Assembly (NCBI RefSeq): GCF_964194155.1
Contig: NC_135889.1
Location: forward strand, 58,280,001 to 58,344,000
Direction: 5' to 3'
Length of the DNA: 64,000 nt
Origin: Cetorhinus maximus
Taxonomy: Eukaryota
Shown here: piece after piece, positions 1 to 64,000 of the stretch
How the letters are laid out: each line of letters starts with the position of its first letter
How positions within the stretch are numbered: position 1 is the first letter of the stretch
Program-made: the position numbers and the translations under genes
The notes under the pieces: generated by a model
The model's input: the letters and a program-made list of their open reading frames with translations, nothing else
Databases searched by the model: none
Told to the model about the DNA's origin: nothing

Positions 1-1330
1 TACTTCAGTTCAACAAAGTTTGGGTTTTCTGACGAGCTCTTTGTTGATGGAGAAGGTAAAGGCGAGGTAGTGTCCGATTTATCCGAACTTTCTGTGGACG
101 GTGAATCCTGACTATAGTTCACAGGAGCCAAATTGCCAAGGAGGCCTTCTCTCTCCCTTTTCTTTTGTTTCATCCTCCTGTTCTGGAACCAGATCTTCAC
201 CTGGGTTTCACTGAGTTGTAATGCGTTAGCTATTTCCACACGTCTAGCTCGTGTTAAGTATTTGTTAAAATGGAATTCCTTCTCCAGTTCCGTCAACTGT
301 TTGGTGGTGAAATTTGTACGCGCTGTGCTTGGAGGGCTGGGGACTCCATAGTCACTTGTTTTCGCTATAAAAATACATATAATATAGTTAGGCATTGTAT
401 TCCAGTGGAATGCACAGAGTTGGTTAGCTCATTCCTTTCACTGTGCCACACACCATCAACCCCACCCCACCACCGGGAAATGACTGAAAACGATTCAATT
501 CTCAATGTTATTGCTCAAACACAATTAATGGCAAAGATACGAGCCGGAATAGAAAAACAGTAGGCGAAGCGATTCGAACAGCAGTGCACTTCACCCTTAC
601 GAGTCACTTCGTCTCACTATATTGACACTCTTGTCAATGAAAGGGTTAATACAAAATCACTGCTTTGAATGAATCTTACAGAAGGCCTAGAAATGACAGC
701 GGACTTCATCATTAGATACATATATTGTGCACTTTCAGCTCCAGGTTCTGAGGTGATTGACTGACCTGTTTTAGGAGGATTTCGCTTCACTTTCATCCAC
801 TCGAAGGTATTTGCTATAATAAGTTTCTGTGATGTGGGAGACTCCGACCTTTGGTAAACGCCCTGACACGTCGACAGGCTCTGATAATGCCCGGGGTAGA
901 AGTTTGCGAATTCCTTGCCAGAGGTTTGGCATTGTTGCTGCTCGCCAAAGTGATTGTTGTACTGGTGCTGGCGCGCAGTGAGCGGAAAAGACGCGCTTCC
1001 TGAGTAAACAGAGGTGGTGTATGGGATCAGTTCCCCAGTGTCATCCTGCTCCTGGTTAGCAGCAAACGGAAAGTCATAGCCGGTAATGCTCTGAGGTAAG
1101 AAGTTAATATCTACGGATGGAGAGGAGTCATAGGAAAGTTCGAGAGTAGCAGGCACCGGCTGATGAAGGTGATGATGACTGGGAGATGGATCACCTACCG
1201 CTTCATTTGAAACATAGCGACCTTGTCCGGAGCACTGCTGCAGGGAGGCTCCTGGAGAATTACTGTGACAAAACTTTGGCGAGAAGGTCAGGACGTCTGC
1301 ACTGGGAATGTATTCTAAGTAAGAGTTCAT
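1..1330 (-). CDS. HOXD1: Homeobox protein Hox-D1; exon 1 1330-766, exon 2 364-<1 (the last codon TA. is cut by the window edge and may be the stop)
   Basis: Start MNSYLEY (ATG 1330); paralog-1 hexapeptide [14 protein letters not shown]; donor G|GTCAGT at 766/765; acceptor ATAG| at 365/364; spliced frame gives [58 protein letters not shown] assignment from FEWM and cluster content. Confidence 0.93.
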
Positions 1331-1462
1331 TCTTCTAATGATGGGCTGGAGCAGAATGAGATGTTTAGCTCTCGCTGATTGTTGTCTCTCCCTGATCACC
1401 ATAGCAGACCCTTCACTTCCTTTGCAAAGGAAGTAAATATTCCTAATATAGAGCAAGGAAGT

Positions 1463-1484
1463 CACGTGGCTATGCCCATCCAAT
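1463..1484 (-). promoter_or_regulatory. HoxD1 proximal promoter: E-box + CCAAT box
   Basis: Plus strand CACGTG-N11-CCAAT, about 130 bp upstream of the ATG. Confidence 0.7.
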
Positions 1485-4400
1485 CACAGCGGTCTTAGCC
1501 AGCGCTATGCCATGGCGTCCAGAGCTCTTCGCTCATCCACCGAAAGGAGTGGACTCCTCAATCTACTCACCTTCTACTAAGATCACATCATCAGCACAGT
1601 TCGTAGAGGCATTCGCTAACCTTACTCAAGCTGCGGACGATCCTCCGAAAGCCCGTTATGAGGTAAGATGTTCATTTTCGTGTGGGAGAAATGGTAGTGC
1701 CGCCGAATAATGAGACGTTTTGAATTGTGAGATGGTGGCGCTTACGGTTAAGGCACGCCGTCTGCTGTCAGTAGCCTTAGCTATTTTATGATGCAGTGAT
1801 CATCAAATGGGGTTACAACGTGACTGAGTGTTTCGTGGCCTTGACAATAGTCACAGCACCCGCAAATCCAGAATGAAGAGAGTATGAAAGAATAAAGCAA
1901 ATGGTTATCTAAATAGTTTCTAAAGTTGAGTTCATGGCACTGCACTGCTGCTGTCCCTCAGTGTACAGTTCATAGAACACCGCAAGCAAATGTCTATCCT
2001 TCTTAATTACCCTCCGATAGGCGCTATTTTCTCCGTAACATAATGCCAACCGACATAATAATCGTGTCCATAAAGCAGAGTTTCATTGTGATATGTTTAT
2101 GACATAGTTAAAATGTCGAACTGTTTAATAAACGTCCAAAGCACCATTGCCTGTCCCGCGTACGTGTGACTTTACAAATATTAGCAGCAAGTCCTATTAA
2201 ATGTTGTTTAAACAAGTAAAAAAAACCGATAATTCTCTTGCCAGGGATATAAAGAATACATAGCTTCCTTCTTTTCCAATCGGCATTCTGTCAATTAATA
2301 GCAGTGAACATGTTAAAATTCCATAAATATATTTACAGTAGGCAGTTATTAAAATAACTATGCAAGTTAAAAGGCTGAAATCAAAAGTAAGATATTCTAT
2401 GCTAGTACCAGTGAATTGTTTGTTTCACTACCCAGTGTTGGCCAGTGCTAATTTTGAATTCGTCTTCTGCCCGGATTGTTCTGTGACATGCTGCAGGATA
2501 TGTTTCAATCACGTTAAAATATGAATTGAAACATCCCATTTTCATTTAGGTCAAAATGAAATGTTAGAAAAATGAGTTCCCGAACTGCACAGTGGAACAA
2601 TTACAATTGTTTCGGAAATCGATAAATCAGTTTAAATATGTTGATTTATTTGGTAATGTGTTACTAAATATTATTTCATCCTGGTCTGCTTCCGTGATAG
2701 CAGCTGAGTTAAAGTCATTTACCTGTCAAAACACTCACTGGCGAAGCTCTAACTCAAAGTCAGTTGATGTGTGTGAGTACAGCACATGAGGACTTGCTCT
2801 TTTTAATCGCCAGGGGCAGTGTGCAGTCTAATTCATATCAGCAACTTGTTCAGTGTCGTGTCACTGCCTCATGCATATGTTAAAACATAGAATTAGAGTA
2901 GTTCGAAGGAAATTTCTTCAATCATATAAAGAATTAAAGAATTGAAAGTATATACTTCGTATGTAGCTTCGAAATCTAAAATCCATCTATCTACAGCACA
3001 GCGTGTCTGTACTGTCTATATTTGATTATCTCTTTATGTCTGCCTGTCGGTATATCTAATCTACAAGTAAATTCTGCTCGCTCTGCTTTATTTTTAAATG
3101 GGCATCAATTCGAGCTTGTACTCTCCTTTCTGCTCTCGTGTTCCCTCGCAATTGAATCTTGAGTAATAATGTTTCTGTTGCTACTCTCATGCTTGAGTAA
3201 AAGGTACATCGTATCAAAACCTTTCCCATCCATTTTGCGGGCAACATGTTTAATCTGATTTTAAAAAGCTGTGTTATGTATAATTCAGAGGGGAGTGAGT
3301 TTGAGGGCTTTGAAAGCATACAATTGCCACGGGATTTACAAATGGCTAAATTCCTGCATCGCCAGTTCAACATATGCATCGTGCCTTCTCATTCACTTCA
3401 CTTTCGTCTTTTGGTGTTTTGCTGACATATCTTTGCAGTTTTACTTTAAAGGATATATGCAGCATTATAAATTTAAATCTTTTTTATATAACGTGTTAAC
3501 AACAGTGTATTGGATGAAGATATTGGACATTATTCAAATTATATATTTAAAAAATCACAATATTTGTGCCTCTTTGTTATACTTCTCAAAAGCAGATGTT
3601 GGTAGAAAGTGCAAAACTTTGTTTACAACTATTTCCTCCTTTGAAATCTGATGCTGATCATTAGTGGGCGCTTAATTGAGTTACTACCTGGAATAGTAAT
3701 CCACAGCAAGTTCATTTATGTTGATATCACAATCAAAATATAATCCTGTGAGTTAAATATAAAATGACATAATGAATATGGTAAAAGTATAGATGGTCAC
3801 TTCCAAACATCAACACGTATAAGTTAACACGTTACAGTTCCTAATCGAAAAGTTCGAATAGTTTACCAATTACCACTGTGCTTGCTTACGTGGAATTTAT
3901 TAACACACAATCAACTAATTCAGAGTTCCAAAATGTCTTCTGAAGCTCACGTGTTCCACGTCAAAATAATAAAGGAAGTTAATTGAAATATGGCTTTCTT
4001 TTGACAGCTGCGGACAATACTCCCTTGCAATCTTGACTGATTATTTAAATGAACAGCAGAAGCAGTCGTTTGAATACATATTTAATTCCATCGCACCTTA
4101 GTATAGTTTTGTAAAGAATGAACAGTAACAGACCCACATATTTACTTACTTCTATAAACATTCAACTATTCTTCTTTGTAAAAGCAATACGATCAACCGA
4201 TTTCTGGACTGCCTCCTGCATCTAGTTGCAACTAGTTTAGAAAGTAGTTAGGGGGCATATAACTGAAGCAATTGTGAAGCAAATCAGAGGCAGACTTATT
4301 TTAGTAGAAGGCGCGGATTCACTGCAGTAGAGTGTGGAACTATTCCCAGATCAGTGTGTGCTTCTAGATTTAAAGGGAACGGCACTGTCTCTTATTCATA

Positions 4401-4644
4401 ATAAAATCTTATCTATTTACTTGATGTTCGACCCCCATGAGTCCGGAGCAAACGAGATAGGGCTATTCTGGCAATACATGACCAATGATTCGTGGGTAAG
4501 TCCTCCAAGTAAACATCCGAATTATCTTATAACTGCTTAGAATTTATCCGTGCAAGAACCATATCTTCAATTATATCCCCTTCCCTGTTTAAAACCTCGG
4601 TTTGCACGAGGTTAGCTTCTATCTTAAGCCTGTAGCATATAAAT

Positions 4645-4738
4645 GGGAAGGGGGTGGGGGGGGGGTGGGGGGGGGTTGGGGTGACGTGTGGGCGGGGGGA
4701 GGGGGTTTGTGGTGGTGATGGTGGTGATGATGGTGGGC
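4645..4738. repeat. G-rich low-complexity tract with (GGT/GAT)n
   Basis: Multiple G runs followed by GGTGGTGATGGTGGTGATGATGGTGG. Confidence 0.8.
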
Positions 4739-7700
4739 TTCAATCTCAGGAGATAAAAGGGGAAAATTCGAGATCAAATCGCCAGGCAAGTATCAGGGTT
4801 GCTTTGCATTTTGCAACTTCTCAGGAATCCCAAGATTGGCTTTGAACTAACTTCTCTTTCGCTTTATTTTTGTGGGATGTTCAGTTAGCCATTCTAAACT
4901 TGCAAATAAGGCTGAACCTTTGTCGGGCACCAACGCGGAAGAGTAGGTTATATTCAAAAATGTACAGTCATTGCACTCGACCTATACTAGCAACTATATT
5001 AGCTCTCCGTTAACTGTTCTGTGAATTGACAAGAGGAAATGTAGGGTTGTAAATAAACTATAATGTGCGGGGTTTTATACATTAGGGATTCCTATGAAAA
5101 CACATCTATTAGTGACATGTTTTAAAAGGTTAACGTAAATGACCCAATACCACAAATGCAGTCATACATGACAATAATTTAAGCACACATAACATTCTCA
5201 GCTGAGCCAAAATTCCTGATGCCCTTGAAACGCTTTACCCTCTTTAACGAGCAGTAACGAGGGATCGCAGTTAGACTCCAGATTTCTCGAGGGTTAGTCA
5301 TACAGGGGGTTTGGTCTGTGGTGTGATTAGACTGGTGTGTGATTCGCTTTTGCATTTGTCCGCTTTGGCAGCGGTTGCTGGAGGGATCCCAGCTGGCCTT
5401 GGCTTGCTTTAAAGAAGGAGGAACTGCTGTCGAGGGAAAAGTGCAGATTTCATGATTGATGAACTCTTAACAATACCCCACTGACAGCTATGCATCCAGA
5501 CAGAGCTGCAAGTCTTTCAGCAGAACTCCTTATTAGTTTGTGCACTGTTTCAAATTCCAAATTAGCCTTCCCTTTCATTTGCAATTGCACGTTTAGAGCC
5601 ATCATTTTTTGCAAAATAAACGGAAACATTGGCTGTAAATATACCAGGCAGTTGCCCAGATAAAAATGAAACATGATAACTGATTTTGCTGTCACGTGAT
5701 CCTTTACTCAAGGATTCCTGGAGAGCCGCTGTTTATTACCAGGAGCAGCAAACACAAAACTCACCCTTCGTTTAGGGCGGGACGCTCCATATTTTTGGAG
5801 AACTTGCAATATTTTGTACTATTGATGACAGTAGAAGCTTCATAATTTATGCAGGGTCAAAACGTCACTTGTTACTGTGATTGAGTGTGTGACTGGCATG
5901 ACCTCACTACAGTGGAAGCATAACACACACATGAAGTTGAAGGGAAAGAAAACTAAATGAGTTTATAACTAATATAATCACCCTTAGAATGCAGAGCGAA
6001 AGCTGCATGGAGTCTGACTGCTATAGATTTGCATACAGAAAAGTTTTTACATCTTCGATGTAGCATTCAAAAGTGAAATTTGGAATAACTTGCAGAGGTT
6101 TTGCAATTTGATCTGATCTAATAGCTCTTATAATACTAAATCAGCGACTATCCGAACTAACATCCATTCACAACCTCCTTATAAATAACAGAATCTAATC
6201 ACCACATTCCCTTTGGAACTTTAATATAATGACAGTTGATCCTGAAACGTGAAAGGACCTACCAAAGACTCCTCAAGTCATTGAACGCATGGTCTTGTCT
6301 CATGTAAACAATGCAAATACTTTTGTTTAAAATGTTAACGCAACGCTATTTTTTCTGGAAATAAAATACATAAAAGTGAGAATTTCAAAAAATTAAATAT
6401 TTATTGGACTTTACAAACGTGGAACGTGGGCGTTTCGAAGCACATCCTTGTCTGACACAGTCAACATAGTTTGCTAACAAAAATTGCGTGGATTTGTTAA
6501 GGATTCAAAAGCTACTTATTTTTCTAAGTAGTTCTCTATGTCTACTGATGCTGCAAACAGACTTAAGTAGACGTTTGGAAAGCACATGTGTTCCCCTTTC
6601 CGAAACAGAAAGATAAATTGCACCTTGCCTTCGAAGTAACTCGTGAATTTCTGGCCTGGATTGTGATGCAGGTTGTTTCTCCTCCAAATGCCATTTATAG
6701 GCAATAGCATGCTCAATAGATTTCATTGCATCGTGAATTCAATTGATAAATACCAAGAGTAAGTGTTTTAAAAAAATACAAGAACTTTTAGATCAAATTG
6801 CTGGCAATTGTTCAACAGGATAGACCTTACTCAACAGTTACTTATTACATGGGGCTATATTCGCTTGTTACAGTTAGTTCTTTACTCATTCGGATTTTTT
6901 TCGGTGATGAAATGCATGTCATTTCTAAATATCAATATACCTTCCACCAGTATCAATTCTGTACATGCCTTTAAACACATTTAGGCATGTCTGAGTGCGT
7001 TCTTAGACGAAAAATTTTACACAGATACCCTACCTAAGGTAATGGAGTCGTTTTGGGTTTTAACCATATTCGTTTTTAAAGCCGCAAATGGTGACAACCT
7101 ATTGTGAACCTCTGAGTGAAATCCAAGAGGGAATAACATCCTAAATATGTGTTTCAAGCGGCCATAATTTCTTGGCTATGATATTGCTTAATTCGTCAAC
7201 GTATCCTAGTTGGAATACTATAAGTACAGTGACTTATCGGAACCTTGTTTCTTCCGCCTCTTCTAAATAGGATATCAATGCATTGATCTATTCAGCTCCT
7301 ACATTTGATTCCGTCGAACAAAATGGCGTCTTTCATGGGTTTAAACCCCAGTCATCGTTGGCTTGTCATTAGTATCGGTTTCTTTTGAAATTCTGTGGTA
7401 ACTGAGTTTCTGAATAATTATAAATTGCCTTTTTTTCTGTGAATGATCAGCCCAGTTGGCTTCCCTTTCGATTTTCATTGCAGCTCATTAAATATTTGAA
7501 GTGATCTTAGTATTTAAATTTGAATTAAGATCCATGATGTGGCTTGAGGAATCTAACCCCACAATTATTTTAAAAACTATATTTCCTTAAAGCATGAAAC
7601 AGTTTAAGGGGGAAACCATAGAAAATGGTCTATAACCTATTTTTAACGCGTTTTCCATAACAACCAATATCTCCCCTATAAATAGCTACATTTTTATCAT

Positions 7701-8232
7701 AAGCAATTGGTTTTATTCAGTCACAGGACTATTATTACTTATGTTGTTTGGTTGCTGATTACATTTTCGTCTTATTTTCTAGGAATTTCGCTGATTGGGG
7801 CTTTGGACTAAGGCAGTTCAACTATTAAACTGAGCAATCAGCAGTGTCGGGATTGACATGTTCAACTCCAATACATCTTATTTATCTTTTCTTGCATATT
7901 TTCATGTTAATACTTCTTTACTCAAAGCTATTATATAATTGTATTTTAAAGATATGTATTTAGTTTTTGAAAATCTGCAGATATTTGAAATATTTACCTT
8001 ATTTAAAATAAAATACTGAAAATATTTTTATTTCTTGCACTACATTAAATTTGTCAGAACTCGTTTCCTTTGATTCATGGCATAATGCAGAAATGAGTAA
8101 GAGATCCGTAAACTCTGGGATCAAGAGGCATGTGCTAAATGGTACGACCTTCCAGCCAGTTAAGACGGTTATTATAAATGTCACATATCAAGGAATATCA
8201 GCGGAGTATGTGTGCGTGAACTGGAAGTCGGT

Positions 8233-9698
8233 CTAAAACTGCAACTGCTGAAAATCGGTGGAGCTAAAATTGTCACTTAAAAAGTCAAACACGTTGGATG
8301 GAATAACTAGAGTGTCCTCGTTTTCCAACAAAGACAATTGAGGTAATTCTTCTATCAGATCTAGATGTGGTTCGATTGGAATTTTGTCTAAATCCTCCAG
8401 AGATGGGATGCTGAAACTCTCTGGACTACTAGGACTTGTTCCAGCCGAGCAGTTTTTCAGCATAGGTATCAGGGAGTCAGTTTCATCTGAGCTCTGGGGA
8501 AAATAGTGGTTGTGGGTTCCCTCAGTGCAGATCAGAGAGGTGCCAATAACACTGAGCAGGTCACTGCTGATATCACTCAATGTATCTTGATGAGCGGAAT
8601 CGCTAATATCTTGCTCAGCAATTTTTTCGCTCTCTAACGAATTCAAAGTTTTATTTACAGGTGTCTCAGCAAAACTTCTTGTGGAAAATCCACTCTGATT
8701 AACACTGTGAGCAAAATGGCGCTTTGAATCAGCGTTGTGGCTTTGTTTGAATCGAGTTTGTCTCTTGTGTTTCATGCGTCTGTTCTGAAACCAGACTTTG
8801 ACTTGCCTTTCTGTTAAATCGAGTAGAGCTGCGATTTCTACTCTCCGAGGTCTACAAAGGTAACGATTGTAATGAAACTCCTTTTCCAGCTCCAATAGCT
8901 GAGTGTTTGTGTAAGTGGTTCGTAGTCTCCTGGAGCTGTCAAAAGGACTCCCGTTGTCCGGCTCATTAAGCTCTTCGTTTTCTGTAGTAAAGGGGGAAAA
9001 GTTCGATAAGTTATCACAAATCTTTCCAAATATTCCAGCAACATAAAATGGCCGCCTCCGAGACACAAAAGGCTTCCAGCAGAAAATGGCCCAGCAGGGC
9101 AACAGGAAGATGATACAGATGTCTGGAATTTGGTTATGTGTAGGTTATTGAAACCTACACAATACCAGGAGTGCTATAGACTCGAGCGGCCACTATTTAC
9201 ATTTTGGATATTATTGGGTTGTGAGCATTTTGCAGGTCTGACATCTTTCAATGAAATATGTTACTGCTTCAGAATTGAATCGTTTTTTAAAATACTCTCT
9301 GTGCACCGTATATACCAAAAAAAATAGTAAAGGAAAATATTATTGACCTGACCTTCATTAGAAGAACAAGATGAGAATGATCCCGTCGCTGGGACAGTTT
9401 TTTTCTTCTGGCTTTTCTTTTCTCTCATCCACGGATATTCCAGAGGTTTGTCCCCTAACGTGGCCCGACCAATGCCTTTTGAAGTGTGGGTTTTCCCATT
9501 TTGGTTTGTGTTACCATGGTCCACGCTGCTCAAGCTCTGCTCAAAAGGAGGAGGAATCAGTGTCGAATGTGAAAGCGTCGAGTTCTTGATTGATGAACTT
9601 TGAAATGTCTCGCCAACAGGAGGAAAGGATGTCAGGCACTCGGCAAGCGATGGTTCACTATTGATAAAACCAACCTCTCTCTCAAACTCGTTGTTCAT
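8233..9698 (-). CDS. HOXD2: Homeobox protein Hox-D2; exon 1 9698-9353, exon 2 8981-8233 (364 aa)
   Basis: Paralog-2 N-terminus [36 protein letters not shown] hexapeptide, donor G|GTCAG, acceptor CCCCCTTTACTACAG|, homeodomain [59 protein letters not shown]; open frame to TAG. Confidence 0.92.
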
Positions 9699-9787
9699 TT
9701 CTGCCCGGGCAGAATCGGTAGAAAATTGCTTATTTGATAGTTGCTTTGAAAATATATATTTATAAAATGTACTGATTACAAACGCTA

Positions 9788-9882
9788 AGGGACCGTGCTA
9801 TTATTAAACTATGTCTATTGAATACACAGACACGACGTTGAGATGAGGCTGATTTTATCGTCACATGATCGCCTTAACCAAT
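9788..9882 (-). promoter_or_regulatory. HoxD2 promoter/leader: conserved Hox2 leader block and E-box + CCAAT
   Basis: GGGACCGTGCTATTATTAAACTA (resembles the Hoxa2/b2 leader, from memory) and CACATG-N10-CCAAT at 9862-9882. Confidence 0.65.
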
Positions 9883-12836
9883 GACAAGAGTGGAAAATAA
9901 GACTGGCTTTCTGAATGATTCTGAAATAAAATATATAAAGGTGTAGGTAGCGTTTTCCTGCCTTCTCTAGGCCATGTTATAATGTAAGGTAGTGCAGAGT
10001 CATTCCTAGAAAGTAGAAAATGTACAGTGCTATTACAAAACATCCTGCATGTCTTGGTGGGCGGTTGTATTACTGCGAAGAAAAGAACACTCAAGTCTAG
10101 GTTTCTGCCTACAAATGTGTAGCGTGGAGTAATAAGCGACAAATCAATTAATCTTCGGAGCTGTGACAATCATCGGAAGGCTCTTCCGTGTAGAAGAATG
10201 AACACAAGCTGTGGCTAAAGCAGCACCCTGGACAGTAGGAGCTGGCAGTGAGGCCCAATGCCAAGTAGGACAGGATAGCTTTCAGACACTCTTTGCCTTT
10301 ACCATGCATATAAACAGACATTGTAAACATTTAAAACCCAACCCTTTCCCCCCTTTGGATTATAAGAAATATTTAGAAATGTGCAATTTATTCGGTATCT
10401 TTGCAATCTTAACAAGTACCATCTAACATCCTCCATCTGGATCAGCACACCCTGTTTACAAATGACTCCTTGCTCATATGTTATTTGTTGATTTCACAAA
10501 CACCCACAAGCCAATTATTTAAATATTTCTGAAGTAACATCTCGCAGATTCTCCTTGACTCCAGCTGTTGTGACTTATGAACTTTACACATTATATAGAA
10601 ACGTTTCTGAATTATTTGGCATTTAAACCCCAAAGGCTGCGCTTTCTGTAATCTGTTATTGCCAAATTAGTAATCACAATATTAGCTATTTTTTTCTGCT
10701 CACATACACACAAAATGTTTGAGAATTTAAAAAATAGTCAAAACGCGTCATTGCATTTCTTTTTGTAACTCTCCTCAGCTGGTCTTTGGCTTCCATAAAA
10801 TTGTTGTGTGAGTGGGTGCTTTTTCTCCTTCTGTCTGCCTGGAAAAGCAACATTTTGCATTCTTTGACGTGTGGGTGGTGTACTAACAAAACAAGGCTTT
10901 GGATCGCTTTCCGGCGTTGGCGTTAGTATTAGGCACGTTTAAAATAACACACTGAGGAGCTGTGTACAGTGCATTAGAATGATACTACATTCATATTTAG
11001 CGCTTCCTTATCGTCAGAGATTTTAAGATAAAGTAAATCAAAGGAGATTACTCTGGCGGAGAACATTTTAAGTGCTATATAACTTCAAGCTCTAAAATCG
11101 CCAACATAAGGTTAGTTAGGTTGTTGCCTTCGTCAAACTGTTGATGTTTCGGATGTTCACAGACTCATTTCTTTCTCATTTTGAAATAAAGATTTTTCGA
11201 GGGATGGGAGATATCTTTGTTTGTTGCCAGAAGGCTTTCATCGCCCCTGCTTTATTTGTCAAACAAAATGGCGCCGCATGTGTCGGTGCTGCGGGCTGCT
11301 GCTGTGCAGAGAGGAAGCAGCTAGTGCCTGGGATCAGGCTCCCTTCTCACAGGCACCTAATACTGGGGCATCCGGAACACCGTTTTCTGCATAATAATAT
11401 TGACGTCTTCGTAAGATAACGGTAATAGATTGAGGCTCTTCTGGGTTTACCCCTATTTTTATCAGATAACATCTGTGGAAATGTTTACTAACTCTTGTTG
11501 GATTGGTTTGCTCCCTGTATATTATGAAAAATCAAGCAGTTAACTTTTTCCTTAAATATATATTAATAGAATTGTTACATACAACGGGACAAATCATTTA
11601 GGAAAATCTAAGTAAGCAATAATTCTCAAGTTTTGTTAAAGTAACAAAAATGTAAATGTTTGAATTTTATTTTGTCTGCTTTATTTACCTCATGCTGTTT
11701 GGCCACATTTCTTCTCGACCTAACCTCCAGCCCCTATTTCCCTTTGTTTGCTTCCTGTTATTTTGTGTGCCTGAGCCTTAACATTTCATGTGTTATATTG
11801 CATTGCTGGGTAAAATACAAAATCGTGGCAATGATTTTTCACATTATTTTAACAGTGATTTGAAACATGCAATATATCGTTTTGTAAATGCCCATTTTAA
11901 CCAGACCGTAGCTCGGCTGAACATCTCCAGTGTATGGCTGCAGTCAGCTTGTCTTGTATTAATGAGAAGTGAGGAGACAAGATGGCGAAGCATTAAGCTG
12001 ATATGGTGCATATGTATTTATAAATAAAGGCTACAGGTTTGTTCAAAGAACACATTTTTATTCTAAATATCTGTTGGAATAGTACCAGACAATTGAAATA
12101 AAGAATTCTTATAGAAATGTGTCGTCTATTGTGTAGTGCCACATTTTCTCTGATTTACTACAGTCATAACTTACAATTTGCTTTCGGAGATAACCCTTAC
12201 ATAATCTACAAACACCAGCCACTGATACAACTGCTCAAAAAACTATCCTCTCATCTAGTTTAAACCCAGGTTTACTAAAGAGGAAAAATATGATTGTAAC
12301 AGACATGGATCAAACAGGTTAAAGTCAGATTGTATAAGATCTATAAATCTCACATAAATACATTAAGACGAGGATAAATAAGTGATAGAAAAATCTTTTT
12401 TCTTTTCGACTTAAAATAATAAATACATATCATTGATGTTCAATTCAGTTCGTTCATTACTGAAAAGTACAGAGCTGAAGTTCTGGGCAGTTAAGACCAG
12501 TTACGGACAGAATCCCACCAAAGTGGAGTGTGTAGAATTACTAGTCTTTAAATTCTACATTAAAAAGGGTTTGCTGAAGACTGACTCCATATGTCTTACC
12601 TTCAAAAGCACCTATTTCAAGCAATTATTCCTCTATTTGCATTCTGCATTACGCTAGGATCTTACGGAAAGGCATGCCTGACGTGTAGACCCTTAAATAA
12701 ACACAGAAAAGCAATGTAACAGGTAGAGAATGAATGGTGGACAAATACTGTGACGGTCTCATAGCAGGAGAATATTTGATACAAATGAGGTAATAAAAAA
12801 GCGAAGTGACATCGCTTGGCAAACCGTGCTAGTCCG

Positions 12837-15363
12837 TTACAGATGTGTTAGTTTGGGCGCTTCTTGGATTCTTCCCTGAGATGTGTGATGAGGAGTCAGG
12901 TCTGTATATGTGGGATGGGGATCACAAGGTCCATGGTGGTGATTGCCTGGTATTTGAGCAGCGCAGCTATAGTCCACAGTGGCTGATGAAGGATGAGGAA
13001 GATGACTAAGGTTAAACATCGGACCAGAAGCTGGCATTGAATCAACAAAGTTCCCTCCAACATACACAGGGCTGCCCTGCAAGTTATGATTGGCAAAACT
13101 ACCATTGCCCTGCATAGTGTGATGGTCGTACTCTGTGCCCGGGTACCTTTTCTGCTGGGGTAGACAGCTATTATGGGGTGCAGTGTAAGCAGCCAAGCCG
13201 TACATATTTTGCTGGGATTTTGTGAAGGATGTTGGCGAAGGAGCTTCGTAACTCAGACTGTTGACAGTGGGGAGCTGGCTTGAGAATCCAATATTATTTG
13301 GCGCGTTCAAAAGCGGACTTCTGTCTGGAGACTGTCCAACAGGGGAGTGCATGATCCCTTTGGACTTTTGATCCTTCTTATATTTCATTCTTCTGTTCTG
13401 GAACCAGATCTTTATCTGGCGTTCGGTTAGGTTTAATAAATTTGCCATTTCAACTCGCCGAGGACGGCACAGATAACGATTAAAATGAAATTCCTTTTCC
13501 AGTTCGACCAGCTGTGCGCTGGTGTAGGCTGTACGGACTCTCTTGGAGGATGGACCTGGTGGACTTTTATCCTCACAATTGTCACCTACAAAATGAAAAC
13601 ATTATATTGGTTCCGATACATAAATGTGTGAACAAGCACGCCCAATCTAGAAGCCCCGCCGCGTCATTATCCATGAACTAGGAAAATAACTCTAATCCGA
13701 TTCTTTAACCATTTCGCTCCCCTAGCCTAATGCAGCAGCCAAACTTAACCATCTGAAGGGTAACATTTCGATGACATACAGAGGTGGGATAGTACTTGCA
13801 ATAACATTAAAATAAGCATTTGACGTCATCTCTAAATTACTTCGTTGGCTGTTAAATTCTCTGGGCAGTCTTGGGATCGCGAAAGGCGCCAGATAAATGC
13901 AAGTTATGTCTTTTTGGCATTTACTGTAAATGTTGTTTGCTGATCCATGAGCGTCTATTTACCGACTTCTTCGGAGTTTCCAGCAAAAAAAACAATAAAA
14001 CACGAATTTCACATGAATTCATTTTAAGAAAAACATTTACTTAGAAATGTTTACCTATAATTTTAGAATGTAACAATTGCTTATTGTTGTTCCCCAGATT
14101 GCATTTAGATTGATTTGTGGAGATAACTACCTTAAATCTGGTGAGCAAATCCACTCCAAATAAAGTATTACGTAGGAGTAGAAGATTTGCTTCCGCTTGA
14201 TACTTTGCTATCATGCAATAATGCAGTGCAATGATTAGTCGACTCGATATGTATTTTGTTTTAGTGTAAAAGTTGAACGGTGCTTAGTTATTCTCACTGG
14301 GATTACAGTTGTGCCGATTGGTAGTACCCACGAGAACACAATTAGAAGATGAAGTGTGGCTCCATTACAAGTATTTCTATCATCTACCATACCTGAGCTC
14401 ATATGTACTCGAAATTCTGAATTCACAGGCTTTGGGAATGAGCGGAAGAATTAAATGAAATCAAATGCAATCAAATTAATTTATATGTGAGGGAAATACA
14501 AGCACATTCTTGATATGACTGCATTTTAATAGATTCTGGTCTGTCAACTGGGAAGTCCGCAGTGATAAAATAGGATTATTTGAGCCGCCTGCAAGAATTG
14601 CATAAATTAAGATTTCACCATGTGACATTTGAGAATGAGAGAAGGGTCAGCCTACTATTTCAGAAATTCCCTTTCGCCTGATCAACCCTCCCAGAATATG
14701 CCAGTTACTCAAGCAGTCACTTAGAATTCAATTACTTACAAATTATCCCCCAAATATTCACGCAACATCCTGAAAATATGTAATGATCCCTTTACCTCCC
14801 CAGCCAACGGAAGTGAAATAGAGGGAAAATACTCTCACCTAGGTGTGACATTTTGGTAAACTTTCTTTTTAATTGTTAAAAGACTAGATGTGATTCGAAG
14901 TTGAAAAAGTGAAGTGCTGAAGGATACCTGCAACTGTGCAGTTGTTTTTCTGCTTGGCATTTTGACGAGACTCTTTCATCCATGGAAAGATTTGCTTGGT
15001 GAGAGTAGCAGCTGGGCTGGCGGAAGAATTTGAAATAGACTTGGTTCTTTTCTGTGTTGAGGTGTTGCTTGCATTGGGTGAGGGTGGCAAAGGGGGTGGC
15101 TGCTGTGGCTCATTGATGGTTGGGGGCTGGGCAGTGCCCTGGCTGCCACTTGTTCTCATACAGTTGCCATTTATATCGGTAGGCTTATGGTTTGGGGCTC
15201 TGACACCAGATGTCTGAATGGGGCACGTCGAGCTTTGATAATCATTTTCAACAGATGATGGCGGGTAGGCCTGGTGGCTAGAACTGTAGCTGTATGCGTT
15301 GGTCTTTTGGTAGGAGTAACCGCCGAATATTCCGGAGTTATCGTAGTAAGTCGCTTTTTGCAT
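12837..15363 (-). CDS. HOXD3: Homeobox protein Hox-D3; exon 1 15363-14928, exon 2 13585-12837 (394 aa)
   Basis: [11 protein letters not shown] start, [13 protein letters not shown] hexapeptide, donor G|GTATC, acceptor TTTTGTAG|, homeodomain from [21 protein letters not shown]-terminus [12 protein letters not shown] typical of paralog 3. Confidence 0.95.
13836..13915 (+). mobile_element. Degraded SINE/LINE 3' tail in the HoxD3 intron
   Basis: TACTTCGTTGGCTGTTAAATTCTCTGGGCAGTCTTGGGATCGCGAAAGGCGCCAGATAAATGCAAGT resembles the common shark retroposon tail ending GTGAAAGGCGCTATATAAATGCAAGT (from memory); family not assigned. Confidence 0.55.
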
Positions 15364-15424
15364 CTCGCTATTTCGAAATGATAGGGTCTTGACACCCTTA
15401 TCGAATAGCATTGACACCTTCGGT

Positions 15425-15446
15425 CACGTGGCACTGTTACACCAAT
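15425..15446 (-). promoter_or_regulatory. HoxD3 proximal E-box + CCAAT
   Basis: Plus strand CACGTG-N11-CCAAT, about 60 bp upstream of the ATG. Confidence 0.7.
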
Positions 15447-17861
15447 CACAAGTCTGCAGCAGTCCTTGAGGTTATGAGGCAAAAGACAATAATGGTGAAA
15501 CATTAGGAACTCATAATTCAGCGTGTAAAACATAAAACGGCATCCCATAAATAGAATCTAATATCATGTCCCATACCAGGATTTGCTTCTTTCCTTCTTT
15601 TATGAATTACTACTTTACGAGACAATTAATAAGCTGCTGAAACGTAAAGCAAATTATTTGACTACTTCTGGAAGACTTTTATAATTTTACAAGGTGTTTA
15701 TGTGCTGGCGCCTTCCTGAGTTCCGAGGAATTAGCTTCGACTTGTAAACCCGGGCTCTTGGATTGACTATTTTCAAAAATTGTAGAAAATATTTATAGTT
15801 CAAACGGTGCATAAATTATTGCTGTTTGGAATTAATATTTTATTCATTAATATTTCAATATTTAATGCATTACTTATCTATTAATACCTACTACAGACTT
15901 TGATTCTTTTATAAATATGTCATTTTGATTTTTAACAAGACGCAATTACATAGCAGTTATGAGATGTCACATCATATGGAAAACAATGAGTTTTATGCGG
16001 TGGTTTCATTATTCTGTAGACTCAAAACAGTGGAAGTCAAAGAACGTTAAAAATGTCCCAGTCATGCTTGATATGAGCGGACTTCGGTGGGACGCACAGT
16101 GCTATTCCAGCTGGCTTCACTGATTGAGGCCATTTTTATAATGGTGAGAAACAAAAAGGCCCTCTCAAAAAGAACGAAAATACCATAGTCACAGGCGACT
16201 TATTCGCCTGCAGCATTTGCTGGGGGTACAGACCGTTTTATTCTGTGATCGAGACAGTGTTACACAAGACATGATGGATAGGACCAGTTCCAAAAGCTGA
16301 AAAATCAACGAAGTGTTCCCTCGCCATTGTTGGTTTCTTTTTCTTCAACGTAAGTGAGGTTTGTGTGAGGCGAATGTGCTGCTTTCTGTTACATCTTTCT
16401 GTTTTATGACAGAGGGCAGGAAGTTTAGTTAAAGTATAACTAGCACCTATTCAATCTTTTTGTTCTAATTAAAACAGAGAAATAAGCAAGTCAGCATTTT
16501 ACATCTTCATTCTGCTGCTTACATCGGCTTTAGCTTATGCAGCAGTCTGCAAAACAACACATATTACTGGATAAGATTATCTTTTTGGAACATGTATGTG
16601 AAAAAAAATCATCACACTAAACTAAACTAAAACAAAAAATACAGAGAAGGAAAGCGTGTTTAGCCTTTACTAACGGCCAGCCTTTCTTAAAGTTAATAAA
16701 CGTTGATAATGTAAGAATCGATTTGAAAGAATGGAGATCAGATCCCCTGTAGCTGCAATAATAGCTGTTTAAATATACTATATTACTCATAAACTATTTC
16801 AAAGGCCATATTTTTCCCAATTTGTTTCTACACAGACATATTTATATGCTGTTTTTTCGACCCTAACACAAAGCTGCTAGTTATTCCTTACTTATTTGAG
16901 AGTGTATTATTAAATCCTCGCAATCTCTCGACCAAAGACTTCTTAAAAGTATGTATCTAACATAGCGAGGATACTTCCCAATAAGTCTATGTGTGCATGA
17001 AGTGAGGGGCTCAGCATTAAAGCCAAGGGTTTTTGACTGAAGCATGGCACCTTGTGCTCCGAGTGAGGTTGCCTAAGCTATTTGTTAAACCAGGAGGTTA
17101 TTTCGGTGTCTGGAATTAAATGATCAAAACGCGGATTAAAACAAATCACTGTGAAACATATTTGAAACTTTACACGAAAATGATTGGCTAGCATTTTAAA
17201 TTTTAAGTACAATACCTAGTCTGCAAAATCATTTAAATAAAACACATTCCCGTATAAACCACCACAACTATTGGACGTATGACTTATCTGCTACTATATC
17301 ACGTCACAAATAGATTTTCGATTCATTTAGAAAAAGCTTTCAGCCATACAAGGCTTGACATTATAATGAAATATGAGGTTTGTGATCTGCGGCCTCCAAA
17401 GTAGCAGTCAGGCACACGTGCACATTTCAGCTGTTCCTTTAAGAAAAATGTCAATATTTTGTTTTCCTGCTCTATGGTGTTCGTTTCTATGTGTTTCACT
17501 GCATTTTATTTTCTTCTGTTATTCTGTTTTCATCTCCCATCCATGCACGCCATTTTAGTTTAATAATTTTGGCATTACACTGCTGTCCTTTACTTAGCTA
17601 TTTATCTGAAATTTAATTACACTTCTGTTCATTCCCCACCCCCTCTGCCCATCTAATCTGCGTTATGTGTAAGAGATAAGGAAGTAACTCAGTATTATTT
17701 ACTGCCATGGGATCTGAACCTACGCCATTGCAGCCAGCCTCCTCGATTGTAGTGGATTTGAAGGCACTATCTTCAGAATATCAAAACTAACATTAATATT
17801 AAGGTATTGTGAAAAGATTGTGGTGAAGCAGCAGATATGGTTCAGAAACACCAACTGCTTG

Positions 17862-17905
17862 TGAACTCTGCTTGAACCTAAATCGCAGCCATGGGCCATA
17901 AATCA
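17862..17905 (-). promoter_or_regulatory. DR5 retinoic acid response element upstream of HoxD3, with an adjacent Pbx/Hox site
   Basis: Minus strand GGTTCA agcag AGTTCA (17878-17862); TGATTTATGG at 17905-17896. Matches the known conserved Hox3-Hox4 intergenic DR5. Confidence 0.85.
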
Positions 17906-20900
17906 TTTGGACAATGGTCAACTGTTTCTGCGTTCATCTTTCAGATCTTTCTTACCTTACATGTTTTCTAAATGCAAGGGTGCATCACCTAATACAAAGA
18001 TTTGATAAGTAACACCTTGTTATGGACCATCACCCCTTTATTTTTGGTGTTTCCGAATACATTAACTGCAATCGCGGGGCCCATGGCGAAAAACAACTCA
18101 ACAAATTATTAAGTACTTTTGGCCAACATGAATGGCAAGTCTTTCTGCAACACTAAGGAAAACTAGAAGAGTGAAGGAAGTAACTCTTTTCGAGTCAAAA
18201 CAATTAACTAAATTAGAGTGAAGGAAGTACATGCACCATGAAAGGATTCAAGTCAATGAGTTAATTTTCCATTTTTTCCGTTCTCGTAGGTTTCAAACTC
18301 GCGTAGAAAGCGGTGTTACAAAAGTTAAACTGCTTTAATACCGACTTAAGAAAATAGTAAAGCTACATCGTTAGACATGTTTTTTCCTGTGTGTTCTGGC
18401 TCGTTATTTTATGCCACATGTACTGCTTTATTTGCCCAAGGCCAGACCACTGAAAGACAGTTTCCACCATTTAAATAGTAATCAAATAATTGCTTTCAGT
18501 TTTCTTTTATTTTTCAAGTTAATCTTAACAGAGTAGTCTAAGAATGTAAAACCCATCTATAAAAGTGGGCAGTTCGTTGTTATTAAGAAACTAGAGCCCT
18601 CACAGTGCATATCAATGCACCTGTCATTGTGTGCTACGCAAAATTTATGACTGCTAGTGCTATGGTCGTAAACGCTTCACTACAGAATGAAAAGAAAAAC
18701 ACTTTCCAAAGACTTGCTATCTTCAGAAGTGTAAAACAGCTACAGCGTAGGAGGAAAGACCAGAAAAAGAATGCCCATACTCCACAAGTTTCTTATCTAC
18801 GAGGCGTTTCGCCAGCTCTTGCAGGATTTTATATAAGCCATTGAAAGTTCCCTGGCAATTTGAAACACGGTTCAGACCACAAACTTTGCACATCTAGCAG
18901 ATGCGCATGGCTCGAGCGGGAGGAACTAAAATTTGTCTTTGATAAACGTCAGCTGGGAGCCAAATTTGAAATCAAAGGTTTGATTTCAGGTATGAAGTGG
19001 GGAGCAAAAGGGGAACAAACGGGGGCGGAAAAAAAGCTTTTCTCTTCTACTCGGTGTCTGGCAGGCATGTTCAACGTAATTTTATTCGTTATATATGTCA
19101 GCTATTTTAAACTGTAATCAATTCTACACATTTTCAGAACTTGCTTAACCATATGGTATATTTTGTTTAAAAAAAACCCGACTGAAATATTTGTTGCCTT
19201 CAGCCATCGCTCTCCAGAAGAAGCAGATTATTCTTGGGACATAGCAATGTTGATTGTGTTTATACTTTGAGGATCAGTTCTGGCAAAGGGATCTGGTTGG
19301 ATCTGTACATCTGGTCATATTTCAGCTTGGATCACTTAATCTCTTCCAGATCTGCGTTTGATGCCTAAACTGTAGACATCGAAGAACTTTGATACAAAAT
19401 TGGCATGATATGCCTTCTTTGGAAAAATAATCCAGGGTTTGCAGAGAAAGGCAGCAGGATCCTATCACTAAGCCAAGATGCACCAAGGTTCAGCTGTTAA
19501 CTTACTTTTAATATAAGCTACTTCATTCCATATAGAGCAAGTGGGATAAACGCGCTCATTGTAGACTATAAAAGTTGAATGAATTGTGCAGTCCTTGTCT
19601 CCAATTCACGATCCCTTATTGTGATTTATCCAGAAATACGTCTCTATTATATAACCCAATTAATTTGCAAACTAGGTACAATATTTGGCCCGAGCAAATG
19701 TGACGATATTTCGTGGAAGTTTGGTTTGTGTTAAAAGAAAAGGAGGTGGAAACAAATATATGAAGTTGAAACTGAGTGAGAAAGAATAAAGATCGATGTT
19801 GGTAGATCTGAAGTAAAGTAACTGGACGGAATGGTACAGCTCAAATGAATCATTTCCAATGCTTCATAAAATGTACTCCCTTCTAGATTGAAAGAAACGC
19901 ACACAGATATACATAATGGCTATAAACATACCTCATTCTGGGCATTAAGATTTGCCATAAAGTGATTAACTTATAACAATTTAGTTATCTCCCGTTTTCA
20001 GTTGTATCGGTTCTTTTGAAGGCTTTAATGATCTGCTAGCCAGACGTGTTAACACGATGCAGCCCAATTTATCAGAATTACAAAATATTTTACAAAAGCA
20101 TTGGTTCTAACGGAGTGGAAAGCAGATTCACAGCCGCTTAGCACGAGAATAGGCGCAAATGAAGAAACCCAGAGATCACATCCCTGCCTGTTTAAGGAAT
20201 GTATTTCATTTCTGCTCTATGTGTTCCAGCAGTTAAGTTATAAAACCTTGAACTAATTCCCCATGGGTAAATCTTAGTTACTTATTGAGCGCACGGAGTC
20301 CATCAGAACACCAAATTCTGCTACAAGCGAAAAGGAGTGAAAAGTATAGAAACTCACCACAGATTTTTTTTCTATCTGCTTTTCGTTGGATTGGATTTGG
20401 AATCTGTCCAGATTGACCAGAGGGCACTGGTTTTGTTCTGAAAGCAGAAAATGTAATGAAAAACTTTCATACGCACTAATACTATTTCTCTATATCCTAT
20501 ATATTTTAGATCATCTTCCTGACTGCTATCAAACAAAGAAAGGAAAGGACCTTGCAACAGGCCTCGCAGATCCATTGTTGTTCTTGTAAAAAATGTATTT
20601 GCTCTGTTATTTACATAAAATGTGTAAAAAGAACATGTTTTCTTGCGAGCTTTAATCAAATGACTACGTAGTTTGGCTACGTTTTTTTTAAAAAAAGGAA
20701 AGAAATATCACTCTATTTGCTCCAGAAATTAGAAATGTGATGCTACTAAATATCAATGTTGTATGATTAATGAGGTGAGTTGCATTGTCAGTGAATGTAA
20801 AAAGAAACAACGGAAGAACGGGTTAAATAAATTTAAAGTCGGTAAAGATTAGGATAGGTAATTTGACTTCTTTTTTTAAAAAATGACCAAGAATGCCTCC

Positions 20901-23900
20901 CGAGAATCTGAATACCCAATAACAAATCATTTATTTCGAGTGATTTTCATAATTCAAGTTGTTATTGCGGAAACAAAGCTATTAATAGCATCAAGCATTT
21001 CAGATCGGAACTTCCATTTAGAGTACCAGAAATGTGCCTCGAGGGTGGCCTTATTACCCAATGAGCATGATATTTTGGGGCCTACTGCACTTGGTAGCAA
21101 AATAGATCGTTCTGTGGTGGCCTTTTAATGGAAAATGGGCCTGAACGGAGTATTAAATAAAAATCACAATTTTATATCATGCAGCCTTTTGGTACCCTCG
21201 AACTCACTCCAAAGCACTATTCGCCAGCAAACTGACGGTATTAACATTCTTCATAATAAAAATGAAAGTATTTATTTCTTTTCTTGTTGACGTTTAAATA
21301 TGTGCGCTTAAGCAAAAACTACTACCGTTGTCGAGCATTTTATAGCCAGCTAACATAACAATACAAATATGGAGGCTTGCAAGAAAGGGCCTGGCGCCAT
21401 ATATAAAACTCATGAATAATGTATTGTATTGACAGGCGGTTATGCTTTGTCATTGGGGTACCAAACATCATGTAATATTTTATATCGATTAGGCAGAATC
21501 ATAATGCTCGCATAAAGAGCTTGGTTATACAAAAAGTAACTAAAATGCAATAATACAGCACGGCCGGAGCCTCCAAACAGGCTCTAAACTCCAAATCAAT
21601 GTGCAAGAGGCAGATGGAAGGTGAAGGGAAGCTGAAGTCAGTCAGAAACTGCATTTTAGTGAATGTTATATCAATTCAAAGCACATGCTTAAATTTGAAA
21701 ATATATTTAAGAAAAAGAGCAACTGTGGCAGATCAGTGGGACAAAGAAATCGTCGTCATTAGCTGACAATATGTAAGAATCATAAGCCTTTGAAATGACC
21801 TTTGGCTTGTACAGCAATAACTCACCACTTAATGAACAACCAACGGAAGCGCCTCCACTACCTCACAATACAGCCCATCACACAACTTCACCATGGCTTT
21901 TCTATCCCTCTTTAATCCCACTAAGACGCAGCACTTTACAAACTAGTCTCACCAACTTGTGTCGATATAATTTGAAGTTAGAAGAGGATCCAAATCACAG
22001 TCGGCAAGACATCGTGTCCTCGGTCCAATGCCTCCCACCATAATGCGTGTAATGTATTCACGTGGCCATACGTCAATTTAAAAGGTTTTATTTCTCAGTA
22101 ATCACTGGAAGTAAGTTAAGTATTTGCAGGGTAAAGTCGCTACTTTCCAGAAAGCAAGGACAGTCGACAAGCTTTAAACACTTGGTTGCTCTAAAACAAT
22201 TACTGATAACTTAAGTGTTCTCAGCTATGATCTGGACGGTAAGTTTTTAAACGTCTTATTAATTTCGCAGCAGTGTAAGACGCTCTCACAATACCATCCT
22301 GAAAGGTATAAACAGATTGTCCATTAACAGATTTTAGCAGAATGAAAACGTCGAAAAGTTTTGAAAACTTTTTTTTGTCACTTTCCTAAATTGCTAAATC
22401 GATTTGGTAGAAAGGCTTGCGATTACGTGTTTATTACTTTTACTGTCTACCAAAACATAGTGGAACACAATCTATGAGACCAAGGCAGCTACTGTACGTG
22501 GTGCCTGAAAAGTTTGAACTTTTTCCAGGGATGAGAAGTTTTAAAGCCACACAAACAAGGGAACGTTGATCGTTACCATGACGTGTGCTGGAGAGAGGTT
22601 TATTGAAATTTTAGGTGAAGTTATAAGTGAGTGGCCCCATCGAGCAAAATGAAATGCTACTCGGAGTAATTGGATTCAGCTGACTAACATGGCAGCCCAG
22701 CAGCTTCGAGGCATGCAGCAATGAAAAATGCTCCACTCAAAAGTTTTTACCGAGCAAAGCACATATGCAGACGGCGAAACAACTATTATACCTGTGGATA
22801 TTTTGAGAATATGCCCAAATCTGCATACAAACAGCGTGACTTTGGACAATTTATATCTATACGTTTTCATTAAGAAAAAAGAAACGCCTTCCATTATTAA
22901 TATTAAGATTACAGCGAATTACATTAACTTAAAATGGAATTTCCAAAAGAAACAACTTAAATCACATTCCCGATCTTACCTTAGATCAGTGTCAAACCAG
23001 CGTGTTATGTACAGTAATAGCATTTAAGATATGTCTAAAAGTAGAAATTATAATTATTTGTGTTTTAAAACTGCAAAATAGTACAGCTGTATTCTTGAAA
23101 GCAATTAATAAAAGTAATTGAATGCGTTTCTAAAACTGAAAGGGAAAAAGACAAGTTAACATTAAAAATGTAAATTCCACTGAAACGGGGTCGCCTAGAT
23201 GCCAGGATTTAAACAGGGTTATTTGGTTTTTAAAGATTTACCCAAGCTGGTTAACAGTGAAGTGCATAACTACAAAAATATTGAATCAATTGCAGAGACT
23301 ATCTTCTGACACGATTGAGTTAAAATAATATTCGATATTTAATATTTAAATACATTTAAAAATACGGATGTAGTGATTTCCTTGAAATTCACAGATTGTT
23401 TTTCCTTGAACGAGAATAACATTAATTGAGAAATAATTTATACAGGCTGCTGCAATAACTTTAGCCCGCAATATATTTCTGAAGCGCATAAATCACAGAA
23501 GACTGCAGCCTGACGATAAGCTAGAGACAACAAATTAATGTGATTTACGATCTAAGTTTGCTAGTGACAGTTTGAAAAGTTCCCTGGGTTTCTGTGCCTT
23601 TTTATTTCGTTTTCCTTTTACATAAAGCTGCAGAATCAGCTAAAATACAGCCACCAGACAAATCTGGGACTGCTCTGGTTTGTCCGATCTAACCTTTCTC
23701 AAATTGCGCACTTTCGTGAAAGAGCAAATGTTTTTTTTCTCTCTATAAATCGCCATTCTTTGCTACCAAATCGTTTTTCTGATTTGCCACTGAAATGGAA
23801 ACAATACACGAGTTTGTTTCAGAATTTCATACAATTTGGCATGAATAATATGCCCTCTTGCTGAAGGCATTATCCAAACCTACTGCTAAAGGTTGCATAT

Positions 23901-26900
23901 TATCATACAATTGCTTACCTGTGTGTCAATTTATCCTAAATCTATGCTTCACAAACTCAATTTCTTAGCCTGCAGCTGCGAATAATATCCTGTGCCGTTT
24001 GTCTGGAGACAATGCTGTCTTAAACCAGATCTTGCGGTTTTACAGACATTTCGATACGAAATGCAGACGGTATTCCCGATAGAAATGGCTTCAGTCTCAG
24101 GGACAACTACCAATAAAAACGGCGTACAGAGATGTTTTAGCTTTTAAATCTAAACCGCGATTTTATAATCGAGCATCCGACGAGGAAATGGTATTTATAA
24201 ACCGGTAGGTATTCCTTTAAAAAGTTGCAATTTATGAATTTTATAGTGCAACGGATACCTTTTATAATCAGAAAATATAGGCGCTGCCTGAAGATACAGG
24301 CATATTTGTTCACGTGATCTGTGTTACCAGATTGTTCTGATTGAGCCAGTAAGTTGAGCCAGCGCTACCTCACTAACATCTATTTAATATGGATTGTTTG
24401 GTGCTTTGAGTCACTTCTTGCATTAACACTAATGAAGGGCTGAATGGAAATTAAATATTCTGTGCTGTACTTGAAAAAGGATTGTGAGGTAGCATCTTTC
24501 AGAACAGTAGCACGTTTACTAAATTGAACAATAGATTTGTATTTTATTGCCATTTCATAGCCTCTAGGCTGTAACTTATTTATCATTCCTTCTGGTGTAT
24601 TGAGTTGATTATTGCACCCATTTGTTTAATCAAACAAGTATCACTTTTGGAAGAATCGGATTTCGTGTTTATATAGCTAAGGCAGAGTATTTATATAAAA
24701 TGCTTAATTCGGTTTAAAATATTTTAGTATCTTGAAAATATATATCAACCTGTCTCAAAGCCAACACGAAAGCTTAAAATAAAACGACATGTATTGGAAC
24801 TACAACAAGCAAATATTTAGGTTAAGTATTGTGGGGCGATCATATTTAAATCCGGCGAATGAACAGGGCTTCTTCTTTATCCCGTTTAGGATTTGAGTTA
24901 GTTGAGAGAAGCCGTCAAAGAAATACTGCAACAGATACGATTTCTGTGAAACTCAATCTCCCTCTTTTCCAGGAGGAGAAATTAATCATCGTTGGTAACT
25001 GCAGTTTTATGCAATGAACTTGACGTCTGTGGACTAGGAATTAATGTGGCATTTTTCCCTTTCTCTTTCAGGGGAAGCAACTCAAATCACAAGGACCAGT
25101 GACGGTGTCTGGTTATACAAATGCCTCACAAAACGAAGCGTTGGATATCGTTTCATTTTGACTCCGTTCTTATTTTGTATTTTTCTGCACAAATGTTTTG
25201 TTGAAATATAACGTTTTTAGTTAGGGAAAATTAATTTTCAGTTACATTCTATCGAATTGCTTAATATTACTGTTAAATGTTACTTCCAACTGTTCTTAAT
25301 ATCTGAAACATTTGCCTGTAATTTAATAGCAATAAAAAACATTTCTATTGACAGTAATGCATGACCTTATTGCACCTAGCGCTGGCTTAACGCAACATTT
25401 ATCTAAATTACTTTACCCTCTGTGGCTTATATGGTCGTTATAAAAATATTGCTTTGCAATTACTACATTATAAATTATTTAAAAGAAAATGAGAGTTACA
25501 TTTCAATGTTTAACTTAGGCATTATTTTCGCCCAAAACCAATGTTGAGCAAGTTTGAAACACTGTCTTTTGACGATTTTTGAGAGCATAACGATTGTTGT
25601 GGGATTTTGTAAAACAGATAAATCTTTTATATCGTTCAAATTACCCCACGTTTTCGACTTTTAAGTAATTCCTGTTATAGTATTGTTCGATCCCAAAAGT
25701 GTAAATAGACCATTTTATTACGGCAAGATTTCCCTTCGCTGATACTTTTATGAGGAGACTAAGATGAAACAACTAAGTGCTAATGCTTGCCACTGTGGGA
25801 ACTCAGCTTTACGGGGAATATAATCAAATGGGGATCCAAAGACGGGTTCGACTGCAGCATATGTTCATACAGCAATAAAAGGGAGAGATTTACAATCTTC
25901 GCCTGGCCTCGGCAGCCTTGCAGGAATTACTAGTAGTGATTTATAACAGAGTGGAAAATTGTTGACCACCACCCCTCCGCTCCCCCTCTCTCCCAACAGC
26001 AACTTTATTTCGATTTAATGAAAAAGTTGTAATTAAAGCATTTTCATTGATTCTTGTCTGCCTGGTTCTTTGCTGGTTTAGAATTTAACGGTACATGATG
26101 CTGAGTTGAAGTGAGAGTCGGCAAAACAGTAACTTGGCGGTATGACCGCAGCTTTGTCGTCAGTAAAACAGCGCTGCATTTGTCATCGGCGAATAACTGA
26201 ATTAATAGGTTATTGTTTTAATGCATAATTTATTAAAAAAGGAAACGAACGTTGACTTTACACACGTGACGACAGCGCAAATTCAATTTCCAGAAGTGTT
26301 TTGTGACAAAAGCAACGGAAGCAATAAATGCCGAGGTTCATATTGTAAAATATCTCCAACCAACTTAGCAAAATCCTTTTTCAAAGACATTTGCATTTGA
26401 CATAGTAATTTATGCAGTTTAATTACATCTTTAGAAAGAGGTTTAGGAACAGAGCTGTCATGATATGCCACTAGGACGCTATACTGTAACTTAGATTAAG
26501 ATCTTATATTACTCTTCAGCGTTACACAGTAAAATGTTTACTTACAATTTGTTTTTAATATTTACATTAATAATAAAACTTTTGCACGTCGCTGTTAAAC
26601 GGCCAGCAATAAAAAGCCACTCAATGCTAGTACTTTATTGCATTGTACTATCTATATTATACATGTCTTTAATACGCTACCCTGTTATTGTCATACTAAC
26701 CTCAAATCAGCAAATCAGAACTGTGTCACTTGATTACATTATAAAATGGTACCGATAGTGAAAATACATTTTGTTCTCGTTCTGGGTAGAAATCACAACC
26801 ATTACTATTTAAATGAGTAAAGCAGGCTCTTCTAGTTTTGTGGATTATCAGTTAACAGACTGCTATAAGAAAGAATTACTCATTTTCTGTAAAATAAAAT

Positions 26901-28099
26901 CCCCGTAGGTTCAAATGAGACATTTGTTTCATCTTTTAAAGCAAAACATCTACTAAAAAATGAAGCACCAAACGCTCATGAATATAGTTTCTGTAGACGT
27001 GAGTACCTGCAATTGTTCTAGCTGAATCTCATTTACAGACTTTCCATTACGTTTCAAAGAAAACAAAATATATGACTCGTGGTATTCAACATAAGCTCAG
27101 GCCTCTATTTCGCTGTGTACAAATAGGCAGCAGATGCCATGACAGCCGGCATTGTTTGCAATAAAGCACAACTAAACCGTAAAATCTACGCCATTTCATG
27201 ACACTCAACTACGCCTTAATAATAATCTTATCGCAGTGTTACTAACGTTTACCCCCACCTCCAAAATGCAGCCGGTACAAATTTCTGCACCTGAAGTTTA
27301 TCATAGTTGCTCCAAAATGTTAAAGCTAATCCGAATAGAAGGTCAGTATATCTGCCTACTACAACTTATGACTGTCGCCTGATAGCACAGAGTAAGAAGC
27401 AAAGGGCGCTATTCATCAAATATATATGACAGTTACATTCATTTGCTATCTTAGCAGAAACAAAACTAAAATTATTTACCTACCAAGCTTCCATTTTTCA
27501 GTTCCTGGCAACGAACCACAACAGCAAAGTGAAATAGCGGACCATTTGTATATAATATTCTTGGGATCTGTTCACTTTTCAAGTGTGATAGAGTCCTTTG
27601 CTTGGCCGATTAATGACGACGCCGTGTTTCTTTCGGGACGTACTGCATTAATTATTTAGTAAATCACGTGGCCGAATCAAATATAAAAGGATACATAAAA
27701 TCTTACCACCTCTGCTGGACATAATGATAAAATGTAAAAGTCTTTATCATTTGAGAAATATTTGGTTGGTAAATATGTTTTAAAATTCTAAAGGGAAAGA
27801 CTAACAAATATGGCTGTTTAGTAGCGTTGGGTTGCATCAGCTTTGTCCCATTTTGAATGACCAGCCTATGGCATGGTCGCATTGACTCTTTGCCTTCCTT
27901 TCAGCTGTTTCTCTTTCCAGACTAGAAGCGAAATAACGGGGCGGTGTATATACAACAATAACAATACAGCAAACATTACTCATTTAAGTTTAAGTTTATT
28001 CGGATTTGTTCAGTGAAACTAAATATTAAGATTGTTTCATATTTAAGAAAGTTAAATAATACAAGGTGGGTCATTTAATGCATGTGTTTGCCCCTTAGA

Positions 28100-28296
28100 C
28101 GTGCATAGAGCTAAATACATGCGTGTACAGAAAGTGCACATGTGCATTATCACATACATACCCATGTATATATACATTCACACATACATGTAAACATATA
28201 CAGGACCATATCCACATATGTACACATTCACACATGCATATGTACATATATGCACACACACAAAAACATATGCATGCGTAAAAAATAGATACATGC
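28100..28296. repeat. Degenerate CA/TA low-complexity tract
   Basis: Interrupted CACAT/ACATAT units. Confidence 0.8.
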
Positions 28297-29000
28297 ATTG
28301 AAGCGGCACACAGCTAGATATAAGGGTTATATGTGGCCGTGGGAGCTGTGCTGTGCGTCGATAGATATAAATATGCAAGTTGATTGATTGTGATTGATAT
28401 GATATGTGACGTTGTGAATTTTGAATGATATAACAGTTCAGAAATCATGATGTTGTTTACTTTTATGTTCTATGTTTCCCAATTTAGCGCACTCGATATT
28501 TATGTGACAAATTATGTAGTGTAAGAACTTGAAAATAATTAAGATTCTGAATTTAAAACATTTGAATTATAAATTGTAACCAGTGCCTACACTAATACGT
28601 GTAGCTGGATAGGTTAAATATTGATAAATTACATGGCTAAATGAATATGAGACGTTATCAATTGACCTTGGTGGTAACTGCGGTTAAAAGTGGGCTGCTT
28701 TTCAAGGAGATAGGTGTTGCACAAAAGTCAAAGTCATATACTGCTTACAGCTTCTTTTAGAATATATATGCTCGGGTAATTTAGATTGTACCTTGAAAAA
28801 GACAACGTGTGCCGCTGATTAATTGTTACTTATTTTTGGCTTTTGGCACACATTGTTTCTCAGTTTCAGGTATTACTGCTTTACGAAATGTTGCAAAATA
28901 TTTTTAAAAGTTCGTTTGGTTTCACTTTTTCTGGCTAGTTGTAAAACAGAGAGTGACTCTATTGCACTCAACTTTGATAGAAGACGGTGCAGATTTTTTG

Positions 29001-29068
29001 GTGGGGGTGGGGGGGGGTGTGGGGAGGGGGGGTGGGGGTGTGGGGTGGGGGGGTTGTGGGTGTGGTGT
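29001..29068. repeat. G-rich low-complexity tract
   Basis: Repeated G runs separated by T/TGT. Confidence 0.8.
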
Positions 29069-29938
29069 GATTATGAACTATAGCTTAGCAATAACATGGG
29101 CCAGCGCAAAGCACCTACATGACAGGATGCTGTGTCCACTCGGTGTCGAAAATGTGCCTCCTTTAATTACAAAATGAATAATGACGAAATTATGCAGACT
29201 TTATCCACAATAAGGATGCAAGAGTGCTTGAGAATAGAATTATTTACAACTGCATAACTGGATGTGTTTGTTTTCTAATATTCTTTTTATTGTTTTACTA
29301 TTATGCATGTTGCCATGGAATTTAAGTGGCATGAGTAGAATTGAATTTTGGCTTAACAAACAAATATGGACCATCATTCGACACAAACGCCAACCGCTGC
29401 AACGCGATTTCGAGTATTTTGAGCATAAATGTGGCAAAACTATATCTTTATGGCGCATACGTGGAGAAAAAATTTAGTGGGAATCTCAATGCATATATTA
29501 GAAGATGACTGTTTGGGAGTGTTTCTGAACGTTTTCTTTATTCAAGCATCATAGAAAAGGGAAGCAGGAACATATTGAGTTGAAAATAAGCAACGTTTGA
29601 AGCTGAGTAAATCAACAACTTCTATGTTCTGTCATTAGAGATAAAGTGTAGGCAACGGCTGAAATGTCACTTCTGCAAAGGTGGAGGGACAGGAGAGAAG
29701 TGGAGTTTAGAGGCTCCATGCATTATATTAAAATCTGTATCTCCTGAGAAAGGATGCAGAAGTTACCCCTGCAGAAATTGGATTAGTTCATACGTGAGAA
29801 ACTATTTCAACTGGCTTTAACTAGAGGGTGTCTGTGTTAAAACACATAGAAAAAGCGAAGGGTAGGATTGAGTCCAAAAGGTCAAGGGTTTAGAGGTCAG
29901 TCCTCCAGGCTGAAATACAGCTAATCGAATAGAAAATT

Positions 29939-29955
29939 TGTCCTCTTGGTGAACC
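29939..29955 (-). promoter_or_regulatory. DR5 RARE of the Hox4 3' neural enhancer
   Basis: Minus strand GGTTCA ccaag AGGACA, 2.5 kb 3' of the HoxD4 stop; same half-sites as the known Hoxd4/Hoxa4 3' RARE. Confidence 0.8.
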
Positions 29956-32436
29956 TGTTTCTACAGTTTAGCCGAACTTCAGTAAAATACCTTTTCAGCT
30001 TCTCAACATGAAGGCGTCAGAAAAGGACATCTTTGCTACGCGTGAACCTTAGCGTTTTGTACTGGAGACAATGATTTAAATGGTATAAAGAATATCACTC
30101 ATTTATAATATCAAGACGTGGATATATTATAGTAATGTCATGTGCAAGTCTGAGAACTACACGGCTTATCCTATAAAGAACAAAGAATCTTGGAATTCGC
30201 CTTTTCAAATTGACCATGTCCAGCTAAGCCAGCTGCAGGCTTGCAGGCCAGTAAAGGGACAGGAAAAAGAGCTGCACCGCCAAATTTCTTTTGTTAGTGA
30301 ATGCTATAAAATCGAGTTGAGCATTGAAATTTCCTAGGAAATAGATTTTCTTGACTTGTATTTTGACGGAATTCTGGCATTGCCCTCTAAATTGCTGTGT
30401 GATTGCGAATAATGATTTCCTGAGAGTTGGTTTGGCTCGGTTTCCTTTTAGCGGATTAGATAGCCCATTAACACAAACCCCTCCGGACTTTTTCCCCTTA
30501 CATATACTTTCTACCAAGCTTCAATTATTTTAAGGCAACATTAAGGACACTCGCCATCTTTCTTTTCCGAAGCTCCAATTTTACAGATGAGAGAAATAAA
30601 ACGGCCTAAACTTAAGACATTTAATTTATTCGTGGCTTTAATAATGCGTGTGGAGATAACCTTCAATTGTAATCACACAGCTAAACTCAACATCGGCCCC
30701 CATTTTTGCTGTCATGGCTATCATAAATCAGGGAATACACGCTTCATTGTGAGGAGGCTGTATACCTAAAGCTTGGACAATTCCTCAAAAAAAAAACCCT
30801 ACATTAAATGTACCCGGAAGGGTTTTGTGAGAATTGAAGATATATTTTTAAATTTAGCTTATGGAGGTAATATTATCATGAAAACAGTAACGTATGTTCG
30901 AATATCTAATAAACTCTTCCTTTATGGCACAACGGGCACTTAATTCCGTTTAAACATCTGGATATCCTGCAATGAATGACCGTTTTAAAACATTGCATAA
31001 AGGAACTGAATGCGAAATCTCCATGACATACCAATGTGCCACTGATTGATATCGTGAGAATATTGGCACAGCACATACAATCTTGTGTTTCAGGAAGTTC
31101 TGACTCGTTTCGCCTGGTTGTAACATAACATTAGCTTCCTTAAAACTGCCAGAAACAACGATCTTCAGCAATTTGTGTTTAGGTGTAAATTACCTAATTG
31201 AAGAGCCTCTCGGCTATTGTCCTTGCCTCTCTAAATCAACCACCAGTGTGTCTTTACAGATTAATAGGCTGGAAAAACGAATAGGGCTCTTCACAAAGCA
31301 AAATATACACGGTGTAGACCGTTTCTGTTTCTAAACTGTGTACCTTGTCGTATTGTTGTTCGCTCATCCGTTCTGGAGAAAATCGAAAGGAAACACATTC
31401 CCACTTGTAATACTAAACGTTCACAGATTGGTGTAACCAACTTACTCATTTATCAACCAACAACCCGAGAAACAGAGTTTAACAAGCACCCTGAACACAA
31501 AGTACTGTTGCAATATTTCACTAACCGCATTTCTCTTTCAGAAACCTTGCTTTAGATAACATCGGTTGGTGTCTTTACCTATTTGATATTGAATTGGGGA
31601 TCACTGCATTTTTGGCACTTTGTATTCTTGTATGTAAGGTCTAGTTTCATGACATTTGTTCACGACAGCGTCGCAACATAAGCGGTATTCATATATAAGA
31701 ATACAAGTCCAGAAACCAAAAAAAGGAAAACTACTCACGCTATTCAGCTTATTACTACTAAATTTATTTTTTGAACTTTAGTAGTGCGTACGAATTTTGG
31801 TATCGTTCTTGAACATAAAAATGTATGCAATCTTGCATTGTAGGCTTGTAACAATAATCCATCCAGCAGCACAATTACAAATACCATTTTCTCATTTTAA
31901 ATAAAGAAACCACAAAACACTGTCTAATTCCTGATCACTATAAATCTCGAATATCAACACAATATACACAGAGATGGAATCGCAAAAATACACATTACAA
32001 GCAAAAATAGTTGTGGAAAACAGAAATTACCACAACAAATCACTGGGCCTTCATTGTAAAATAAAAAAGACCATGAACAAGCGTCGCAGCCTTTCATTTT
32101 CATGCGAGCAGACTACACATGTACCTTCCTGGAGTGTACACCTCACCATGTCTTCACGACTTAGTGCCTCGCACTTGTTAGGGTTACTAAGGTGTGCTGT
32201 GTGATAAGAATAGCCACTGACTAAAATCGAAATGGTTTCAGCTGCAGCTAATGTGACTTTCTCCTTTTTGTTTCATTTCCTACATTTAAGAACAAAGGTG
32301 AGGCATAAGACAAGGTCCCTTCAATGCCATAAAAATCAGCAGGAAAGCACCTACAAGCCATGTTATCGGTACATGCAATTTCTGCCTGGAAATGTCCCAT
32401 TATATACACTTAAAGAGCCACTTATAAGATGTGCTT

Positions 32437-33610
32437 CTATAAACTTGTGAGGTCTGTTTGTTGGTCCTTGGAAACAGTTTGTAACTGTTGATTTGAAGTA
32501 GAGGAAGAACCAGAGGATCTGGTCTTTGTGTTAGGCAGTTTGTGATCTTTTTTCCACTTCATTCTTCTGTTCTGAAACCAAATTTTGATCTGGCGTTCGG
32601 AAAGACATAAAGTGTGAGCTATTTCAATTCGACGTCGTCTTGTCAGATACCTGTTAAAATGGAATTCCTTTTCGAGTTCTAAAACCTGCTGCCTTGTGTA
32701 GGCAGTTCGTGAACGTTTTGGTTCCCCTCCTGAGTAATTAGGGTTCACTGAAAAACAAAACAATTCAACAACCATTCAAATCCGGACCGAAAGTTTGTCA
32801 AACCGCTTTCACTACACAATCCTGAAGGCAACGCCTGGGCGCACATTGCACAGTAACAGTATCTCTGGTGAGAAGTTCAAATATATATATTATTACCAAG
32901 GATCACTTTAAAGTTCTTTCGGAATTGGAGATATAACATGTCCCTGTTACTCTCAGGCTCGAGTTTTCACAAGGACTCAGCCACATGGCCAGCGGCCTAT
33001 TTCCTCAGCAATAAAAATTTATGATGGGTGTAATTGCCGGTCTTTTTAAAAACCGCTCATAAATCCTCCCTTGAAGGAGTTATTTACGGTAGACCTGTAT
33101 CAATGGGTCACAAATATTTGCCAGGGATGGCGATGCAGCAGGGGGGGTGGGGGGGGTGGGTGGGAGGAGGTGGGGGAGAACCAAAAAGTGGACCTTACCG
33201 GTGTTAACGTGGATTTTCTTCATCCAAGGATAAACCACTGCTGGCTGTTTGGTTGCTGTGCCGTTTTGGTTCTTTGGATTATGTTGCTGCTGGCTGCAAG
33301 GCCGGCCTATGGACACTTGGAGCGGTGCAACGGGCTCTCCCTGCCCTGTGAGGTGGTTCTGAGGAGCGGGCTGTGCCTGCAGATGACCCCTCTGCTGCAC
33401 TGGAGAGCCCCGAGCGTTGCTGCAGCTGTACGACTGGCCGCTGTAGTTTGACCGTGGATAGATTCCTTGGTGCTGAAAATCAGAATCCTGCGACTGGCTG
33501 TAATACTCTGAGCAGTGGTCAGGTATGTAGTTATTTTGCGAGTATTCCTCGCAAGGAGGAAATTTGGGATCCACATATTTAGTGTTCATCAAATACGAAC
33601 TCATGGTCAT
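32437..33610 (-). CDS. HOXD4: Homeobox protein Hox-D4; exon 1 33610-33199, exon 2 32747-32437 (240 aa)
   Basis: [25 protein letters not shown] start, [13 protein letters not shown] hexapeptide, donor G|GTAAG, acceptor TTTCAG|, homeodomain [20 protein letters not shown]...[12 protein letters not shown]. Confidence 0.95.
33009..33037 (-). promoter_or_regulatory. Homeodomain-binding (HB1-like) element in the HoxD4 intron
   Basis: CAATTACACCCATCATAAATTTTTATTG: clustered TAAT/TTAT sites of the type conserved in Hox4 introns. Confidence 0.6.
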
Positions 33611-33731
33611 TAATTTCTGAAGGTGGAAAATACTAATTTTTCTCCAGTTGTCTTTTTTCCCGAGCCATAAAGCCCTCCTACTTGCTGTCAACTGAATAAA
33701 GTTAGTCACCCATGTGACTGTACGAGCCAAT
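33611..33731 (-). promoter_or_regulatory. HoxD4 conserved leader and E-box + CCAAT
   Basis: CATGTG-N10-CCAAT at 33711-33731; leader GAGAAAAATTAGTATTTTCCACCTTCAGAAATTAATG typical of Hox4 genes. Confidence 0.7.
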
Positions 33732-34961
33732 GGCGAGGTCGGGCCCGATTCCCGGATAAGGAAACAGCTAATGACAATTTTTACAAACTTCGTCCAGAAA
33801 ACCTTGTTTTAAAAATAAATTAAAAACTGCAAGGTCTTGATTTTTTTTTTCAGCAGCCACTAAGTATTTGAAATAGATTCCGGAAAATACACATAATAGA
33901 GGTTTCCATTTGGAGCGAATAATGACCACTCACTGAGCCCCCGAATATTGCTCAGGTAATTTGCTCTTTTGTCAAAAGAGAATTTTTCCACCATTCCTTG
34001 CCGCTTTTCAAATAAACCAAGGAGAGCGAATGCATTCGACGTGTTTGTATTTGTTGCTGTTTTCTCCCGAGAGCAGCATGGCAATAGCGAGGGTTCTTGG
34101 AGAAATGGCCAGCAATCCAACGTACGTAGGATGACAAAGGAAGAATCCCGTTAGCCAAAAAAAGGGATAACAGAGCTGAGGAAAATAATTACAGCCATTA
34201 CCGATGCAGAAAGGTCATTTGGACAAAGTTATTCAAAGGCAAACATGGCCTACTCCGATAAAGTCAGGACAAGGCTTTCCGTTTCACATAAAGCACTTTG
34301 CAAATGTTGCTTAAGGACATTGTAAGATCAAAAATACTTTGTTCTGAAAGTTTAAAATATTGGAAGAGTAGGATATAAGTTTTATATCTGATGGCCTTAA
34401 GCGTTCACGCTCCAATTTCTTCACAATTCGTTTTTCTCCTCTCACATTCACTCACATCTGTTATCCCTTTAAACTATTGCAATAACTAACTCTCCTACTT
34501 GTAATATGTACAATTCGAATTTTAAGTTTTGAACTAAGACGTATTCTGCTCCGATTTAATTCAGAAGCATCGTAAGTTGAACAAACGTGATACGAAACCA
34601 CAAGCCAATCTTTGTAGATGATTTATCGCCATCGCCATGGAAACAGGCAGCTTGAGAAAAAAATACTTAAGTTTCAGTAATCTTAGATTTCCGGAGAGTA
34701 AATCCGGAAGTTTAGAAACGACTACATTCTCACTAATGATCAGTAAATCAACACGTTAAACATCACAGTTCGATTGCAAAGGGGAACTAAAACAAGCCAT
34801 TCAATGCTGAGCGGCGAGATCTAAAAGCCTACTCAATATTGAAAACTGGATTCAAAACAAAAAGAGGCCATTCCTAATGAAATCATTCAGTATTACTTAG
34901 AACTAAATCACTCTAAGCAGTAAAAGCCACGAAGGGCAAATTGCTGATTTTCGTAGTGTTG

Positions 34962-35048
34962 GCATCGACCATAGACTCCCCTAGAAACGAATCTGTGACC
35001 GAAACATCACACAAATTCGGTTCTACAGGGTATATATAGACGACGGGT
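34962..35048 (-). ncRNA. MIR10B: microRNA miR-10b precursor (mature 5p 35032-35010; 3p arm about 34996-34975)
   Basis: Minus strand reads TACCCTGTAGAACCGAATTTGTG (the miR-10b-5p sequence), a loop, then the complementary arm ACAGATTCGTTTCTAGGGGAGT; canonical position between Hox4 and Hox5. Hairpin ends approximate. Confidence 0.96.
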
Positions 35049-36666
35049 TGCAAACAAATTCGGTGACTAGTTACAATATGGGAAAGTAGTTTAAAAAGCT
35101 GCGGTTGCAAGCGGACTCCAAGGAGTTAATGGCGTGTAATATTAACAAATAAGAGAATAAAATTCAGACAAAGCGATTGCTAATAAGTTTAATTGCTTAG
35201 CCATTGAAAAATAATAGAAGTCGTTCCTTTATATCTGAGGTGATAGCAAAGATTTCTATGTGCGTTGTTCGGCAGTGGCAGCAGCATGAATCAGCGCGGA
35301 GCTGGTTTGTGCATATAGTCTACAAGGCAGAAGTTATTATTTGTTACTGTGCTGATGAACCCTTCGTATTTCACAGAGATTTTATAGGAAACAGTTTGTA
35401 CCGATCCGCTCCAGCTAACATTACTAAGTGCCCCAGCGTGAATCAATAATTGCTCCAGATGCTAATAATTTGAACTCACCACTAACAAACCGCAGGATGT
35501 TACAACAAATATCGCCCGGCCTAAACAATTCCTAAATCTAATCAAAAGCAAGTTATACATGATAGCACAAATATTGGTTTATTTCAAAGTGTTTTCCACT
35601 CACTGCTACTTTCATAAAATGATAGCAGCCCAGGAAAATAACGATTGTTTGTTCTATTCTAATCTCTCCCACTTCCTAAAAACTGGATCAAATAATACTG
35701 CTGGCAGTATGCTTCAAAATCTAATTACCACCAGACAATTGGATCGCCATATGCAGGAAAAATATATACAATTTAATCTGCCAACTAACCAGGATTCCCT
35801 TTGCCTTGAACATGTCTAAGGTGGTTTCTAAACTCTAGTGCATTGTAGGTTCCTTACTTTGCTCTCCCCACTGTCCCTGTTGTGTGTTAAAGGCTGAAGG
35901 GCACGGGGTCAGACTGAAATCATTTACAAACACATCGGAAAGTTGCATTATTATTTTCACTTTAGCGAGCGCCACACGCCTGACCTTTTCTAAGTGTGTG
36001 AATCTTGCCTAACTAACTATTCAGCTAAGTTTACAGTAATTCTGTCCTTATGTCTCTAGTTTAAAAAGCAGGCACACGAGAGACAGACTGGGAACAATTA
36101 TATACGTACGCCAGCGAAAAAAAGTAAGTGTATTCAACAGTACAAAGATTACACTTAAATGTTTTGCGATGCACTGATTAACAAAGTAACAGTGAAACTG
36201 TACTTTCTGACAGTAAATGGGAGTGTTCACTTGTTTATTTCTCTGCTGTTTCTGTCGTGCACTACAAAGGTTTCGGTTTATCTACGTTTTATTGCAGGGC
36301 AGTCAAACTAATCCTCTTTAAATGTTCAACCTCGTATTTAATCCCCGAGTAAATTGCTGTTTTGAATATTTTACCTCTTGTAAAACAAATCCATAAAGTC
36401 GCTAAAAGTTTGATCTTATTTACCTGTGATTTTTTTTCCTTTACCCCAGTGCATTAGGAAAGAAAAAAGCTAAACAGTTTTCGACAACCAATGACGCCAA
36501 CGAATGCACCAGCAGTGATTTCTGCTTTTAAAAGCCTTTTTGCAAAGAAAATCCCAGATATCGTTACATCATCCGATAATTGGGAAGCCAAATCTCTTTA
36601 CTGTTCAAATTATCGCACATAGTGAAGCTGATTGGTGCTACACATTTTAATATTTGTTAGACGCTG

Positions 36667-36683
36667 TGACCTGCATTTCACCT
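36667..36683 (-). promoter_or_regulatory. DR5 RARE 5' of HoxD4/miR-10b
   Basis: Minus strand AGGTGA aatgc AGGTCA, the sequence I recall for the mammalian Hoxd4 5' RARE, about 3 kb upstream of the ATG. Confidence 0.85.
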
Positions 36684-39600
36684 TACTGCTCGACTCGTTC
36701 AGACAGGTCAATGCCAAAGAGTTTTTGATGAACAAACCCGATTAAAATTCACCTCTTTTTTAACTGCCCACACAAGTGCTGCGACTTTTGATCTAGCAGA
36801 TTTTGACCTAGAGAATGTCAATGCAAAGTAAGTGTTTGGGAAGTGAACCCTATATTTATTCATAGATTCAGTGGTTCAATGAAAGCTATTATTGTCATGA
36901 GTCTGCTAAGGGCCTTCCTGCGTATAAATACAACGATTTAAAAAACAAAATTGAATTTTTAAAAAGTTCACCTTTCTAATGACCCAGAAAGCCATTTTCT
37001 TGCAGAAGTCCACTCAGCATAAGGAAGACTGTTTTGCTTTTCAGTAGCAATTACCCTTGATTACTTATCAACGCCTAGAGATTCACATTGTAAAACTTAG
37101 TGCTGAAACGAAGGATCCATTGCGCTAGCCCATTGCTTTACCAATACCGGTTAAACATTATCTGGATCTAGTTAAAGTGAGTTCTTGTTTGACGTTTATC
37201 TCGTGGCGTGATTAGGCCGTTTCTTGGGCGGCAATAGTATCGGATATTATGTGTAAAGATAGACTAACATCTGTAAAAGTCTGCATTTGATACCGTAGCA
37301 GTGATTATAATTAGCCGAGGTAAAGGGGTAATAGTAGACCATAGGTGAAAAGAAACACTGACAGTCCCTAGCGTGGAGAGGATAGAATATGGACATTTCT
37401 ATTACTGGCTTGTGATAGCTAAATAGTAATACTGTCCCTTTGAAATAAAAACTTGAACCTGCCTCATTTGATGATGCGGCGTTCTCGGTTTTGGTTACTT
37501 TGATATTGTTAGCTTTTCCTTAAATATACAGTCTTAAAATAATAGCTTTAAATTATCTTCATGAACCTATTAATAATAAGCTGTATCTTTCATAGTTAAC
37601 AAGACAAGAAACTAATGAAACATGCTTACGTTTAAAAGGTAACGAAATTTTGTAATAAGTAATACGAACTTTTAATGAATAATTATTCTACCAATGACCT
37701 GGCGGACCATTACAAAAAGCATTTTAAATCATTAAAGGTAAGCCTAGCCAATAGATAAGCCAAGAAAAAGAATGCTGCGCTTTAGTTAAATGAATAGTTC
37801 AATTGATGCTCTGGCAGCCATAAGGCTTGATTTTTGGCCTACATGTTTACAGTGACTGTGATATCTGGAGAGCTTTGACATTTGCTTTCGCCCACACGTC
37901 TATGTTGGCTCAGTAAGTGTGCACTTAAATATCTGTTATAATTATTGCCACGTCATTCGACAAAGCAATTTTACAGATGTTTTGAAACCGGAACAATAAT
38001 TTTCCTCCAAATGACCTTTCACAGATGCAGCCTTGCACTGGGAGGCGCTGTGTTGTACATTACCAGCTCAAAATAACAAGCCAACTAAATCTAACTCTGG
38101 ATATACACTGTCACAGTTAGAGTTAAACACAAGAATACTTTAACTGATTTTACTCTGTACCTATAAGGACCTAACCATATCAGGGAAATTGAATGAAGCA
38201 ATATAATTTCTCCCTCGCCGTTATACAAATCAAGCAGGGTATCACGAAGAATGCAAGTTGCGCACAATTGTTACTAGGATCATCTTTGAATCCACGTAAA
38301 CGCTCCCTTTAGACCCACAATGTGACCATCTCATTTCCCATAGGAACCACATTCGAAACAACCAACAGCTTCCAACTATTCGCCACACATTTAAGAAATA
38401 ACACACAGCTACTTACGGAAAATCCTCTTCCATTCTGCTAGGTCTGCAATAAAATAAAAACAAAATTAGATTCAACAGTTTTAAGTTTTAATCACACAAT
38501 TAAGATGGAATTCAGTACAATATATGCGCACATGCGCTTTTTGACCCAAACTAATATTAAAGTAACTGAAATATTGTTAACTTCCCGAGTTCAGGTAAGC
38601 GGCCTTCATAAGGCAGTGCTTTTCACTATGATCTGCAAGATAATTTCTGTTACCATTAGAACTGCGGGTTTTATTTTTATGGTGCAGCATTTTAAACAAA
38701 AATTCGATCATTTATATACGGCGAATTTTATGTTTCGCCTATTAATTGGTTTAACACTGTCAGTTTCACTTTACATTGTTTAAGCATAGGAAACCCATAT
38801 AATGGCATATATTCTAGGTAAATATTTCAACAGTGGTTTTACATTGTCCTACCCGTGTCTGGCAATGTACGTTTCAACCTTTCATGGATTAACATGGCCG
38901 TTTATTGAACTTTTAAAATACATCTATATGCATAAAACGTCCATTTGTAATGATAAGCGACATTAATATAAAAAATAAACCCTCCGTGGGCCGTAATCCG
39001 CTCTCAGATATGTTCTGGTATATCTTGGCAGGTCATTTTTCTCGGTATTCTGTTTGCTATTCTTTTCACTTGCGGATTTTATTGAACATTTAGAGCAGAA
39101 AAAGAACGTTTCACTCATGGAGCTAATCCGCCTCGTTAACTTCGAAGAAATTCCAAATCTTTTTTTTTTTTATTTAATAAAAGTTTATTTCTAAAATTCT
39201 TCATTAAAGTAAAGTCGGTTAAAAAGGGCAGAACGCACTATTGTTTTAATTTTTAAAGCAAATCCGAATTATTTATGGATGTATTGCTCATATTTTCAGT
39301 TTTCACTGTAAACATTTTTCATCTCAGCCCTTTGGGCTAAGCCTGTGCCCTGTCAGGTTTGATAGTTATTCATTTTTTTGCACCGAATATCTGAATTTTG
39401 GGTCTCATCTCGCACTGTTTATGATTTCATGGACACCCTCTCTCCTGAAAACTTGTCATATCATTCTACGTTTCCAGCAACATTTACGTAGGCCGTAAGT
39501 AATGTCAATGTGTAACAAAAACAATTAATAGGGTTAATTCATTTCGTATTGCCTCACTATCTGCGGGACACAAAAGTAGTTAAATGAGAATTCCGAACTA

Positions 39601-42275
39601 GTTCTCGCCGGTTGCAGTGAATGTTCTTACTGCGTTTATCAACACTGAAAATGCTATTATTTTCAGCAGATATCTGGAGAAATGAAAATACATTAAGCAG
39701 CACATTGCTAGCCATTGTTCTGTATTCCTATTCCAAATTGTTCGGAATGTGATCGATTAGAAAACACTTGGGACTCTAGTGACACCGATAACTGAACACA
39801 TGAGCTAGCAGTTTTACACAGCCTCGGCTAGTTAATAGAGGAGGTTCAGCAAAGAATATGCAGTAAATTCTTCATTAAGCTTGCAGAATTATTCCTTAAA
39901 TTAGGTCATATCTCCCAAGTACTTTTTCAATCAAACTCGCAGATTACACAGAAACAATTTGTATCCTATACATAGCTTTGGTTCTCCGACCTCCGATTTT
40001 TAAAAAAAATCGGTTTTCAATGTATGAAAATGTATGAAGCAGGATTGTGTAGTTAACATCTTTCAGAGCTGGCTGAAGAAAATGACTTATCTAATACACG
40101 TGATCAAACAGTAAGAAAGCCCCTTGTTTTTGTGAAGAACCTTACTAACGCTTGGTTAAAAGATTGGATAAAATATGAGTTTATTTCTGATTTTTTCATT
40201 TAACTGTTTAATACAATTGTGACGCACAACACTCTTCATGTCTAAGCTTTTGAAATTATAGTTGGAAACTTAGCAGCATGTATAATTCATAGTTTGTTTC
40301 GAATATTGCAATATTATTTTCATAACTGAACACATATTACATATCATATAACCAGTAGCTGTTGAAATTGCACTCACGTTGTACTGTGATTTCTGCTTTT
40401 TGGCTGGCCAAGAAATAGTGCATGCGCCCAAGGGCCCCGAATGACATCAGGTGTCACGCATTCATCAGCTCTGTTACCGATCAGAAATAACTTACTTGCT
40501 GCTTTTCCAGCGCAAAGGTACTAGGACACTAGGACACTGCCAATTCATAGCCGTGGAACAGGATAGCTTGCTTCTTGGTGTCACTTTCCACAGGCCCTCT
40601 CAAAAACACTAACCATCTGTACTTGTCTGCTCTTAACCTAATATATGATGTGAATTATATTTTGGCTTGTCAACTCCCCTAACCATAAAACAAAGTTTAA
40701 TGACATCACGTGCCCGTCTATAGCCAGTCAGGAACCGGCTCTGTGGCGTCCATATAAATAACCCTTAAACTTTAAAACTTTTATTCACTAAAGACAGTCA
40801 TGTTCATCGAAATGTTCTCTCAGTAATATAAAGCTAAACATCTGAGTACCCAGAGGACGCCAGCTTTGGAGAATAAGTTGCCTTTACTTTAAAACGCAGT
40901 TTGGGCAGTTCTTATGCAACAACGGGGAACTATTAAATTTGGTAAGTGTAAATACACTACATGTATACGTGACCGATAGCTTCTGAACTATAGTGAAATA
41001 GAAATGGGTCGATTGAAAAGGAAAACAATAAGTCATTTTAACAGTTACAGCTTCCTATGACTTTGTTTCCCTATTTCTATCGCTTTAATAGTCAATTATT
41101 TCCTGCTGCTATAGTCTAAACGTTGGGTAAAAATGTATTCTCAGTGCAGTTAACCTGGTAAATTATTTCATGCAATGGAATCTAATACCAAGTTGTTCAT
41201 AAGTTCCATTGCTCTTCCTATCAAGCCCCACCAATGGAGGTATATATATATATTTCCAAATATTTATGTTAATATCCATTAATAAAAGCAAACTCGTATT
41301 ATACTTCCATTAAATAACAGTTTATCAAGCTATCTTTTGAAAATGAACGTGTCTGTCGTCTAGGTGCTGACGTTTCTGAAGTATGACTCATGTTCTTTTT
41401 TCAATAAAGTCATTGGAATAAGTATAAGTTCGGCCAGCAGTTCTTGCCAATAATAATATTTTTTTTAAATTCTGAAAACGTTCAAAGACGGTTCAGCCGA
41501 AGGAACGTTTATGAGTTCTGAAACATTGGGGCTAGTATTAGATGAACTTGGATGTCAAAGGAATAGATGCAAAGTGAGAAAGTGAAATGGCGTTAGGTTC
41601 TATCACAAGTCACCAATTGTCAGTGTCTTTATTCACCAATTGGAGTTAAACAAAACGCCAGGTGAAACGTTTATTGATAAAACTGAATTTATTTCAACGC
41701 TGTCGGCAAAAAACACCACTTCTTTCATGTACATAGGACAAAGCCAGACATTTAAACATTATATATGTACAGAATATACATCACAAGATACAGCACGGTG
41801 ACACTCGTGCCATAAACATTCCAAAGGATAATCAAACAAAAAAAATCACTTTTGAAGTAAAAAGAGATGAAAGAGACAATATGTATCTATGTTTATAAAA
41901 CATTTTTAAATTAGAGTCTTAGCGAAGCTATAATCCGGTATAGAATTAGTTTGTTCAGCAACCAGATATACAGCACAATTCCATTCTGTTCTCCGAGACA
42001 AATGGCTTGCTTGGCTACATTACGTCGGTTGACCTCTTTTTTACTCTCTTACGATCTAAATTTAGGCATGGATGTTATCATCAATATATAAAAACATGAT
42101 TTAACATATGTTGATGACAACTGATAAATTGTACTCTTCTTTATAAATGAACCCACATGAGAGCAACGTATTGTATCTCATAGAGAAGCATTTAATGTAG
42201 CCAAGCAACCTTTCCTATTGCAACTTAAAAAATCATCTGGATAGCAATATTATATAGCCAGTTAGATGAAACAAG

Positions 42276-43390
<1,115 letters not shown>

Positions 43391-43532
43391 CTGCCTTTTA
43401 GGGGTTTGATTTGTGGTTCTCAGACGTTTATTCGCCACTAGACCGCGCGATATATAATGAAATATGGAAATAAAAGGCACATGTCATTTCTCTGCCTTCT
43501 ACGTATGCAACCAAATATGGGACACAAGTTTA

Positions 43533-43566
43533 GATCACGTGCTTTTGTTGACCAGTCGTAAATTCT
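43533..43566 (-). promoter_or_regulatory. HoxD5 conserved promoter block
   Basis: GATCACGTGCTTTTGTTGACCAGTCGTAAATTC: E-box plus TTTACGA (Cdx/posterior-Hox type) site, resembling the Hoxa5 promoter. Confidence 0.7.
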
Positions 43567-43633
43567 TGCGCCTGACCCTGGGGATAATTCATGCAATGAG
43601 CATGCTTGCTATGATTTAGCGAGCATGGTCCTG

Positions 43634-43650
43634 TAGCGCCTCCTGCTGGC
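43634..43650 (-). promoter_or_regulatory. CTCF binding motif just upstream of HoxD5 (Hox5|6 boundary position)
   Basis: Minus strand GCCAGCAGGAGGCGCTA, a close match to the CTCF core CCAGCAGGGGGCGC; same position as the known Hox5|6 site in HoxA/HoxC. Confidence 0.8.
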
Positions 43651-45314
43651 AAACACGGAGAAGGCTAGGTTTGTATCAACAAAGCAAAATCCAAAAGAGG
43701 CATTGACGTTTACACGGTTTGCTCAATATTATCCGAAACGGGTTCATTTCTAAAATGGTTCACGGTTAAAGATATGATAAAACCTGGGTAACAATACTGC
43801 TTTCTGTTACATGAAATTATGAATTACGAAGCTGGTGACATGTATACGAGCTAGGACGCAAAATGTTTCTGTAAATGCAAGTATCCTGTTTAGTAATATT
43901 ATTAGAGTATACGCTTGTGTACAATACACGTGTAAAGTAACTAGCAGAACTGACATTTGTTGGTTCAACCACTTAAGAACTGCAAAAGTTTATCCAATGC
44001 TTTTATTGCGAAAAATTCTAGCGCAATAATTCAACATATTTTGTGACACAATTAATTCTTTTTCTGATTCAGTTAATACGAGCAACTTTCCTTCGTATTA
44101 ACTGTGTATTTGAACCGTTAGCATGATGCTGACTGTAAATAAACAATTTAATTCTCGGCGAATTGGTTGCCTGGATGAAAATAAATAACAGACATTCACA
44201 GTGATTATTTCTAATATCACACACCCGATTCTGATTTTTACTCAAATAATTTGGAGTTTCAGATTCTCTTTCTCGCGGGAAACGACGCCGTGGAAACTAT
44301 TTTCTTAGGAAGGAACCTTATTCAAATATACGATTCATAGGCAGCCTCCCCACACTTGCACATACGGTCCGGGTCGCTAGAGCTTATAATGATTGCAATG
44401 TGTTATATTCGTAGAACACTGCGCTGAAATCATTTACACATTGGTTTTATATCTTTACAGGCAGTGCATTGGAATCAGCTTTACAAAGTTTCCCATTAGC
44501 TTCCATGTGCACATACGGGCTCCTTTGCTACACCTTGCCCACTAAATTCGGGATATTACATACATATGTGTTCCCTGTTGCCATCGAAGACTGAAGAAAA
44601 AATGCAGATTAACGTTGTATTTACTTTACTGGTTAAATCGACGCTGACACCAGTCACAGAACAACACACCGAGAAGCTAGGCGGAGTGTGTTATATATTT
44701 ATTTCTATTTTCACAGCGCAATTAATCGTGAACTTTATTGCCGTTTCCCATTGTACCATCTGCACCCTGCGCTATGATGGGTCGTGATATTTGTATAAGC
44801 CTCTGGAATCTGATGTCCATTCAGTGTACATACTGAGCTCATTAAAAGTAATTCCCACAGCAAGATAGTCGTCGGCAAATGTGTACACATTTGGTAAAGG
44901 AATGGTGCTGATTCCAGGTTCTGCACTGTTGGTCTGTTGTCATTCTCTGCAGTGGTAGTTTCTACACATTGAACCAGTTTGAACCGCCCAGGAATGCAAG
45001 AAAACTAACAGAGCAATAAATGTAATATTTGAAATCAAGATTTTTCCCCCCACAGTTTGACTAAGAGGCAGCTTATAAATTCTAGATTGCGATCCGGAGA
45101 GGGATTAGTTAATGAGGGGTAGTGTTGTCAAATATCGACTGTATTAATATGGGCCTGAAGAACTTTACAAAAGTGCGTCCAGGCTCGGAGTAATATTTAA
45201 AACAGGTGGATTGCACTTATACATTTATATTTATTTTCCGGTTGTTTTTCATTGAAATAAAAAAAGGCATTCCCATAACCACATTTATAAGCGCATCAAT
45301 CAGCAATACAATAG

Positions 45315-45459
45315 GATTCTCCGGGTTATTTGGCCACCCCACGCCTTGCACACTTGATTCCTACGCTCTGGTAGCAATATTTTTGCATCATTCACTGCGA
45401 CGACGCTGGACACTGGAGTTATTTGTGCTCATTTTCCTGATACCTATCACCAGAGTTTT
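45315..45459 (-). pseudogene. Putative decayed HoxD6 homeobox fragment
   Basis: Minus strand ACTCTG...AAT...CGTCGTCGC AGT GAA (TG)AT GCA AAA ATA TTG CT ACC AGAGCGT..ATCAAG..TGG..AACCCGGAGAAT parallels [29 protein letters not shown] with indels; lies about 1.9 kb upstream of the HoxD5 start in the correct orientation. Confidence 0.35.
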
Positions 45460-46644
45460 TAAGGACAGGGGGACTACAGTATTACAAAACAATTCAAGTC
45501 TAAGCATATTCCAAAGAAAATAGGATGCAGTCATGAACTGTATACAGGGCCCACGTTATTAGCACGTGAATTCCAACTACAGTGTGAAACTGCATCGATC
45601 CTGAGTTATTGGGATAGTTTCAGCCGCACAGTTTCAGTGTGGAACCGCATAGGCCTCGATTGAAAGTGATCTGACTCTAGGTCCATCATAGATTACAATT
45701 TATAGCTTGCGATGAGTTAAGCCTAAGTACCATAAAATGCAATATTTTAACAAGTACATTTTAGATAAAATGCCATTCTATAGGTTTGGTTTTATTTATT
45801 ATTTGTGAAATATGATTTGTGTGCCCCTCTTGTAATTCTGATCTAAGAACCTGGTTGCTGCACAGTCCAAGTGACTCTGTCTGATGCTCGTAAATCTAAC
45901 GTTGCAGCAGCCGTGTGACAGTCGGTGGAAGAAATATTGTCTTTGTCCTGTATTAACAAATCAGGCCGCTCTTACAGAACACTCGATCGAATGGTATGGC
46001 TTCTGGTGCTGACTTTGGGGATTTTTAAAAAAATGTATTTTTCCAGGCTACTGCGCGTTTGGATCCTAGAAACTTTTGAGATAGGATGGGTAGCACTTAA
46101 ACATTTTATCCTTACACGGGGAGCGACTGTGGATCTTATTGCCACTGTGGAATGAACAAATCAGTGCGTGCGTCACATACCAATTATTTTTTTTGTTCAT
46201 TTTTCACTTTACAGTGCGTTCTCCCTTGTAATAAATTCAGGAGAAGATCGTGGTCTGGAAATTCGCTTGTTTGCCAACCCTGCGAGCAGAGAGTTATTTC
46301 TGGGATCGCAACGAATTATTCCCGTTAAAAGCTAGATTAAATCTGTGGCTGAGTACTTGCATTAAGAATTGTTTATATTTACAAATTGATGCTAAAAGGA
46401 TTAGAAAATAAGTGTAATACATTTTTGATGTGCTAAACGTTGGCTGTGATCAGATTACCTTTTGTTACAGATGTTAATCGAAAAGTTGTTTCCATTAAAT
46501 AAATAATATAATATGTTGTTATTGTTATGTCGAAATTGTTTGGAAATTATATTTGAGCATTGTCGGTGTAGAAGAATCATTGCGAGCAAATTCGCCCAGG
46601 GTAAAGGTTCCAAATAGACAGCTGGACACTGACTGTAAATCAAT

Positions 46645-47050
46645 GCATGCACACACACATACAAATAAACACACACCCGTACAGCACACATATACACATA
46701 ATCACACACACAGAGACACACATGCAGACACACACACACATAAACATATACACATACAGACACACATGCACATACAGAGACACACACATGAACACACATA
46801 AACACACCCAAGCAGACACACATACACATAGACAAGCATACACACACGCGCACATACAGGCACATACACACGTACACGCATATACATACATACAGGCACA
46901 CATACAGACAGGCACGCACACATACATACACATAAACACACACGCATACAGACACCTGCACATATAGGCATACACACACGTACACACATACACATAAACA
47001 CACGCACATACACATAAACTTACATAAACACACATACTCATAAACACACA
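46645..47050. repeat. Degenerate (CA)n/(CATA)n microsatellite-like tract
   Basis: About 400 bp of interrupted CACA/CATA/TACA units; produces spurious H/T- and C/V-rich ORFs. Confidence 0.95.
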
Positions 47051-50000
47051 GAGTGACGTTCCTGTTGAGTATTTTAGCACTTTTAGCAAAATTACGGATT
47101 ACGTGATCATGAAGAGCATAAATTTAAAAAATCGATCTTAAAAATTGTAACTACCATTGAATTAGTAAATATGCCCTTTCTGGCTATTATATTTATAATG
47201 GTGTTTATTTACGCTCAGTTCTCTTTTTACATGTGTTTGTACCAGATTATGTTTCTCAAGAAAAAAATTTGCAAATCACAACTCAGCCCTTCCATGTATT
47301 ATAAAAAGCTCAGAGAGCATAGCCATCGCATAACCCCAGATAACCAGTTTGAGTTTATCGAAAATTAGACCTAAACATATATTCGTCTCGTTTAATTATT
47401 TAACTGAGCCGATAAGAGCTTAATTCATAAAACCCGTATAAGAACTGTTGTCGGTGCCATTAACACATAGGAATGAACTTGGACGATGCATTGAGAATTA
47501 TATGAAAGCATAATATGAACACAATTAATGACTTGTTGTGTCAGAATTAAGGTAAAAATGAAACTGCTTTCTCAATAGGAAAAACAACACTACCTCTCCT
47601 AATCTGATACAACTCGAGTATGGATATATTTCTGTTTGTGGCTCCGGCCTGAAAATAAACAATTAATATCGAAACATTTACAATATTATAAATAATAATG
47701 ATTTAATTGCAAATGTTACGATAGCTTCACACATTTATTTGATTCTGGCAACGCTTTGCAATTTTAGTTTAAGCAACCACTGTTTCACTTTGACAAGGTA
47801 CCTGTTGGTCAATGCGATAAATACAGGCTCATGTGGGTCAGCCGTTTTTAAATATTTCTTTCATTTGCAAATAATTTCAGATGCTAAATAATGAATCAAT
47901 GACACTATGAGTAGACGCCGCACAGATGATCAAGCTACCATTTTATCTATTTCCAATAAAAACCTAGAGACTAAAAGACGAACGAATGCACAGACATGTG
48001 CTAGATATGACAATTTCAAGTGGATGTAATTACAGGCTCCCTTATTCAACTCTGATGTTAAATGGAACAACTGATGAGCAATCTTTTCGGAATATATAAT
48101 CACTGGAAATATATACAAACAAATGCTTTGGAAAAATATAACAATAATAGACATACTTATTGATAAATTCATCTTTTGCTAACAGTAATTCGCATGCCCT
48201 TCCCCTGTGCATATTTCTGCAGGAAGGTGTTGCAACTAAGTAGAAACAGGAAAGGAGAGGGGGGGCCGGGGGGGAGGTGGTAAAGGAACCCGATGTTTCT
48301 CTAGTGACCATTATGCTTTATGTGAATGCACTTAACATTGGATTGGAGTTGTTTGGACCAAATTAAAAACATTCCCAGTTTACAGGACTTTAGGATTTTT
48401 TAATGTATAAAATATGCAAGCCAATTTGGGTACAACTTGTTGCAGTAAATGAATCATCAGATGGGCGAGCTGATATTATTTGAAATTTTGCAAAACCAAG
48501 TCGCAGTTAAAATAGCTACTGAATCCCACCTCATTACTGGCACATTGAAACCACAGTCTGGTGTCGACTGCAGGGTAATTATTGTGAGAGTACCACTCAT
48601 TTGTGCAAAGTTCTGTCACGTGGTTAGTTATCATTAAAATGTTGAAACGCTCCTCCAAAATGCTGATCCTCTCTATGATTGCGGCACGGAATCATTCCGA
48701 TCATTAACACAAGATGCATCACTCATCTCTACAATTTACCCTCAGCGGAAAGGAGCCCAACTAATGTCCTCGTCTGTAAGATACCAAATGCGGGGAACCA
48801 CATACTGGCAATAACAGAATAAATACACCAATCACCAGCAGTTGATCGGATATCGCTCCCGCAAAATAACAGCAGCAATCGTATTGCTATTGGCAACAAT
48901 AATCATTATCCCATGAGTAAACTACACAATCTGATTAATCTCTGCTCTGGATCATATGAACAAATGTCAGCTGTCTTGTGGCGAACCTTCCATATCAAAG
49001 ATAGACACGAATCGCAACTCCCCGTCCTATTGCGGGAAATAAATATTTAATTAATCTGCGCCACAATCACCATTTGAGTTCAAATGACCACCCGGACCTG
49101 GTTTGGTTTGTACCGTTTGCAAATCTGTCTTGCTGTTTGCTCATTTATGCCGAATACCCCCTCGACCTCCCAAACAGTTGCCTGGAACTCAACCAACGAA
49201 ACAAGCGCCATTCCCTCCTAGGTACAGCAGCAGAGCATGGAAAACACAGCACTTACCAGGTTCAGGGCGCTTCCCCAGAACAGTAACCAGTTGGATGTTG
49301 TATTCCATTTCTGATTTTTTTCGATTAATAAAGGAACTTTTTTTAAAAAGTAAAGCGAAAATTGAAGGGTAAATGAAAGACTGTAAACAGACGTCAGAGG
49401 TCTGTGAGAGTGATCAGGTTGCTAAATCCCAGCATGGGTCGAATGACTTCCTCATAGTTGTACGGAAAAGGACTGAGCAGCGCGAATACAGCGGAAAGTG
49501 TCCTTTTTTTGCAAGCAGCTGGCGTCAAATACCAACGACAAAAGCAGGCAAGGGGAGATACTGACAGAAAAGACGATTTGAGACGAGTTAGCAGCGGAAT
49601 GCAGTGAAATATTCACAAGGGAAATCATGAAAAGGCCATGAACGCAGTTACTAGATTCACATGACCAACGAGAGCCAATAGGAAGGCAGCCTCCGCCGTA
49701 AAAGGTCCATTACAAAGTTGTAAATTTTCTTCAAACAAAAAGGAATTCGCAGCAATTCCTTGCGGATTTCACAAGTGCAGCTCGCAAGCGCCATGTTTCC
49801 TTTAACGAGTTCCTTGCTGCAGCTATTTGTTATAATGTGTATTGTAACGAACGCCTTAACCAACTATATAAGCGGAAATGCCTCGACAACATAAAGAGGA
49901 ACATCTCCCATTGCAGTGGGCACTCCGCAGCCCAGCAATCAAATCACTACAATTTGTTTGTGCATCCATACTTTGTTAATTCATGGTTCAAACACGTCAT

Positions 50001-50481
50001 GTAGAGACATTCGTATTTTCGAAAGGAAAGCTAGTTCAACAAATAATTCAATGTGTAACGATCACAATTCCTAATGCCGCCAGAAAACTGCTTCTTTTCG
50101 TTTTTGCCCTGATTTTCACAGCCTGTTCGATATGGCCCAGTGACCAGTAGGAAATGAACGAAGCAGAAGCGTGTTTGTCTATTAAATATATATCAAAACT
50201 ACGGCGGCTTGCTTCTTTAAAATAGCAATCAATAATAAAAGTAATGTATCAGCTTATTCTAAATGTTGCACGGTGCATTCTACGCAGGTGAGAAGCTGAA
50301 CATTAAATCTCGGCACATGTAGCTATCTCATTACACGCCGCACTTCAATTTCAATCACACGGAGCATTGCATTCTACCCCTCGTGTTCCCAGCGTGAGCG
50401 AAAGTACAAATACAAAACACATCCGAGTGGTCAATAAGGTTTGCCTTAACCGGATAAAATAGCTTCGGCGCTGGGTAAACA

Positions 50482-52375
50482 TATTCGGCGTGAATGAAAA
50501 CCATTTAAATCAGTTCGTTCGCTAATCTCTCCCTTCACTGACGGCGAGCGGGCTCGGCAACTAACGTTACACCGTGTTAAATTCACGGCAACCTCATTCA
50601 TTTGCAGAAAAAAAGATGATGGCCGGTAGATATTAGATATCCATATTTTCCCCTGAACCCCCCATGCTTTTCGCGGGTTTAATTCTAGTGAAAGCCTTTG
50701 GTGTGATGCTTTGAACTGATCTTACGGGGGAAACCAGAACAGCGTAACCAGATACGTGCCGGTATCTCATTTTTAATTTATGAAAAGGATATAACTGCTA
50801 GAAACGTTGCCTCAAAATAAAATATATTCTGAACAAAACGTTCAACAGTGCAAGCTTCCCTTACTGTGCATGGTCTGGGGTGGGGTGCTGTTGGAGAGTG
50901 CGCGGTGGAGGAATTTCTGCAGAGGTTTAAAAACCCCAGAGGAACGGTGTCAGAGGCAAAAGGAAGCTTTTACAAGGATTCAGGAGGAGAGTTTTTAATG
51001 TATGTTTGGCATTTTTTTGACCTCCATTGTTTGTTAAAAATCTATGGCAGTAACGCCCAAGTCAAAGTACGAATTCGACCCAAAGCCTCGTCATTCTGTG
51101 CACCATATTTCAGTGAAAACGCGCGATTCCTACCATCTAATAAGACTATTAATAAGGCTCAGCTCTGCTGTGATTGTACATTCACTTTAGTGACCGCTAT
51201 TTCGGCCAAGACACGTATTTGACCGTCCAATTTGTAAATGGGAGCAGATGCAAAAAAAACGTGTTTATTTCATTCTTCGTTTTAGAACGCTTTAATAATG
51301 GATTTAATGAAACTTTAAATCGGTTATGTTTTCTGAAAAAGGAACGCAATACACATGTATTGAAAAAAAAAACATCGGGTTATTATAAAGCAGGGGAGGG
51401 TTGTGAAAAACTGTTAATTTTGGGCAGAGAACTCCCCTCCGAAAGGAGAAAGCAATTTCAAAAATAAGCACTCTGGTATTAATTTATTTAGAGTTGATTT
51501 ATTCTGTAAAATTATTTATGTGTTATAATCGGGCACCGATTATGATATTCAATGTAACTTTCAAAATATATTTGCATTAAAATAAAATGCGATGCCATTG
51601 AGATTAGAATATAGAAAATTGAAAATATATAGCTCAATGAACAAAACTGGTATTTCCAAACTTCGCTGTGTCCGTCTTGAATTAGTTAATTGCTGTTTCA
51701 CACGTCAAACTACCTGATAGAGTGAGGATATTGTTGGAGTATGACCCTTGGATATGTAACATATAATTCTATTCGATTACAAGTTTGAGCTGTTCCGTGG
51801 AGCAGCGATGGTCGTGGGAATAGATTCTAGAGTCCGCTGGCAAAATGTATACTGTTATCTTTAGTTCTGCAAATAAACGCGGTCTTTTAATTGTTTGTTT
51901 AACATTTGAAGTACAATATTTGCTTCCCCCCCCCCCCCCCCCCCCCCCCACTTCTAATTGTTTCCTGTTTGCTCGTATCAATATCTTTTCTTGATTCAGG
52001 CTTATCATTGTGCGTAAAGAAAAGGATGGAGATTGAAAATTGCCAATTCCTATGGTTGAGGTTTATCTGCAACATGCCCATCGATCCTTAAACGTGGCTT
52101 GATCGCTGATTAAGGAAAATTTAATGGAAAGTTAGAAGGTTATTCGACAACTGAAGATTCTGCTTTCGCTCCCAACCTTTAAACCAGAGAAGAATAAAAT
52201 GGAGCCCAGAAATCCACAGTTTGTCCAGTGATTTGTAGTATTAGAACTTTTATTGTCGGTTTTACGAGATTTGCTGATATACGTGTACAGTAGACCGCAG
52301 TTAAACACCAAGCACTAACTTTTACAGCGTCGGTTTAGCCACACATGAGCCAGGCATGTGATCTGATTAGCCAAT
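50482..52375 (-). pseudogene. Putative highly decayed HoxD7 relic (promoter/5' UTR, hexapeptide trace, homeobox trace)
   Basis: E-box/CCAAT 52355-52375; Hox7-type leader AATCTCGTAAAACCGACAATAAAA...CTACAAATCA...CAAACTGTG with GTG (52217) where Hox7 genes have ATG; AGAATCTAT (RIY) at 51828-51820; helix-3-like GAACGA...TGGTTTTCA...CGCCGAAT at about 50521-50482. By-eye alignment only; the leader match is much stronger than the coding traces. Confidence 0.5.
51926..51949. repeat. Poly-C homopolymer
   Basis: Uninterrupted C run of about 24 nt. Confidence 0.9.
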
Positions 52376-53000
52376 GGTCATTCGAAAGACTTTTAACTTG
52401 AGGCATAGATAAACTAATATTCTAATCATCAGCTATATCATTAACTTTTATAACTACATATAAAGAATTACGCCATCTTCAGGCTTTTGCATCCATGTAA
52501 CAGGGCGGCGGTGCTGTATGGCAGGCATACACCCTGTGGCCACAGAAACACACAAACACAAATAAAGTACATCTGATTTAACCATAAAGAAAAAATCTCG
52601 AAACAGCCGCAGAAAGCTGGCGAGGGCAGTGATCTAGCCATCTCAGGTGACTCCCACAATACGAGCAGAATGATTTTCTTTTACTACTTGTATTTTCTTT
52701 TGGGATAATAGTAGTTAAATGAAACAAGCACACAATTAAATTTAATCAACATTTATTAATTTAATCACATTCGACCATCATAAAAAGTGACTATTGCTGC
52801 GGAATACCTTGTCATTGGTTTTTTTTTGCTTGTGTTTTATAATATGCTCATCGGAGATAGGTAATGGTTGAGAATTTCCAGCCGCAATACACCACCAATT
52901 ATTTCACACGCACAGTAATTAAGACACATCGTAAGTGCACGTTTTTTTTTCTATCATTAATTAAGTGTGTTCGCAATACATTCCAAATTATCCATTCTAT

Positions 53001-53021
53001 TAGGCAGTTCATGTTGTTGGG
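53001..53021 (-). promoter_or_regulatory. miR-196 complementary site in the HoxD8 3' UTR
   Basis: mRNA strand CCCAACAACATGAACTGCCTA pairs with miR-196a (UAGGUAGUUUCAUGUUGUUGGG) with one G:U wobble and one bulged miRNA base. Confidence 0.9.
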
Positions 53022-53406
53022 TATAATCACATAATGCTAAATAAAATCAGCAAACTAAATCAATCACCATATCATTTCATATTTTCGTCTTATTAAAAAG
53101 CAATAAAATCTTTATTCAAAATGGCTATTTCTTCTGAGATTTTGCCACCTTCCACTTTTAAAGGGAGCTGCAAAACTCTGTACAGGGGTGATCAGTCAAG
53201 GTTGATTGAAAAGGTTAAAATTATGCACACGGGATTTCATTAGAAATAATGTCGAATTAAGGCTCGAAAGAACTTCAAAAACAGGTGGACTGGTTTACAT
53301 AAAACTAGCCATCAACGTGCTGGAGGATTCATTCTGCTCAACACGTTTAACAGTGGAATTAGCACAAACTGAATGACGTTTTGCTTTGAGGCCAAAGGGG
53401 GTAAAG

Positions 53407-54352
53407 TTACTTGGTCTCTTTTTCTGTTGTCTCCTGCTCAGGCTCTTCCTGTTCTTTCTTGACCTCTTCCTCCTCGTCGTCGTTCCGAGAGGTTGGAAAT
53501 TTGTCTTTGTTGTTCTCTTTTTTCCATTTCATTCTCCTATTTTGAAACCAAATCTTCACCTGTCTCTCAGTCAGTCCCAGAGCATGTGAAACCTCGATCC
53601 TCCGCTTTCGAGTTAGATACGGATTGAACAGGAATTCCTTTTCCAGCTCCAGAGTTTGGAATCGGCTGTAAGTCTGTCTTCCTCTGCGTCTACCGGGTGC
53701 TGCTAAAGAACACGAGAATCACAAGAGACAATAAATATCGGATAAAATGCATATACAACCGAATAACGACAGCCTAGGAACAAGAACAGCAAGAACGGTA
53801 ATGGCATGCAAAGAAAGTGGTCCTATAAAAGTAGACAGACTATTATAGACAGCGTTAAACACCTTGGCGATATAACTGAGCAGCAGTAAAACGTGAGATG
53901 GAAGCTAATTCTAATATATCCAAACCTTGAGGTCTCATCCAGGGAAACATTTGAGTAGGAGACGAGTTCTGATTTAAGTGCTCTGGTTCTTCGCCAATAT
54001 TACTGCTAGACGATTTACAGTCAGGATATTGTACCAGATCGGCCTCTTGCTGTGTCGTAAAAATTTGCTGTCTTTGTAAGTTATCGTATCCGTAAAATTT
54101 AGAGGGGTCACCATGACACGTAATTCCACAAGGATTCTGTTGAAAGCCAGCATTAGGAAGTGCAGATGTCCCATGATGGTAAAAATCTTGAACTTGAGCT
54201 GGGTGCTGGAAGCCTGCGCCGCTGCTGGGACCATAGACCACAGCGTGTCTGCTGGTCACGTCTTGTGGAAACCGGCAGTCATAGTAAGTGGGACTTAGTG
54301 CTTCTCCTGGCTTGTACTTGGAGTAGAATGGATTAACAAAATATGAACTCAT
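53407..54352 (-). CDS. HOXD8: Homeobox protein Hox-D8; exon 1 54352-53926, exon 2 53702-53407 (240 aa; alternative acceptor at 53699)
   Basis: [14 protein letters not shown] start, QMFPWMRPQ hexapeptide, donor G|GTTTG, acceptor TTTAG|CAG, homeodomain [66 protein letters not shown]. Confidence 0.95.
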
Positions 54353-57300
54353 CTGTGCAGACTCTAGAATGACCAACGAATATCAACAAAGTAAATGTTA
54401 AACAATGCTGGAGTGATGTTATTGGGTCCCCCGGTCTACAGAGTGCTCATGATGGCAATGCAGGTCCAGTATGCACTGATGCCCGGTGGAACATACTCGC
54501 TAATACTGTAGGTACACAACTGCCTCACTGCTGTGGCTGCTTCACTTTGAAAGCGCAGATCAGTTCTAAGCCAGCTGAGAAGGTCGTTGCCTGCCGTTTA
54601 CAGTCACCGCTTTCGCGGGCAACACCTCTGTGCTGGAAAATGATATTTTTTTAAAAAAATGTAGAGGGCACACTGATCGGGGGAAAAAAAAGGATAACAT
54701 GCGGATTAATATATTCAGCACACTCTCGTTACAATTAGGCGGGCCGCATCACAGAAAACATGAAATACGTGCGCCACTCAGCTGAAGAGAAATGAAGCTG
54801 GCCCGGTTACAGCACAGCAATTAGATTTTAGAACACAACAAGGTGAGATTGGTCTCAAGGTCAAGACATAGTGAGGAGAAAAAGCCGGAAGGCTAAAAGG
54901 CTAAAGTTTGAATTAAGATCAGGGATTATTTTTATTGGCTGTTTCTGTAAATCTTGTTGGATCTGTGTGGGTCTGTCAATCTGTCTGTCTACCCAGCTTA
55001 TATTTACACACATGTATATTTCTATTTACATAATTAAGTATAGCTGACGCATGGATACTTCTGTAAGTTACATATAAACTGTTATCAATCGATAATAATT
55101 CTCACTGGGTTTAAGTAGGCAGCAGATCAACAGAAATCGAACCTTTCTCCCCCCAAAAAATTGCATCAAGCAACATTGTTGTAGTATATACGAGAAAACC
55201 CCATTTACAAAGAGCGCGAAGAAATAGTTACCCTTGCCTCAGATAAAAAAATAGGCTCGCTTGACTGAAACTTCGAGGTTAATTACGAGCTAATGAAAAT
55301 CATGCCTGTGAATACAATTTCCATCATTTCAGCCCTGGCAGACGTCATTGCCGAGAAAGGCAGCTTGCATCTCCAGGCAAACACAAAGTTCGTAGCTTGA
55401 GGTTGAAATTTCATCAAGAAGCCCCACATCGGGAGGAACAGCAAGCCTGAGATGATAGGCGTGCAGCCCTCGAGCTGGTTAGTTTTAGCTGCTGATAGCT
55501 GAATCGCTCATGAATAAAGTGAATCCCAATTTTTTTCCCCCTTCAAGCGACTGTGTTTAAAGTTTAAACAAAAAAAGCTCTTGATCTGTTAAACTTGTAT
55601 TCACCAGTGAACTTTGTCCCTCACGCTTCGGTGGGTGTCTCAACTCTACCGAATGCTGCAGGGAGAGAAAATCAGAAATGTCCTCGCTGGCTGCTTCCAC
55701 TCTTATACTTCAATGAATGCAGAATATGTTCATTCAAAATGAGCCCAAAATGTGCTGCAGGGATATTCCTCTTCAGTCAATTCTCATTTATTTGCATAAA
55801 ACAAAAATAGCCGGGTAAAGAATCACACTTTAAAACGCGTTCTCATTCTTTAATGGAGTGTGCAGCCGTTTGCCCCGTTTTAACTCCATGATAGAAACAA
55901 GACACTAATCGCAATTCACAGCTACATTTTTCGGCAAACCGCGCTTTTCACAATGATGAAAATATTTCATTAATCAGCAATGCGATTGATAGGCTGCGTA
56001 TCAATGTTGCTATGTACATATTTACATATGTAAATTCACTTTTCTGCAAAACTCCATTTCAGCGGAATGCTTACTTCATTTAAGCCAAGTTTGTAAGAAA
56101 GGATAAATGATATGAAGAGAATCTCTCGCTCTGCTGTCCCCTTTTAATACGAAGCATTCAAATCCATTTATTATTTTTAAAAATCTGACCCTCGAGGCTG
56201 GAAAAATTAAATGTACAGCTCGTTATTAATTTAAATATACTTATTAGTCGTGTTTTACGTTTCCTTTTGCATTGTTATCTAAAACGGTTACAGAACCTCT
56301 TTGAATCGAAGGGAAGAGACGCCAGGATCTGAAAGGATAAGTTAACACTTACCGGGGTTATTGAACAATCCTGCAATGAGCGGCAACAAACAAATGTATA
56401 TGATATTTATTGTAATTATGGAGTGTGGGGTACGTGCCTAATGTAAAGCAGCCAAGTGTCTACTTTAAAAACGGCGACAAGTGTTTTTGCCGAAATCTTG
56501 GGAACGGTTTTTTAAAATATTGAAATGGCACCTCCACCGTCACTCTGTAGGTATAATTTAAATTTTAACTTTAGACATTATTCACTTTCTTCTCTCTCGA
56601 ATTTGTAGCCAATTTATTCCGAGACATAGCAATGCAGCGAGCACATGAGAAGTCAAATCAATGTGTCACTTATTTTATAGTTTGAAATTTGTAACTGTAC
56701 TCAAACGCTTGAAAATGTTTCAGAAATCATTGAAAATTATTACAGCATATACCCCGAAAGAATTATTTAAAGGGGAAGATTGTAAAATTGGCCGCTAATG
56801 GGATCTTTAAAAATTGGAGGCCCGACTCTTTTTTGATGATTGATTTTTAGACTGAAATGCACAATAAAATAAACACATGTCTACGCCTGCTAAAGTCGAG
56901 AATTACATAGTAATGCTAAGATTAACTGTAAGTGAGTTTCATTTGTCGTGGTAATGCTACATTGCATTGTAAAATTTCAGTTTTCGTTTCAGAGTAGTGA
57001 TTCTTTAATTAAAATTGAGAAATAAAAAAATCTGACATCCTTATACTCGAAATCTACACCGAATTATCTGGCTATGAGTTTAATGTGCAACTTCAACCAT
57101 TACTCAAGATCATATTTTACACTTTCATTGAAGGAACATCATTGGAACAAAGGAGAATGCAGGCACAAATATGGAGGGTTTTGTGGAAATTAAGTTGCAA
57201 CTGGTGTAAATTGTTTTGAATAACCCTTCATTTTGTTCTCAAAAATCTTTTAATATCGAAAGTCTGTACTATGTAACCATTTAATGATACATTTCCAAAG

Positions 57301-57554
57301 AGGTTTTGTGGAACTTCTAACCTTTAAGCGAGCACATGGTCGCACGCCTTTAATTTGGACCGCTTTTTTGAATGTTTGCAATTGTAAGATGAAACTTGCA
57401 TTTTGAAATTACTCCAAAAACAGGTTACAGATATTACCGTTTTTCGCGTTTTCTGAATTTAAACGCACTATGAAAAAATATGAAGTTCCTTTTAACCGAT
57501 TTACCGTGTATCTGTTGTCATTTGCAGGTTTTCCAATTTGGTATAGTGGAGCGA

Positions 57555-57571
57555 CAGCACCGCCGAGTGGC
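57555..57571 (-). promoter_or_regulatory. Candidate CTCF motif between HoxD8 and HoxD9
   Basis: Minus strand GCCACTCGGCGGTGCTG, partial CTCF core match. Confidence 0.5.
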
Positions 57572-58767
57572 TAGTGAAATGAACTACGGCTGAAGTGGAA
57601 CTGGGGCGTCTTTGGTTCACTTTTGTGCGGAATCATTTAAGAATCAGTTAACATGCTTGTGTTGTGAAGAAACGAAACATAAAAGGAGCTCCATTAGATC
57701 TCAATAAAGGCTAAAAAATAAGTTTTATGAAGAATGATTCCGAATTGTCAGGACAGTTTGTCTGATTTACCCCGCACTACTTTAACTCGGCATTCAGCAC
57801 TCTGCAGCAAAGCCCCAGGGGTTCAAAAAGTTAGATGATACTTTGAAAATTTACACACTTGGTATTTGACAGAAGGCAGTCGGCTAATTATATATTATTT
57901 CGCTAACGACTTTCTAAAAGCAATGTAAGTTAAATCAGTTGATTATATATAAATGTTAATTACTAAAGTAGCAAAATTATTTTCGGATCTAATAATCTGA
58001 AGGGTGGGGGGAGAGTAGAGAGGTATGGATGACTGCACGTGTATACAGAGACAAAGAAAGTAACAGAAAAATATAGCAGATTAGCGAAAGATTTAAATAT
58101 ATTTCCTATAAATTGAGAAAAGGATTTTCTGAATATGCACCAATTGCTGCTGCCATGTTTTTAAAACTTTATGAAAACGTTGGTATGCGCACGAAAGCGA
58201 GATGAGAAACATTCATTTGAAGGTACAAAATTAAATAAATTCATAAAACGGATGCTGTGTTCAATTTAGTGTCCACTCGTCATTTAACAATCCTGTGACA
58301 CATATTCGTCTATAAATCATTTGCATCTTGCATAATAAAATATAATGAACGTAAGTATTATTTCTTTAGAGGTCTGTTTTTTTTCTCCTAACGCATGTCT
58401 TTTCAGTTAATGAAGTAAGCCTATAGATTTCCGTGTTATTCTTACTTAACTGGACATGCGGATGAATATTTTGTGTATATCTGCCGTATGGCGAAGTGTA
58501 CTCCATTGTACTTCGTACATGTATGTTTGGGAATAGATAAGATTGTCCAGATTCAAGTGACAAAGCGGAATTAATTGTCTTCGCTCCTTTAACGAGTGTC
58601 TGCGTTTTTGTTTGTCATCAACAGACAAAACATCTGAATTGGCTGATTTCAAAGAAGTCCGTAATTACATGAAAAAACTATAAAGCCATTAAGGTCAGGC
58701 GTCTAGCCAGTTGTGGGGTTTATTGTACCCCGTTCCTTCCGGTTCTAAAGCACTGTATGTAGAATTG

Positions 58768-58785
58768 TGGCAATAGATGGCGTTG
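58768..58785 (+). promoter_or_regulatory. Candidate CTCF motif in the opposite orientation between HoxD8 and HoxD9
   Basis: Plus strand TGGCAATAGATGGCGTTG resembles TGGCCAGTAGATGGCGCTG. Confidence 0.5.
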
Positions 58786-60672
58786 CAATTCAACACCTTC
58801 TGAGCACTAAAATTTTCAGAGGACTCTCCAAAAAGAATGAAGTTCTAGTCTTACGAGTGCACGCGATTGTTTTCAGTTTGCAACTTTAGTGAGATAGTGA
58901 CGTGAAATAAAATAAATCTGCCTGTGCTCAGTGCCCAATTTTGTATGCAGTTATAATAAATCCGCACCCAGTGTTTTGCCAACAATGTGTACTTTGTTGT
59001 TTATTTTTATACCTTTAATTAATGTACCCAGTGTGTTTGTAACTATGAATCATTCCAACGTGTTACGCGTCGGATATCGGCAGTAATAATATACATAACA
59101 TTGTCCAAGCAACGAAGGAGAAACTATAAAACATATTTTTTTTATAAATAAGGCCGAAAGTAATTTCCTTCGAGCAGCTACCAACTCAAATGCTAAGGAA
59201 ATAATCAAAATGCATTGATTAAAACACGTTTTTGTTTCAAAAGATACTTTGATCTACATTATATGTATACGCGTCAGCCTGTGTATCGTGGATAATTGCT
59301 AATTATTACAACCCAGAAAATCCAAGATTTCAGAATTGTTTTCATAATTTATGCAACCGGTGGTCTTTCCCCATCGGGGGTCAATATTAGATTGCTGATC
59401 AGTTAATTTGAACGAAATCCCTTTTGGATCATCCTAGTATTAGCATTCATTTAACAAAACTGAATGTTTCAAACAGAAATGGAAGCAATATAATCCCCTT
59501 CTAATGGATTATATAGTATTACTTTGCAGTCCTTCCTGAAATGGCTAATGTTTCACATCCAAACAAAGTTAATCGCATCATAAATGACTTTTCGAGCAGT
59601 CAGCAAATCTGAATTGTTTATAAATTTTATTGTTATCGTAACGAGGAAACGTGAGGTACAAACCAGCGGACGTGAGTGGAACTTCCTGCTTAGTCGTTTG
59701 ACTTCTGCAGCGCAGCGTGATTTTTATTATCACATCTATGGCAGCTATTAAATGCTGCAGAGGATCTGGGAGTAAGTCAAAAAGTACTGTGATATTATAT
59801 GTTCTCACATTTTCATTACATTAATTACACTGGATTTGACGTAATGATCCAAGTGACCGCATCTTTATAACAGTATTGAAATCGACGCAATAAACACAGA
59901 ATTAAAGCAGGTCATATTCACTTGTCACTAAAATAAGCTTGCTTCAGATTGTCCCAAACGCACAAAAAAGATGTCTACAGCTGTTGGAAAAGTAACAAAA
60001 TTTGGACACCTTTTAATTCACTTGTGTTCCTTCGTCAAGGTGCCTATAGCTTTATGATACGTTCAGGTTATTCGAGAAATATCCCTTCCCATAGTGACCA
60101 CGACGCTCTGCTAATTTAACTTGAAATATTTTAAATAAATAGTACATTGGTTTGACACCCTTTATCAGCACAGTGGTGGTGTCATTGCACTTGTAAATAA
60201 CTGACTAATGTACAGTGAGTGGCGCTTTTATTACAGTTCACCGAGGAACCGGCAGAAAAACTGAATAGGGAGACAAAGGGTCCGCATTTCTCTATATTTA
60301 TATCTAAATGATACGCTAACAGTACAGCGGAAACACAACATCTTACAGGTTGCACAACTAAAGAAAACGTTGAAATATGCGTGTTTAATTTATGTATAAA
60401 ACAAGTATATTCTAATAATGGTGTCAAAGTTTTATCGTATTACAACCAATGTGCTGACATCAGTTTAAATTCCGTTTAATGTAACCAAATAGCAGCAAAT
60501 CAGGGAGTCTCTACACAAATGTCAGTTGTTTAAACACAGGATTGCTCCGGAGCTGTACAACACTGGGAAACATAGACCGTGCTTTGAATAGGCACCACTA
60601 GATAGACAATACACTTTTTACACAGTCTGTTTGTAGGATTTTCAGATCTATCGTTAAGATATGGATGTTCAC

Positions 60673-62019
60673 TCATGGTTCTTCGTTATTTTTCACTTTG
60701 TTCATCTTCTTCATTTTCATTCTTCTGTTTTGAAACCAAATCTTTACCTGTCGCTCGGTAAGATTTAAAATTCTAGCAACTTCATAACGCCGGTCTCTGG
60801 TGAGATACATATTAAATAAAAACTCCTTTTCTAATTCAAGCGTCTGGTACTTGGTATAAGGGCAGCGTTTCTTCCTGGTAGAGCGAGCGTGGATCCAATT
60901 TATTGCGGGGTGATCTGGAAGGAATAGAAAAACAGGAATTAAAATCTGAACACCTCCTGAATATTTTCCACGGGATTTCGGACATGCTCAAGAATTTCCA
61001 CAATCGCAATAATATTAATCAAAGCTACAGATCCCCCTTTTCCACTGGGCGCTTGTCAAGTTCAATGAGATTTCATATGTTAGAAGTTGAGACAGCGATT
61101 GATTTTAGTCTGTTTGGGGTTGTTTTGAAACGGGGGAAACGAGGGGAAAACAATCTTTGATAGAAAGAATGGAAAAAATGCAGTTTAAAATGTTTAAATT
61201 AGAAAAATGTATTCTACCTTCGACTTTCCCAGTAGTCCTGCAAAATGCAACGAGAAGGAATGCATCAACGTTTTACAGTCTTGTCAGACACAAATTTGTG
61301 TGTAAAAATTCCCTGTAAACAATATAAACTCTTTACTGCTGGCTGTGGGTTTTCAGACTTGGGTAGGCGTCTAGACATTTTTATAGGTTTGTAAAACCAT
61401 CAGCTTTGCACACTCGGGTCTACAGGTTCGGGTTGTAAATCAAGCTGCAATTTTTGCACTTACTTGGGTCAAGTTGCTGTTGTTTCTCCTCCTTGTGCTC
61501 ACTGTTGCTCGTAATCTCGGAGCTAGCGCAGCCAAGCTCTTTGGGAAGCTTCTCCCTACACTCTGGGTAGGAGCCGCAAGTGAATTCTGGCAGGCTGAGG
61601 GTTTGCAGCTCAAAGGAAGAGCTCTCAGTCCTCTTGGTTGACAAAGTTTCTGGCTTGATCCCGTAATGCCGGCCGTTGGGATGGAATCCGGGGAAAGAGA
61701 CTGAACTGGAAAGTGGTTCTAACCATGAGCGCACGTATCTGCTGTCTCCAGCTGCAAGATGCGATTGATGCATGTAAGGATGATAGATTCCTGCAACGGC
61801 GGCAGAGGACTGAGGATGGACGGGAGACCAGGGATTTGAAAATGCTGTTGACTTGGGGGTAAAACTGCAGGAAGAGAAATCTGAACTGTCTGCTACACCT
61901 GATGGCCTTGAGGCTGTGCTGTGTGCTCCTTGAGCATATCTAGCCGCGTATAAGTCCTCTGTCTCCTGTCCTATCAACGAATCAACATAATAATTGTGTA
62001 TAGTGCCACTGGTCGACAT
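60673..62019 (-). CDS. HOXD9: Homeobox protein Hox-D9; exon 1 62019-61464, exon 2 60914-60673 (265 aa; in-frame upstream ATG at 62040)
   Basis: [17 protein letters not shown] start, paralog-9 motifs RYVRSWLEP and HYGIKPE, donor A|GTAAGT, acceptor TTCCAG|, [65 protein letters not shown]. Confidence 0.95.
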
Positions 62020-62119
62020 TTTAGGCTCTCTGGCTTTCATAGAAAAGGTTACACTGGAAAGTGTATCTGATACCTTCACTCAGAACAATCATAGTATTTT
62101 GCCGACTGCAGTTGCAGCT

Positions 62120-62155
62120 ATTGGTTGCGGCCCTCACGTGACTGTATTTACCAAT
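62120..62155. promoter_or_regulatory. HoxD9 promoter: symmetric CCAAT/E-box/CCAAT
   Basis: ATTGG-N10-CACGTG-N10-CCAAT about 100 bp upstream of the ATG. Confidence 0.75.
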
Positions 62156-64000
62156 ACAGCGAGTAAATCAATCCGCTCATCGGCCTTACCGCAACTGGGC
62201 CTAGACCAGCTTTTACAGAAATAACAAAAAATGCATTATCAATGGACAGAATAAAATCATTTGATCAGGATTGTTGGAAACGTTCTGCTGGAGCCTAAGG
62301 AACAACATCTCCAAGTGCAGTTAAAACAGCGTCTGGAGAAGCAGGGGACTATTTTCCCCGTAAGCTAATTAATGTCTGTCACTCATTTCATAATCAGTAG
62401 TGCGTGGTCCATGATCTATGTCAAGAGCAAATATCTGTTAGCTTAGTGCAATAAAGCGGCAAGAAAACACCTTCGAGGTACGTTGGTGTTTCTATACTGT
62501 ATATTCCCTGCTTAGAAAAGAGCTTTTACAGACCATTGGCTGATTACTCTCATAAAAGGAGTGAACGACATGTTGTAAAACGAAGGATTTGAGCTACTTT
62601 TTTTCAAATCTGGACTATAGGAACGTGCTGAGTAATTTCCCATTCTTCGAATTTTCCTCGGCTAATATTTTAATTTGTTTTAAATATCACTGCATTTGAA
62701 GTAAAGGGTTCCTCGCCCCTTTATAGTCTGTACTCAGAAGCCACCATAAATGCTTTTATGTCTATCAATAAAATTTTTATGAGGTGCATTTGATTATACA
62801 TTAATGTGTCTTTAATAAAACAGGCCTCTTTTGGCATAGTAAAGTATGCTTAACCAAAACTGGACGCTAAAACGTTCCCACAAAAGTACAAGTTTTCCAG
62901 CCTATAAATATGTTTCTCGTTCATCGCCTGTTAATAGCAGCTCAGTGTACCATGGTGTACAAAAGAGGAGAATGTGCCCGCTGTTTGGAACATAAACGCA
63001 CCACCAGCTCCAGTGCCGTGTTTCAGTGCTCTCGCTAGTCGATAGAATTGCAGTGAGTCTAAGAGTAAAGATCGAGAAGTTTGAGTTGGTTCCGAGTTTT
63101 AAAAGATGATAGCCATTAAACAGCTGCCGAGAAATTGCGCGTTTCTTCAGATGACACATTCAGTGACCGTCCACCATGACACAATCAGGCAAACCTCGCT
63201 AGCCTAAAGGAAATAAGTTCAGTTTTACATAGTTTAAAAAAAACTAGGCATTTCTAGTTTAATTCCTCTTTCTTTTTCGCATTGAACTTTGTTTTTTTCT
63301 CCTTTTGAGTGGTCAGTAACTGCGCAGTAATCTTGGCATTCACCATGGCCAGATTACAAGCATTGATTGAGTCCACCTCACGGACCTTTCAGAATACACA
63401 TCTTATTAAATATACTGTATTCTTATCGGCTCCTCTTTCTCACTTGTTTATGGGCAAAGACTTTATCATTTGTAATCTCTGTAATATAAACGAGAAGAAA
63501 AACTGCTTAATGTATTGTGGCGAATGATCAAAACCTAAAGATAAGCAAAGCCGAAGGATAAGGCACATCAGTAACCGTTCAACAACTTTGTTGCAGTGTG
63601 AACCGTTGTATATTACTGCCTCGCCTTAGTGCACTCAAGCCATTTTATTTAAACAAGGTGCAACAATTACAGGGCTGAATTTAATTTCTACTTAACCAGA
63701 TCCAGTTTATCCCGATGTAACATGATGCAAATGATAATCTTGCCCAATTTAGGCAGTAGGCAACCATGCAGATTTAGGTGACTGATCGGATGGTTTTCGC
63801 GAATTGCCAGTTTTTGTCAAATTGAAAGAATAGGGAAACATTAATTGCTGTTGTTTTATGCCATTTGCAAAAGAAAAATACGGCTTGTTCCTTTCTTGAC
63901 TGTTAATTACTTTAAGAATGAGGAATGCAATCTCTGCTGCAGCTAGGCGCTGCGATTGCTATGTGTAAACAAAAGAGTGGATTATAATTTTCCTTTTAAG

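Follow-up and report, generated by a model that had tools for sequence, protein, structure and literature searches.

A probable relic of the HoxD7 promoter and leader in the HoxD cluster of Cetorhinus maximus

Introduction

Can a Hox gene that is missing from living jawed vertebrates still be read in the DNA where it once lay, and if so, which part of it? To our knowledge, HoxD7 and HoxB11 are absent from all living jawed vertebrates, and we know HoxD7 so far only as a gene deduced from duplication history. The stretch of Cetorhinus maximus DNA analysed here (64 000 nucleotides, hereafter the window) raises the question in concrete form. A sequence-only reading of it proposed that the whole outline of HoxD7 is still legible between HoxD8 and HoxD5, with promoter, leader, dead start codon, hexapeptide and homeobox following one another in gene order. 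Every string of letters quoted in that proposal is present in the window where it was placed.

Genome sequences and gene content

Homeoboxes on the minus strand of the window belong to groups 9, 8, 5, 4, 3, 2 and 1, and this gene set is that of a cartilaginous-fish HoxD cluster. D2, D5 and D14 are chondrichthyan features (PMC5054437), and the Hox clusters of chondrichthyans evolve slowly (PMC2746220). Two further Hox clusters occur in the same genome (4.0 Gb), as does a group-8 homeobox on a short contig. Comparisons drew on 130 kb from the A cluster and 240 kb from the B cluster, together with 50 kb outside the window. HoxA7 and HoxB7 of this genome, and not human sequence, served as references, and genes were named from homeodomain sequence together with gene order. 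The short contig (C4582, 12 kb) stops just past its homeobox, which lies at the contig end, is distinct from those of B8 and D8, and is a probable HoxC8 remnant.

Several other elements lie in the window. A miR-10 precursor (34968-35039, minus strand) is found upstream of HoxD4, as expected, and is the sole Rfam match over 33000-56000. Further paralogous conserved non-coding blocks common to the A and B clusters were detected by blastn at 40634-40732, 36642-36683, 29877-29955, 21783-21878 and 17857-17913. Between D2 and D1, on the minus strand, 5355-5465 matches exon 1 of A2/B2 at 73% (blastn E 2e-9) and is possibly a partial duplicate of a Hox2 first exon. The expected HoxD6 slot holds ~400 nt of a degenerate GT-rich repeat (46650-47050), and neither a promoter nor an exon-1 relic was found in that slot with paralogue promoters and first exons as queries.

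A probable group-7 promoter and leader in the HoxD7 slot

When the whole window was compared with clusters A and B by blastn, the interval from D8 to D5 yielded only two blocks, 52315-52220 and 49747-49588. The first matches the A7 and B7 leaders, and a finer aligner extends it to 52383-52215.

52215..52383, minus strand: probable promoter and 5′ leader of the lost HoxD7, homologous to HoxA7/HoxB7
52215..52217, minus strand: GTG at the position of the Hox7 ATG; the alignment runs into the B7 ATG
49588..49747, minus strand: paralogous conserved block with its own CCAAT/E-box module at 49679, matching the A7-A6 and B7-B6 intergenic regions

Local alignment of 52383-52215 (the D7 block) scored 93 with A7 and 73-76 with B7, against a mean of 25-26 and maxima of 39.5 (A7) and 34.5 (B7) in 200 dinucleotide shuffles. 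Identity is 61% with A7 (105/172 columns) and 57% with B7 (98/173), and 68% (114/167) between A7 and B7 themselves. The match is specific to paralogue group 7: in an all-against-all alignment of 19 promoter regions, the block's scores with the two group-7 promoters were 93 and 73, and none of the 16 from other paralogue groups exceeded 28. Across the entire D window, both the A7 and the B7 promoter have this block as their reciprocal best match.

Its position agrees with that assignment. The D7 slot lies between HoxD8 and the 7-6 intergenic block, on the same strand and in the same orientation as the missing paralogue, which bears out the proposed place in gene order. We regard the block as almost certainly a relic of the lost HoxD7 promoter and leader, homologous to Hox7. 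The slot measures 2470 nt, versus 4170 in the A cluster and 4003 in the B cluster, and because it is ~1.5-1.7 kb shorter than these counterparts, deletions have occurred in it.

Similarity to A7 and B7 ends within ~6 nt of the start position; A7 and B7 can be aligned with each other through the entire exon 1 (score 380). From D8 to the downstream 7-6 block, no colinear D-A or D-B block above the null was found beyond the two already named. With paralogue promoters and first exons as queries (8-20 shuffles per test), eight vacant Hox slots were searched (A8, A12, A14, B11, B12, B14, D6 and D7); a promoter is retained at D7 only, and the promoter is the only signal there.

Among live genes, paralogue promoters of groups 2-7 do align; the D8 promoter (54100-54600) gave no alignment with that of B8 (score 18), and one D2-B2 promoter pair also scores low (38).

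The 7-6 intergenic block

The block at 49747-49588 is the downstream anchor of the D7 slot and matches the A7-A6 and B7-B6 intergenic regions at 69-73% identity (blastn E 2e-9 and 2e-14). The H8/7-6 FCS is named for the interval between Hox8/7 and Hox6. Equating the D7 leader with that element, as had been suggested, is doubtful because its name places it in that interval: the leader maps upstream of the A7/B7 ATG, and the other block maps between 7 and 6. Presumably 49747-49588 fits the name better. The term FCS does not occur in PMC2868907 or PMC2746220. Long transcripts of mouse Hoxa5 start from two conserved distal promoters, one of which lies near Hoxa7 and has a 160-bp conserved core (PMC2868907). 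The 49747-49588 block is likely the counterpart of the Hoxa5 D2 distal promoter and, judging by its sequence, likely a start of long D-cluster transcripts.

Motifs inside the block

The columns that the D7 block has in common with A7 and B7 include the following motifs.

52371..52375, minus strand: CCAAT box (ATTGG on the gene strand), identical in A7, B7 and D; predicted NF-Y site
52355..52360, minus strand: E-box 1 (CACATG), 10 bp from the CCAAT box, with equal spacing in A7/B7 and at other live Hox starts; predicted USF-type site
52342..52347, minus strand: E-box 2 (CATGTG; CACGTG in A7 and B7), from the three-way alignment
52305..52311, minus strand: TTGGTGT block, identical in A7, B7 and D
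52254..52268, minus strand: 15-nt leader core CTCGTAAAACCGACA, 15/15 identical in A7, B7 and D

The three-way alignment also retains TATATCA and ACAAATCAC, and we take the leader core to carry a posterior-Hox/Cdx-type site. A CCAAT/E-box pattern, defined after seeing the motif, occurs 24 times in the 484 kb of the three clusters versus 0-6 times in five shuffles. Sixteen of these occurrences lie shortly before mapped live starts, three in the 7-6 block, one in the D7 block and one elsewhere, and the remaining three are 1.2-1.5 kb upstream of Hox1 homeoboxes. We describe as CCAAT/E-box Hox promoters those in which the two motifs are spaced 10-11 bp apart and stand 80-210 nt ahead of the start position, and the D7 block is among them; its module stands at -158, versus -83 to -206 for the 16 matches at live starts. 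The claim that the same CATGTG-N10-CCAAT module (52355-52375) is found at the live Hox genes of this cluster holds for D9, D4, D3 and D2 and probably for D1, but the module was not found at D8 or D5. From these motifs, it is fairly probable that the block has a start-site role.

An element of the same origin might instead have been kept as a shared enhancer-like or RNA-level element, serving HoxD8, HoxD5 or read-through transcripts, and not as a start site. Its best-kept piece, the 15-nt leader core, does lie downstream of the promoter motifs, the block is 1.0 kb past the stop codon of HoxD8 (53409), and the leader has gained an AATAAA at 52254. We consider this unlikely nevertheless, as the block still has the typical CCAAT-10-E-box spacing of Hox starts and two other AATAAA, at 53116 and 52757, are nearer HoxD8.

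Start codon and coding part

Three further features concern what follows the leader.

52015..52214, minus strand: probable former start of exon 1, with at best a weak signal, short of significance, in an anchored joint A7/B7 profile
51799..51837, minus strand: proposed hexapeptide trace, rejected as chance
50482..50584, minus strand: proposed homeobox trace, rejected as chance

The dead start codon stands as it had been described. The GTG at 52217-52215 aligns with the Hox7 ATG, the frame from it stops at codon 13 with an in-frame TAA (52181-52179), and open reading frames from ATGs in the 700 nt after the GTG reach at most 79 aa. Over the first 200 nt the anchored joint A7/B7 profile gave its best score, 4.3 bits (p=0.04 uncorrected, with one of 15 tests below 0.05). 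Anchored exon-1 tests overall gave p 0.04-0.36, with 0.04-0.12 at 60 and 200 columns, and p 0.39-0.83 at the protein level. A planted exon 1 was regained in 93%, 60% and 33% of 60 runs at 0.6, 0.8 and 1.0 substitutions per site. A run of 24 G on the gene strand (51926-51949) lies within the would-be exon 1; it is of low complexity and inflates some scores.

The stretch ADSRIYS, whose R codon is 389 nt past the GTG, had been read as the hexapeptide. The letters are there, but their signal is not above chance. The site reads ADSRIYSHDHRCS versus SNFRIYPWMRNAG in A7, with the invariant YPWM turned into YSHD; its score, -7.0 to 2.7 bits, is exceeded by that of another site within the 300-nt zone and, in all six settings, by a site in 500/500 shuffles of this zone. 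No hexapeptide relic above chance was found in the zone (p 0.91-0.96 over six settings).

The proposed homeobox trace (50584-50482) did not rise above chance in nhmmer, decayed-profile and protein-alignment tests. With two central-Hox profiles, nhmmer gave no match in the D8-D5 interval at E<200. Pairwise Smith-Waterman alignment of A7/B7 exon 1, hexapeptide and homeobox against 53400-49760 gave p 0.095-0.97, the homeobox alignment (p 0.21-0.34) falling at a place other than the proposed one. In scans at three divergences, with homeobox profiles decayed to 0.3-1.0 substitutions per site, p for the zone was 0.10-0.95, and the proposed site was outscored in essentially all shuffled zones (fraction 1.000 of 200 in six settings); with a higher-indel profile it was outscored in 200/200 shuffles in seven settings and 196/200 in one. 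It ranks 4930 of 16132 bins, at 5.8 bits versus 22.6-25.1 for other relics in the genome, and frameshift-aware protein alignment there gave p=0.89-0.94.

Two other candidates were set aside. A high-indel match at 51969 (p=0.025, one of eight settings), beside the G run and not at the proposed site, was treated as low complexity, and a helix-3 look-alike at 51296-51267, as good-looking as the proposed homeobox, was rejected at p 0.21-0.34.

For hexapeptide and homeobox alike, then, coding-trace scores are no better than shuffled controls, the very outcome that the sequence-only reading had named as its refutation, and these two named traces carry no evidence for descent from HoxD7. A planted homeobox was regained in 90 of 100 runs at 0.6 substitutions per site, 46 at 0.8 and 16 at 1.0, in simulations free of large deletions although the D slot is ~1.5-1.7 kb shorter. 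If HoxD7 was lost early, its decay is put at 0.65-0.75 or more, from half the distance between paralogues. The negative result on coding relics is not absolute, because power is 46-90% near the expected divergence, and DNA of the D7 slot may be descended from the coding part of HoxD7, yet not legible.

Homeobox relics elsewhere in the genome

The same pipeline finds a frameshifted Hox14 homeobox upstream of A13 (contig C3, ~133,334,990-133,335,150, minus strand) at 24.7 bits, against a null maximum of 11.6, with protein-level p=0.010 twice. This relic stops at an intron donor that D14 shares and is of a known type, psi-HoxA14 having been reported in elephant shark (PMC3707753). Another frameshifted homeobox relic lies between HoxB10 and HoxB13 (contig C26, ~10,954,500-10,954,680), and group 11 is the best fit of seven profiles. 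First seen at nhmmer E=0.069 and therefore chosen post hoc, it scores 22.6 bits against a null maximum of 13.9 and ranks first of 16132 bins on both strands (next unrelated bin 15.7), with protein-level p of 0.099 and 0.010. The vacant-slot test found no exon 1 and no promoter for it. We put it forward as a candidate psi-HoxB11; no description of a HoxB11 pseudogene was found in the open full-text literature. It lends support to the general idea that in a genome of this kind even very ancient losses of Hox genes can stay readable. In the same test as these two relics, the best homeobox score of the D7 zone is 7.4 bits (p=0.85).

It is very unlikely that the whole gene outline, hexapeptide and homeobox included, is still legible at D7. 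In its favour are the letters with their plausible spacing (389 nt versus 366 and 372 in A7/B7), the faint signal over the first 200 nt past the GTG, and the incomplete power of the tests near an expected divergence of ~0.65-0.75 or more per lineage. But both named sites were outscored in nearly all shuffles and neither is the best in its own zone, several changes plus frameshifts would be needed to reach the most conserved residues (WM; WFQNRR), other relics of this genome reach 22.6-25.1 bits versus 5.8 at D7, and the equally good-looking helix-3 match indicates that such matches arise easily.

Divergence and selection

The JC distance of the D7 block is 0.55 to A7 and 0.65 to B7, and that between A7 and B7 is 0.41; the greater divergence of the block suggests relaxed constraint. 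Fourfold-degenerate sites, an imperfect and near-saturated neutral yardstick, differ between paralogues at 61% (386 sites, pairs with D) and 64% (243 sites, A-B pairs), which leaves 36-39% identity (K2P 1.3-1.5). The block is kept far better than synonymous sites and less well than live promoters. Because its identity (57-61%) is well above the paralogous fourfold-site level and its retention is motif-wise, the D7 promoter and leader have very probably been retained by selection, as the sequence-only reading had supposed.

A neutral relic, its promoter surviving only through slow genome evolution, is hardly probable. Slow decay alone can preserve old sequence, as the frameshifted A14 and B11-like homeoboxes indicate, and chondrichthyan Hox clusters are slow (PMC2746220), but here the promoter scores 93 and exon 1 next to it can no longer be aligned, the conserved columns coincide with motifs, and no promoter is kept in the seven other vacant slots. 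It is extremely improbable that the D cluster received a later copy of the A7 or B7 promoter by insertion or conversion. The block is slightly nearer A7 than B7, but its slot and orientation are exactly syntenic, it has diverged about as far as A has from B, and a search sensitive to close copies only showed no second one in the genome.

Discussion

Our preferred explanation is an orphaned promoter. As far as sequence can tell, 52383-52215 is probably the promoter and leader of the lost HoxD7, selected as a CCAAT/E-box promoter, with the coding part decayed beyond recognition. After cluster duplication, a D7 protein redundant with those of A7 and B7 could have lost its reading frame, and its promoter, if shared and likely serving something else, could not be lost. 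NF-Y and USF-type factors would bind the CCAAT/E-box module, and the promoter would start non-coding or long spliced transcripts running towards HoxD5/D4/D3. We propose such transcripts because upstream promoters produce them in other Hox clusters. Hoxc4-6 are served by one common promoter and polycistronic units include many Hox genes (PMC1831499), and paralogous lncRNA promoters (HOXA-AS3/HOXB-AS3) are conserved to elephant shark (PMC8330917).

A bolder version, which we offer tentatively and somewhat short of calling it probable, has the HoxD7 protein dead before the shark/bony-fish split and its promoter still firing non-coding or long multi-gene transcripts; with the HoxB11-like relic, shark clusters would then keep the physical remains of two lost Hox genes.

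If the D7 block is what it appears to be, it is direct sequence evidence that the D cluster once carried HoxD7. It would show that what survives the death of a Hox gene can be the promoter and leader and not the homeobox. It would also give a testable handle on the intactness of Hox clusters, in which neighbouring genes would share promoters, and would add a new character with which duplications of clusters and losses of genes can be ordered. Among the matches listed from the open full-text literature there was no study of a HoxD7 cluster relic by title; many of those that matched HoxD7 seem to refer to the HOXD70 scoring matrix, and no paper using the name 7-6 FCS was found there. Papers on shark Hox footprints may list the block unnamed.

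Comparison with known systems

NF-Y and USF bind the CCAAT/E-box modules of HOXB4 and HOXB7. Those promoters have the same two motifs at the same 10-bp spacing as the D7 block, but the D7 block is followed by no coding gene, and factor binding and activity there are predicted. The H8/7-6 FCS resembles it as a mid-cluster, conserved, promoter-like block that could start long transcripts. So does Hoxa5 D2 (PMC2868907), but D2 is located in the Hoxa7-Hoxa6 intergenic region, and the D7 leader is 2.5 kb upstream of D2's likely counterpart at 49747-49588.

As remnants of lost genes in their syntenic slots, psi-HoxA14 and psi-HoxB14 of elephant shark (PMC3707753) and psi-HoxD12 of a caecilian (PMC4470032) are similar to D7. 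The A14 relic of the present genome has kept a frameshifted homeobox relic and no promoter, whereas D7 is the reverse, with promoter and leader kept and the coding part illegible. The block is also akin to the paralogous conserved non-coding sequences of Hox clusters (Matsunami et al. 2010, cited in PMC3595034; PMC8330917), which are short and alignable between clusters that duplicated early in vertebrates, and like them it aligns significantly between clusters at a matching position. It differs from them in that it would belong, as proximal promoter and leader, to a named gene that has lost its coding sequence.
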